In this document: piece after piece, positions 1 through 64,000 of the stretch
Numbering within the stretch: position 1 is the stretch's first letter
Layout: each line of letters opens with the position of its first letter
NCBI GenBank assembly: GCA_973895155.1
Contig: OZ316897.1
Coordinates: 11,307,832 to 11,371,831, forward strand
Length of the DNA stretch: 64,000 nucleotides
Direction of reading: 5' to 3'
DNA from: Marsupella aquatica
Lineage: Eukaryota > Plantae > Marchantiophyta
Position numbers and translations under genes: made by a program
The notes under the pieces: generated by a model
Told to the model about the DNA's origin: nothing
What the model saw: the letters and a program-made list of their open reading frames with translations, nothing else
The model's database searches: none

Positions 1-1623
1 TCTGGTCTGGCCCCTGAGGAAAGCTGGCTCCTCCTCGTTCAGCTCAATTTCGAGCTCTTCTTCGGCACCCTCATCCTGATAGAGCATGCCCCCGCCTTCA
101 TCATCATACATAGGGTAGTCTCGTACGTCCAAAACCCCCGAAGCGATCAGTTGCTTTGCTTCCCACCTTTCAGGACTACTCATCCGTTTCAAGGGTCTGC
201 GAGAGGGACCGTTGTCATCCTCTTCCACTATGGTGATGCCGGATAAACCCTTTCTAGTCATGGGACCAAGGCTTGCACTAGAAGGGTTTGCCCTATACGT
301 CTCGTCATCCGCAGATGCAGGTTTCTTCATGGGGAGGAGATCCTGACCTGACTTCTGATCGACATCTCGCATGGAGAGACTCATCTTTTGCCCAGCTACG
401 GATATCACCTTCACCCACACCTCCTGGTCTCTCTCCACCGCCTCTTTTGCATTGACAACTCTCCGAGATGCAATCTGAGATACATGGACCAACCCTTCCT
501 TGCGGTCTCTAAACCCTGATAATTGCACAAAGCATCCAAAATCCATAATGCGGGAGACTCTACCTCTGTAGAGGCCAAACAGCTCTGGTTCCTCCGGAGG
601 AAGTTGAGAAGCTTTCGTGTCCACCCTGCTCCCCCCTCCATCTCCGTCCCTGCGACCTCGGTCTCCCCTCTTGAATCCACCTCTAAAATCTCCGTCCTCG
701 TCCCCTGCTGCTTCCCCTCCTCGGTCATCCCTAAAGCTCTCCCTACCTCTCCCTCCTCTCTCTCCATCCCTGTGTCCTCTCCTACGTTCTACTCTATCAA
801 TATCTCTGTCCTCTTCCGAATCGTCAGCTCTCTCCTCCTTGTACCTGCTCTTCTCTCTCCCTCCTTTGTCCCCGTGTCTTCTAGATCTTCCTCCACCATC
901 TTCATATCGGCCATCCTCTCTATCCCTGCTACTCTCCCGATACCTTTCCCCGTCTCTAGATTTTCCGTTGCTCCTCCTCAAATCCTCGTCCTCCCCTCTA
1001 TCCCTGCTACTCTCCCGATACTTCTCACCGTGTCTGTGTTTGCCATTGCTCCTCCTTCCGTCCTCTTCACCGCCTCGTTCTCGATCCCTCCTCTTTTCTT
1101 TGCTCCTGCCTCCTCCTCTAGACCTATCTGGATCATCCTCTCTATCTCGCCTGTCCCTCCTACTGTGCGGCTCATCTTTTTCCTCATAATCCTCTCCCAG
1201 GTCGCGTTCTCCGTCTCTCGGTGGGGGAGATTTCTCCCTTCCTCCTCTCTCACGCCCTCTTCTATTCTCCAATTCGAGCTCCTTCTCGAGCTCCTTCACC
1301 CGTTGCTTGTTGTCGGGAACCGCTAGCCCTGGGAACGCGGCCAGAGGCTCATCAAACTCTCCGTTCGACTTCTCGCCCTTGCCACTGCTCTTGGGGGGCA
1401 GAATGGCGTGAATGATCGTCAGAAGGGTTTTCACGAAGTACTCGGGCATTTCCGCGCCATTGGCCTTGAGCTGCTTGGCAAAGCTTTCGACCGTGTCACT
1501 CTGCTGCGCTAGGTCGATGATGAACTCGGCGAGGGTTTTGTCCGCGCATCCTACGTGGGACTCCAACTCCGTGCAAACCTTGGAGACCAGCGACAGGTAC
1601 TCCAATTTCTTCAGTCCGTCCAT
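1..1623 (-). CDS. PRP22: Pre-mRNA splicing factor DEAH-box RNA helicase PRP22/DHX8, 5' part (N-terminal helical domain, RD/RE-rich region, S1 domain); continues beyond left edge
   Basis: Minus-strand translation from ATG at 1623 (in-frame TAG just upstream): MDGLKKLEYLSLVSKVCTELESHVGCADKTLAEFII...; S1 domain LYRGRVSRIMDFGCFVQL...EGLVHVSQI...VWVKVISV...SLSMRDVDQ; EELEIELNEEEPAFLRGQTR at the window edge. All are typical DHX8/PRP22 motifs. Missing from the ORF track because it has no stop in the window. Confidence 0.95.
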   Translation of the reverse strand, partial: MDGLKKLEYLSLVSKVCTELESHVGCADKTLAEFIIDLAQQSDTVESFAKQLKANGAEMPEYFVKTLLTIIHAILPPKSSGKGEKSNGEFDEPLAAFPGLAVPDNKQRVKELEKELELENRRGRERGGREKSPPPRDGERDLGEDYEEKDEPHSRRDRRDREDDPDRSRGGGRSKEKRRDRERGGEEDGRRSNGKHRHGEKYRESSRDRGEDEDLRRSNGKSRDGERYRESSRDREDGRYEDGGGRSRRHGDKGGREKSRYKEERADDSEEDRDIDRVERRRGHRDGERGGRGRESFRDDRGGEAAGDEDGDFRGGFKRGDRGRRDGDGGGSRVDTKASQLPPEEPELFGLYRGRVSRIMDFGCFVQLSGFRDRKEGLVHVSQIASRRVVNAKEAVERDQEVWVKVISVAGQKMSLSMRDVDQKSGQDLLPMKKPASADDETYRANPSSASLGPMTRKGLSGITIVEEDDNGPSRRPLKRMSSPERWEAKQLIASGVLDVRDYPMYDDEGGGMLYQDEGAEEELEIELNEEEPAFLRGQTR

Positions 1624-2019
1624 CTCCTCCTCCTCCTCCTACCCTAAAACAACGATTTCCTCGCTCCGATCAATCCGCCTTCTTCATATTGACAACCCGC
1701 TCTCCCCGTTACGAAGCTCGTCCGTCGGTCCTCCAATTCTTTAGCACGCCTATTTCCGCCTCCTCGTTTTGCTCGTTCTCCAATCCTAAACGCAGATTTC
1801 TTCGCTTCGATGAATCAATCCGTGGTCTCAATTCTGTGAAGCACCAATCCCCTCTTTTGCAAAGCGCTTCTGTTCCTCCAATACCTTCAGTCTGTCAATC
1901 TCCTCCTCGTCCTTCTACCCTAAACTCCGATTTCTTCGATTCCCTTGGATGAATCAACCGATGAGAGTCGCTCAATGCCCCTTCTTCATTCAGTCAAACC
2001 CCAATCCTTCTCGTTTGCG

Positions 2020-2160
2020 AATACGCGCTTCTTTTTGCCCATTACTTTTACATTACGCTTCTTTTTGCCCATCACTTCTTAACTACATTACGCTTCTTTT
2101 TGCCCATCACTTCTTAACGACATTACGCTTCTTTTTGCCCGTCACTTTTTAACTACATTA
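2020..2160. repeat. Tandem repeat, ~30-38 bp unit (acattacgcttctttttgcccatcacttcttaact) x4
   Basis: Unit visible four times upstream of the PRP22 start. Confidence 0.85.
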
Positions 2161-2699
2161 CCAATAAGATGTTCTAATTCTGTCATTGTAGTCGTTGTTT
2201 TTATTGCACAAATATGCCAAGGTTTTAATACATTGACACTTTGGGGTTGCTTTGTTAAACTTGGCATCTTTATACAATTTAACCATGGTAGTATTTTCAA
2301 TTTAAACATCTTTAGTGGCAAAGTAATAAAAAGTTGTCTTTGCCCTTAAAAGAAACCTTTACCCACCACTAATATGTATACAAGTACTCCGGGTGACCCA
2401 ATTGAATTGCTTCTAATAGACTAAAGTCTAAAGAGTATACAAGTACTCCCGTTGACCCAATTTAATTGCTTTGGTCCCAACCTAACATTCCACTCGTTTG
2501 TAGCTTCAATCACTTCAAGAATTTTCTCCAGGTATTTCCATAACCCAGAGATTTCTCCTGTACTTGTAAAAAAGGTAAAAGTTTACTTTGCATGAAATTA
2601 GGTTTATTATCACCGATGCCTGTGCATTCCACAGAAGTTGTCCAGGTTAGTAAAAGATATCGAGAAGAGGAATAAAGGTCGGAGAGAGAAAAACAATTA

Positions 2700-2960
2700 T
2701 ATGAAGGTAAGGAAAAGATCTTGAGACAAGAGAACAATGTCAAGCCAAGGCATAGATATTAAGGCGTGAAAAGATGGATCATTGCAAGAAAATATGTTCA
2801 GGCCAAGAAAAGATATAAGGCAAGGCAAGATGTGAGGCAAAAATATTTGGAGGCAAGCTAGAAAAGAAGTTGAGGCAAATAAAAGATGTTGAGGGAAGCA
2901 TAAGTTCTTGATCTGGAATTAGTCCTTCATGCTGAGCCAAGGCAAACATGTTGGGGCGAG
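2700..2960. repeat. Degenerate purine-rich ~21-bp minisatellite (aaaagatgttgaggcaag-like)
   Basis: Recurrent aaagat(g/c)ttgag..ag motifs; resembles 63660-64000. Confidence 0.55.
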
Positions 2961-4959
2961 GCGAAGATTAAATTTCAAGGTGGTTGCACAATGCTATTGG
3001 GAGGGGAAATTTTTTCCTCCCTTTTCCCATTTCTTCCAACACTCCTTTGCCATTCCCTTCCTCCCCCTTTTCTTCCCTTTTGCACAATTAAATAAAGAGA
3101 AACACACAATTAAACAAAGAGAGAGAAAAAAAAAAACCTAGAGAACCATGATTTTGTGGTAGTTCACTTGAGTAGAGACTGATAGGTCTTGGGATCAACT
3201 GTTGTGGGCTAACTCTTCCCAACTATTCTTCCTTTTCTTTGGGATTTCACAAATTTCCCTTAAAACAAAAAAACAAAGAGAAAAAAAAGAGGGAGTGAAA
3301 AGCAAAATTAACCCATTTTCTTCCTTCCAAATTCTTGTACTGTATGCAAAAAGCCAAAAAGTTTCTCATGCCTCAAAAGATTTTCTTTCTAAGGTATCTA
3401 CTTTAGTATTTCAAAATAACACACATTTTCGATGATGTAACATAGGAGTCATCCACACATAGTATGTATTCTACTTTAAAAATAAGAATATTTTTGGACA
3501 TTTCTGGTCAATCAATCCAAGAGTCCACAGACATCATTTTAAAAATTGGACGGCTGAGGTTTGTTCCCTCTATTTCCAAATTTTGTATGCAGATGAAGTT
3601 TATGGCGGGTTTGCATATGATAGTAGTTGATTGTGCAAGTCTAAAGTTGACTTTGATTTCTCATGATAAGCATATTTGAGTATGTGTTTGGATTTTGGGT
3701 CCAAACTTTCTATTATGAGTTCTCATTTGTGACACCTTCACCTATACCATTACTACCCTGCTGGTATAGCCACCCAAATCTTGTTACCTATATGGGGTCT
3801 ACAATCTGAGGAATTTTTTTAATATACTTTGATATTTGTATCTTTAGGGAACCTGTTTAATATCATATCTTGCCTGTCAGAGATGTCAACTATACCCTTA
3901 CCTTGTTGGTATACGGACAACTCTATACCCGCCTAGGTAACACTTATTACATTGACTCAATAGAGTAAGAGACCCCATTGCATATGGGTCTCGGTAACTG
4001 CACATCAAAATATGACATATACTATGTATGGCACCTCTGCATACCGTGATAATCCTAGTTTTTTTCTTTCAATCAATGAATGTAACCACATTTTGATGTG
4101 TGATTACCAGCAGGGATTGCATATTAGCATACTAGTGACAATGGAATCTCCTGGAACGAGGGCCTTCAAGAGGCTAGAGAGAGAGAGTCTCACACAAAAT
4201 CAAATGCTACTCTAGTCCATTATCACTTCCACACACATAAGTGCAACATTAGTTGTGATTATTTCTACAGTAGCAACAGAGCCAGCTCTGGCAATGCCAC
4301 ATACATATTAGTACATTCAATGAAAAACCATATTGTCACCTTTGATAATTAATTAATTATTTATTTATTCAGCTCACTAAGATACAATAATTATGTACTA
4401 GATGACAAAAAATAGTGAAGCCAGTTCTAGGATGACCTTGTTATAGGAGGGAGCCCATCCCCACATTCCACACAGAAAGCTATTTGCCATGGATGATGTG
4501 TAGCTCTCATTATATAGTGCACACCATTCAGTTACACTAGGAAACATGGGCTCCACTTTTTATGGTGAATATAATATAATGTTCAACACGGGCAAAAATG
4601 AGCAGTAGCCTGCAGGGAATGGGGCCCTTTTATATGGGCAGGTGTGGGTTAAAGTCTAGTAAATTATCATGATTTAACCGTAACACATTTTGGTAATGGA
4701 AAGTTTGTCATCCATACTCAGCCAGTATAACAAGTGTGCAGCCCAGTGCGCCTTTCGCAGTAACAGAAATAGGAAGGTATTAAGGAGCGTCACTGTCGCA
4801 GAAGAAAACGAATGTTTCTAAATAAATTATTTGGAAGACTCCTTAAACCACACCTGCCACTATAAAAATCTCATTCGATGTGCCACTACTCACCATAAAA
4901 GGTGGAACACTAGCACCTTTTGTGGAATACTTGCCAAAAAAGAATTTGCAGTAAGCACT

Positions 4960-5345
4960 TTTTTTGGAGCTCAAAGCCCATTCTTGAACCTGTGCTGTTT
5001 ACAATGAGAGGTAGATTTTGCAATCAGCACCTTTTGTGGAGCTCAAAGCCATTCTTGAACCTGTGCTGTTTACAATGAGAGAGGTACCTCCACAAAACCC
5101 ATTCTTGAACCACCCATTCTTGAACCACCCATTCTTGAACCAAAGCTCAAAGCCATTCTTGAACCTGTGCTGTTTACAATGAGAGAGGTACCTCCACAAA
5201 ACCCATTCTTGAACCACCCATTCTTGAACCTGTGCTGTTTACAATGAGAGGTAGGTTTTGCAGTCAGCACCTTTTGTGGAGCTCAAAACACATTCTTGAA
5301 CTTGTGTTGTTTACAATGAGAGAGGTTTACAATGAGAGAGGTACG
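4960..5345. repeat. Complex tandem repeat downstream of the U-box/ZZ gene stop (attcttgaacctgtgctgtttacaatgagagaggt and cccattcttgaacca units)
   Basis: About 6 copies of gtttacaatgagag and about 9 of attcttgaac are directly visible. Confidence 0.85.
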
Positions 5346-5384
5346 AGTAACCCTTTATAGGGACAGGTGTGATTTAAGAGTGGT

Positions 5385-8300
5385 TTAAGTTTTGTTTTTA
5401 AATGTAGGGGACATTTCAATAAATCGCATTCTATCGTATGCCTGAGCTCTGGGTCCAAAAGGTAGATCCATACGCAAGAACTCCCATTCTCGGTGACCAC
5501 CTTTCTCGAAACAGCTGAGACACAGATCATAATCGACTTTAACTAGAGAACCAAATCTCGGCCCAACTATGGGCTTCGTTGGATCGCACCCGTCACAACG
5601 TGCATTGTGAGAGACATTTGTCCAACTCTCTGCTGCTGAATCCTCCGGTAAAGCCTGGACAAGGTCGAGCAAGCATTTTCAGAGCAATCTGACTCCAGCA
5701 AGCTAACCCTGCAAGCTACTCCAGCAAATTTCTAGCATGCAGATGAGTCATTGGAATCCAGTGGGAGTAATGGGAATTGAAACACAAACTAATTATCAGT
5801 GGACATCTGCCCTCCTGTTTTCTAAGTTTTTAGAAGTAGAAACTCTCTAACACTGGTCGATTATGATTTTCCATAATATTAACTTTCAGAAAAAAAATCT
5901 CTTAGTTTGACGCGAAGATTAGCTTACCATCTCTTTGTTAAGAACATTGGAAACAAAAGATTGAACGATTCATCGATTTGCAACGATCTTATTTTCCATG
6001 TTTTTACCCACAACCTGGACCAGCTCGTTATCCACATACCTGAAACAGCTTGGACATTTCCAAAAGCTTTGTATTCTGGTTGCGACGCACAACCTTGTTT
6101 TCCTCCAGCTTGGACATATCAACAACACTTTTCTGTTGAGACTCAAGAATCGACATTTCAATAACTCGCACTCGATCGAATGTTTGAGCTCTGGGTCCAA
6201 AAGGTAGATCCATACGCAAGAACTCCCATTCTCGGTGACCACCTTGCTGGAAACAGCTGAGACATAGATCATAGTTGGATACTAGAGAACCGAATCTTGG
6301 CCCAACGATGGACTTCGTTGGATCGCACCCGTCACAACCTACACCCTTGTGAGAGACCTTCGTCGACCTCTCTGCTGTTGAATCCTCTGGTAAAGCCTGG
6401 ACAATGTCGAGGAGCACTTTAGAGCATTCTGCCTCCCTAAGTTTGCAGCTACTCCAGCAATTTTTTTAGCATGTAGATGATTCATTGGAATCCAGTGGGA
6501 CTAATGGAAATTGAAACACAAATCAATTACCAGTGCACATCTCTCTTGTTTCCTCGAAGTAGAAACCTTCTAACACCAGTAAATTCAGATTTTCCAAAAT
6601 ATTAACTTCCAGAAGCAAAAACAGTTTAGTTTGCCGCTAAGATTAGATATGAACCATCTTTTTGTTCAAAGAATTTGAAACAAAAGAAGGATTCATCGAT
6701 TCACGACAATCTTGTTCTCCAGTTTGTTCCCCACCACCTGAAACAGCTGGCTATCCACAAACCTGATACAGCTTGGACAATTCCATAAGGTTAGCTTTCC
6801 GAATCGCTTTCTCCAGTTTAGCATCAAGGTCCAGCTGCAGTTCGTCTCTCTTCTCGCGGCACTCTTTGTCATTAGGTGCCCACTGCAACACATTTTTCAG
6901 CATTGTCAATGCTTCCGCGCTATGGCCTGTATTGGCTAATTCGAGGGCTTCATCCCGGTACGACTTGCGCTGACCGTAAAACCTTCTTTCTATGTCTTCG
7001 TCCCGAAACTTTTTGAACAGGCGCCTCCGCAGAGATACATCGTCACACGTAATAACCAATTGCTTTTGCTGAGTCAGATTATTCTTGAAAACCGTCAGCC
7101 TGTCGTAAGTTTCACCGTCAGTACATTTGACAGGATCAATCATGAGTTCGGCGGTGATGGGGTCAAGGCAGTCGTCGTGGTCATCCTCTGCTGGTGATGG
7201 TCTTGAAGAAGATTCTTCGTCTACAGTCAGATCTTGTAAGCTCGCCAACACCTGCACTCATTAAGACCCAAAACAAAACACATGAGCCAGGTCAGAACTC
7301 CCCACAATGACAACAACGGAGAGGCAAGTCTCAGGCAGCTAATCTTTGTGACACCATAGCTCCCGGACGCGAGTCCATCCAATGCGCAAAATCAATATGG
7401 TTTTTGACTCGATGGAAAAATGGGCAAGTGCCTACAATGTTTATTTGTCGTCTGGCGATATCTGTAGTAGGCCCAAAACCTACTGTAGTCAAAAGCAGAG
7501 GAGCCTAAACCTAGCCCAAGCTAGACATTACATAGACGCTAGACATTAATTTTGAATTTGCAGGGTCTAAATCCTTCTGAACGGCCCAAAAAATTCTTCA
7601 TTCACAGCCACTTACTAGACGACGCTCGATGATGATGTACCATCGAGGGATTCTAAAGTCGGGTCTAAAGTTATCCTCTTAAACTCATGGATGTTTCACA
7701 AAGCTTAAAATCCGACAAACAATCTGTTTCCTCAGCGATTTTGTACTAAGTCTGCACCATAAACAAGGAAACTGCCTTCAGCAAAGTGCACCTTCTGAAT
7801 CGCAGCTATGCAAAAGGAAAAGTCCGGTCTACAAAAAACGGAAATTATTCTTGAACACCGAAATCGGAAGGCTAGTCCAGTCGAGCCATAATTTTGCCGA
7901 TTGTCAGCCTTCTCAGACGTACTGTACTCCACTGTTTTACAGAACTTATAAGGTGCGGGCTAAGAAACATTGCCCACGGCCTTGCCGATATGCCACAGGC
8001 CCTGTCCGACAAATACTTGTTGTCCGCTCACATCCAACCGGGACTGTTCCCAGATGTCACGGCAGTAGGAACGAATGGACACAAATCTTGTGCAGAGCTG
8101 TGGAGTTCTCACATCTTCTACGAATTTCTGCGTGTCAGTTGAAGTTTCGACTTGAACTTCGTTTTGCCGGACAATGGAAACCAAGGACTGGATCCTATGG
8201 TCTTGCCTCTTCATTCCCACCACCAGCGGTTGCAGCAGCTTCCGGATCTCAATGGTTTCTGCATGAGTCTTTGCGGTATTTAGCGATGAGAGCTCAATCA

Positions 8301-9377
8301 TCCTGGATCCAAAGTCGTCCATTTTCTTATCCGCATCGATGGTAACCTGTCCACATTCAGCACAAGTTGAGTCCGAGCGATTTACTATGCCGATACCACA
8401 TCTGGAATTCAATCTACACTGTATGAAACGGGCGTTTCAAGATACGTACGCTGTACTCATGGATCGAGATCCGTCACTGTCCACCAGTAAGACATTGAAA
8501 TGATTTAAGGCTCCTAATAACTGCGGATTTATATCCACCGCAAGCTGTCAATGGTCTTGCAGCAAAACATTCTGTTCAGTGGACATTAAACTAAGAAATT
8601 GAAATGATTTAAGGCTCCTACTAACTGCGGATTTATATCCACCGCAAGCTGTCAATGGCCTTGAAGCAAAATATCAGTAGCAGTCCTCGGCCAGGGCTCG
8701 GCCAGGTCCATAGATACGAACCTCAAGGGTAGTGACAAATAGCTTCACTTGAAACTTATTGATTAGATCTTGCCGAAGCCTCTCTAGTTTGTCCTTGATC
8801 TGCCTTGCATCCCAAAATTGGAGGAAGCTTCCCTTCCTCAAGTTGTCCTCCAAGTAACTGGTGACCGCATTCAAATCCGTTTCCAAAGATTCTGATTACG
8901 TTCAAGGCCCGTGCAATCCCACAAATGCCAGGTTGAGGTGGGTTAGGTTACCATACTCAAGGTACTGACGTAGCAAGAAATTGGCAACAATGAAGTTAGA
9001 TCCTCGCAGCAGAGCCAGTGCATACATTACTTTAATAACTTACAGGGAATCGCAGCTTAACATTGCAGCTGGCTCCTGCACCAGTCTGAAACTTACTGTG
9101 CCGCTTTCACTTGAATTGCCTAAAGGATAAGAGAATGTGAGTACGTGAGTGCAGAAAACGTACCCAAGGCCCATGATTTCTCGCTGGGTCGCTGTTTCTT
9201 CAGGAGATCGATGTTCTCGTGCAAGGACTTGATAAAATACTCGATTTCTTGCGCAATGACGGGGTTGTGCTTTTTGATGGCATGCACCTGCTGCAAGGTG
9301 ATAACCAACTTCCCCACAGCATTGAAGACGGTAAAGAAAGGGAAGCCAGTACTCAAGTCCGCCACCGAGTCCGCCAT
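5385..9377 (-). CDS. Predicted 577-aa protein: MLKL/UND-like four-helix bundle + coiled coil + degenerate U-box + TPR-like hairpin + 2x NBR1-type ZZ zinc finger. Exons 9377-9164, 8891-8722, 8346-8113, 7251-6763, 6396-6040, 5654-5385
   Basis: All five introns are GT-AG and phase-compatible (1,0,0,0,0); exon lengths sum to 1734 nt. Motifs: FLQFWDARQIKDKLERLRQDL (four-helix-bundle pattern), CLDPITAELMIDPVKCTDGETYDR (U-box), AEALTMLKNVLQWAPND (TPR-like), CDGC...IVGPRFGSLV..YDLCLSCF...LRMDLP twice (plant NBR1-type ZZ). Confidence 0.75.
5400..6790. repeat. Tandem duplication (~720-745 bp unit) of intron + ZZ exon
   Basis: Both the intron text (tcattggaatccagtggga...taatgg.aattgaaacacaa) and the exon text recur with a ~730-745 bp offset. 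Confidence 0.9.
8491..8673. repeat. ~80-bp direct duplication in intron 2 of the U-box/ZZ gene
   Basis: ttgaaatgatttaaggctccta.taactgcggatttatatccaccgcaagctgtcaatgg at ~8495 and ~8599. Confidence 0.85.
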
Positions 9378-9771
9378 GGACAAAGCATATATGCACAAAT
9401 CAGGCCTCTCAAGTCAATCCGAATGATGCAGCCTCCGGTGTGAATATTTCCCCTTCAAAAGACTAGTCCCGGACGGTACGACTCAATTCGATCTATGCGC
9501 ACAAAGAGTCAAGTGAATTGGTGCGAAAATTGATACCATCGGCACGAGGCCACAATCGACAACTCACGAGCAGCTTCTCAAAATAATCCATTTCTCTCTC
9601 TGTAAGTAGTTTCACCGCGTTTTCACTTCACCCTTAGAAATTGATTACTCGTTGATCAGGGTCCGCAACGTTGTCTCCGCCTTGAGAAACTGCTGCGCAC
9701 TTGCTCGGTTAAAAGTAGAGGCACTCAGGTCAAACGCTCTGATCCTGCATGGAATCAATTATATCAACTTT

Positions 9772-9808
9772 CACACCACACCACACCACACCACACCACC
9801 ACACCACC
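9772..9808. repeat. (CACAC)n microsatellite upstream of the U-box/ZZ gene
   Basis: cacaccacaccacaccacaccacaccaccacaccacc. Confidence 0.85.
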
Positions 9809-10721
9809 TGGGGTCTATCTCCGTCGTGATTGGGCCAGACACAGAGGCAGGATTAAGAAGGGAAAAATCAGGTACGCTGAGGCCCATCAAGCAATGTCAA
9901 TGGCATATGGTACATGGGGCAGCCTTTGGCAGATTCACGAAGACAAACTCCAAGTTCAGCCTGTCCCACCAAGACCACCTTGAATCCTCTCTTTAGCAGG
10001 TTTTGAAGCTGCTCTACGGTTTAGACTGACTAGCCCCGATTACCCGTTCTTTGAACGTGAATAGCGAAGAAGACAATAAAAAAATTATCAAAATATATTT
10101 TTTATTCATTAATATTCTTTAAAAATAAATGAAATGATAATATATTATTTTCCTGTATGTGCACATTCATCTTCTATGCACATATGGATGTTGTGATGGG
10201 ACCATAGTGCTTATATTGTTTGAATGTAATAATTAGAAATTATTATAAAAAATTGGCATGTATATATATCATACTCATGTCATGAGTTTCTCTCATATGC
10301 ACATGATGATCATAGAGTTACGGTCTAGAGGCTTCACTCTAGATCTAGGCTCTTAATTATAGACTTCGGTTCACGCTTTTATATTAAGATAGTTTTCCTA
10401 TCATGGATCCACTATATGGGACCCCGCCCGTCCTTGATCACTGGCCGGTCTTTGGGGGTGTGCTGCCTTTCTATAGTCTCCAAATCTCTTGTTTGGCTGC
10501 TTTTCTGAGGCTCAGCTTTTTACCTGGCCTCGGCTTCACCGGTCCCGGCACGTAGACCTCTGGTCCCCAGGGTTGGTGTCCCCGTTTTGGGGCCCCCCTC
10601 TTTGTATGCTAACTAAATGAATGGATTTCTTTTGGTTTTTCGAGGCAAAAAAAACTTTCACACCACACATTTGCCAACTTTACTAGTGCATCTCAAATCT
10701 CTTCTTTCTGCTTCTGGTTGC

Positions 10722-10883
10722 TGTCAAAGACAATTTCTAGGAAAAAAAGTTGCAAACACAAAAATGGGGTCAAAGACAATGCTTCCTGTCGTGGTCAAAG
10801 ACAATTTCTAGGCAAAAAAGTTGCGAACACAAAAATGGGGTCAAAGACAATTTCTAGGAAAAAAAATTGTGAACACAAAAATG
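10722..10883. repeat. Tandem repeat, ~46-bp unit (gtcaaagacaatttctaggaaaaaaagttgcaaacacaaaaatggg) x3
   Basis: Directly visible. Confidence 0.85.
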
Positions 10884-10935
10884 CATGTCTGCACACTCCC
10901 GAAGGGTGACCAAAACTCATACACCAAAACTCATA

Positions 10936-11283
10936 CACTCTTAAGTGTAATTAGTGTGACTAACACTCATTTGAGAACATCCATTTTCAGGGTCTATTTG
11001 TGAATTAGTGTTAGTCACTAATTTTGCGCACATGAATCAGTGTTATTATGGTCTTAAAAGGAGCAAAATAGAGAGAAAAACACTATTTTGAAAAATACAC
11101 GACAATTAGTGTTACTTTGGATTGTGTTACTTTGGACTAAAGATCAGCCATTTTTTACAAGCAATTTACACTAAAGAGAACAAAATCTGTTTTGAAAACC
11201 GACAAAAATGAGTGTTATTGGGGCTCAAAATCATTCTTGCATAACACTAATTCTTGCATAACACTAATTAAAGTGAACATTGT
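10936..11283. mobile_element. Diverged copy of the TA-flanked MITE at 30536-30912
   Basis: Colinear similarity (tagtgtgactaacact, attttca.ggtcta, tattttgaaaaa, tgttactttgga, tgaaaa...gacaaaaat.agtgtta, taacactaatt); termini degenerate. Confidence 0.65.
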
Positions 11284-12289
11284 AATTAATTTTGGGTCAA
11301 TTTCTTTTCACAAACTTCAAGGTTTGAGACGCCTACTGCAGGTTGCAGGTGCACTGTCATTGAAGGACACCACCCTATGTCTAGCATCTAGTCTAGGATA
11401 CAAAACTAGTTTACAAAAAGGTTCTCTCTTTTGAACTCAAGTTGTCCAAGCTTATAGAGGGGTTAAGTCTTGGGCAAGGGGTGCACTGAGTCCGTGTTAT
11501 TGCAGATCCAAATGTGACTATGTTCGGTGACTATGTAATCATTCCATATCATGATAAACCTAAATATTTTGTTTGACTCACTAAATGTTATTCAAAACAC
11601 GTATCTGGCTATCGGTCCAGGCAAATACAGGTTCGCTGTGTTTTTTTGAGTGGCAAAAATTTGCATAACTTGACGTTGGTCAGAAAGCTTAGCCACAATG
11701 GGTTCAAATATGCCCAGTCTTTTGGGTGATATTTGCTACCTTCCTACTTTTTCTCCACTTTGGTGAGTCTCCTTGGGGACCTCTGCCAATTTAGCATTTT
11801 GGACTCTCCCATATGGTGAAGGTCAAACTTTAAGCCACCTTCCCCAAATGGTATGACAAATATTTTAGTATAATCGTACTTGGATAAATCAGCAAAATAA
11901 TTTTCTTTAATAGCACTTTCTGTTCTTTATAAGGGTACTTGAACTTTAAACACCCCAAATGGTAAGTTAAAAAGTTTGTTATTTTCTTAACTAGGTAATT
12001 CAGCAGGCAAATTCTTCAAGTTAACTAAAGGTGCTAGGATCCCAAAAACAAAGTAATGCAGCTGGACTGTGTTGTAATGTTCATACATGTATATTAAACT
12101 GCCAAACAACACACCTGGAAGAAAAGATCCCAGCCAAAAAAAATTATTTAAGGGGGGGAGGAGAGGGCTGAGACCCCAAGGAGAATTATGATATCAAGAA
12201 GAAAATTAATGATAACTTTAGAGTTGAGATGATTTTTTTTATTAATCACCTTAAAATAAGATTCATATGTAATTAGCTTTGGGTGAAAT

Positions 12290-12520
12290 TGAGCCTTGCC
12301 AGGCCTCGACCCTTTGTGCTTCCTCTTTCTTCCAGATCCAGTGACTATTGCTTGGATTGACAATGGCCCAATAGCCAGAATCGGCTCCCAGAAGTTCTCA
12401 GCCTCTTCCCACTCCTCGTCATCCTCACGGTCATCCTCTTCTGTCATACGTAACAGATTATCTCTCCATGATTGCATCCGTGGTGAGATTGGCAACCGGG
12501 TTGGCAACAAACACAAGCGA
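12290..12520 (-). mobile_element. Possible N-terminal fragment of a PIF/Harbinger-type transposase
   Basis: Acidic stretch followed by RKRKHKGSRPGKAQ, resembling the GSRPG(K/R) motif that precedes Harbinger/Plant_tran DDE domains; truncated immediately after. Confidence 0.35.
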
Positions 12521-12599
12521 CGGGAGGCCTAGGCAATTACCCAGGCAATTACAAATTTCTTCACACAGACAAATGCTTCAGCTGCGCTGTGGGCAAGTG

Positions 12600-13170
12600 T
12601 ACAGCAGGGGATAGAGCCCTGGGGAATCACTTCGAGCAAATTTCGTAATACACCTGTGAACACACCCTCCCCTCTAGTACCTCTTCTAGTGTTATCTCAA
12701 TCACATTTTAAAGTAAATTTTACATATATATTTATATATATATATATATATATGCATTATATGAATGCGAGTTCACACTTACTTATAGTATTCCATAGAG
12801 TCATTCACCCCATAGAGTGATTGACAAAGGCAAGCTAACCAAGGATTCATTCATGTGGACACCCACATGTATAGGAAATGAGCTCCATCACTTGTTGTTC
12901 ATGTGCAAAGGCAGCATAGTAGGAATGACTCCTAGTGATTGCTCTGCCACTTTTGCTTACAAACAAGAAAGTTTTTGACTTCCCAAAGAAACCCAGTGCA
13001 TACAAATGTGTTTGGGGTTCCATTTGTTTGTTATCTTCTCCTCTTAATATAGTCTCCTTTTAGCTCCACTTGTTCGTTCTCTTCCTCTTAGCACTCTCCA
13101 GTGGGGATCAAACCCAGGAGCCTGCAGGAGTCACCATCTTGTGGGCCATCATGAGGCTTCACTCTAGACC
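12600..13170 (-). mobile_element. SINE-like dispersed repeat, copy 1 (contains a (TA)n microsatellite at ~12724-12752)
   Basis: About 500 bp colinear with 14001-14490; minus strand has B-box-like GGTTTGATCCC. Confidence 0.5.
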
Positions 13171-14000
13171 GGCGTAGACTCTTGAGATTGGGGAAAGCAA
13201 TTCAAAGGGAAGAGGTTGACATTATCTTGAGGCCTTTCTTTACAGACCCCCATGGGAAGTTCCTTCCAAAATCCATGGAAACACGTGCAGCCACATCAGC
13301 ACTATTGATCACAAACAAGAACAGTTCGTTATGCAAAGAGCACCAAACAAGACTGTGTGTGTTTGACACAAGTCAAAGAAAAACAATTAGACCTTATAAA
13401 CTGAAAAAACAATTGAAAACTAACATATCAAATAAACAAAGAAAGGGGTAAACGAAAATAATCTTTGGATGGGTTGTGATTGATATTTCAGTAGATTGCA
13501 TGAGTTTTCTATTTAATTAGCAACTTTTGGAATAACCAATGGCAGAAAGAAACTCTTCAACTAGTGTAACATTTAGAAAGATAATATAAGAAACCATTTG
13601 GTTAATATGGAAAAAGGAACACAAATGGAACATAAGAAACCCTTTGACTACTATAGATAAAAGAATACCAAAGGAATGTAATTAAGAAATTCTTTGGCTT
13701 TTTTAGAATTTTGTATGGACTCTATGGACATAGGAGTACCAAGGGAACATTGTGCATGCACTTCTTCCATGAATAATCTACTTGTTTTTTCCTCTCATCT
13801 CCATATTCAAACCTATTCCAATTTGCAACTCTTCATGTGTTCTAACTTAGTTGTTGGATGTAGTTGTTTAGGGTTTAAAAAACTAAAAGGTAGTTGAGCA
13901 AGGGGTTAGTTGTTTAGGGTTTAAAAAACAAAAAAACAAAGTTGAGCAAGGGGTGTTTTTTATCTTTGTTTGCCGGTTGGTGAGCAAAGGGTATACAGCT

Positions 14001-14490
14001 TACAACAGGGGATACAGCCCTGGGGAATCACTTTAAACACCTGTGAACACACCCTTCCAACTAGTAACCCTTATTGTATTATTGTGGTCACATTTAAAGG
14101 GTCTTTTACAGTTTATGCATACATAAATGAAATTCAAACATATCTTCATTTGTCCACAATAAGTTCTAATATTCCATAGATTGATTGACCAGGGCGAGCT
14201 AATCAAGGATTCATTCTTGTGGACGCCCATATGTAGGGAACTAGATAGATAAAGGGATTTCTTCCTGTGAACACCCACATATTGGAAACGGGCTAGATCA
14301 GTTGTCGATGTGGAAGTGCAGGATAGTAGGAATGACTCCTAGCATTTGCTATGCCACTTTTGCTCTGGAAGTAGATAGTTTTTTACTCCCAAAAGAAATC
14401 CAGTGCCTTCAAATGTCTTTTGAGGTTCCACTTGTTCGTTATCTTCTCCTCTTAGCACCCAGCAGTGGGAATCGAACCCAGGAACCTGCC
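14001..14490 (-). mobile_element. SINE-like dispersed repeat, copy 2
   Basis: Colinear with 12600-13125; minus strand carries a canonical Pol III B-box GGTTCGATTCC at ~14469-14479. Confidence 0.55.
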
Positions 14491-17021
14491 CATCAGGCTG
14501 GAGGTAAAGCTGGATTTTCCAGCCTCAGAGTCAACAGAGTATTTGTCGGATCTCACTCTGGCCATCCACAATTGTTGCATCCTAGTCAATGTTCTCACGG
14601 CTACATTGATTGGCTTGTCATCATCACCAAACTTGGCTGGTGTAACCCAGTAAGTCTATTAGTGCTTCCTCTGTTGCTGAATCATATCTTTAAGACCTCA
14701 GGTTGTCAACTTGTGCTGCTGAACTCCCATCCAAGCTAGATTCTTCATCCGGCTACTTCTTCCAAGAATGAGAGTACATGGCTTCAAAATGTTTGAATGC
14801 CTTTCCACTCTATTGAGTATTGCTGAGAGCGTTCCAATCATTCTTAATTTCCGACCATTATTAGATATCATAGAATTAGAAAGTACAATCTTCAACATTC
14901 CTAGCACTTAAGAATGAGGTGCTTGTGCTAAAAGCACATGACAAATAAAGAAGCCCGTCCAGAATTTGATACAAAAATTCCAGCTGTGAGTTAATATCAA
15001 TGCACCTCACTACAACATTGTAAGAAATGGAATCATTAAAAGCTGGAGAAAGAAGACAAGGATTGTTTGCTGAATCGATCATTGTAACTCACCCAAAAGC
15101 TTCCCAGTACCTATCCGAATGCCAGCCCTGAAATTTTCCTTGCTGCTCCTATTGGAAGTTCTATTCTCATGGTCTTCAATTGCTCTTCCTTTACAATTGC
15201 TCTTCCGTTACTGAACTGCATGAGGTTGTCCGAAACAGTGAATGCACGATATTAGAGAATATCAATAGATGGAGAAAGCGCCGTGTGTATACTCTCGCAC
15301 TACATCCATCCAATTCGTCCACCTTACATCCGCACAAGAATGAAAAATAGACTAAGGCCTCAAATGAAATTCATTCTTGCTTGCTCCGAACCTTTTGCAT
15401 CTGTCAGATGCCAGATGCAGTCCCCTCTCCAACTCGTACACAAAAGAGATGAACCATTCTGCTCGAATTTGAAAGGAAATGTACGAACTGAACTAAAAGC
15501 TTGTACAGCTCGAGACAACGGCAGCTCTTGCCCACAAGCCTTGCAGCTGGAGCTCGAAAAGTTCTTCTGGAGCTCGAAAAGTTCACACAATGACAAGTTC
15601 ATGTCCTTGGCCCTCCCTAACTATTGTATGAGCAAAGAAAAAACAATATTCTGCTTGCAATATTCAAAATAAATTCTACAGTCGTTTGTAGCAGCTGTAC
15701 AGTTCAGCAATAATAATCCTAAATGAACGAAAGGACCACCAAAAAGATGCAGCCATTAGGACCCAAATTAGAAAAAGAAACTGCTCAGCAAGTAGAATAA
15801 ACACCTGTGCAGAATTAGAATCAAGATTGAGAGCCCACCACAAATCTCAAAAGATTTTAAGATGCCGAACTCCTTGATTAACTTTAAGCAAATCAATTCC
15901 TGCACGTATTCAAAATTACTCATCTCTCACCAAGCACCAGGGAAATCAACGTACTGAGTGACAATAGAGTCAAGGGCTTCGAGATTGTCACCAGCTTTTT
16001 GGGTCTACAGCAGATCGGAGCAGCCTGTTTTTATCCGGGTTCTGCTGAGGGGAAGTAATTTTCGAGATGTCAAGAAACCGCCGGCTCTATTTGAGTGAGA
16101 GTCTGCTAGAGCAATGTCGCCATGCTGCTGAATCTACTAGCTGTTTCTCGTCAAAAAACAATACAGTGGAAGGTCTGCGCACCTTCAGTGACGAACAGCA
16201 GCTACCAAAACTCTGTTATGTCCGTTTCGTTTAAGGAACCCTCTTTTCCGTGATCATGATGGGGAAGTAATTGCTCCACACGAAGACGAGGATAACGTTT
16301 CTCGAAAGCCCAACAGCCTTAGCGCTATTCTCCCAGCGTCTTGCAGTAAACAAGAGTATGCTACCTTTGTGAATGGAATTCATAAAGATCTTTCAAGGCC
16401 AAAAACCCTGAGAAGAAGGTCGCCTGGATGGACATTTACTGTAGCTTCGAGTTCCACCCGCTCAAAAATTGTGCTCACGAAGCAAGAAAGATCTGGACTG
16501 CTCTCCACACCAAAAATGAACACTGTAGCAGCCACTTAGAATTTCGTAGACGGTACAGGGAATACTTCCAGGTCGCGAAATAGCGACGAGGATTGAAGAT
16601 TCTTCAGCGACTCAGGGACGAGAGGAAGAACCCAGCTGGTATCAAGCAGAGCAGCAGATCAACAAAACAACTTCGCGAGGTCTTGTCTCGTCCAGAGCCA
16701 TTCCATCTGATTACTGCAATGCCGACGATGAGCTTGAAGTCCGATCGAAGAACGCATTTTGCACATAGTAATTTCAAATCTCTGTGCGCTCTCAAGTTGT
16801 TTGACAACGAACGAAGGCGAACGACATTAATGACCCAAATTAATCAAGGTTTTCCGTAAATTTAGGGAGATGTCAGTGTAGAAAATTAATCTAGTAAAAT
16901 TATTAACTAAGGTTCACCTCGTGTATATCCTGGTTTAACCTGACGGGCACCCTGACACCTTGCTGGGCACGTCAAATGATGGTACAAAAATGACCAATTC
17001 GACGGATATTCGATAAGATTC

Positions 17022-17173
17022 TCCCGAACTCACCCGAACTCGAACCCAGACCCGAACCCGAACTCCCCCGGACCGCCTCTCCCCGGCCGAACCCCGAACC
17101 CGAACTTCCCCCCCGGACCGCCCCCGAACCCAAACCCGAATCTGGACTCCCCCCCCTCCCCCCCCCCCCCCCC
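17022..17173. repeat. C-rich tract: (cccgaa)-type repeats plus poly-C; G-rich on the minus strand
   Basis: Directly visible. Confidence 0.8.
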
Positions 17174-19529
17174 AAACCGACAAGTCTTGTTTGTTGCATT
17201 GTTGTTGACGTGGCACGTTGTGGTGCCAGGAACTTTGGAAGGGATCTCTAGTGGGGTCCGTAAATATATGCCAAGAAATTAATATCTGGGAGTACACATG
17301 TAAATAAAACACATTATGACCAAGTAAGTACAAAGAGTACTAAAGAGTTATGCACATACACATTTTCAATTGCTTCTAGATAATGATAATCAACTCAATT
17401 AAGTTTTGTAAAAGCAACGGGGAGGGGAACTTAGTAACCAAATGTGCACATTATTTGAACTCATTTCTCTCACTCTCATGAGAAAAACTATAATTCACTA
17501 AGGAGTGATTGAAAAGTAAAGATTGACAATTTATGAGGGGAGCCAAATATTTCAAAATACTCTAAGTTCACTAAAATTAAAAGGGGTCAAAAAGTTAATT
17601 AAAAATAAAATTAATACAAATGATCCACCTAGTCTAGGCACATTAAAATAAAAATACTGAACACAAAATCTGAATAAGACAAAATGTGAAAGTTGGATTC
17701 ACCATTATATCAACTTCAAAATGTAGTAAAATTATCAACTAAGGTTCACCTCGTGGATGATTTCACTTTGTGTGAAAGAAAAAAGGTGAACTATCATTTT
17801 CTTAGTTCATACAATGTGAACTTATCCACCCTGGCCAAAAAGGGAAAACTTTAAAATTGCTTTTATTGTCATTTTTGATGTGGCAGAATGGAAGTGTTGT
17901 TGACCATATGTGAGATGACCTGGCAATTATATCATGGAAGCCTTGTTGACCACGAGGGAGATGATCAGGCAATTCTATTGTGCTGTGTTGACTGGCTGGG
18001 CGTGGAAAAGGTGCTCAGTGGCACCTCTAGGTCCATGTCAAGGTTAGGCAAAAATGTCACAATAGTCAAACTGCCAGGGCAGCTTCCAACCAGAAAGACA
18101 TTTTGCAAGCAAACCATGAGAATAGAAGAGTGTGATTTCATATTAGTGTTTAATTGACTACCATTGCCTAACGTATAGTACAAGGGGGTTGCTATTTACC
18201 AGTGTAAATTTACACTGGCAAATCCAATCAACGCTTAGGTACAAGTTTGATGTTATTTGTTGTGAGTTGATTTATAGGGCTTGAGTACTAGATGTGTGCT
18301 GGACATTTGCTGCTTACTGTGTCTGGCCTGATGCTTTTTCAGTACCTTTCCCCGTTAGAGGACATATGAGTTGTACCTGGCTCGTACTGATGCAGATTAT
18401 CAGGCTGACAACTATTTTGTTGTTTCCTGGAAAGAGCACACCACCTAAGTTTACAATTCATGTCTAGCTAAGCGTAGGCATTAAATTTTTGGTAAAATTA
18501 TTTATTTGATAACAAATAATTTTGATATTTAAACTCTACGTGTGAATAGGGACAAGCATGGCCGTCTGGGTACATGGAACCCTTTTTGTGTATACACAAG
18601 CATGGGTCTAGGTACATGGAACCCTTTTTTGTGTTCACATAGGTCTTCAAAGCTAGTATTTTTATAAATGCAAATTCCAAGGGTACAGGTCAGACAGGCT
18701 GGCTGCTCTTAGGCAATTTTATTTGCTATTGAAAGAAATTTATCAACCCAGAAAAAAAGGGGGGAGTCCAACCCATGTTTCCGAAATGCACATCGAAAAA
18801 TCCAACAACTGTTTACTAAATATTTGCGAAAAGGAAAGGAAACAATATTATTAAAAAAAGGGAAAAGGAAAAATCATGAGAAGCAGGTGTGTCAAACTGG
18901 GAAGAGTCCAAGGTTTAGGGAACCTTGCCCTACAAATGATGCCACTCAGCCTGCATGAGCACTCAAAGGAGAACCGTCCGATATTTATAAGATGGGAAAA
19001 CGGAGAAGAAGTCCTATATGCCAAAGAGTCCATCGAATGTCTTAATCCGACCCAAAAAGGAATGATTAGTACTGGTACAAAATCCATCCGATGAATCTGA
19101 AGTGGAAAGAGCATATTAATGTAATTTACATTGTATCCTAGAAATATGCTCTTTTCCCTCGAGCGAGCTGTCGTTATTAACTAATAAAACTTCCAGGTCT
19201 CAGCTAAATGTTGTCCTTCCAGAGAATCCTATGGACCCGTACCCGAGACATTATTAATGACTCTAAAAACAGTTGTCGTAGACAATTATAAAAGCAAATA
19301 AGGTGTGTCCACGTGGAAATACTCTGTGAGTTGGCAATCATTGCGATACTATAGTGGAGCATTAATGCGTCAATTTATTGAAAACAATGATCTAATCTGG
19401 AAGGAAACATTTCGACTTTATGGCACGGAGGTCGGTGTGATGAGGGGCTACTGTAGCGGTCTGTCGTTCAGTTAACATCGGGAATCCCACAATGATCAGA
19501 GGGAACGAATTCGTTCACTATCTCCATTA

Positions 19530-20400
19530 CGCTATTAAAACTGGAGTTCCAAGGAACAGCATATCGAGGAAAAACAGCAGGAGTGTTTCAGCCATGATGC
19601 ATGATGTTGCAGTCGCCTTGGCTTAAGTGCACCCTCCATAGTGAAAATCCTAGCTTTTTTGTACACAGTCCAGTTCAGTGGGCACTATGGGATATAATGC
19701 CCCAAAAAACAAGAGATTCAGATGAGTGTTTAAGGGGCTATTATTGCCCATAATGCTGCTTAAGGAGGACCTTTCTACACTTACTGGCATGAGAGCTTTT
19801 TATTTTTTCTAACTTTTGGTGAAAGTAGAAGAAAATCTGTCCTAAAGAGGTGATCAGATCTTGACCACTGCATTATGATCCAGAATGCTCTGTATAATTC
19901 AAAGGGAAAAATCATGAAGGGGCATTAAGCAACATAGACCATCCCTCAATTTCTTTAAGCTAGTTACAATTTTGTGCACCTTCTATAAGTGCAATTTGGT
20001 TTCCAGTGCAAACTCCTAAACTCTATGTGAGACTTTCGCCTCTATGCTTTTAACACTGGATTTCCAAGGAAAAGCATGTAGAGGAAGAGCAGGAGTGTTT
20101 AAGAGCAGGAGTGCAGCCGCCTTTGCTTAAGTGCACAATTCGTAAAGTGCAAGACCTAGCTTCTTGCCAGACAAACTGCCCTTCCTTTTGTTAATCAGTT
20201 GCTCTTGTTTAACACCTTTTGTTTATGCAATGAAGTTTCCAGTGCAAATTTCTAAACCCTAAACCCTATGTGGGCTTTCTCCTCAATGCTATTAACACTG
20301 GATTCCAAGGGATAGCATCTGGAAGAAGAAAAAAATGTTTCAGACATGATGCAGTACTCCCCTTTGCTTTAGTGCACACTCCATAAGTGCAAATACCACC
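19530..20400. repeat. Three degenerate local repeats (actggattccaagg..agcat...gtgttt...gctt.agtgcac)
   Basis: Copies at ~19535, ~20050, ~20292. Confidence 0.7.
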
Positions 20401-21789
20401 CTTCCATGCTTTAAGCAATTTGGACTTGTTTTGCGCCTCATAGATGTGCAATGAGGTCCACAGTATTGTAAGCAGCAGGGGTTTGAGGAGAATTTTGAAA
20501 GGCAAAGAAAAATGATTTCATGGCCAATGGAGCAATCTGAGGGAAAGTCCTCTACAAAATAGCAAAGAGAACTATTCTCAATCGATCAATTGGACATTCT
20601 TCATCAATTGGATGTCGTTCTCATTTGCTGATAGAAGGGAATCCCGTTGAATGACGTACAAATCAGCAGAGTGAAGGATTTCACGTATCATGGCAGATAG
20701 AGCAATTCATCAGATCGATGGATCGATTGGGTAGTGTTCATAAGACTCAGATGAGAAATTGAAGTCCTCAGTTGACATTAGTGAAGAATCTCATAGAATC
20801 ATCTACAAAGCAGAATGAAGGATTTCATCATTGCAGACAACGTCAGATTAGAGCAACAATCGATGGATTGGATTGTCCATGACACTGAGATTAGGGAATC
20901 TCCCCGTCTCGAGGACTTGAGTTAAGAGATAGAAACTGTTTTGTAGCAGAAAAAGAGAGTGAGCGAATTCCAAAGAGTAATCTACATTGAAAGCGTGTGA
21001 ACGACTTCGTCATGGCATATGACGTAGAGCTCGAGCAATCCATGGGATCTGCGATAAATTGAAGAGTTGTCCATTCATGAGAAATGCGTGTATACTCACA
21101 CTCGGTACGTCCTCCCGGCCTTGATGACCCGACCAGCCGGCTGCTAGCTGCCCCTTACGCGTGAGGTGGACCTAGGAAGCTCGTGTTTCTCATGAATCGA
21201 CGTCTGTACCTTGCAACGCTCAGGAAGTCAAGTACAGAGGGTGATATACCATTCATGTCCGGTACCAGAACGAAGGAATCACCCACTACTGCTGCTGCTG
21301 CTGGCGAAAACTGTTCTCAGTTCTCTATATGCATACATATCCACGTGGGAGAGGAGCCTTCATCTTCTTCCTTTTATTGCCAAAGAAAACTCATCATCAT
21401 TCTTCACACATCAAGTAATTGTATCTAATTCATTCGTCTCCACGTGATGTTAAGTTCAGATGAAGCAAAGAATCTGGGCTGAATGAGCTCGATCTATCTG
21501 TGTGAACTAATCTCTTTGTACAAAATGGTAGACTGCCTGCCTACTGCTACATGTTGTTGCGCGCGCGGCTGCTGCTGCTGCTTTCAAAAATTGTGTTACC
21601 TTTTTCCAAGGTAGAAATAATTTGTAGGAGAAACTAAAGCAAAGAATGCCATTGTGAAATTAAATTAAATTTCAGTCTTTTGGCTTGGAACTGGAGTAAG
21701 CTCCCTCGAATCCCAACGAATGGTTCCTCGTGCTCGTTCGACACGATAATCAAACATCCTCAGAGGTCGCTCGCTCCCTCATTCACAAG

Positions 21790-24523
21790 CTACTGCTGGC
21801 GCTCTCTTCCGAACGTTCTTGTGGGAGTGAAGGATTCGGATGAGAACACATCAGAGGGGTTCTCGGCAGGTGAGGGGACATCGAGCTCGTCTTTAGACTT
21901 CTCAGCAGAGGTGTCATACGCTGACCTGGAGGTATCGTCGCCGTTCTCATTTCCACTGTCGGAGAATTGCCGAATGTCTTCCAACATCTTCACGACATGG
22001 TCCATCGTGGGCCTCTGTTCCGGGATGTGCAGCACGCATTGCATCGCAATTTGGAGCATTTGCACCATCTCCTCTTCGATGTTCTGGAATCTCAGTAGCT
22101 CGACGTCGAACACTTCCGCGGTCCATTCTTCCCGGACCACTGACTGGACCCATCTGGGCAGATCCATCCCCTCGTCATTCAATGTCGCCTGTGTGGGAGC
22201 CTTTCCTGTCAGCAACTCTAGTAGAAGCACGCCGAAGCTGTACACATCCGCTTTGAAGGTCACCTTCCTCGTCTCTAACACTTCCGGAGCTTTATACCCA
22301 ATAATCCTCGACGCGGCGGCGTTGGAGTTCAGGAGCTGGACGAGTCCAAAATCCGAGACACATCCTTCCAGTTCTCTCGTGAGGAGCACATTGGACGACT
22401 TGATGTTCCCGTGTGTGAAGCCATGCTCATTGTGAAGGAAAGCCAGGCCCCGCGCAGCCCCTATGGCAATGCGGACTCGGGAAATCCAGTCCAGCGGTGT
22501 GCGAGATGCTCCCTTCGTGCCTGCAGTAGAGTAAATAAAATATCCCAATCAATCAATCAAGCAGCCACCAGCATGTAGTTCGCAGACAGAGCATGAATGA
22601 TCGACCAACGACTATACGGAGCTTTTACCAGCTTTTCCGCTTTTACGCAGTATCAGCTTTTAGACTGACGAGAATAACGACGGACTTTATCTCACGGGGA
22701 TTTACCGACAACGTCAAGACATTTTATTATTTCCCACTTTGAGGACCTGATTGACGCTTAGCGCACGATATCGATTCAACCGCCACCATAGTGAACGACG
22801 CTATTCTCGATGAAAAACTGGCAAATGCAGGTTCCGACACTACGACCGTGAAAGATTGCGAGACCACACAAAATGCGCAAACACTATTTCAGGCAGTTTC
22901 ACCCACACGACGCCCCAAAAATCTTCGTGGTGTGGAAACAAAAGTTTAGGAACAGGAAAGCAGAGAAAGGTATCCCATTGTCAAAATCCACGCTGACTCA
23001 GTCTGCTCGTTAATATGAGCTTCAAATCTCAGTGCGTGATTGTCGTAAACCTCGGAGGAACATGGTGACAAGCGCGGGCATTTTCATTATAATTAAAGCA
23101 TGCAAGTAAAAAAATATAAACCTGTGAATAAGTTAGGGTGAGCGAGGTGCAAGCATGATTGTAGCTTACCGTGAAGGAGAGCTGACAGGCTCCCGGCGGG
23201 CATGTAATCATAGACTAGCAATTTTTCATCTTTGGAGAAGTAGTAGGCACGCAGAGGAACCAAATTGCGGTGCTGGAATCTCCCAATGACCTCAATCTGC
23301 GTTTCGAAGTCTTTTTTAGCGGTGGTCACGTCCTTGAGGCGCTTGACGGTGACGATGGTTCCGTCCTCAAGCACTGCCTTGTACGCGGTTCCTATGCTTC
23401 CCTTGCCCAGCACCTCAGCTGACGCCCTCAACAAATCTTCCAAATCGAATGAGAAGGTTTTCCCTTCCAAGAAAATCAACCTGCTGCGATCCTGCTCCTG
23501 CGTCGCTGAGCTTGGGTAGTCGTCTTTCGGGTCCTCAGCTTTGCCAGCGGCCGCGCCCCCGACCGTCTCCTTGGATGCATTGGATGCTTTCTGTCTCTTG
23601 TGTTTGCGAAACCAGAAGATGCAGCACAAAGCCAGTACACTCAGCAACGCTACGTCTCCGAGCACGATGGCTATGATTACTCCCGTGGACAGACTATTCT
23701 TCTTCTTGTGCCCAGATGTTGCATTCGATGGGACGGGGACAGGGGACGGCACTGGAGGACTTGGCGGAGGGGGCGGAGGGGGAGGAGGGCGAGCTGGACA
23801 GGTCAGATTCGTCGGCGATCCACAAAGACCTGGATTTCCAGCAAAGCTACCCGGTCCAAATCTCTCCAATGAGGCAGGGATGGAGCCCGAGAGATTGTTA
23901 TTAGCGACATTGAAATAAGCTAGGGTGCTTGTGGGAATATCAGGCACGGTACCTGATAGTTGATTGCCGTCTAGATAAATGCCTCTGACGAGCTTGACAT
24001 CGGCGAGAGTGCCCGAAATGCTGCCAGTGAACTGATTGTTTGCTAAGTCCAGAGTCAGCATTCGGGGCCACAACGCGAAATTCGACGGCAATAGCCCGCT
24101 TAAATTGTTGCTGTGGAAAAAAAGATTCTGAACTAACGAGAGATTGGCAATGTCAGCGGGCAACGATCCAGTGAGATTATTCGTGTGCAGGTTGATTGCA
24201 CGCAGCTGGTCCAGCGCGCCCAAACTGTGAAGGGGAATGCTGCCCGCCAGACCTCGATCGAACAAACGGAGCTTAAACACGCGACTATTATTCCCGCAGG
24301 TTACCCCCGTCCACGAACATAGTGCAGTACCATTTCCCCAGTTAAATAGATTGCCGTGCGGATCCACAGCAGCTTTGAACGCGAGGAGCGCAGTGGCATC
24401 CGTGCTTGTGTCTCCTCCGTGCGTGGGGGGGACGACGAACATCACGAGGAACGATAGCACAAGGAACAGCAATGCCTCCGCTCTCCATTCTGGCCATTCT
24501 AAACGCCTCCTGAACTTCGCCAT
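21790..24523 (-). CDS. LRR receptor-like kinase, LRR-III subfamily (RKL1/RLK902/At5g58300-like), probably catalytically atypical; exons 24523-23170 and 22520-21790, ~694 aa
   Basis: Signal peptide, LRRNT (ALLAFK...CSWTGVTC), LRRs, GNPGLCG cap, poly-Pro, TM helix, [40 protein letters not shown] (catalytic Asp replaced), DFG; phase-1 intron at ALLH/G. Confidence 0.95.
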
Positions 24524-25567
24524 GACGATCCTATTTTTCCTAAAATCTCTAGCTGCTCCCCTTCGATTTAGCACCTGTGGGCCTCCTTGTCGGCCCCGCC
24601 TGAGCCGGAAATCAGCCCCTCGGTTTGCGAGTGAGCAACACAAAAAATGAAATCACAATATTGAAGTTCTTCCTACCTCGTATACCCTTCACAGAAATAT
24701 GTTGATCATCATGATCATCAACAGCATCGTCATCATCGCCACCAATCCTTCCCTCCTTCCACGTAGCTCATCAATCTACTCCGCTACTCTTCCCATTTCA
24801 GAAACCACGCACTTCCGTCCATCCCACCATCCACTACTGTACACAAATCCGAAACCTTTTCACCTCTCGTCCATCATCGTCATCATCATGCACCAACCAG
24901 GCGCTCTGGTTCATTCATTTTCATCCACCACGTCCTACAAAATCAGTCGATCGTTTTCCACCCTTTCTTCTTCGTCCCGAGCCGCCATCATCATCATCAT
25001 CAATCTCGAGAGAACGAGAGCTAGAGGAGCTCCGTCACACAATCTCCTCCTCGATCACTCGGCAACCTCTGTCGCCTTGCGGTCCAAGTACCAGTACAGT
25101 CGTAATAAGTTGCGTTGCTTTGCCTCCTCCTCCTACAGTAGCAGTCTACCGCAGTCCAACGCAAGCTGAGAGCGGAGCTCCTCTACCGACACCAGCACTC
25201 AATCGAAACAACAATCACTCAGCGCGGCCTTCGTACCAGCTCTAGTTTCGCACCCTCCCTCTCAGCAATTCTCCACAGTTGAGTGGGCTGAAAGTTGTGG
25301 GGAATGGAGTATACGCGTGAGAGCTCGCTTCCTTGGGCGGAGAGACGTTGTCTTCGTCCTCCTCCGCCTCCCTAACCGGCAATGCTATGCTCCTACACTA
25401 CTACTGCTGTAGGCATTCGACAACGGCTGCCTGCTGCGCTGATGCCGTGCCCTGCCCAGCTCTGCCCTGCCTTGTGCCGTGCTTCGTCAAAGGGGAAAGA
25501 TGCTCGGCCCGACCTTGTCAACGGCAAGAGCGGACAAATTACACGCAGCGAAACCGCAACACTAGAA

Positions 25568-26282
25568 TAATAATATAACACTGGAACAGTCGAGAGAGAG
25601 ACGGACGGACGGACGCACGGACAGACATCGAAATAGACGGACGGACGGACGGACGGCAGGAGCCGATTACAGTGAACTATCTCTAAGCGCACTCTCTCTA
25701 AACGCACATTACGGGACGGATATGGCGTGCACTAAACGAGGTGTTGCATGCCTTGCACACCCCCTAATAATAACAACACACTAGGGCATGTCCAAGCATA
25801 GTTATCCCTGAGTTACGATTCGGGACATAAACCGCTCTTATGGTCTTGACAGAATAGTCATGGGTTAAAAAAATACACCAAAATATATACCCCATAAAAG
25901 TTGTACATCCAAAAAATGAAGTTGTAACCAAAGTGTTACGGGAGAACTTTGACACGCCTTACTGGAACAGCTGAGAGAGACGGACGGACGGACGGACTGA
26001 GGTGTTGCAGCCAACTACAGACTATAGAGACCTCTCTCTAAGCGCACACTCTTGGGAAGATAGATGTGGCGTAAACAATGTGTTACATTCCTTTATAAGC
26101 AAACACCCCCTAATAACAATAACACAGTGGAATGGTCAACAGAGATGGACGGACAAATGGACAGAAGGATGGACGGACACCGATGTTGGAGCCGACTACA
26201 ATGAACTCTTGCTAAGCACTCTTGGGAAGACTGACGTGGCCTAAATGAGGTGTTGCATTCCTTTATAAGTGCGCACCCCCTA
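25568..26282. repeat. Three degenerate ~170-210 bp repeats containing (ggac)n runs, upstream of the RLK
   Basis: actggaacag..gagagagacggacggac...gagccga.tac...ctaagc.cactct...aggtgttgcat...cacccccta at ~25570, ~25960, ~26110. Confidence 0.75.
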
Positions 26283-27129
26283 AAAAGTTTATTTATCAAT
26301 AAGTGTGCATCATTTACATCCCTTAGATATGTACTTATCCAGGGTTTACAACGAATTTGATATCAGGTTGTGTTGGTCATGGCAGAGTGAGTGAACACCA
26401 CCAAGTGAATGAAAAACAGTAAGACTTCACTTGCACATTGTAAATGCTATATTGTACCCAGATCACACAAAGAATCGTTGAAAGTAAGGGGCGTTGAGCA
26501 GTCTTGTGACTCATAATAGGATTGGTACATCCCTGCCCTAAATTCAGTGCCAAACTCTCTACGTGCATTTTTTAACTATATGAAGAATGGGCATGCATTT
26601 ATCAGTGAATGCAATTTCATGGGATTGTGCTTTTACCAATAACTGCAAACCGACACTTATCAGGGGTACATGCTTATAAAGTTGTCATTTTAGCAAATAG
26701 ATTTCAGGCCTGTGTCTTCTTAGACGGACCTCTTAGAACAGATTGCACAAAAACTGCACTCCTTTAAAATAAACAGCTTAATTATATTGTCACTAAACAT
26801 GTTCAAATTTATAATACTGTCATTATTTTCATTGCATTTATAAATATGCCACAGTTTCACTATATTCTCACCTTAGTTACTTTGTTGCATTTTTATTCTT
26901 TGTATAAAACTATGAAATATTTATAAATACAAAAAATTATTAAAGTATTATCAATTTGGACATTTTTAGTGGCAAAATAATTCAAGGCAAAATAATTCAA
27001 AGTTGTTTAAATAAAAGGGAAGAACATGATCCATGTGCTCAACCAATTATTGGGTTTATGGAGTGTGCATTTAGACAGAGCCAACTGTGCAACTATTGCT
27101 ACTGTACCCACGGTACTGAGCAACTTCAG

Positions 27130-28290
27130 AGTACAGTAGAGTTTAGGGTAGAGGAGAGTAGTGGTAACAGGAGGAGGGGCAGGTTGCCCAGCACAGGTCT
27201 CCGGGGGTGATGTTTTTAATTAATGTTAGTTCTGTTTGGCAAAGGACAAGATGCTACGAAAATTCCTTATCTAGTTTTCACAAATTTAGTTTAGACCGTT
27301 AGATCTTCCGATATCTAAGTATGTCAGACTCTGGCTGTGGGGTGGGAAAGAGGCTAAACAAGGACAAAATCGTACAGGAGTGAATTCTTGCCAAAAGTAG
27401 GGAACTTCTTAGTGAGGTGAAATTTTGGCTCATTTTTGCCATGATGAAAAAAGAGTTTGAGAGAAGAGGAGAAGGGGCTCCGATTGGGGCGGCACTCATG
27501 GTCCAAGGTATTTTATTACTGTTTCTTAAGACTATTTATTTTGGGGGCAGGGGTGAAGGAGAAGATGCTGAGGGTATTCCTTATCTAATTTTAACAATAT
27601 TAAATGTTCACCCCCTAGATCGAGGTTAGGTTCTGGCTAATCCAGGACAAAAATGTGGTGAATGTTTGCCAAGAGTGGGGAAGACTACAGTGAGGTGGAA
27701 TAATTTGGCTAATTTGTGCCATATAAAAGGAGTCTTAGAGTAGTCTTGGCCAGCACGGTCCGGCACATATGGTCTAGAGTAATTTTAAGGTTTTTTTTGT
27801 TTTTGCCACGGGTGAAGGAGAAGATGGTCCAATATAATTTTGCATCTTTACCTTTGGCAAAACTAGGAGAATATGCTTGAGAATTCCTTATCTAAGTTTT
27901 TCATTAATGTTTTACTTTTAGATCTTCTTATATTTGAGGATAACAGGCAGATTCTGGCTAATGGAAGACAAAACAGTGGACAACTTTTGCCGAGAGTGGG
28001 AAGACTTTTTAGTGAGATGTAATTTTTAGCTAATTTCTGTCATGATGGAAAAAAGAGGCTGAGAGTCTAGAGGAGGAGGAGGGCCCTGTTGGCCACCACA
28101 GGTCCCGCACTTGTGGCCCAGGGTAATGTTTAATGTTTTTTTAATCTTTCACTAAGAGGCTTCCTAATCTAATATTTATAGATTAATTTTTGACGGTCCT
28201 ATCTCCCTATAACCATCAGATTTAATGGGATTTTGTGGCTAGGTGGGACCTGGCTAATCCAAGACAAACAAGCTGGTGAATTTTTCCATA
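27130..28290. repeat. Degenerate ~300-bp tandem repeat, ~4 units
   Basis: ggctaa...gacaaaa...tgaa..ttgcc.agagt.gg.a..ct...agtgag.tg at ~27352, ~27635, ~27956 and partially ~28252. Confidence 0.7.
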
Positions 28291-30535
28291 AGGTTAAGTT
28301 TGCTCCAACAACTAAAAACCAAAATGGTATTCAAAAAGTTTTTAGGAGAAATATGTCTAGATAAACTAAATAACTTAGTAAAGTAGTTTACTTTAAGATA
28401 ACTAAACCATAAAAAAAGATAAAATAATTTATCTTGTAGTGTTTTGTGCTCGAAACGATTATGATGGTTAGATGATTTGTTTTCTGGAACATTGTAAAGC
28501 AAGAATAATTTATTTTTGGGTTACTTGGTATTTGTGCCCTCTCCTCATTGCTCATAGCCTTACAAAGTGTTGACCTCCCTTAAAAGCCCTCCCACCATAT
28601 CAATTTTCTAATGGACAAAAATGGCTCTTGCTTCTAAAAGAATGTGAATCATTTTTCAAAAACGTGGTGGGCCTGTCATGTCCTTTGTTTTTCCCTGATT
28701 ATAAATTCTGATACGCCTTTTTCATGTATTTCTCACATCATGACTTTATTCAATGACCTGTAAAACACTACAAACCATGAAAACATTAAGAGGGGACAAA
28801 AATAATCTCAAAATCCAATATACAGTCGATTCTAATTAAAGCCAAATTGAAAGAAATATACTCAACACAAATCTATATAAGACAAAGTAACTTGAATAAT
28901 CCCGTGAAGAAGGTAAGACCAGAAATATAATACTTTCCGATGAAATGAAATTTGGCAAATTTTCACCACTGAAAACAAAGCTAAAAGCATAGTCTAGGAG
29001 GACAAGGAGGGGCCAGTTGGCCGGAGTAGGTCCCACACTCTTGGTTCCCTGTGTTCCATGATCATGATGAGTATTGTATAGGGTTAGCTGTTCTTTGGAA
29101 CCGGGAGAAAGTATCCACTATCCAAGTGATACTTCCTGAAAATTGCATTTATTACAAGTCCTTGTGTGGCACTCTTAGGGGCCATCCCAAGAAAGTTGGA
29201 GGCCCATATTTTTCTTCAATGTCTGAGATGCAATCTCAGCCATTCAAATGTGGGAATAGGCAAAACTTCACAACCTGGCAAGATCATTACCAATCCTAAT
29301 CACCTACTAGTGGGTCCCTTGCAGGCCCCTTTATTTTTTCTCATGTGGCCAAGCTTTTTGTCAAAAACCTACACTAGACCACGTCTAAAGCATGGTCCAT
29401 TTATTTCCTCAAGACCTGACACATTTTGGCTTTGGCACTTTAACTCTGGTGTATGTAATGGACCTCACCTTTGCAGTGGATGAATAGTGAAGATTTGTGC
29501 TCCCAAGTTCTTGTGAAGGCCCCATAAGGTGTTGCAGGTTTCCATTTAATTCAGTGATAAGTTTGACTTCCCGAATTTTCTTAGTGTCAAGTCTTTGTGT
29601 TCTCTCTAGTGAACCCCACTTTGGGATGGTGGTTTCTGCAAAAGGTGGTCAACTTACAAAGCTTGAAGTTGGAACCTTGGGGGCCTCATTCCAAGGAGGG
29701 ACCCCTTATCACATGCAAAATTTTGGGAGAATAAACACCCTAAAATGCAAGAAAATATTAAATTTTAAGGGATTTTTCATCCCTAAATTCTTGGAATATA
29801 TTCTCGGATTTTGTTTAAAAAATCCTATGATTCTAATAATTTTCAAAACTGGATTAAAAACACCCCTAATGTTCTTCCACAAAAAATTTTAAAGTCTTTC
29901 ATTAAACTCAATAAATAAACCCTATACTTATTTACACGTGATGGGTCAGGAAACGAGGACCCCAGGCACAGTTGGAACCTCACTTGCCACAATGTAGACT
30001 GCTATAATTGGACTAAGCTTGCTTGTGGCTAATGTAGAGCGAATTCCGGACTTGAATGCATTCAAAAGACATATTCCCGCATGTCTTCACCTTCTATGTG
30101 CAATGGGCAGCACACAATAACAGGCAGTATTGTTCTCCAAGGCCCAGTGGGCAACAACAACTGGATTTTCCAGGAACAATCATCTTAAATGGAGGTTGAG
30201 GGGCTGGTTGGCCAGCACAGGGTTGACACACATGGTCCCCTAGGACCATATGGATTATTGTGTAGAAGTCAACATCCATTTGAAATTGGGAGATACTGCT
30301 ATAGAGATGCTTGAAGGTATCAAGTGCAACTCTCCTGTATTCACTGAAGTGTTGAACCTTAGTACACATGCAGACCCCTGCCTGGAAGCCTCCTCCCTAC
30401 CTTGGATTGGAATCCAAACAATACACACACTCTTTGTGGAGCTAACAGGTTCTCAGATAGCTTCCCTTTCATGGCAGTGCTGAATCTACAAGAGGGAGGA
30501 AGATTTTCAGTAGTTCACATTAAATCATTAACCTA

Positions 30536-30912
30536 CACTGTTCACCATAAGTAGTGTGACTAACACTGAATAATTTGAGAGTGCCAATTTTCACGGTCTA
30601 CTCACAAAATTAGTATGGCTCATACTAATTTTGTGCTAACACTATTCCGCTCACATAAATTAGTGTTATTGTGGTTTCAAGAGTGGAAAATTAGAGGGAA
30701 AAAGTATTTTGAAAAAATCACAAGAATTGCTGTTACTTTGGACTCAAGATGGTTCATTTCTTACTACCAATTTAAACAAAAGTGGAGAAGACCTATTCTG
30801 AAAATTTGACAAAAATTAGTGTTACCGGACTCTAAATCACTTTTACCAAAACAAGTAACACTAATTTTTCACTAACGCTGATTCTTGGATAAGTGAATTA
30901 TGGTGAACAGTG
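30536..30912. mobile_element. MITE (~377 bp) with perfect TIR CACTGTTCACCATAA and TA flanks (Tc1/mariner-like non-autonomous element)
   Basis: acctacactgttcaccataa (30531-30550) is the exact reverse complement of ttatggtgaacagtgtaggt (30898-30917); TA on both sides; second copy at ~10936. Confidence 0.8.
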
Positions 30913-33579
30913 TAGGTAGCTATTTGTAAAAATGGCTTGAACCGGGCCTTCAACCTCACACCCAAGTTGCCTGCCATCATTTTTGCACAGTACAGCAGAT
31001 ACCTAGTACGGAATCAATCTTTTGGGCTTCATATGTGCATTTATCCTGACTCAATGGAATTGGCAAGGAGTCCCTACATACGAATGGTGTTAGACCTACT
31101 ACTAGGAGGTAATCCTAACACTTTAAATTGAAAGCTTAGGTTAGATCGTGCTAGCCCTAAGACTTTGAAGGCCAGACAAGGATGCTAAATATGCACTGAT
31201 CACACTTGGCTCCAATACCCAAAAGAAAATCCGGACTAGAGAAAACCCAATGAACAAAATGTATTTTTCATAAGCCCATATGGCTTGCCTTCTTGAAGTG
31301 TTCTCCCATGAACTATTAACAAATAGAGTGCAAAGTGTTCTCAACAAATGAGCAACCCAAATGAGCAATATACTGCCTAATGCATTCCCAAATTGCAGTC
31401 CAAATAGTTTTTCCTCTCCAATGTTTCCAAAGACTAGCCTGTCTGTCTCTTCCTTAAACATAAACAGAGGAGAGGACACTAAAACCTGTTGCCCATTAAC
31501 ATATTCACATTCAATTGATTTTCGGTGACTTTCTGCACCATTTCCCCTCTCCCCAATATGTCTCCATTTTCCATGAGCAGTCACAACTTTAGTTAAGCCC
31601 CAAAGTCACAGTCTAGAGGCTTCACTCTAGACCATTAGCCTTGAAATAGCTAGTAAGTTTGCGTCGCAATTGTTTGGTAAGTCAGATGTTTTGAAGCAAG
31701 TGAACATCACAGTCCTGAACAAGGTGACTGGTCGCATTGGGGGCTTTGAAAGATCCTTAGATACGACAGTTGCGGCTGACAGGAAGTTAAAAAGCTTTCC
31801 AGATTTGGAGACAACTAGTGAAAATGGCTTTCTAGTCATATGAGATGAAATTATGCCCCCCATGATGCCCAAGCCCACACCTAAGTTGACAATAAACTGA
31901 TAGAAACCCAATACATAGAGATCACTAAGCTGCCAGTTTTGGACATTCCTTACCAAAAACAAAATCCGGCTGGAGTCCAAGCACTCTAATCTTGGGTATC
32001 AATGTTAAGCCTAGGATAATGTTCCACAGGTGAGTCTTGTTTGCAGTAAAGCAGCCCACAGGCTATCTTACAGGAGAGGTCACACGGGGATGAAGCTTTT
32101 TTGACCAATTAGCAAGGTTGGGTGGGTTCTGGTTTGCAGGAGAGTGCTTGCATTGGCACCAAGTACTCTCCTTAAAACTCCATGAATTGCAGGAAATTTC
32201 TGCAGATACCTGTTGTGGGGCCGTTGTGGGGCAGGGCCAGGGTAGCCCTAAGCTTTCTTGCTGCATCCTTTCCAAATCTACTGATGGACATCTATAGTTA
32301 GTTGCTCTTAGCCAACAAAAAAAAGGGCCCCTTCCTGCAGCTTCAGGACTTGATGACACAAAAAATGTATTGTACTTTACCAGGCCCTTCCAGCAAGGTC
32401 CCCTTTTGCTACACAGGGGGCACCACTACTCAACCTGGGGTGCCATGAAAACCCAGAGAATGCTGGGTTTTGGTAAAACTGAATATTTTATTGGATAACC
32501 AAATGAGTTCTCTTTGAGCTAAAAATTATTGGATGTGATCTTTAAGGTTCAAGTTACCAAGTGTCAAAAGTTGGGACTCGGTGGACATCTCCAACACTCA
32601 ATACTCATATATCACAAATTCTGTTACACATTTACGTTTTCATTAGGTATCTAGAGCAGAGTCAGAAAAAGCAAAACTAATGTAGGTGACTTCTTCTAAT
32701 AAGTAACATATTCTAAGTAAAAGTATTGTGATTCTGCAAAACAAATGACTAAAGAAGAGTGCCCACGTGTAGATTGCAATTTGTGAAAAAATAAGTAGAA
32801 AGGGTTATTGAATGTTAGAAATGGTCCAAAAAGTCTCAGGTTTTGTCACTAGGTAGCTTGAACTTCACAGATTCCAGTTCAGACAAATTTCCATTATCCA
32901 ATAAAATATTTGGTTTTACCAAAAATAGCACACCGCTGTCTTTGTTGTGCCCCAAGTCAAGCAGTGGCACTCTGTGTAGCAGCAGTTGACCAATACTAAC
33001 TGTCATGGTTTTACTGTCTATTGAGAATTTCAATCGGTCAACCGTTGAAAGTACCTGGTCAACTACCAAATTCATGTTTCCATAAGGGCCATCTTGCATG
33101 TGGGTGGCTCTTGAGTTTCCAGCCCTCCACAAAACGAGTGGCATTCCAACATTTACCTAGATTTCTATGCCTCAACCTTGTCCATAGGCAAGCGCGACGG
33201 CACATGTGATGGATAACCAAGGGCAGGAGCCAGAATTCTCCAGCCCTTGAGGTCCCAAACCTTGGAAATCAAATAATATGTGATAAAATTCACACTTAGC
33301 AAATTGACAGATTCTATGCAAAATGAAAATACACTTTTTCCCGGTGATTGAGGACTGCTAAGCAAAATTTATAGCTAAGGGTCATAAAAGAAAGGGCTCT
33401 TGACATGCAGGAATGCTTGAGGATGCACGAGGGGCCGATAAGTCTTTCTTTGTGCTTTCCGCACTGGTCCCATCCAGACCTATGAGGGCCCCTCAAAGCT
33501 TAGTAGATAAAATGATGGCTTTTGGCCATAATAAAATGGCCATAACTTGTTCACAAGGTTATTATGTCAAATTTATAGT

Positions 33580-34670
33580 TCACTAGTGTGTAAAGCGACT
33601 TATGGTCATAGCACATTACCAATCTTTATGGCAAAAAGTTCTGAATAATGAATTTGGTAGTCCATAACTTGTTTGTCACTAACCTTAACTTCTAAATTAA
33701 TCTTAGTCAAAGTTTGAGGTTTAAGACCCCTACTATAAAGTGACTTGTGGTCATAGCATATAACCAATCTTTAAGGTAAAAAGTTATGAATCATGAATTT
33801 GGTAGTCCATAACTTGTTTGTCACTAACCTTAACTACTGAAAACCACACCTACTGCCCCACATACCCATATAAAAGCCTCATTCCCTCCCTCACTCTCCT
33901 CATTCTTGTCCTCTGGTGAAGAGTGTCTCACCATAGAAGATGGAGCACTTGCCAATAAAAGGTTTTGCACTCGCCACCTTTTAGGAAGCTCAAGCTCATT
34001 CCTGAAATTGTGCACTTTATAATGATAACTCTTTATAGGTGCACTTGTGTTTTAAGGTCAGGCAAAGTTTGAGGTTTGAGACCCCTACTATACACTAATT
34101 TGGTACTCCTTCAAAGTTTCGAGGGCACTTTATAAGGATAGCTCTTTATAGGTGCACTTGTGTTTTAAGGTCAAGGCAAAGTTTCAGGTGTGAGACCTCT
34201 ACTATACACTAATTTGGTAGTCCTTAAAAGTCTGAGGTTTGAGACCCCTGCTATACACAAATTTGGTAGTCCTTTAACTGTTTTGTCACTAAACTGAACT
34301 ACTAGGGCGTCTCAAATATGGAAAAAAAGCTTCATACACGGGCGGCCCGAGACACAGTCGGGTGCACCACGAGAGGGTTGATGCGGGCCAACATTTTTTT
34401 GAGTACTCAATTATGACACGAGTCGCGGGTGCAAATGCCAATGGCCTATTGTTCGTTAGCCTTTCGTTCTTTGTTCATTTTTGGTAATCCCGGTCGGTCG
34501 GAGCTTTCCCGGGCGAGACTGGTCGGGCACCACAATCGGTGCCCGACCAGTCCTGCCCGGAGGCCTGGGCACCGATACTCCCGGGCGCGGAAAATTACTC
34601 AAACGCCCTATATTTGAGACGCCCTACTAAATTAAGGTCCACCAAAGTTTGACGGTTGTGACCCCTACTA
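33580..34670. repeat. Local degenerate tandem repeat array (caaagtttgaggtttgagacccctactata, aatttggtagtcc, tgtcactaa units)
   Basis: About 5 copies of gacc.ctacta and several of aatttggtagtcc. Confidence 0.8.
34305..34624. mobile_element. MITE (320 bp) with TIR GGGCGTCTCAAATAT and 5-bp TSD TACTA
   Basis: Perfect 15-bp TIR (34305-34319 / 34610-34624); TACTA at 34300-34304 and 34625-34629; empty paralogous site at ~33676-33720. Confidence 0.85.
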
Positions 34671-34896
34671 TTCACATTAGCACAGCCTTGTACAGATGTT
34701 TGGATTCTTGGGAAGCTCACAGACGATACGCTCCATGGTGGGAAAAACTCTGAGAAATCTACAATTGCATACATACAGTAGACGATACGAGTTGACTGCA
34801 GTGCAAGCTGGAGTTGTCTGTTCCCGAAGAAATCGGTAAATCTCCACATTCAAATATCCAATTGGTTCCAATGGCCCACTCAATGTCTTGAGCGGC

Positions 34897-35105
34897 GAGA
34901 CCAGGGAACGAATTAGGAAGCTCAGTGTGCGAAGGTGAATCTCAAGCTCCAAATGGAAGACACGGAATTGTAACAAAGCTCAGGCAGGGAGACCAGGGAA
35001 CGAGCTAACAAACCGCCCTGAAGTCTGGGAATGGAAGCTCAGAGTGCGAAGGTGAATCTCAAGGTCCAGATGGATGACACGGAATTGTAACAAAGCTCAG
35101 GCAGG
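34897..35105. repeat. Direct duplication (~95-115 bp) immediately upstream of the TRM1 ATG
   Basis: ggaagctcag.gtgcgaaggtgaatctcaag.tcca.atgga.gacacggaattgtaacaaagctcaggcagg occurs twice. Confidence 0.85.
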
Positions 35106-35146
35106 CACTTGCAAATGGAGCTGCAAGAAGAGCAGCTGGACGGAAT

Positions 35147-38100
35147 ATGGAGGTGATGGCATCATCATCCTGGCATTGCAATTTTCGCATGATGAATCTA
35201 TACAGCCTGAAGCCCCACAATCTCTTAGGCTTGTCTCTCCGTCTCCCTCGAGCTGGTGGTACACTGGGCTCCCATTCCCTTTCCATGTCGATTTCGAATC
35301 TCAACACCATGGTGGCACCGCGGATGGTAGTGCAAGAGGAAAGGGGGCTCCCCTTCCAGGTGGGTTCAGCATTTTACCGAAGGCAGAGTGCTCTAGCTCG
35401 AGACCTGGGTGTCCTGCTGGCCGCCGTTCATGCTCAGCAGAATGGTGGTAGTCTGCGAGTGGTAGACGCCATGAGTGGGTGCGGTGTGCGAGCTGCAAGG
35501 TATCTTCATCAGGCCGGGGCTGATTTCGTGTGGGCAAATGATGCTTGTGAAGATTTGTCCGAGACATTGAGAAGCAACCTCAGTCAAGGGGGAAGAGGAG
35601 GAGGAGCAGAGGAGCGGTGGCGAATCACTCATGAAGATGCCAACAAGTTGCTACTGGGTTGCACCGTAAGAGAAGATTATTTTGACTTCATTGATGTGGA
35701 TTCGTTTGGGAGCGACTCGTTGTGCCTGGGACCTGCTCTGGGCGCTGTCAAGTTCGGTGGCCTCGTTTATGCCACTTGCACAGATGGCTTCTCTTCTGGT
35801 GGCCATCGCCCTCACAAGTATGACTATCAATTCATTCGTTGATATTGTCCATGTTAAACCCTAAACCCTGAACCTTGTCTCAATTAATGGGAGCTACGGC
35901 GTTCAACATCGATTGGATTCATTCTTTCCTAAAACCCTGAAGCCTACCTTTGTGGAAATCTATCGAGTTTTAACTTAACTTTGCCTCATTTGTGCGATCA
36001 GAAGAAAGAATAGAGCAAACGTTTCATTTTAGCCAGCATGTACTTCAGCTTGCCTTCGCTTGTTAGCCTTTTTTTTAAGAGTTTATTGAACATACTTGCA
36101 GACTTTTCGTGCGTTCTATACTGGGGATCTCTTGACTCAACTCAATTCACTTCAGCTCTCAAGCATGTTATGTATATGAGACGGCAGACTCTGGGATTTC
36201 TCTCATCCTAAAGCAGCTCTGAGCATTCCTTCTTAGCACTCCTATGATATGCTGTGCTACATTGTTAAGCCTTGTCTTTCTACTGGTTGGTTGTCATCCA
36301 CTTCCATGCCTCGGAATTTCACGCGTCCATGAATTGGGCTTCCAAAGCTGGGTTATCAAAGTAGAACATTCGTTCCCTTCTCCGTTTCGTGGATCTCTTA
36401 CGGTGAGGACGCCAGGAGAGGGTATTCCTAGGTTTTCTACTACCGTTTGTAACGTGCAGCATGTGGATGATGCGGAACACTTCCTTTTTGCAGGACTCCG
36501 GGTACTAGATTTCTCAATTCTCTGTTCCAGAATCAGTCCATCAAATGTATCTCACCTGAGTCAGAGCTCTGCAGTACAATCATTGATAAAATATCCAGAT
36601 CTGACAAATGTTTAATTGTGCTGGTGCTGTCTGTTGGGTGGGGCAGTGCTTTGGCATCTTACGGAGCTTTTGTCGGACCCATGCCGTTTGCAAACGAGAT
36701 TGGCCTTCGAATGCTGATTGGAGGTGCTGTCCGTGAGGCTGCGACGCGAAACATGAACGTCGTCCCTGTGTTTTCAAATTATTCTTACCATGGCCCCGTG
36801 TTCCGGACTATGCTTCGTGTTCAGCCAGGGAAACCGATGGTCAACAGGTGAGGACTCCGCTCGAGTTTGTCAACGCCCAATGAGAAGTGAGTATATAATT
36901 TCTATATTGCGGCTGTAACACACTATTCTATAGAAAGACATCACAATGAATGAGATCTTCGGGAGAAAGCTGAACATCTGAACTTTTCCTTCTCCACATT
37001 TATCTCTGGAAACAGGATGATGGCTCAGTGAATGAGATCTTGGGGAGAAAGTAGAGAGCGTCACCCAGCGCAATTCGAAACAAAATACATAAAATAGTTT
37101 CAACGGTAATAGTTTTCGAAGGCAAACTCCAAGAGGCTATGAGATTTGCCCTAAGCCAGCAATCTGGAATTTTCGTTCTCCAGTCGTTGAGATTTGAACA
37201 AAAGTAAGCTCAACGAAATCAGGAAATGGACTAACAGACCTGAGACTTTAGACGAACAGGCTTAGGCCAGTTTGAAGAAAGAAAGGTTAATCTAACAGAT
37301 CTATCCACTGGATGAAAGCCTGATAATGCTCAGTTTAAAGGAAACCTCCAGCGTTGATGTCTAACTCTTCTTCGAACTTGAGAGGGCATTCAAATATACT
37401 CTAGTAGACAGCAAACTGTTGCGAGCGTGATGCCGCTGGGACGCTTGGATGTGGAAAGAACGGGTATAGCCGTTTTATTGGGATGGAAGCACCAGTGAGC
37501 GCAATGTAGTCCGATTCCTCAGCATAATATGTCAATTGACTACTGTGGGTGGCACTTTCCGCTTTATGTTTCGATCTGACTCAAGCTATCGTTGTGTTGG
37601 GCAGAAACTACGGCTTCATTGTCTTTTGTAAAGTATGTGGAGAATCCAAGGACGTTCAGTGGGAGAGTTTGGGTGATTTGGCTTGCTCCTGCCCACATCC
37701 AAAGGTGATGATTATTCTTTCATGTTAAGTATCTTTATATGCAACTTCTTTGGCGATGGCTTTACTAAGATTCTGTGCTGCTGGATGGTGATGCTTCCTC
37801 TGAAAGTAAGTTTGACTGGAGCAGGAACCACGATCATTGGTTGTGTCAGGTCCTCTTTGGATTGGGCCTCTTCACAACGCAAGTGACGTCAAGAACATGG
37901 CCGAATTGGCAAAGGACTGGGGTTGGATCAGTCGAAGCGAATTGAGTAGACACTCAAGAAAGTCTGAATCGAGTGTAGATATGTATGTCTTGGAAGAGCT
38001 TCTCGAAATTATGCTTGACGAGAGTCAGCCTGGCTTGCCATCTGGCTTTATCGAGCTTAACAAGGTTAGGATCCGTCAATACCTTACATTGTTACGTTGT

Positions 38101-38667
38101 CAACTTATTAAATTGCGATGATGCTTTCGTGTCTCATATATTCCAACTGAAGCAATTTATATTAACACCCCTTGTTTGCTGAATGCTGCCGCAACAGATT
38201 TCCAAGAGGGGCAAGATGCAGACTCCCAAGAGAACAGACTTCATGAAAGTGCTACAACAGGTTCTCTTTGCCCATTATGGTACCGTGACTTTATGAAGAT
38301 GATGTTGTCAAGATACTTGTCTTCTCTGCACAAGCCTCTGGCATGGGCAAACTTTCAGTGCCCGTGTTCCGGTCAGCCAAGTTCGCTTGTGAGTTTGACT
38401 TACAATCAGAAAAGTGCTGATCTTTCGAGTATTTCCTCTACAGTTTCCAGATGAAGGATAGAGAATGAAATGACACCCTTCAAAGTGCTCCTGTCCATTA
38501 TTCACGTCTCATGTTTCTGACGGAGTGCAATGCTGACAATGTGTGTATATCGAAATCAGGAAGGGTACATCGCAAGCCGATCTCACATAACATCAAATGC
38601 AGTGAAAACCAATTGTTCAATGCAGGCCTGCGTTGAGCTTGCTCGCGAAATGTCAGAGGTCTCATAG
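35147..38667 (+). CDS. TRM1: tRNA (guanine26-N2)-dimethyltransferase, short plastid-type TRM1 (At3g56330/TRM1c-like), ~460 aa; exons 35147-35817, 36647-36847, 37605-37704, 37825-38064, 38198-38260, 38560-38667
   Basis: RDLGVL, VVDAMSGCGVRAARY (SAM-binding), FDFIDVDSFGS, TDGFSSGGHRP, NEIGLRMLIGG, CxxC...CxC zinc site, GPLWIGPLH, ASRSHITSNAVKTN; all junctions GT-AG and in phase; transit-peptide-like N-terminus. Confidence 0.93.
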
Positions 38668-39816
38668 TACTCTTGAATTAGTCCCAGGCGTACACTCGCT
38701 CTTGGTTTGCAGTTGGTAAGTGTCCGCGAAGTTTCGCATTTGAATCGGTCTCTAGTTTGCTCAGAATAAGTTCTCAGCCGTCAATGCACAAATGACTTCA
38801 TTATATATAATGTGGTACCTTTTGGATGATTCTGCATGTCTGCGAAGCTTTGGTTCTGAAATAGGTCACCAGTCGTTAGCATCCATCTGCAAATGATCAT
38901 CAATATCACTTCAATTGGTGTGTGTGGAGGTACTGGTTCCTAAGGTCCTTCGTTTTAAGCCAAAATTACTACATTCGCGTTTGCAGGTCTTCAAACTTTA
39001 TTGCCGGCAAGGGCTCAAACATATTCCCGAGGATTCTTGAAGACTCTCAAGAAAGGACGGTGGCAAGTTAAAATTTCATCTTTCATTTCCTAGGTAAAGT
39101 AGAGAGCAGGGGAGTGTTTTGGTGACTTGAACCACCGTGAAGCACAGATACTGTCATGGGGGTGCTGATTATGAGTATCATAACAAAACGGAACCTAGGA
39201 GGTGTCTCCCAAGCATTGACCACCTGAATGAGCTGAGTATGAGTCTTGGAAACAGTCAATATTACTCAACTAGCGAAGGGATATCGTTGTCACAGTGTAA
39301 AATTTTCTTAGCAAAATATTACAGGCGGTCAATCAGCCAAATATGAATCTCGAAAGTAGTTATGTGAGGACGTTTTGTTCTCATGTAAATGGGTTTTCTA
39401 GGCAAGTACATTACAAGTTGTGCTGCCAAACGGCACTGTTCGCCGTCACGACTAAGGTCATGTACAAATTAATTATGTTGATGCCCACAAACTCATCAAA
39501 AACTCTCAGACCCTGGGTGGCACCAGAAAACAACAATTGAAAATGGTGCAACAGCAGATCTAAAACAAGGCGGGCGAAGATCCTTTGAAAAACCCTTCTC
39601 CAGTATATACATGACATTTGGATCCGTGGCCACTTGGAATGTAGCACTCTTTTCAATAAGGGTATACCTACATGAACCTATCTTACTACAAAATTTAGGA
39701 GCTAGCAGCCAGACGTCCTGGGTGCATACCAAATACTGCAATATAAGAATTTTTGGAGGTGACAAGCAAATGAACTACGTTACAGGAGAGCAAGAGTCAA
39801 AATTGTGAGAAAAGCA

Positions 39817-42800
39817 TCAAGCTTTGGCTTTCTTTTTCTTGGCTTTCTCATCTACAACCCTTGAAGTCTTTCCTGACTTGATTTGTCTGACTACTTCAGC
39901 TGGTGAAGCCTTACTTGCCACTGCAACGACTTCTTCAACTTGTTTTTCGGCCACTGCTGGCTCACTCGAAGTAATCCTTTGTCTTTTTTTCTTTTTGCCA
40001 TTTGTAGATGGAGTGGCTGGTTGCCTAGTATCCTCGGACTCTTTCATCTTCCTCTTCTTTTCCTGCAAGGCATTCCTTTTCTTTTCACGCAAAGCCTCCC
40101 TCTTCACTTCTCTGCAAAACAAACCAAACATGTCCCAGGTTCCAAAATCAGAATGGATAAACTATGTCCTGATCCATTACATCGTCCGATCTTTAGGTAC
40201 GGCAATAATGCTTTCCCACCTATTACATATCTCACGTGCTTGAATACCAGAAGAAATCAAGAACAACCACTTGACAACCCAAATACCTTGCAGCCGCTAT
40301 TTCCTCCTTGGAAGGCATGTTCTTGCGTGCCTTTCTTCCCCTGAGTTTCTTTATCTTGGGGGATTCCAAGCTTTTCTTCCCATCATTCTTAGAACGAGCT
40401 TCATTCCCTGCAATTCCATTCGATGTTTCAGGTGAACTACCTCCATGTACCTCGCCCTCAGTGCCGTTGGCTTCCATATCAGTAGTTTCTGCTTCATCAC
40501 CACTATGACCTTGAGCAGCTACTCCAGTGACATCTTCACCCATCACATTTTCTTCAACAGCATCATCCTTCGTGGTTTTGATTTTGTTGCTCATCTTTCG
40601 TAGCTGTGAGCAAATGAGAAATGCAAGAAGTCAGTCTCATGGCTTTCGTCGACCATCCCGGCTACTGAGATTGCTGTTAATTGGATGACTCGAAACTAAG
40701 TTAACTCACCTTGGCAACAAAAAACCCATCCATGTTATGGGTGTGTGGATAGAACCGTCTGGTGTTCTCTACACTTGGATGGAACCGTTGTTCCCTAAAG
40801 CGTGTAAAGCTGCATATATACATGTCGCATATTAACAGCCATCAATAATTGGACTAGAATCATAAGATACGAACAAAAAAAATACATCTTCAAATCACCA
40901 CTTGCGTTGTTAAAGGGTCCAATTTTACTTTCTTCGGTGGGATCGAAGCACGTTAAATGTATCTGTGGCCCAACTTAAACGAGAGCTTACCCAGGGCGAC
41001 CAAAATCAAGACCACCTGACACAACTTTGACATCCCTTTTCCTCAGGGCATAATCTATGACGGCTTCATTCTGCAAAGATCAAGCAACAGTTTTCGGTCA
41101 ATAATATGCTACTCATAAATTGAGGGGGAAGGCTTCACGAATACAAGGTAGTCCAAGGACTGAACTTTTGCAGCGGGGAAGGAAGCTTGGAGGACCCTAG
41201 CAAATCTATCACGCCTATATATCAGAGGGCTTCGATGGCAATGATCACCTCCACATGAATAGAAAATAGATCACCAGGACAATGCTGACATGATCAGATC
41301 AAGTCAAGCAATAACGCTGGCAACAATGCGACTGTCAAAAGTGAAAAAAACGCTTCCCAACACCAATTGCTTGACGCTGCCTTCCCCATATTTCATAGAA
41401 GTACTTCAACTAATGAGGGAAAGCTTCCACCAAAAGTTACCTCAGCAACCATAACAGAGCACGTAGAATACACGATGAACCCTCCAGTCTTCGACCCAGA
41501 ATCCACCATATCTATGGCAGCTAGAAGAAGCTCCTGCATCACATTGCCAAGCCTGATCAGTTGAAACATTCATTGGGCTGCGACGAGTGGGCGAAGTGCA
41601 AATCTATGGCGACGGCATATGCCTGAACTTAGCTAAGTTCTAAAATGCAGAGCCCGTTATGCTCGTCGTGATACATTCTCTTTTTGGTTCCAACCGTTAC
41701 ATGTAACTGTGATATGACTTCAATGTATGGAACCAGCAGTGTATAGTAAGGAACAAGCCAAACCTTTTGTAGAAAGGCACATCGTATGATATCCTCTGCA
41801 CTCTTAGTCACCTTCACCGATTGATCTTTTCCTATTACCTGTTTCCAAAATCAACTCAAAATGAACAGCTATTGTAAACATAATAAGAAAACACTTCAAG
41901 GATTTCAAGATGAATTCTTCGCTGAGTAAATTGACTGAGGCAAACCAATCAGATGGAAGAGCCACTTACCCCCGTGCCACTACATGGGGCGTCCAATAAA
42001 ACTCGGTCCACGCTATTCTTTCCCAGAACTTTGGGAAGCTGCAAAATGAAACAGACATAAGAAACTGGCGAAGGACAGACAGAATGGACTTGTTCGTAAC
42101 TCAACAAGAAGACTAGTTGTTACTAAAACCTGCCCAATCACAATCGGAACCGGGTCTGTATTGGATATCCTAGTTTGATGTCTGCACAAAACGATGAGAA
42201 GAACGAACTTGGCGCAGAACTGATTATTACTAACCTGGCGACCATCATAGTTGCAAATGATGGTATTAGTCACTCCCATGCGCTGTATATTTGCTGACAG
42301 AGACGCCACTCTAGGCTCCTTCAGCTCATTTGCAAATATCACTCCTGCGAGTAGGTAAAGAAGTAAAAGAAAAATGTGGATGAGCAAGGGGTGAATCAGG
42401 CTCCAGGAAAATACTGGAAAACTCTTGAATGGGACAACTAAAAAATGCCCCCTGGTTGTTCTCAAGTTGTTTTTCAAACTACTGTGAGGCTATTAGACCA
42501 CGAGAAGCTTCAAATTTACATGCAATGAAGTGTAGATAAGACTGAGAACTGAAGTTTAAGACCAATAAGACTACAAATCCACCGACAAGTCCCTGTTCCC
42601 TGCCACTGGTTGGTCAACTCTGTCACGTATCAACATCCATCATGCACAGAAGTCCCCAAGACCGAGAGCAACAACTAGCGAACAAGGGCAACACTAAGGA
42701 CGTTCAGTTGTGCAGGTGTGCCTCCCAAATGACAAAATGTGCACAATACATTCGGTGTAACTGTGACAGTACATTACTGGACTTTCGCAGGACTCATCGC

Positions 42801-45800
42801 ACAGCTACTTTATATGAAAGGAACCATCAGCGTAACTATGACATTTAAGCCCATCATTTGGGAGGGAGAATGCTAACGCAAACCCCTCGATCCGGTCTTC
42901 TTCGTTGTCCTCATTTGGAACCCTTGCAGACTTTGTTGACTGGAAAAAATCGTATAAAACCTAACCCAAGAGAAACCTCGGGTTACACAACAGCTTCTCC
43001 CAGCACTAATCGTAACTATGAAGATTAAGCCCATGATTTTCTAGGGACAACGCTAACACAAAACCTTCGATCTGGTCTTCTTCGTTGTCCTCATTTAAAC
43101 CCTTGCAGAAACGTTGATGACTGGACAAAATAGTATAACCAAGAGGGACCTAGGAGTACACACTGCTCTGTATCAATTGACGAATCTAGATTGCTTCAAA
43201 CAGTCTCAGACGCCAAGGGGCTGAACGAGGCTTCAGGAAAATGAGGTTGAGCAAGGGGATGAATCAGGCTCCAGGAAAATACTGGAAAACTCCTGGATGG
43301 GACCACTAAAAACTGCCCCACGGTTGTTCTCTAGTTGTTCGTCAAACTACTGTGAGGCTATTAGACCACGAGAAGCTTCAAATTTACATGCAATGAAGTG
43401 GAGATAAGATTGAAAACTTAAGTTCAAGACCAAGACTCCTACAACACTACCGATGACTCCCTGTTCCCAGCCACGGGTTGGTCAACTCTGTCACGTATCA
43501 ACATCCATCATGCACGGAAGTCCCTAAGACCAAGAGCAACAACTAGCGAACAAGGGCAACACTAAGGACTTTCAGTTGTGCACGTGTGCCTCCCAGATGA
43601 CAAAATGTGCACACTACATTCGGTGTAACTATGACAGTACATCCGGTGGGTATATTACTGGCCTTTCCCAGGACTCATCGCACAGCTACCATATATGAAA
43701 GGAACCATCAGCGTAACTATGACATTTAAGCCCATCACTTGGGAGGAGAATGCTAACGCAAACCCCTCGATCCGGTCTCTTCGTTGTCCTCATTTGGAAC
43801 CCTTGCAGACTTTGTTGACTGGGAAAAATTGTATAAAACCCGACCCAAGAGAAACCTCGGATTACACAACAGCTTCTCCAGGACTAATCGCACAGCTACT
43901 TTACATGAAAGGAACCATCAGCGTAACTATGACATTTAAGCCCATCATTTGGGAGGGAGAATGCTAACGCAAACCCCTCGATCTGGTCTTCTTCGTTGTC
44001 CTCATTTGGAACCCTTGCAGACTTGTTGACTGGAAAAAATCGTATAAAACCCAACCCAAGAGAAACCTCGGATTACACAACAGCTCCTCCAGTACTAATC
44101 GCACAGCTACTTTATGAAAAGAAGCATCAGCGTAACTACGAAGATTAAGCCCATGATTTTCAAAGGAAAACGCTAACACAAAACCCTCGATCTGGTCTTC
44201 TTCGTTGTCCTCATTTAAACCCTTGCAGAAAAAGTTGATGACTGGACAAAATAGTATAACCAAGAGGGACCTAGGAATACACTATTGCTCTGTATCAATT
44301 GACGAACCTAGATTGCTTCAAACAGTCTCAGACGCCATGTCCGACAACACGGAGACCCCAAAGTATGCCCTTCAATGGAAGGAGAAATCAAATAGAGAAA
44401 AATACATGAGTTTGAGGAAAAACCTGTATTCTTCATTAGAGACGCAATGTATGTTGTCTTTCCACCTGGCGCAGCCCTGATACATCCCATTCACATCCAC
44501 AAAATCACACCATCTGAGGACTACACGGACCGAGAGTTTGAGACGTGTGTTACCAGCCGGATCTACTCAACTCTTTAGTTCCAATTAAGCCATGACTTTC
44601 AAAAAAATAAACATTCAGTAGACTAGCTACAGCAAGACATCGATCCCTAAGTACTTGCAAATTGTACTAGGAGGAGAACATACGCCATGTCAACCACACG
44701 TTCCCTTTCTTGAGGTGCCAAAGCCATAACAGGCAGAAAAGATGATGCACTTTGAAGCTGTAGAAAGCACAAGCAAGTATTTAATCAACCAACCAGCTGA
44801 AAGAGAAATCTGAATGAAATTAGAAAATAGAGCATGGACATTCATGGCAAGGACTTGGTAAGGCTATGATAAGTTTCAAGTACCCTCTACTACTCTCTGC
44901 TCCCCTGTATTGTGGTTAAAGCAAACTCACCATGTAATGCCCCGCCATGTATTCTGGAGTTGCGCCAACTGGCACCTTTGACTCATAGACGACTAGTCCA
45001 ACCTTCACCAAAACCCAACAATTAAACTCAATAATGAAAATTACCCGTCTTGAACTATGATAACAGGTGTTAATTAGACGTGACTTGCATAGAAGCCAGC
45101 ATGCAACTTGAGGCAGTTGACACGCAAAGCGATAGTATGGGAAGAGGTACTGGAGATCCAAACCTTGGACCATTTTCCTATGGGGGCCAAATTGACTCCT
45201 CTGTTCATTAGCACATCAAGCAATTCACGCCTCCGAGCCTTCACAATCCAGACAAGAATTTTGCTTAGGAAACAACTGCGTCTCCTGTTGGGAGGGGGAA
45301 GGAGAAAAGACCCTAAACCCTAATTCCTAGCTTCCAACTACTCCATGAACTAATCAATTGATACCTTCCTTCCTACTCAAAGGCGATACATCACGAGGAC
45401 CACAAAACGTCTTTGCTTTTTTAACTTTTTCAAAACGTCTTTGCTGGTAAACAGGCATCATTTCGACCATAGTTTGCTACCTTCAAAGTATTAGTCCTCA
45501 AACAAACAGGACGAGGAGTTTCATACGCTTCGATGAGCTCAACAGCTTCTGCAACAGGGAACATCTGCAGCAGCCCACACAGATGAAGAGGAATATTTTA
45601 AAAAGAGATGAGGCCAAAATGTAATACATTCACGACATGGCTTCTGTAAATTGTGGTGCAGTCCATTTTCGGGGTTGGTCAGATTGAAACACTTGAACTG
45701 TCTAACCACTCAGAAGCGGATTGTCAGGCAAACTTCGAACAACCGCCTAAGGATTGTCAAACATTCTTTATCACGTGGCTAATGGGGGCTGTCACACAAT

Positions 45801-47545
45801 CATCGAAGTACGTAAAATTTACTCTCAAATGACGGTGGTCTAGCAGCAATTAGAGGTCTACAGACTGATAGACATCCATCACTAATATCCTATTCTACAT
45901 CAAAAATGACATGAGAGAGTGAAACTGACCTGCATGAAAATGTTGATCAGATACGCATTGTAGCCATAATATGAAGCGAGATCTGCTGCCATCTGCTTGG
46001 TGTAATCACCTCGTGAATACCCCTCAGCTCGGAGAGTTTTAAAGCTTGACAGCACTCGAACAACTGGGAAAGGCAATGAGGTCGTCTGATGTCAAAAGCT
46101 GGAGCATGAACGAATGCATTGATTACCGATCAGGTCAGACAGAAAATCAATGTGCAAGGGCTGTCGGCGTTTGAACAACTCAGCGGATGTAGAAAGGGTT
46201 CAATGCCAGCGCCAACATACTCTCTTTGATTCTGTGCTGAATACGAGGAAGATCAGGGGGCCGCTTGGCCTCCTCATCGAGCTCCTGAGAAACCAACAAT
46301 CAAAGTAGAAAGATGGCATATTAATAGATAGCACCAGATTGCATTTATTAGCCATACGATAATGAAATCTGCTTGCAGGAATCAGATAGGATGGAGCAGG
46401 CGAGAGCCACCTATTACTTACTTCCTCCGTTGGGAGCTGAAAGAATTCAGAGTCTCCCTGGATATTGAGCTGCATTTCTTCTGCTTCTGCGTCCTTTTCA
46501 TCTTTAGCCCGTTGTGCATCAACTTTCCGGGCCTTCTTCTCCACTTCCAACTCGCCGTCGCTTTCGTCATCTGACGGTACAAGAACGTTACTGAAGTGAG
46601 TGGATTGAGACAAACAAGAGTGCTTACAATATGGAATTGTACGAGGACCATCAGAATCCCCCCCGCCCCAAAATGACGAACGGCTTACATTCCCTAGTCC
46701 CTCTTGCCGTAAGCTCAACACTGAGAATACGCTTATCAGTTAAATTTCTAGACTGAGGTGAATGAAAGGCTCAAACCATCTGATAATGCCTCCTCGTCCC
46801 CAGAAAATTCATCCCCCTGTCCTCCATCACTATCCTCGTCGTCGCTGTCCAGCAACTTGGACTTTGCCTTCAGCCATGACCTATTTTCATCAGTGAAACC
46901 TTTCGTCTTTTTCTTAACAACCGGATTGTCGTCTGCGCTGTCTTCACCACTATCTTCAGCGCTGTCTTCTTCACTATCCTCTCCTCCTGATTCATCCTCA
47001 CTTGATTCTGATAGTTCCGGTTCAGGCTCGGGCTTACCCGCCTTTCCTGTATCATCCCCACCTACTACTTTAGATTGTACAATTTTCAATCACGGCAATG
47101 GGCTACAAACCACACAAGACGAAATGATAAACCCTAAGATTGAAAACAAACGAAAAGTTGAAAGCTAGACTGATAGTATCAAGTTAGGGGAGATCCTTCA
47201 GAGTGGGAACCCATCCTAATAGGGGCTCTCATAGAAGAAGACGACATATTTCAGAGCCTAGCATCCAGAGATTTAGTTAAAGCTCACAAAAATTCCCGAG
47301 CTAGAGAGTGATCTAGAGAGAACCACCAAAATCTCGAAGATATTTTAAGTTGGAAAAAACCCGACTCCAACGAAAGAGCACGCCATACATTCCAAATGTA
47401 GGTTTATTGTCATGTGGATCACAGAAAAGCTTCTCTTGAATGAACAAATTCAAGCACTTACGAACACGGGAAACCCACCTGAACGAAGAGAAGCGGCAAC
47501 GGATCCGCGGGTAGCGCGGACGATCTTAGAAGAAACCGGGGCCAT
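39817..47545 (-). CDS. NOP2: NOP2/NSUN1 25S rRNA cytosine-C5 methyltransferase, ~18 exons
   Basis: Spliced minus-strand motifs: [60 protein letters not shown] (41970-42038), [10 protein letters not shown] (41441-41533), [16 protein letters not shown]; acidic N-terminus and Lys-rich tail. First exon (MAPVSSKIV..., 47545-47479) and the exon 2 acceptor are less certain. Confidence 0.93.
42380..44337. repeat. Nested tandem duplication filling NOP2 intron 10 (units ~42380-43215 and ~43247-44337; inner ~180-220 bp unit x5)
   Basis: tgagcaagggg.tgaatcaggctccaggaaaatactgg at 42381 and 43248; tcgatc.ggtc...cttcgttgtcctcattt at ~42887, 43068, 43767, 43978, 44187. Confidence 0.9.
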
Positions 47546-47742
47546 CTCCAACTACAACAGCTCCAACGAAATGATAACAGAGTCGCTGCTCCGCTCTCCT
47601 TGGCGGAATGCAAATGCTCGTCGCTCCGCTGATTCTATTGCTGCTGCTCGATAAACCCACCGCTCGATAAACCCTCAGCCCCAGCAAAGCACAGTCCGCC
47701 GTTTTTCTCTCGAGCAGCTGAGGTTTTTCGTTCCCTTTACTA

Positions 47743-47900
47743 GGGCGTCCCAAAACGAGGCTTGACGGGCTGCCCGTGGACGAAGCCCACGGGATTTCCA
47801 TCGCGGACGGGACTGTACCATCGATGAAGGGCGGACGGGACTGTACCGTAGACGAAGGCCACGGGACTGCCATCGCGGACGGGACTGTACCATGGATGAC
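47743..47900. mobile_element. Probable truncated end of a GGGCGTC-TIR element with ~72-bp internal repeats, upstream of NOP2
   Basis: TACTA|GGGCGTCCCAAA matches the left end of the 34305 MITE; repeated catcgcggacgggactgtacc; no right TIR found. Confidence 0.45.
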
Positions 47901-49433
47901 GGGCCGTCAGGCAGCAGTAAGTGGTAGACCTGTGATGAGTTTAGGGCATGTACAGTAGAACTGATGAACTGTAAATATCTATGTATCAGTGTGGATGGAT
48001 TTTGTGAGACCCTTATGCACTTCACTTAGGAGCTCTAGTGTTTTATAATATGCCAGCATATAGGGTCCTTGTTCTTTGTTGGTTTTGTCTTTACGCTTTT
48101 GTTGTGGCTCTTTGGGCTTTCTGGGCTCTTTGATTGCCTCCCTTTGATTGGGTCTTTGCCTGTGTGATCTTGCCTCCTGTTTAGGTGCCCCTTGTTACGG
48201 ACCCCACTAGAGGTCCCTTCCAAAATTCGAGACTCCACAGCACGTCACATCATCGAGACTGACCGCAAACAGGTACGGATTGGTTTTGCAAAAGAAAATA
48301 ACCGCCCGGATCCTGTTTGCAACACTTTGTGCATAAAAATAGGGTCGCCGTGCCGTCAAAATAGGAAGTAAAAGAAACAAAAATACACAGAAAGAAATTA
48401 CGTTTATTTACACTTGTAACGGCTTTAGTTACAATTTTAATTTTGGCCCAAATAAAAATTCCTTCCAAATTTTGATTGGAACAAATAATTCATTTCACCA
48501 AAAATAGATATAGACATCAGTGTTTACCTAGTGAAAAAGTAACAAGTTGCATAACTATTTCATAATAACTACTTTGGAATTTCTTTCATTCGTTCATTCC
48601 TCTCAACACTCTTCCTTCATGCCGTTTGATTGACGTGATTGTTGTTTGCTGGTCACGTCGTAGAGTTGTGCTCCATCTGTCTTTACATTGCATCGCAGCT
48701 TTGCTTCACACGACATCCTTCTCTCTGTCATCCAAGTACTTGTGTAATGTAGCGGCAACTGAATTTCCATTGATTGAGAACTCCATCCGAGCCAAATTGT
48801 GTCCATATTCTCTTCAGGTTTAATTAGAAATTGACAAGGTTGGACTTGTCTAAACGCGTTCTTGTATCCAAGCCTAGTTGCCGTGATTGTTGGAGCGCAT
48901 TGCTGCTTGGGAATATGTTTGGTAATCATGTGTCCATATTCTCTCCTGGTTTCCAAATTGAATTGACCTAATGGCACATGATTGCAAATTTAGTTTCCGT
49001 GTAGAAGGGATCAGTTTATTGTAGTCCAGGTTGGAAATTGCTTTGGTTTGCATCATTGGAGGAAGGCTCCAAGAACGGAATTGTTGTTTGTGTTGCTTTT
49101 CCAGGTTGGAGTCGGTGAGGAGTGAAAAGAGGTGGAACAGGGCCAAGATATGTTGAGCTGAGTTGAGTTGAGCTAAGCTAAGCTGTCAAAGTTGCATCGG
49201 GGATGTAAGGGAGTGGTGTTTTTGTGTTGATTGATACTCCAAGTGATCATTGGATTGCCCCGAGTTGAGTGAGAGTTACATTGTGCAGGGAAGTTGAAAG
49301 TCATGACCAAGGAGAAGCAGGTTGACACTAACAGACTGTTACTAAAGGTAGGCCAAGGAGGGGAGCTGCAACATTGCTTCAGGTCATTTTTCAGTCCCCA
49401 ATTTTGAATATCGTCACCTAAGCGTGTGCTTCT

Positions 49434-51200
49434 TTGGCACAGCAACAAGATGCTTTGGTCGTTGAAGAGCGTAAGGTGTTCTGTTCTGTGCAATTTAATA
49501 TTCTCCCTCCTGTCGATTTCAATGCTCTGGAACATAACACAAAATCCATTGTGAAATTTTTTGCGGAGTATCAATCAAAACTGCAAATCACAAAGCAGGT
49601 GTGTGATGCCATTGATGGTGAAGTGAAGGCGAGGGCTATGACTATCAGGGCCCTGGCTTGCAGCCAGACAGTATTCGTCCTTAATGACGCAATTAGACTT
49701 GGAGATATCCAAAATTTCCATTGATGAGCTATATTTGCCTTTAGAAGAGTATTTGAAAACTTGCCCTAGGGACAATTGGTATTGAACAAACTAACCAATG
49801 ATATCAACTAAAGAAACGATTCCAGTACTCATTATCGTGATGGGGAAGGGATTTGAGTAAGGAGATTTGTAGGTTCTGATTTACTGATTTGAAGTATTTG
49901 TACTTTCGGTGACACCGTAACACGAAGAAAGTCAAGGTTGGCTTCCAAGAGATTCTGAGGGACCTTTGACATCTAGACGGCAATAACAAATTATTGCTAG
50001 CCTTTGACTAACTATTGTAACATAACTCAATTCCATGAAAGAAAGCTTCCGAATGACCAATTTTCTTTGGATGATCCAAAATGTATGGGTGAGTGAGTCA
50101 TTCACTTTCTAATAAAATGCCTAATTTGATCCCAAAAAATTATATAAATTATAAATTATAAAAAATCATAACTACTTTGAGCTGTTCAGTCAGTCACATT
50201 TCTACCATAGTAGTAGTGTGCCATAATGTCATTCAATTCCTAGCAAACTTGATACTCCTTGACCTTTTGGAGCCCCATCTCAAGATATTAGTAAAATTCT
50301 ATGCCCCTCCTCCATTTGCCAGCATAGCTTTTTGGTGATCATGTGTGCCCAGACCTCATGTGCCACCATAGCTTCTTGTGGAAGTTTCTGCAGTCCTATA
50401 GTTGGAGAAAGAGGCTCGTCATTTCATCCTTGTATTGGAAATGTGTCTTCTATAGAACATCTAATAACTTCATTGAGGATTTTGTAAGGAGAAGAACTAA
50501 GCCTCATGTTGCCAATTTGAAAAATGTATTGACTGATAACTTTGTGAGTCAAGTTCAGCGAGGTTGTAGCATTTACACAAAGATCATTGAAAGGAAGACC
50601 CTCTGCACAGGTTAGTCTTTGGAAATTCTGGTCTTGCTTTCCACTTCTCAATTTATTCAGTTTATTGCATCTGAGGTTGTTCACACATTTTGAGATCATA
50701 GAAACTTTATTAGGTGTCTCCACCTAGCTCCATTTGACCATTTCTTAGTCATTACTTTTCAGCTCATTCAGAGAAGAGATTCTGATATTCCTGAGCCAAC
50801 AGTAGCGCAGGTAATTTTGGACATTATTGGCATGTAGAAATTAGGGGACATTTGAATTGGCTTTTGTTTCATAGAATGAATTGAAATGATGAATTTATAC
50901 CCGCGGTGGCTATATATGGCGCATTCTGGGCTGTCATAAGCTAGCAATGCTTGTAGCATTCTCAATATTCTGCAAATAATTATCTGACTTATATGTTGCT
51001 TTAGTCCTTTTGGGGGGAGCTGATACAAAGTTGTATAGAGCTGCATGCTGACAAATCCAGTGACCCCTGTTAGGCTCTCTTTACCACTTTTACAACTCCT
51101 CCCACTATGTTGTTTGGACAGAGAATTCATGATAAGGCGGCCCTAGCTATTTTTTTATGTTTTTCTGCGTTTCAAACCTGGCTAACTTAGTGGGTACCAA
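49434..51200 (+). pseudogene. Decayed coding sequence of unknown family (probably TE-derived)
   Basis: Protein-like frames interrupted mainly by TAG/TGA, e.g. GHLNWLLFHRMN*NDEFIPAVAIYGAFWAVIS*QCL*HSQYSANNYLTYMLL*SFWGELIQ... Confidence 0.4.
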
Positions 51201-51974
51201 TACTTCTCAACTCTTAGTGCCCAAGGAAGCGGGACATCATCTTCTTTTCAGCCCAGGACTATTTCGTTACCTCTATTGAGCACTTTGCATCACCAAACTT
51301 GATTGTTTTGCTTATACTATTTGCAAGTGATACAAGCTAAGATATTATGTGGTTTCCTCTAGAATATTCTAGCAAACATATTTTACCAGAAGATTTTCAA
51401 CCATTTAGAACCAAAGCTCTCCACTCCATAAGTGAGCTACAGTACTTGAGTTTCAGCCTTTCAGGAAATGTTCCACAATTACAGATGAGACAAAGTATGT
51501 GCTAGAAGTACTTCAGTTCTGTTTAGCAATAAGTACTAGCATATTTTATTTTGTCATACTTTTGGGTAGATGAATGGTTGGATAGATATCATTTTGTTCT
51601 ATTAGTTGCCCAACTTGTTTATAGGTGGCAGCGCTCAGATTTTCTTTTGACTTCATCCGTCAAAGTGCAGAGTTCAAAATTTAGATATTCAAAGGAAGAC
51701 CTTCTAAAGCTTTGCCTCGTTTCAAACATCTTCCTTTGTCTCATGAATCTTTCCTTTTCATGGGGATTTTCTAGTATCCCTAGTTGCGTCCTTATATATT
51801 TTACACGCAGTAATGTTTTAGCTTAACTGAATCCTAAGCTAGAGGGTCCACGGATTAATTCTTTTTGCAGTTTGTGAAAATATATATATTGAAAATTGAG
51901 AATTGTGTACAAGTTCTAGAGGAGGAAGTTTTATACAACACTCCGCACAAGCAAAAATCCAAAGAGGGAGAGTA

Positions 51975-52200
51975 TGTAAAAGGCAAGGGACCCAATAAAG
52001 GAATAAGGGGAGAAAAAGAGAATCTCATAGGCAAGAGACCCAATGAAGGAATAAGGGGAGAAAACTAGAATCTCAAAGGCAAGAACCCAATAAAGGAAAA
52101 AGGGGAGAAAACAAGAATCTCAAAGCAAGAGACCAATAAGGAGAGAAAACAAGGATCTCAAAGGGAAAAGACCCAATAAAAAGGAGAAAGCAAGGGAAAG
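51975..52200. repeat. Purine-rich tandem repeat, ~45-48 bp x5 (aaaggcaagagacccaataaaggaataaggggagaaaacaagaatctc)
   Basis: Directly visible. Confidence 0.85.
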
Positions 52201-52689
52201 ATTGAGGCAGAGCATAGCACCAAATCAAATAACCACAAAGGCCAAGGGGCCCATGGACAACAAAAAAACTAAAGCCCTATTGAACATCAAATTGAAAAGC
52301 CTTGTAGAGCTCCGGAATAAACCACATAGGAGAGCCCAAGGGCTGTGTGCTGAAGGGCTTTTATTTTGGACATCTCCTGATAGAGAGAGCCCTAACTACT
52401 TTGGGTTCATCTCTCAAATCTGTCAAATTTTGTATTCCAAGCAAAGAGTGAATACTTTGCAGAGTTTCCGGCATTTTGATGAGGGAAGACCTTCACATCT
52501 CCTCTTGCCATGTGTTATGCTAAGTGCTTCAAAAATAGAAACTTTTGGTCAGGGATTAAAATCTTAGCTACTACCCAAAATACCTTGGTCAGTGTAGAAA
52601 TTCCAAAATGTGTGGCCAAATCTTGGCCGTTGGATTTACAGCGTGACTGTTCTGTGTTGTGCGATGCTCCAAAAGGTGGTGGCGCATAA

Positions 52690-53730
52690 GGTTGTAGGCA
52701 TTTACTCTTAGTCTAGAGTTACAAGTGTAACCATAGTTAGGGTTAACCGTAGTTGTAGACTAGGTTAGGTTAACTAGGCTGCATATTATATCCCAAACAA
52801 TGCTTGCTTGGATAGGAGGAACTCAGCTTCATTGTTACCAAGCCAATTGAGAGATAGTGCGATATTGTATTGCGGGGACTCAATATGGCTGACGGGCCTG
52901 GAGTGCAGTGGAGCTCTCGTGTGTTCCCTGTTGAGCATTGACGACATTCGCAACGGCAAGCCCATGAACCATCCAACGTACAAGAGTCGACACAGAGAGA
53001 TACGTGGTTCACCTCCACATGAGGCTACGTCCACGGGAACACACAAGAGCTTTACTGCACTCTAGGCCGACCGGCCATACCAATGTTGAGCATAGACGAC
53101 ACTCGTAACGGTAAGCACATGACACATCCAACGCGCAAGTAGTCGACACAAGAGATACGTGGTTCACCTCCTCGAGGCTACGTCCACGGGAACACACAAG
53201 AGAGCTTTACTGAACTCTAAGCCCGTCGGCCATACCAAGTCTCCACAGTGTAAGCTCTCCTCATCTCTCAAGTGGCTCTATAACAATGAGCCTAAGTTCC
53301 ACTTATCCAAGCAAACACCGCTTGGCATATAGTGTGCATCCTAGTTAACCTAACCACGTCTCCGACTACGGTTAGTCTAACTACGGTTACATGCCGTAAC
53401 CCTAGACCTTGAGTAAATACCTAACAACCAAGCATCCATAGCACAAGCTCTCCCTATCTCTCAACTAGCTCCGTAACAATGAGCCTAAGTTCCACCAGGG
53501 TCTGGCATCAGCCCTGGCTATATGCACAATAGCACTACCGCTAACATTAGCTAAGTCCTAACCCGAGTTAGACTAACTGTGGTTAGCTCATGAGTCACAA
53601 GACTAGAGCAATATCTAACATTCCCGTGGACGTAGCCTCAAGCTAAGGTGAACCACATATCCCTCTGTGTCAACTACTTGTGCGTTGGATGATTCATGGG
53701 CTTGTCGTTGTGAATGTTGTGTTTGCTCAT
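52690..53730. mobile_element. Foldback/long-TIR element: ~240-bp imperfect inverted arms (52690-52930 / 53188-53430), internal ~150-bp tandem duplication, and a further inverted copy at ~53620-53728
   Basis: e.g. ggttaggttaactagg.tgca / tgca.cctagttaacctaacc; tgcttggata / tatccaagca; gaggctacgtccacgggaa / ttcccgtggacgtagcctc. Confidence 0.7.
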
Positions 53731-55730
53731 CAAAGGTGGGGTGGATGGCAAGAAGGTTGGGAATGGTGCACGGGCGGGGTGGGAACATGGGCCTCTGCAA
53801 GCATGTATGGCATTCCATCTACTAACAGGCGCTCAAGGCAGGGGTGGTGGATTCCCCTCCTTGTTGGGATGAGTAGGAAGGAATTGGGGAGGAGGTTTTT
53901 TGTTGGTTGGTCATACGCATGACCAAATAGATCAAATATTTAGCAAGTTCTCATCTAGATTAAACAAGCATAAAGCATTCCGCTTAGATACTCTTGTGTA
54001 TATTATACAACGAGCATATTCCCCTCCTTGTTGGGATGAGGGGGAAGGAATTGGGGAGGAGGGAAGGGGGTGAGGCATAAAAGGAAAAAAGGGGAGAAGG
54101 AATAAAAGAAAAAATGGAAAAAAAATCAAAGAGGGCGTCAAACATTTTCTGCCTGTCATTGCAATGATAGCATATTGTGTAAAGCATGAGAATATAAGGC
54201 CACAACAACAATTCCATAACCACAACAAAATGGCAACAATGGCAACACCAACCCGCGGGCTTTCTTTACGGTAGTCGAAGATTGGCTACCATAACTTTTA
54301 TGAGAGTTCCCGTAATACTTGAGTTACACAAGGGCCATATCATGTTAAGGCTGGGCTTTGAGACTCCCCACTCCAACCATGTCATTGAAACAACAACACT
54401 TGCGCAAGGACGTCTCACCTGCAAGTAGTAAGGGATTGTAACAATACCACTTCCATAACCATAACAAGTGAGAAATGAGATGAGGACAAGCCACAATGAT
54501 AAGTGAGCAAGGCACTTCCATTGCACTAGTACTTGTGAGTAAACTGTAAAGCGACAATTTAGACTCGACTATGCAGTAAAGCGACACCAGGAGATAGCCT
54601 GCTACAGCAAGTGCAACCAGCTCCCGATCTCACAATCACCAATTCCAGGTACGAATTGCTCATCAGGAACCCGCAGGCGAATCGCATCAGTGAGTGAGTC
54701 TGTTCATGTTTGTTTGGTCTGTGGTCATTCAGTTCCATTTGCTCGTGTTCCCGCTCGTGTTCCCAACCCCAACAAAGTGGCTTGAGACAAATCGCAGATA
54801 TCATCTTTGTTTCCAGAAACAAATGTCTATGCTTGTTTCGTTTCTGGCCATTTAGTTCCATTTGCTGTCTTTCCCAACAAACTGCCTTGGCACGTTTATT
54901 TTCGGAAAATAATGTTTGTGCTTGTTTACATGGACCCACTGATGAGAATGGATCTTGGCAATTAAGAAATCAATCATTTGAATTTACCTGGGAAGGCATC
55001 TAAATTTTCAAATTCTATTTTCAAGTCGAGGAACAATCGTAAATGAGGAACAAATGTAGAGAGCACACGGGAGAGGAACGATTGAGATCTCTAGAAATCG
55101 AGTTCTGGGAATTTCAGGAGATTACTAAAGCGAGCACTCGAACACCGACTTTCTATACCTGCAGAGCTGACATTTCATCTAACCATTACATCGAGCACTT
55201 CTGCAAAATTTCCCTGAGTGAGCAGACTACAAACAGCTTCAGGGTGCATTTCGTACAGGATCCAATTGAATTGGGACCGATGTCATGACGCCCTCTTAAC
55301 CACTTGCAATTGTATCGGTGCAGAATTGAAATTTGCTTCGAAGGAGCGTTCCAGTTGTTGCGGATATATAGATCCTGCGAGGCTCCTGCCTGTGCTCAAG
55401 AAATACAGGGAGGAAGGCAAGTATTTCAAACCGGTGTGAAAATTCCTTGAAAACTTTACAGGCCCTATCTCTTGTTACGGGTGGGAGCTGTTCTCCCAGT
55501 TTCTCATTTAGCCTATTCTTAGGTGGGTATTGGTAGGTTCGCAGGTCCGTTTTACTGTTATGGACGGCCATTTTATCCGGCTCTCAATTGCTTCTGCTGA
55601 AATACAGTTTTGGGGGCTACTGCCGAATTCCTACCGAAAATTCTGGCTCGTGGAAGAGGTAAATAAATGAAACAAAGAACGTTTGTGTAAACCCGCATCC
55701 CTAATCTCGAAGCCCCATTTTGATCCCACA

Positions 55731-57026
55731 ATGTCAGCAAGGCGTTTTTCAGAGCTAGTGATGGGTTGGGGATGCAAGCTTGAGAGAAGGTCTCAAATAC
55801 AGAGACATATGGCCGTCAATTCTACTCTGACGGGATTAAAACCACAGACGGTCAAGGCACTTTTGCCGGGAGAGGTGGGGACGAGAAGCCAGCCCAAGCC
55901 TTACGTTCGGACCTCGCATTTTAGCTCCAGCACAACCCTACACTGTGCAGTGGTTGATGATTCACAAGTTGCTACCAACAGACTACCAGTACAGGTTGGA
56001 GCTTCTCTTAAAATAGACGTATCCGGGACGGCAGCTGGGGTTAATGTTACTGTTGGAGAGAATCTGGAAGAGGTGTTGATTCAGCCTAAGTGGGTGAGAA
56101 ACCGGGAGTGTGGTCAATGTTGGAAGCTGCTTCAAATCACGTCTTCAGACAACAAAGTGGATGTGCAACAGGCCGATTTTCAGTCTCAGGGGGTGCAGCT
56201 GCCGCAAGCACTGGTCGAGATGAATGTTCAGATGCCTGCAAGATGGTGCAGTCTTATTGTAAAGGCTGGCATCGGTCCTGTGTACGTCCAGAATGTGAGA
56301 GAAGGTAATTTAAGACTGACGTCAGGTGGAGGAAATGTAAAGTTGGGCGACATGAAAGGAAGTGAAGCCTGCATTGACTCTGGTGGGGGAGATGTGGAAG
56401 CAAATGTGGTACAGGCAAAATCTTCTTTCCAAACAGGTGGTGGAAAGCTATTGGTGAAAAGACTTCAAGGCACGAGTATTGCATTGGACAGTGGTGGAGG
56501 AAGTGTTGTCCTTGGATCACTTTATGGGGATGAAGTAATTGTGGAATCTAAAGGTGGGTCTGTGGAGGCTAAGGAAATTCAAGCACAAAAGAGTGCTTTG
56601 GTTTCCAGCAGTGGTGGTAATGTAGTCATTGATGGGATTGACGGCAAGGTAGTTATTGAATCTCTTGGAGGCAATGTGGAGCTCCAGCTGAATGAGCACG
56701 CAGAAGAGGTTACCATTGATGCAGGAAAGAATGGACGCGTAGTGCTCTCTCTCTCGGCCAGGCTTTCAGCTCAGTTGAAATACGAGGGAACTGAAGGTGT
56801 TGTGCAAGAAGGGTGTATTTTAACCTCTGGGCCCGACTTTGGTTCCTTTGAGTTCACCGGCGGGGAAGTGGCGCCCAATAGGCAGGGGACAACCTCAGGT
56901 TGGAGAGGGTCTGAAAACTACTTGCCTGGTGGAGTAACAGCTTGCAAGATTCTTGTATCGTCTGCATGTCAAGTTCTTGTGAAGCAAAGAAGTTGGTTTG
57001 AGCTGGTCACCAGAAAGGTCTCATGA
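55731..57026 (+). CDS. Intronless DUF4097 (putative adhesin beta-repeat)/FAM185A-like protein, ~431 aa, with possible organellar transit peptide
   Basis: Single long ORF with 7-8 repeats of (S/T)xGGxV/L beta strands (LTSGGGNV, IDSGGGDV, QTGGGKL, LDSGGGSV, ESKGGSV, SSSGGNV, ESLGGNV); Arg/Ser-rich N-terminus; first ATG at 55731. Confidence 0.8.
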   Translation: MSARRFSELVMGWGCKLERRSQIQRHMAVNSTLTGLKPQTVKALLPGEVGTRSQPKPYVRTSHFSSSTTLHCAVVDDSQVATNRLPVQVGASLKIDVSGTAAGVNVTVGENLEEVLIQPKWVRNRECGQCWKLLQITSSDNKVDVQQADFQSQGVQLPQALVEMNVQMPARWCSLIVKAGIGPVYVQNVREGNLRLTSGGGNVKLGDMKGSEACIDSGGGDVEANVVQAKSSFQTGGGKLLVKRLQGTSIALDSGGGSVVLGSLYGDEVIVESKGGSVEAKEIQAQKSALVSSSGGNVVIDGIDGKVVIESLGGNVELQLNEHAEEVTIDAGKNGRVVLSLSARLSAQLKYEGTEGVVQEGCILTSGPDFGSFEFTGGEVAPNRQGTTSGWRGSENYLPGGVTACKILVSSACQVLVKQRSWFELVTRKVS

Positions 57027-59220
57027 CCATCGTCTTCTAGACTGAGATTTCTTCGAAGGAGAAGTTACAAGAAAGGGAAGAGGAATGAGTCTCATCTTGT
57101 ACACAGGTTGGAAATATAGAAACCTCCAAGTTTCCTCTACTGGGTCTCCCAGTTCTTCTTAGTCAACGGAAATTCTTAGTAGTAGGAAGTCGTTTAATGG
57201 AGTTCGCTGGTTCAGATCAGACTTGTTGACTCGTTTGAATCTATGTCAGCCGATATTCATCATGTGCAGATCTTGATGACACCATTTCAAGGACAGAATA
57301 AGATTCCGAGGTATGAGGATCTGCTAGGACAGAATGGAAGATCAAGGATGTGGAAAACAACTTTCTCTGGTCTAGTGACGCCCACTGCAGCACCCACCCG
57401 CGGGGGCAAGGGGGATGCGGGGCGCGTGCTCCTTTTAATCCGAACTTGAACTTCAATAAAGACATAGTTTAAGCGACCGAGTGCACACCAGAGAGAGAGA
57501 GAGAAGACCAGTACCATCTCGGGGACATCCTCTAGGTGAAAGTCGCCATACACATCTTCAAGAGGTAATAGAGTTCTCCTCACGGGGGGGGTTTGGCAAT
57601 GCAAGTCCCCAATCCACTCACAGCTATTATTGTTTCAGTGGCCTCGAGCTCATGAATACCGACCACATAGTTGAAACAACAGAGTTCTCTTCAATGTTGG
57701 AGACGCCAATTCCAAGAAGCAAACGCACCAGCTGTTACGATCCATACAGTTTCCTCCACTATTGTTAACTGAATGTAAACCTTCAAATATCTGCAATTCG
57801 CCAGTTCTGTATCTTAATCAGCTCGATGTAGGAAGGTAACTACTTGTATCATCAGAACACAAGTGGAGAAGCCCGAACTTATACTCGTGCCATACAACAA
57901 GGGGCATGAGATGTTTTATGAATCTGGAAATAGCTGGTCCCCAAAAGAATTCGGGTATCCATTGGATGTGTCACTGTAATTTGCTAGTTCCTTATTTTGC
58001 TGCTCAATGCTGACATTTAGTGCTCATGGACATTTGGGATTTGATGCAACGATAGTAGTTTACAAAAATTACCATGTTTTCGCAACATGTGGAAATTCAC
58101 AGTTGGATCTGGTTAGTCGGCATGTCCCTGCTCGCATTCACAGGGCGCGTGATACTTGATCTTGGTTTTGAATTTCATCTCTCGGGGCTGACATCTAGCT
58201 GATTCGGGAGCTTTACCGTAAACTTCCCTCAATCTTTACACCCGACGGACAGGCGCCAGCCAACTAGATCTGCTGCGCATAGAATTTTTACACATAGTAG
58301 GTGTGAGGTCAATATCCCCTCCATAGCACACCAGTGGAGATGGGATGACGCTATCAAGCCTCCGACTTCGTTCGAGTATAAATGTCCTGATGTAAGAGTC
58401 CTTGCTTAGTGTGAGCACATTTTGATACTGGAGAATTATACTTCTTGGAGCATCTCTCCTGTATCACTAAATAATTAAACTTCTTGCAGCCGGATATCGC
58501 AATTCTTCTGCGCACTTTCACATGTAGAAGAGCCACAGCCAGGGCGTTTGGTCACCGTCCGTGAGAATCCAACAAACAACCTAGGTATCGGAGCTCTGAT
58601 AGAGAGGTAAAGGAAAAGCGCTTTCAATAATGGATGGCTAGACAAGTGGTTTGCCAGCATTAGCCTTGAGTAAGGCCCTTTGTTGTTACTCTTTTAATAT
58701 TTTAGGCCTACCTGTTCGTCAAAGTTTGCGAGTTTTTTCATTTGCAACCTGGCCCAGAGACAACCTGTCAGTTCATAAAACCTCTGTTAAATGGGAGCCA
58801 CACAACAGAGGTGGATTATACAGATAATTATAGCCAAACTAATCGCATAAGCAATAACATTTAGAATGAACACAGAACACCTCCTATTGCAGTCAAAGTC
58901 ACTTCTTACCAACTGGCAAAACAGGACAGGTTGCAGTGAAGGCGGCCTTGAGGTGGAGCTTTTGGTGCTGAAAAAATCGCTTCTCTGTCTGCACCATATC
59001 GTGAGGATTAACACATTCATGATCAAGAGCATTTGTAAGTCTAATGTCATCTAAGGTGCGCTAGATGTTGCGCACTTTACCGAATACTACCTACAAACAA
59101 CCCACAAACACTCGCGTGAATTCGGTAGGTCACAAAACTTGCACGGAACACAACAGCCACTAGAAGGAGGTAGGTTCTTACATATGTCAAGAGTCATGAG
59201 CTATCATCCTATTCGTCTCG

Positions 59221-62200
59221 TCAGCCAGGATCAGCCTTCAATTGCTGTTTTAAGTTCTGAAGAGCTCCAAGCACGTCTGGGTCCAGGTTGTGTTCCAGCA
59301 ATTTCCCTTTCACCGAGTACATACTGCCCATCCATAACAAAATTTCCAGTTCAGCTCCATAAAAAGTTTAGAAGTTAATTAACTTCGTACTTATATAGCA
59401 ACGACTAAGTTCTGAGCTTGCCTACAGGGGAGTAACACAAGTGAAGGGATCATAAGTAGCGTGGCATACTTCTCATCATGAAGAATCTCCTGCAGTTCTT
59501 TTTTTGCTTCCTTGATCTACACCAATCAACAACGAGTTCTAGTGCTCAGGAGAGAAAAGAAAGTTCCCACGACTGTAGATACTAGGCTCACGATCAAAAG
59601 CAGACAATAATCGTCCAAAATCAAAACCCGAAAGTCAGACGAGACTGTCTCTTGAACAGAATTTATGGGACATTGACAGCATTTGGCCTTATTTGGAACA
59701 CGTCAAAACAGGACTGAACAACTAGGACAGCTCAAGAATTAGATTCTTAGAAAGGAGAATTGCACTGGAGTATTATGAATTTCAATCCTCTGAAGTCGAC
59801 AATTCTTAAAACGCAACAGTAAATGTACCTCAGAAATAAGTACTTTGCAGTTCCAAATGTTAGCACCCTGAGAAGCACACAGATGGCATTTAAGTCGAAA
59901 ATGAGAACAGCAGCGTGCTCAGTGACAACGCAAAATAAGCAATGGAAATTTGCGTCCACGTTAAATGCTCCAAGCTCAGGTCTGAAGACAGATTGATCGA
60001 ACAACAGCCAAGACTAAAAACTTAGCAAAGGTTAACCAACATGTATGCTACTCATTCAACCCGATGCTTTTGAGGGAGTTGGCATTATACCGCTCCATAT
60101 GCTGCATGCTGGTGAAAGGTGTCGGACGAAACCACCCACACTTTGGGACAGCCATCTACTCTCAGCAATGATACCTGCACGGGGTATAGGCATTGCGCTC
60201 GTTAAAACATCACAAATAACTCTCAACGTGTGGCCCTGGGTGTCGCCAACAAAATTGCTTAGGACCAAATCGCCTCAACTCATGCTACTACGAGAAAGAA
60301 ACCACGTTAATGTGGCACTCATTGGAAGCACTTGCCTCCCTTTCGATCCATGAATCAGCACATGTGGTGACAGTATACACCACGTCCACACTGCAATGAC
60401 ACTCACCACATTTCACACAGTTCAATTCCATTCTGTGATTGCGACGGCTTCAACCACACAATTTCTAAAGAGTAATTGTCAAAGCTTACGCTTTCCATTT
60501 GAAAGTCCTTTCGTAGATCCACCCATTTTTGTGATACCTGACCTGTATTAGGTTGTTCGTCCGGTTCTAAATTTATCTCAAAGAAGCCACTCTTACTATG
60601 CACGTGACTTGTACAACTTTTAAAACGGCTCCTTCACACAACATGCATGAGGTATCCAGAAGTACGGACTTTTGCGTTGTCTCCATACGATTAGTCAATC
60701 CGGACAGCATGGCATCGAACACGATAACGATTTTCACACCTGCCATAAGCAAGAATATGCACCCAGTGAGAGGTGTAGGTCAAAGCAAGCTCAAGCCACA
60801 AGACGAGATAATTCCCTCTTCAAAATCCGTCTCTAAAGGCACATAGTCAAGATGCCTTCATTCTACACATGTCAAGAGTACACAAGATACCTCTTATAGC
60901 ACTGAAATGGATCATCTCATCAATCAGCTTTTGGCGTGCTGTGTCCAAATCACCCTTTGAAAAATGCTTCTTCAGCTTGGGCCAGTAGCCACATAGATTG
61001 TACCCATCAACCAGCAGGACAGGTGTTGCTATTTCAAACCCCTCATTCGTACTACACACAGAAGACCACAAGAGAGCAGATAAGGATTCCCACAATAGGA
61101 AGGAGTCACGGAATGCGTTTGGCCACATCAAGTTTACAACCAAAAATATTCTCTTCTGCAAACGAACATATAAGAGAGATCGCCTGTTGCTTCCACATCC
61201 CATTTGAACTTGAGTCCCTAAGAATGGAGCAAACCGTTTTTGCTGTAATTGACATCCAATGCAGCTGACAGAACTCAACAGTCTCAGATTCGCACTTCTA
61301 CTCAATGATGCACACCTATATGGCACAGAATCTCCTCGAAGTCACTACGCTTGACTAACTGAAACTGAGCTAACGGCCAACACACCCCAGTATGAAGAAA
61401 GGAGAATTTGGAACAGGGCAACTTGAAAATTGAAGGCAGGCAGTCAATCCGTATGCGTGCTTGTCCGTAAGCTCTGAGAGAAGGACAGGTTGCCTTACTG
61501 GTAGAGTTTCAAGGTAGGATCCTCGTAACTTTTAAGGCCATCTGGTATCTTCTCAACCTTTTTCTTCCGGTAGCTTGTTGCTGGCCTTGCAGAGGTTGAA
61601 GCAGCCTTGTGATTCATTTCCTGAGTGAAACAATAGAAGCCCAGCGCTTAATTTCTTGGGTGAAGCAAGTGACAGTCGATATGTGCAGCATGGCAATGCG
61701 AGGCTAGGCTGTCTGTGATATCTGTGATATACGTTCATTCTGAACGATGATATATGGAGGCCCACCTTTAACAGCTTCAAATACATCAGGTTTTGCTTGA
61801 CGTTGGAAGTGATTCTTCGGGGTGTGGGTTCTGGTTTCTGTCGTACCATGGGAAAACGAAAAGTTAACATCTAGCAAAGAAATTTGTTTGCTTTCCATGT
61901 TGTCCCACTTCACCATTAGCTTTTCTAAAACGTTTTCAAATGGTTCCCTATTCATGTATCAAAAGGCGTTCATTTCGTAGATAGTCGTAATGTGTATCAA
62001 ACGGGAACAATTCATGGACAAGATAGGTATGCGAATTCAGGCCACCACGATATTCCTCACATTGTTACGAGCAAAGGGAGTAGCCCAGACTTATGCAAAT
62101 TTGCTAATAAGGGACACAGGATAAGTCTACCTGATTTTGCTGGCTTGAAGAAAGCACACTGAGGCGCGGAGCATATGAGGGCACAATATAGTGGAGTGAA

Positions 62201-62229
62201 GGGACGACACTCCGCCCGGCCAGGACCAT
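59221..62229 (-). CDS. YacP/Rae1-family NYN-domain endoribonuclease (At2g02410-like, probably plastid-targeted), ~10 exons
   Basis: Spliced motifs PRRITSNVKQNLMYLK, PATSYRKKKVEK, VLLVDGYN, ARQKLIDE, VIVFDA, ADSWIERE, DGCPKVWVVSSD, GKLLEHNLD; stop at 59221. Start exon (MVLAGRSVVP..., 62229-62131) is inferred; additional 5' exons are possible. Confidence 0.9.
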
Positions 62230-63329
62230 GATCCACCTTCCCAAGAATAGGCTAGATGAGAAATTGGGAGCACAGCTCTCACCGGCAAGACGACATGGGA
62301 TCTGTTAACTTCCAAGAAATTCCCACAACGGTTTGACGTACTTCCCTTCCTGTCGGTGTTCCTCAATTAGAGGCTGGAGGCTTGGAGGATCTTTATATAT
62401 CCGCCACAATCGAAAAGCTCTTTTCGGCGTACTTTTTCAGTTCTGCACCAGAATGCATAATGATTAATTAGCAAATTGAATTGGTGTGTCTTCAACTTAT
62501 AATCCTTATCACTTATCCTTTAGTCATTCCAAACGAGAAATGACAACAGAAGAACGTTAGAACTATCCAAGATTCAAGACTGGGGAATTGCGCAGTGATT
62601 GCTTCTAGATCCTTTCTTACTGGACATCCTTTGGTAGACGATTTGGCCTGCCTGAAAATTGTGGTGGGAACATTTGAGACCAAAGGCGGAGAGGAGACAT
62701 GAAGTCCATTCGGGCCTTTGCCAACATTTGTAATGAAGGTACCGAGATTGAGGATTCAGAGAAAGGGAGCCATGCAGCCACTGAGGCCTGCAAAAGGAGC
62801 ACATATGGCACTCATTTCTCAGGACATAGTTTAGTTTCGGTGCATACCTTGTCAGGGTGCTTCAAGGTAGAGATGTCAATGGATAACAGTACGGTGGCTC
62901 CACATCGCCCGAAATGCACGCCCTCTCCCGTCTTATTCTGGCCTTCTGCCGATCCTTGCAAAGCATATGTGCTCCTTGTTGTGACGCCATCTCATCAAGG
63001 CCAAGATTTGCAAGCAATCTCACAGCTAGCTGGGCAAACCTCGAATTCTCACTGGAAATGTCGGTATCTCATATTCTCCGTGATACGAAATGCTTACAAT
63101 CGTCGTGGATCAAAGGATTGTGGGTCTTCAAAGAATTGTGGGTCTTCCAAGGATTTACTGTACTATGACGTTCAGGGCCAGAAGAGCTGGATTTTCGGGA
63201 CAGGGAGTAGTAGGACATGGTTCTCCTCACTCAAAGGTTCTTAATTTTCGTGGATCAGCGCCTTCTGAGGGACGGGTGGTCCACTGATGGCTCGCAACGT
63301 ACCAGGCCCCTTCTCCTCGTGTTGTCCCG

Positions 63330-63440
63330 ACCCCTTCGTCTGTCTACCCCACCCTGCTCTATCGCCCCCTTCGTCTGTCTACCCCCGACCCCACCCTGCT
63401 CGCTCGCCCCCTTCGTCTGTCCCCCGCTCGCCCCCGTCCC
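63330..63440. repeat. C-rich tandem repeat (ccccttcgtctgtc...) x3
   Basis: Directly visible. Confidence 0.8.
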
Positions 63441-63659
63441 GTAATAATTGCAGATCAAAATATGATAAAAAGTGTTCTAGATGATAAATCTTGTTAAATT
63501 TTTAGATTAGTGAGTGCACAATGCACATTTTGATGTGTGATTACTGGCAGGGCTCTCGCCCCCTTCATTGTGCTCGGTATCACTCGTGTATGGTTGTTTC
63601 ATTGTATTTAATATATTTGTTCTAGCCTAATATGTTTGTACTATACCAATGTGTTTGTG

Positions 63660-64000
63660 TGACACAAAAGATGTTGAGATGAAAAAAGATATCAAGGTGA
63701 GGAAAAGATATTGATGAGAGTAAAAAATGCCAAGGTGAGGGAAAGAAGTTGAGGTGAGAAAAATGTAGCGAGGAGAGAAAAGAGGATGAGATGAGAAAAA
63801 CATGTAAAGATAGGAAATTACGTCCAGGAGATAAACGATATCAAGAGGGAGGGAAAGATGTCTTGGTGAGATAAAGATGTCAAGGTGAGATCTTGAGGAG
63901 AGAAAAAAATGTTGAGGAGAGAAAAGCCTGGAGAAAAGATGTTGAGGGTGAGAAAAAATGTCGTGGTGTGATCAAAATAATGTTAGAAAAAGATGGCAAG
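63660..64000. repeat. Degenerate ~21-bp purine-rich minisatellite (gaaaaagatgttgaggtga)
   Basis: Recurrent motif up to the window edge. Confidence 0.7.

Follow-up and report, generated by a model that had tools for sequence, protein, structure and literature searches.

We analysed a 64-kb stretch of genomic DNA from the liverwort Marsupella aquatica (the window) and found that six pieces of its minus strand, running from position 9377 to 5385, join through five GT–AG introns into one frame of 577 codons (1731 nt; Table 1). The initial annotation had claimed that six fragments splice through GT–AG sites into a protein of 577 amino acids, and all six open reading frame (ORF) fragments were recovered, with lengths adding up to the full frame. 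No other copies of the family were found within the window, and neighbouring ORFs of at least 110 amino acids gave no Pfam match.

Table 1. Exons, predicted products and repeat units of the six-exon gene (window coordinates; ~ marks approximate limits; a slash marks the splice site).
Feature	Position	Strand	Structure	Product or content
Exon 1	9164..9377	(-)	ATG 9377-9375; 71 codons + 1 base; donor tgg/GTACGT, phase 1	Helices 1-2 of N-terminal four-helix bundle
Exon 2	8722..8891	(-)	170 nt; acceptor CAG/aat, donor gag/GTTCGT	Bundle helices 3-4
Exon 3	8113..8346	(-)	78 codons; acceptor GGACAG/gtt, donor gat/GTGAGA	Second helical block, brace-like, between bundle and U-box
Exon 4	6763..7251	(-)	163 codons	U-box ~7009-7185; TPR-like three-helix cap ~6766-6993
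ZZ1 exon	6040..6396	(-)	119 codons, phase 0-0; donor cag/GTATGT	Pfam ZZ 6235-6351
ZZ1 exon tail	within 6040..6396	(-)	Ends in duplicated donor; frame open to donor	41-residue linker after ZZ
ZZ2 exon	5385..5654	(-)	89 codons (5654-5388) + stop 5385-5387	Pfam ZZ 5502-5612
Tandem duplication	5410..6799	(-)	Two tandem copies of ~735 bp unit	Copies 6799-6152 and 6076-5410

Splice sites by themselves are weak proof of this model, because an enumeration of all pairs at the locus returned hundreds of chance in-frame GT–AG combinations and did not discriminate among them. We therefore settled the first three junctions by homology. Exons 1–4 each match Calypogeia fissa proteins end to end and in collinear order: exon 1 is 48% identical to C. 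fissa P0002 and P0088 (residues 12–69), exon 2 is 52–57% identical to C. fissa residues 71–126 (66–121 in P0089), exon 3 is 53–58% identical to residues 127–204 (122–199 in P0089) and exon 4, the best conserved part of the gene, aligns with residues 205–349. The C. fissa gene has introns at equal positions, and the third exon is 234 nt in both. The first three junctions are independently backed by this collinearity and the shared intron positions. In organism B, a diverged relative, a 14-nt net deletion at 8078–8094 lies just beyond the exon 3 donor and within the longer ORF fragment, which marks that stretch as intron; 12 of the 30 indels of organism B were listed, and all 12 fall outside the six exons. 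We ruled out other boundaries for exon 3. With an acceptor at 8418 the exon would gain 24 residues (CRLNS...), but homologues begin it at VTIDADKK or VVIDGNNK; donors at ~8031 and ~8017 were discarded on homologue comparison and on the same organism B deletion. Sequence lends the two ZZ junctions indirect support, as both ZZ exons are in phase 0–0 and the duplicated unit brings its own donor and acceptor. We conclude from these comparisons that the six-exon gene at this locus is probably real and functional.

The ZZ–ZZ pair arose by a local ~735-bp tandem duplication that doubled one intron and ZZ exon and kept the frame. The duplicated unit comprises the 3′ end of the upstream exon and that exon's donor, the intron and the ZZ exon, and the direct-repeat families D3, D4 and D7–D12 show a spacing of 723–742 bp and identities of 79–93%. 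Identity between the copies is 90% in the ZZ core, 80% in the introns and 55% in the ZZ1 tail, the most diverged part. Between the two ZZ copies dS is 0.25 and dN/dS is 0.40, which indicates that selection was kept on at least one copy, and probably on both. The locus is a clean example of a two-domain protein newly made by in-frame tandem duplication of an exon and an intron.

We think it unlikely that the main product is something other than the twin-ZZ protein, whether through alternative 3′ ends, exon skipping or a silent or decaying locus. Skipping of the ZZ1 exon would preserve the frame, since that exon is symmetric, and would join exon 4 to ZZ2 in a product of 458 amino acids; read-through at the exon 4 donor would give 372 amino acids, with a stop at 6751–6753, three codons past the donor. 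The four public runs that hold the locus, found in one run search, are all DNA, with contigs that span the introns. The weak identity of the ZZ1 tail between copies and its seven substitutions relative to organism B could be read in favour of such alternatives, but these substitutions change three residues and the 41-codon tail is free of stops in both organisms. The duplicated splice sites are both intact, and the dN/dS value and the listed organism B indels, which avoid the exons, likewise argue for the full-length product.

Both ZZ domains exceed the Pfam cut-off of 21.4 bits (PF00569), ZZ1 with 30.1 bits (E = 4.3e-7) and ZZ2 with 32.9 bits (E = 5.8e-8). Each has the four cysteines of zinc site 1 (CDGC...CLSC) and lacks the second zinc site (CxxC and two histidines), with GSLVK in place of CxxC and a single histidine following. 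The ZZ domains of plant NBR1 (KSxVK) are likewise four-cysteine forms without the second site, and both domains here align with the plant NBR1 form (KSxVKxDYDLC), in agreement with the initial annotation, which had called them NBR1-type. Where plant NBR1 has the motif R[YF]KSxVKEDYDLC, this gene has RFGSLVKVDYDLC, and, compared with NBR1 and p62, two residues are inserted behind its first CxxC. P0114 and P0124, which are NBR1 proteins of liverworts, carry PF00564, PF00569, PF16158 and PF24932, of which only the ZZ is found here; PB1, the NBR1 central (FW) domain and UBA are all absent, so the gene is not an NBR1. We know of no ligand for the NBR1-type ZZ domains of plants, and the literature searched contained no paper in which a U-box and a ZZ domain are combined in plants.

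Among solved structures, the nearest relative of ZZ2 is the ZZ domain of p62/SQSTM1 (E = 2.4e-7), in which D129, R139, D147 and D149 are pocket residues needed for N-degron binding (PMC6197226). ZZ2 retains equivalents of all four (D, R, D, D), whereas ZZ1 has D, R, N, D, with Asn at the p62 D147 position and a one-residue deletion adjoining it. Solved structures matched by ZZ2 also include PRT1 (with bound degron peptides), KCMF1 and BIG. PRT1 and KCMF1 are N-degron-reading ZZ ligases that, like this protein, unite a RING or U-box-type ligase domain with ZZ in one chain, but their ligase domain is of another type, the order is different and the ZZ match is weaker (E 2e-3 to 2e-2) than that to p62 (E 2e-7). 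Searched against the Atlas, ZZ2 brought up generic ZZ clusters in which NBR1 was not separable from other ZZ proteins.

Exon 4 scores 28.3–28.4 bits (E = 1.8e-6) with the Pfam U-box (PF04564), above the cut-off of 21.4, over positions 4–37 of the 73 in the profile. The U-box that the initial annotation had placed here is borne out when exon 4 of the window itself is modelled with AF2 (pLDDT 90.4, pTM 0.78): among the Foldseek matches, U-boxes take all of the top ten places and the majority overall (E4B, OsCIE1, GmPUB13 and CHIP; probability 0.96–1.00, target TM 0.48–0.66). At the profile level, UBE4A and UBE4B U-boxes are matched at 2.3e-8 and 3.2e-5. The first E2-contact loop (DPI; the E4B L1107 loop) and the core U-box residues are retained, with model pLDDT >90 there. 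This gene and P0001–P0003 have lost the second E2-contact loop, which reads SPF in the family consensus and aligns with DPF(N)R of E4B; within the gene's subclade, Leu or Phe also takes the place of the Trp in the family motif DRWT. In E4B this loop contains F1141 and R1143, which form part of the surface that binds E2 (PMC5655547). With this loop lost, ligase activity may be weak, may use another E2 surface or may be gone. The initial annotation did not mention this loss in the subclade's U-box.

The U-box is followed by the TPR-like cap, which had been described as a TPR-like hairpin. TPR packing was matched on the AF2 model of the homologue P0002, in which the cap aligns with the TPRs of FKBP52, PP5 and Cpr7 (Z 7.4–8.3, rmsd 1.8–2.4) and residues 303–368 align with those of FKBP52, PP5, Cpr7 and APC6 (Z 7.3–8.3, rmsd 1.2–2.4). 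Pfam TPR profiles are sub-threshold in P0002 (TPR_19, E = 0.068) and give no match in the window's exon 4.

The N-terminus was likewise viewed through the model of P0002, which is 48–58% identical per exon. It forms a four-helix bundle followed by four further helices, with block-mean pLDDT mostly >85 over residues 3–129. The initial annotation had described an MLKL-like four-helix bundle; the bundle is seen in the homologue, and the likeness to MLKL is sub-threshold. Pfam MLKL_N (PF22215) matches 6 of 35 family members (best E 8.9e-4) and none of the window's own exons, and AtMLKL3 aligns with Z 7.7 over 161 residues, second helical block included; values of Z below ~13 are, by the tool's own warning, common for helical bundles. 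Among the families listed, HMMER gave no match at E up to 5 to MCAfunc (PF19584) or PUB10_N (PF25368). The labelled clusters nearest in an Atlas feature search were MCAfunc (0.87–0.89), then MLKL_N and RPW8 (both 0.86) and PUB10_N (0.81–0.83), all of them leads only, as are Atlas scores <0.9 in general. The whole 427-residue homologue model gave nothing in Foldseek at E ≤ 0.001, and MLKL did not appear; an N-terminal profile run against PDB sequences returned only syntaxin, vinculin and designed coils, at E >0.01; and a word-seeded search with P0006 residues 1–205 returned only family members. Canonical UND-bearing PUBs, sought for profile comparison among weak U-box matches, yielded none with such a domain.

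The front 372 residues (bundle, U-box and cap) form a core conserved in a family of bryophyte and fern proteins, which has at least 61 cluster representatives at E up to 1e-10 and was found in our searches only in liverworts, one moss and one fern. Behind this shared core lie kinase (in five other members), SPRY, ARM, EF-hand, WD40, ubiquitin or ZZ domains, and C. fissa P0049 carries an NB-ARC ahead of the U-box–cap module and has no bundle. Such a family, with a constant front and a swapped rear domain, is undescribed. A helical N-terminus joined to a U-box is nevertheless an ancient streptophyte layout, ordinary in plant PUB ligases, and does not amount to the new combination that had been claimed: UND/MCAfunc PUBs (AtPUB13 and AtPUB45; 'type III MCAfunc + U-box') likewise have a helical domain of ~200–230 residues directly before the U-box (PMC8049495). 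The present gene differs from these in that its N-terminus lacks a HMMER match to the MCAfunc and PUB10_N profiles, its U-box is by sequence nearest the E4/UFD2 type, a conserved TPR-like cap (VLxWAPxDxEC) follows the U-box and the rear is ZZ–ZZ, not ARM. In classical PUBs it is the rear domain that picks partners, and the family member P0005 has ARM repeats like theirs.

Nor is the architecture unprecedented, as the initial annotation had implied, since the gene is one member of this family and Riccia sorocarpa has proteins that share its order. R1sor_003441 to R1sor_003443 (P0050, P0105 and P0118), annotated only as hypothetical or ZZ-type domain-containing, consist of a helical N-terminus, U-box, cap and NBR1-type ZZ; the framing as a new kind of protein was overstated. 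The Riccia proteins differ in having one ZZ after a ~250-residue coiled-coil spacer, followed by a hydrophobic tail, and their U-box module forms a separate, well supported clade. Their ZZ is 65–79% identical to Riccia's own NBR1 paralogues and only ~35% identical to the ZZ domains here, which marks it as a separate gain, drawn from that NBR1. The family has taken up an NBR1-type ZZ on two independent occasions, once in Riccia and once in the leafy-liverwort lineage of this gene.

We favour, at about an even chance, the reading that the gene product is a modular, U-box E3-ligase-type protein whose ZZ domains act as ligand reader. ZZ2, which retains the acidic pocket by which p62 binds protein N-termini, would bind a ligand, as might ZZ1, in which one pocket residue is altered. 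The U-box would recruit a ubiquitin-carrying E2, so that bound proteins, or the protein itself, would be ubiquitinated, to whatever extent activity in this subclade survives the loss of the second E2-contact loop. By analogy with the UND of other plant U-box proteins, the helical N-terminus may serve in oligomerization, regulation or partner binding. The pattern of variable rear domains fits E3 ligases in which the rear domain picks the substrate.

A different function, an immune sensor and executioner, seems improbable to us. The bundle would be a membrane-permeabilizing death domain of the MLKL/RPW8/CC type, the ZZ domains would be bait, an integrated decoy derived from NBR1, an autophagy receptor, and the U-box would restrain the protein or signal by ubiquitination. 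MLKL, CC and CC-R (RPW8-like) domains do have a ~125-residue four-helix bundle followed by more helices, as here, and among natural proteins the bundle of the homologue model aligns with the Rx CC at Z 9.6 (rmsd 2.6, 101 of 107 residues) and with the NRG1.1 CC-R at Z 8.8 over 104 residues; the AtMLKL3 alignment and the Atlas clusters MLKL_N and RPW8 point the same way, and MLKL_N is the sole N-terminal Pfam family matched repeatedly. Every one of these scores is nonetheless under the reliable level (Z < ~13, Atlas <0.9) and within the range of unrelated helical bundles, and designed bundles align better (Z 11.5). Outside the family HMMER detected nothing related to the N-terminus, the gene does not share a conserved first helix with its closest relatives, we saw no conserved motif at the N-terminus and, unlike MLKL and NLRs, the gene has neither a pseudokinase or kinase domain nor an NB-ARC. 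Strong variation of the rear domain, with an NB-ARC joined to the U-box–cap module in C. fissa P0049, would suit an immune role but is shown equally by substrate-picking E3 ligases, and a helical domain ahead of the U-box is ordinary in plant PUB ligases (PMC8049495). The two independent gains of an NBR1-type ZZ, including the Riccia stretch captured at 65–79% identity to its own NBR1 paralogues, are consistent with bait, and the missing E2-contact loop suits a non-catalytic role.

That loop also bears on whether the protein is instead a non-catalytic adaptor, its U-box degenerated to a pseudo-ligase fold and its role confined to linking the ligands of ZZ with partners of the helical N-terminus, as might occur in autophagy or at membranes. 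Deletion of the loop equivalent to E4B F1141/R1143 (PMC5655547), replacement of the DRWT Trp and the partial Pfam match point in this direction, but the DPI loop and core U-box residues are kept, with confident modelling, and no part of the gene is better conserved than exon 4; we regard an adaptor as distinctly unlikely. We are similarly doubtful of a still broader proposal, that bryophytes and ferns possess in this family an undescribed class of guards of immunity or proteostasis, in which a death-domain-like bundle, U-box and TPR-like cap carry a plug-in sensor, or a bait for pathogen effectors, and which has acquired the ZZ of NBR1 on at least two occasions.

Immunity and stress signalling in plants depend centrally on U-box ligases, and to our knowledge those of bryophytes are almost unstudied. 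The gene exposes a family with a fixed front module (bundle, E4-like U-box and TPR-like cap) and a shuffled rear, in which SPRY recalls the TRIM ligases of animals and kinases also occur. Should the ZZ domains prove to recognise protein N-termini, the gene would encode a new N-recognin-like ligase of plants; should the bundle prove lethal to cells, the protein would be a new link between ubiquitination, autophagy receptors and cell death in early land plants. If the guard proposal is true, it would suggest that NBR1-mediated autophagy was a recurrent pathogen target in these plants.

We determined whether the gene region's six minus-strand open fragments form one gene. The initial annotation had joined them through GT-AG sites into a single 577-residue frame, and the exon set indeed sums to 1731 nt, exactly 577 codons, with GT-AG at every intron boundary. 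In-frame GT-AG pairs are very common in this region, so the exon set alone is weak evidence. Exons 1 to 4 aligned collinearly, end to end, with three Calypogeia fissa proteins at 48-58% identity; intron positions in the C. fissa gene match, and the third exon is 234 nt in both. This homology supports the first four exons of the predicted gene model independently of splice sites, and the exon correspondence shows that exon 3 does not extend further at either end.

Exons of the window gene and their alignment with C. fissa proteins
Feature	Position	Strand	Basis	Residues aligned with C. fissa proteins
Exon 1	9377-9164	minus	GT-AG exon set	12-69
Exon 2	8891-8722	minus	GT-AG exon set	71-126
Exon 3	8346-8113	minus	GT-AG exon set	127-204
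Exon 4	7251-6763	minus	GT-AG exon set	205-349
ZZ1 exon	6396-6040	minus	GT-AG exon set	
ZZ2 exon	5654-5388, stop 5385-5387	minus	GT-AG exon set	

A run search recovered the locus in four public runs, two of them from a diverged relative (organism B); all four are DNA assemblies with contigs running through the introns, and RNA support was found for no junction. All 12 listed indels between organism B and the window gene lay outside the six exons (18 further indels not shown). Two of organism B's indels break the frame, one of a net 14 nt at 8078-8094 and the other of 11 nt at 8691; both fell inside the raw open reading frame (ORF) fragments yet past the chosen splice sites. A second contig, from a run of the window gene's own organism, covers exon 2 (8766-8890) with 10 differences in 125 nt, which suggests a paralogue elsewhere in that genome. 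An upstream ORF of 11 codons (9355-9390) starts at an ATG roughly 12 nt ahead of the main one, out of frame with it, and overlaps the proposed start codon. Intron 2 carries a 104-bp tandem duplication (8488-8674; 94% identical), where organism B differs by deletions of 81-129 bp. Immediately past the stop codon, at 4941-5342, short tandem repeats lie nested in a block, with units of 71, 104 and 15 nt, identities of up to 100% and the motif CCCATTCTTGAACC...GTTTACAATGAGAG; the block may be a small repeat element marking the gene end. The stretch at 400-1750, which had no Pfam match, is GC-rich (53%), strongly C-skewed and of low complexity; its plus strand carries long ORFs rich in Ser, Pro and Leu.

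When exon 4 was used to query 1.84 billion cluster representatives, 87 relatives were recovered, 61 of them at E values up to 1e-10; the nearest full-length relatives were the three C. fissa proteins. Family members occur in Riccia, Marchantia, Calypogeia, the moss Ceratodon and the fern Adiantum. Most have in common a helical N-terminus, a U-box and a TPR-like cap (VLxWAPxDxEC), followed by variable rear parts: protein kinase, SPRY, ARM, EF-hands, WD40, ubiquitin, hydrophobic Cys-rich tails or ZZ. Four relatives (P0002 from C. fissa, P0006, P0004 and P0050) have a hydrophobic, often Cys-rich C-terminal tail, which the window gene lacks. The P0002 tail (ACLPCSICCIPC) gave a weak LITAF-like match and recalls PLAC8 motifs, which suggests membrane anchoring.

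Exon 4 passed the Pfam U-box threshold, but the match spans just the first half of the profile. An AF2 model of this exon built with 68 relatives reached a pLDDT of 90.4, and its best structural matches were the U-boxes of E4B, OsCIE1, GmPUB13 and CHIP; among solved structures, the family profile was closest to the U-boxes of UBE4A and UBE4B. In a structural search, the three helices behind the U-box aligned with TPR units of FKBP52, PP5 and Cpr7. A U-box followed by a TPR-like hairpin, as initially proposed, thus stands. In the alignment, the family-consensus SPF loop matches DPF(N)R, a loop of E4A and E4B, and in E4B, F1141 and R1143 lie on the E2-binding surface (PMC5655547). Unlike E4A and E4B, the window gene and its nearest relatives have no equivalent loop, and the Trp of the family DRWT motif is replaced in them. 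The missing loop, as read from the predicted protein, is a point beyond the initial annotation. DPI, the first contact loop, is still present, and the fold prediction is confident; the protein may plausibly act as a ligase, though this is uncertain.

The fold of the N-terminus was modelled on the homologue P0002 rather than on the window protein. The model has four long helices in residues 3-129, where block-mean pLDDT exceeds 85 for the most part, and four further helices follow to residue 218 (pLDDT 63-80). In an all-against-representatives structural search, designed bundles ranked top (Z 11.5) and natural matches included the Rx CC (Z 9.6), the NRG1.1 CC-R (Z 8.8) and AtMLKL3 (Z 7.7 over 161 aligned residues), all at levels below about 13, which are common for helical bundles. 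Pfam MLKL_N matched 6 of 35 family members, each below threshold and with E values no better than 8.9e-4. A language-model feature search returned MCAfunc (0.87-0.89), MLKL_N and RPW8 (0.86) and PUB10_N (0.81-0.83) clusters, none of which reached the 0.9 level, and HMMER searches found no relatives of the domain outside the family. Taken together, these results support well a predicted four-helix bundle, which is likely to be kin to the plant MLKL_N/RPW8/MCAfunc/UND group. Of the MLKL-like bundle first proposed, the bundle therefore holds, but these results do not establish a tie to MLKL in particular.

Both ZZ exons passed Pfam ZZ, with the p62 ZZ closest among solved structures. Alignment with liverwort and seed-plant NBR1 proteins revealed the common NBR1 form, with four Cys and the motif KSxVKxDYDLC, and the second zinc site is absent, as in NBR1; both domains are NBR1-type, as the first reading had them. 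Binding of N-terminal arginine by p62 requires D129, R139, D147 and D149 (PMC6197226). ZZ2 keeps equivalents of all four, whereas ZZ1 has Asn at the D147 position.

The ZZ pair lies in a unit of about 735 bp that is present twice; each copy includes the final ~37 nt of the exon before it, donor site included, together with the intron and the ZZ exon. The copies are 80% identical in the introns and 90% in the ZZ core, and the two exons differ by dS 0.25 and dN 0.10 (dN/dS 0.40). These values argue that the duplication is not recent and that coding constraint has acted since. The ZZ1 exon is phase 0-0 and its 41-codon tail remains open as it reaches the duplicated donor. The tail in organism B has seven substitutions, three of them residue-changing, and no stop is created.

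In Riccia sorocarpa, three tandem genes (P0050, P0105 and P0118; R1sor_003441 to R1sor_003443) share the domain order of the window gene, with one ZZ each rather than two. Their ZZ stretch is 65-79% identical to Riccia's own NBR1 paralogues and ~35% identical to the window ZZ. In a tree of the U-box-cap module, the window gene groups with ZZ-less Calypogeia genes (support 99) and the Riccia ZZ gene falls in another clade (support 99). The separate clades and the ZZ identities indicate that an NBR1-type ZZ was joined to the U-box scaffold at least twice. R. sorocarpa also carries five or more NBR1 paralogues on a single contig, their locus tags neighbouring one another (P0114, P0119, P0120, P0128 and P0131; R1sor_008678 to R1sor_008686), an unusual expansion because NBR1 is usually single-copy in plants.

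A helical N-terminus of the MCAfunc/UND kind ahead of a U-box, whether or not ARM repeats are present, has been described as the oldest combination in streptophytes (PMC8049495), and a domain-based catalogue of Marchantia PUBs exists (PMC11579444). Our literature search returned no on-target paper describing a ZZ domain in a plant U-box protein, or an MLKL or HeLo-type domain in a bryophyte one. What had been put forward as a candidate new protein is best seen as a variant among U-box ligases, new in its lineage-specific twin-ZZ rear module. A reading as immune sensor and executioner seems unlikely, although the repeated capture of NBR1 ZZ lends it some colour, as does the NB-ARC fusion in a relative, P0049 (C. 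fissa CAM6092395.1; 824 aa). There, NB-ARC (327-548) precedes the U-box and cap (~590-712) and a C-terminal hydrophobic tail; the N-terminal part, judged by eye, resembles an alpha/beta-hydrolase, and the protein looks like a hydrolase-type liverwort NLR with its usual repeat region replaced by the U-box module. The window protein is best filed within the U-box ligases, in an undescribed bryophyte and fern clade. It is most likely a modular E3-type protein whose ZZ domains would bind ligands, perhaps protein N-termini.
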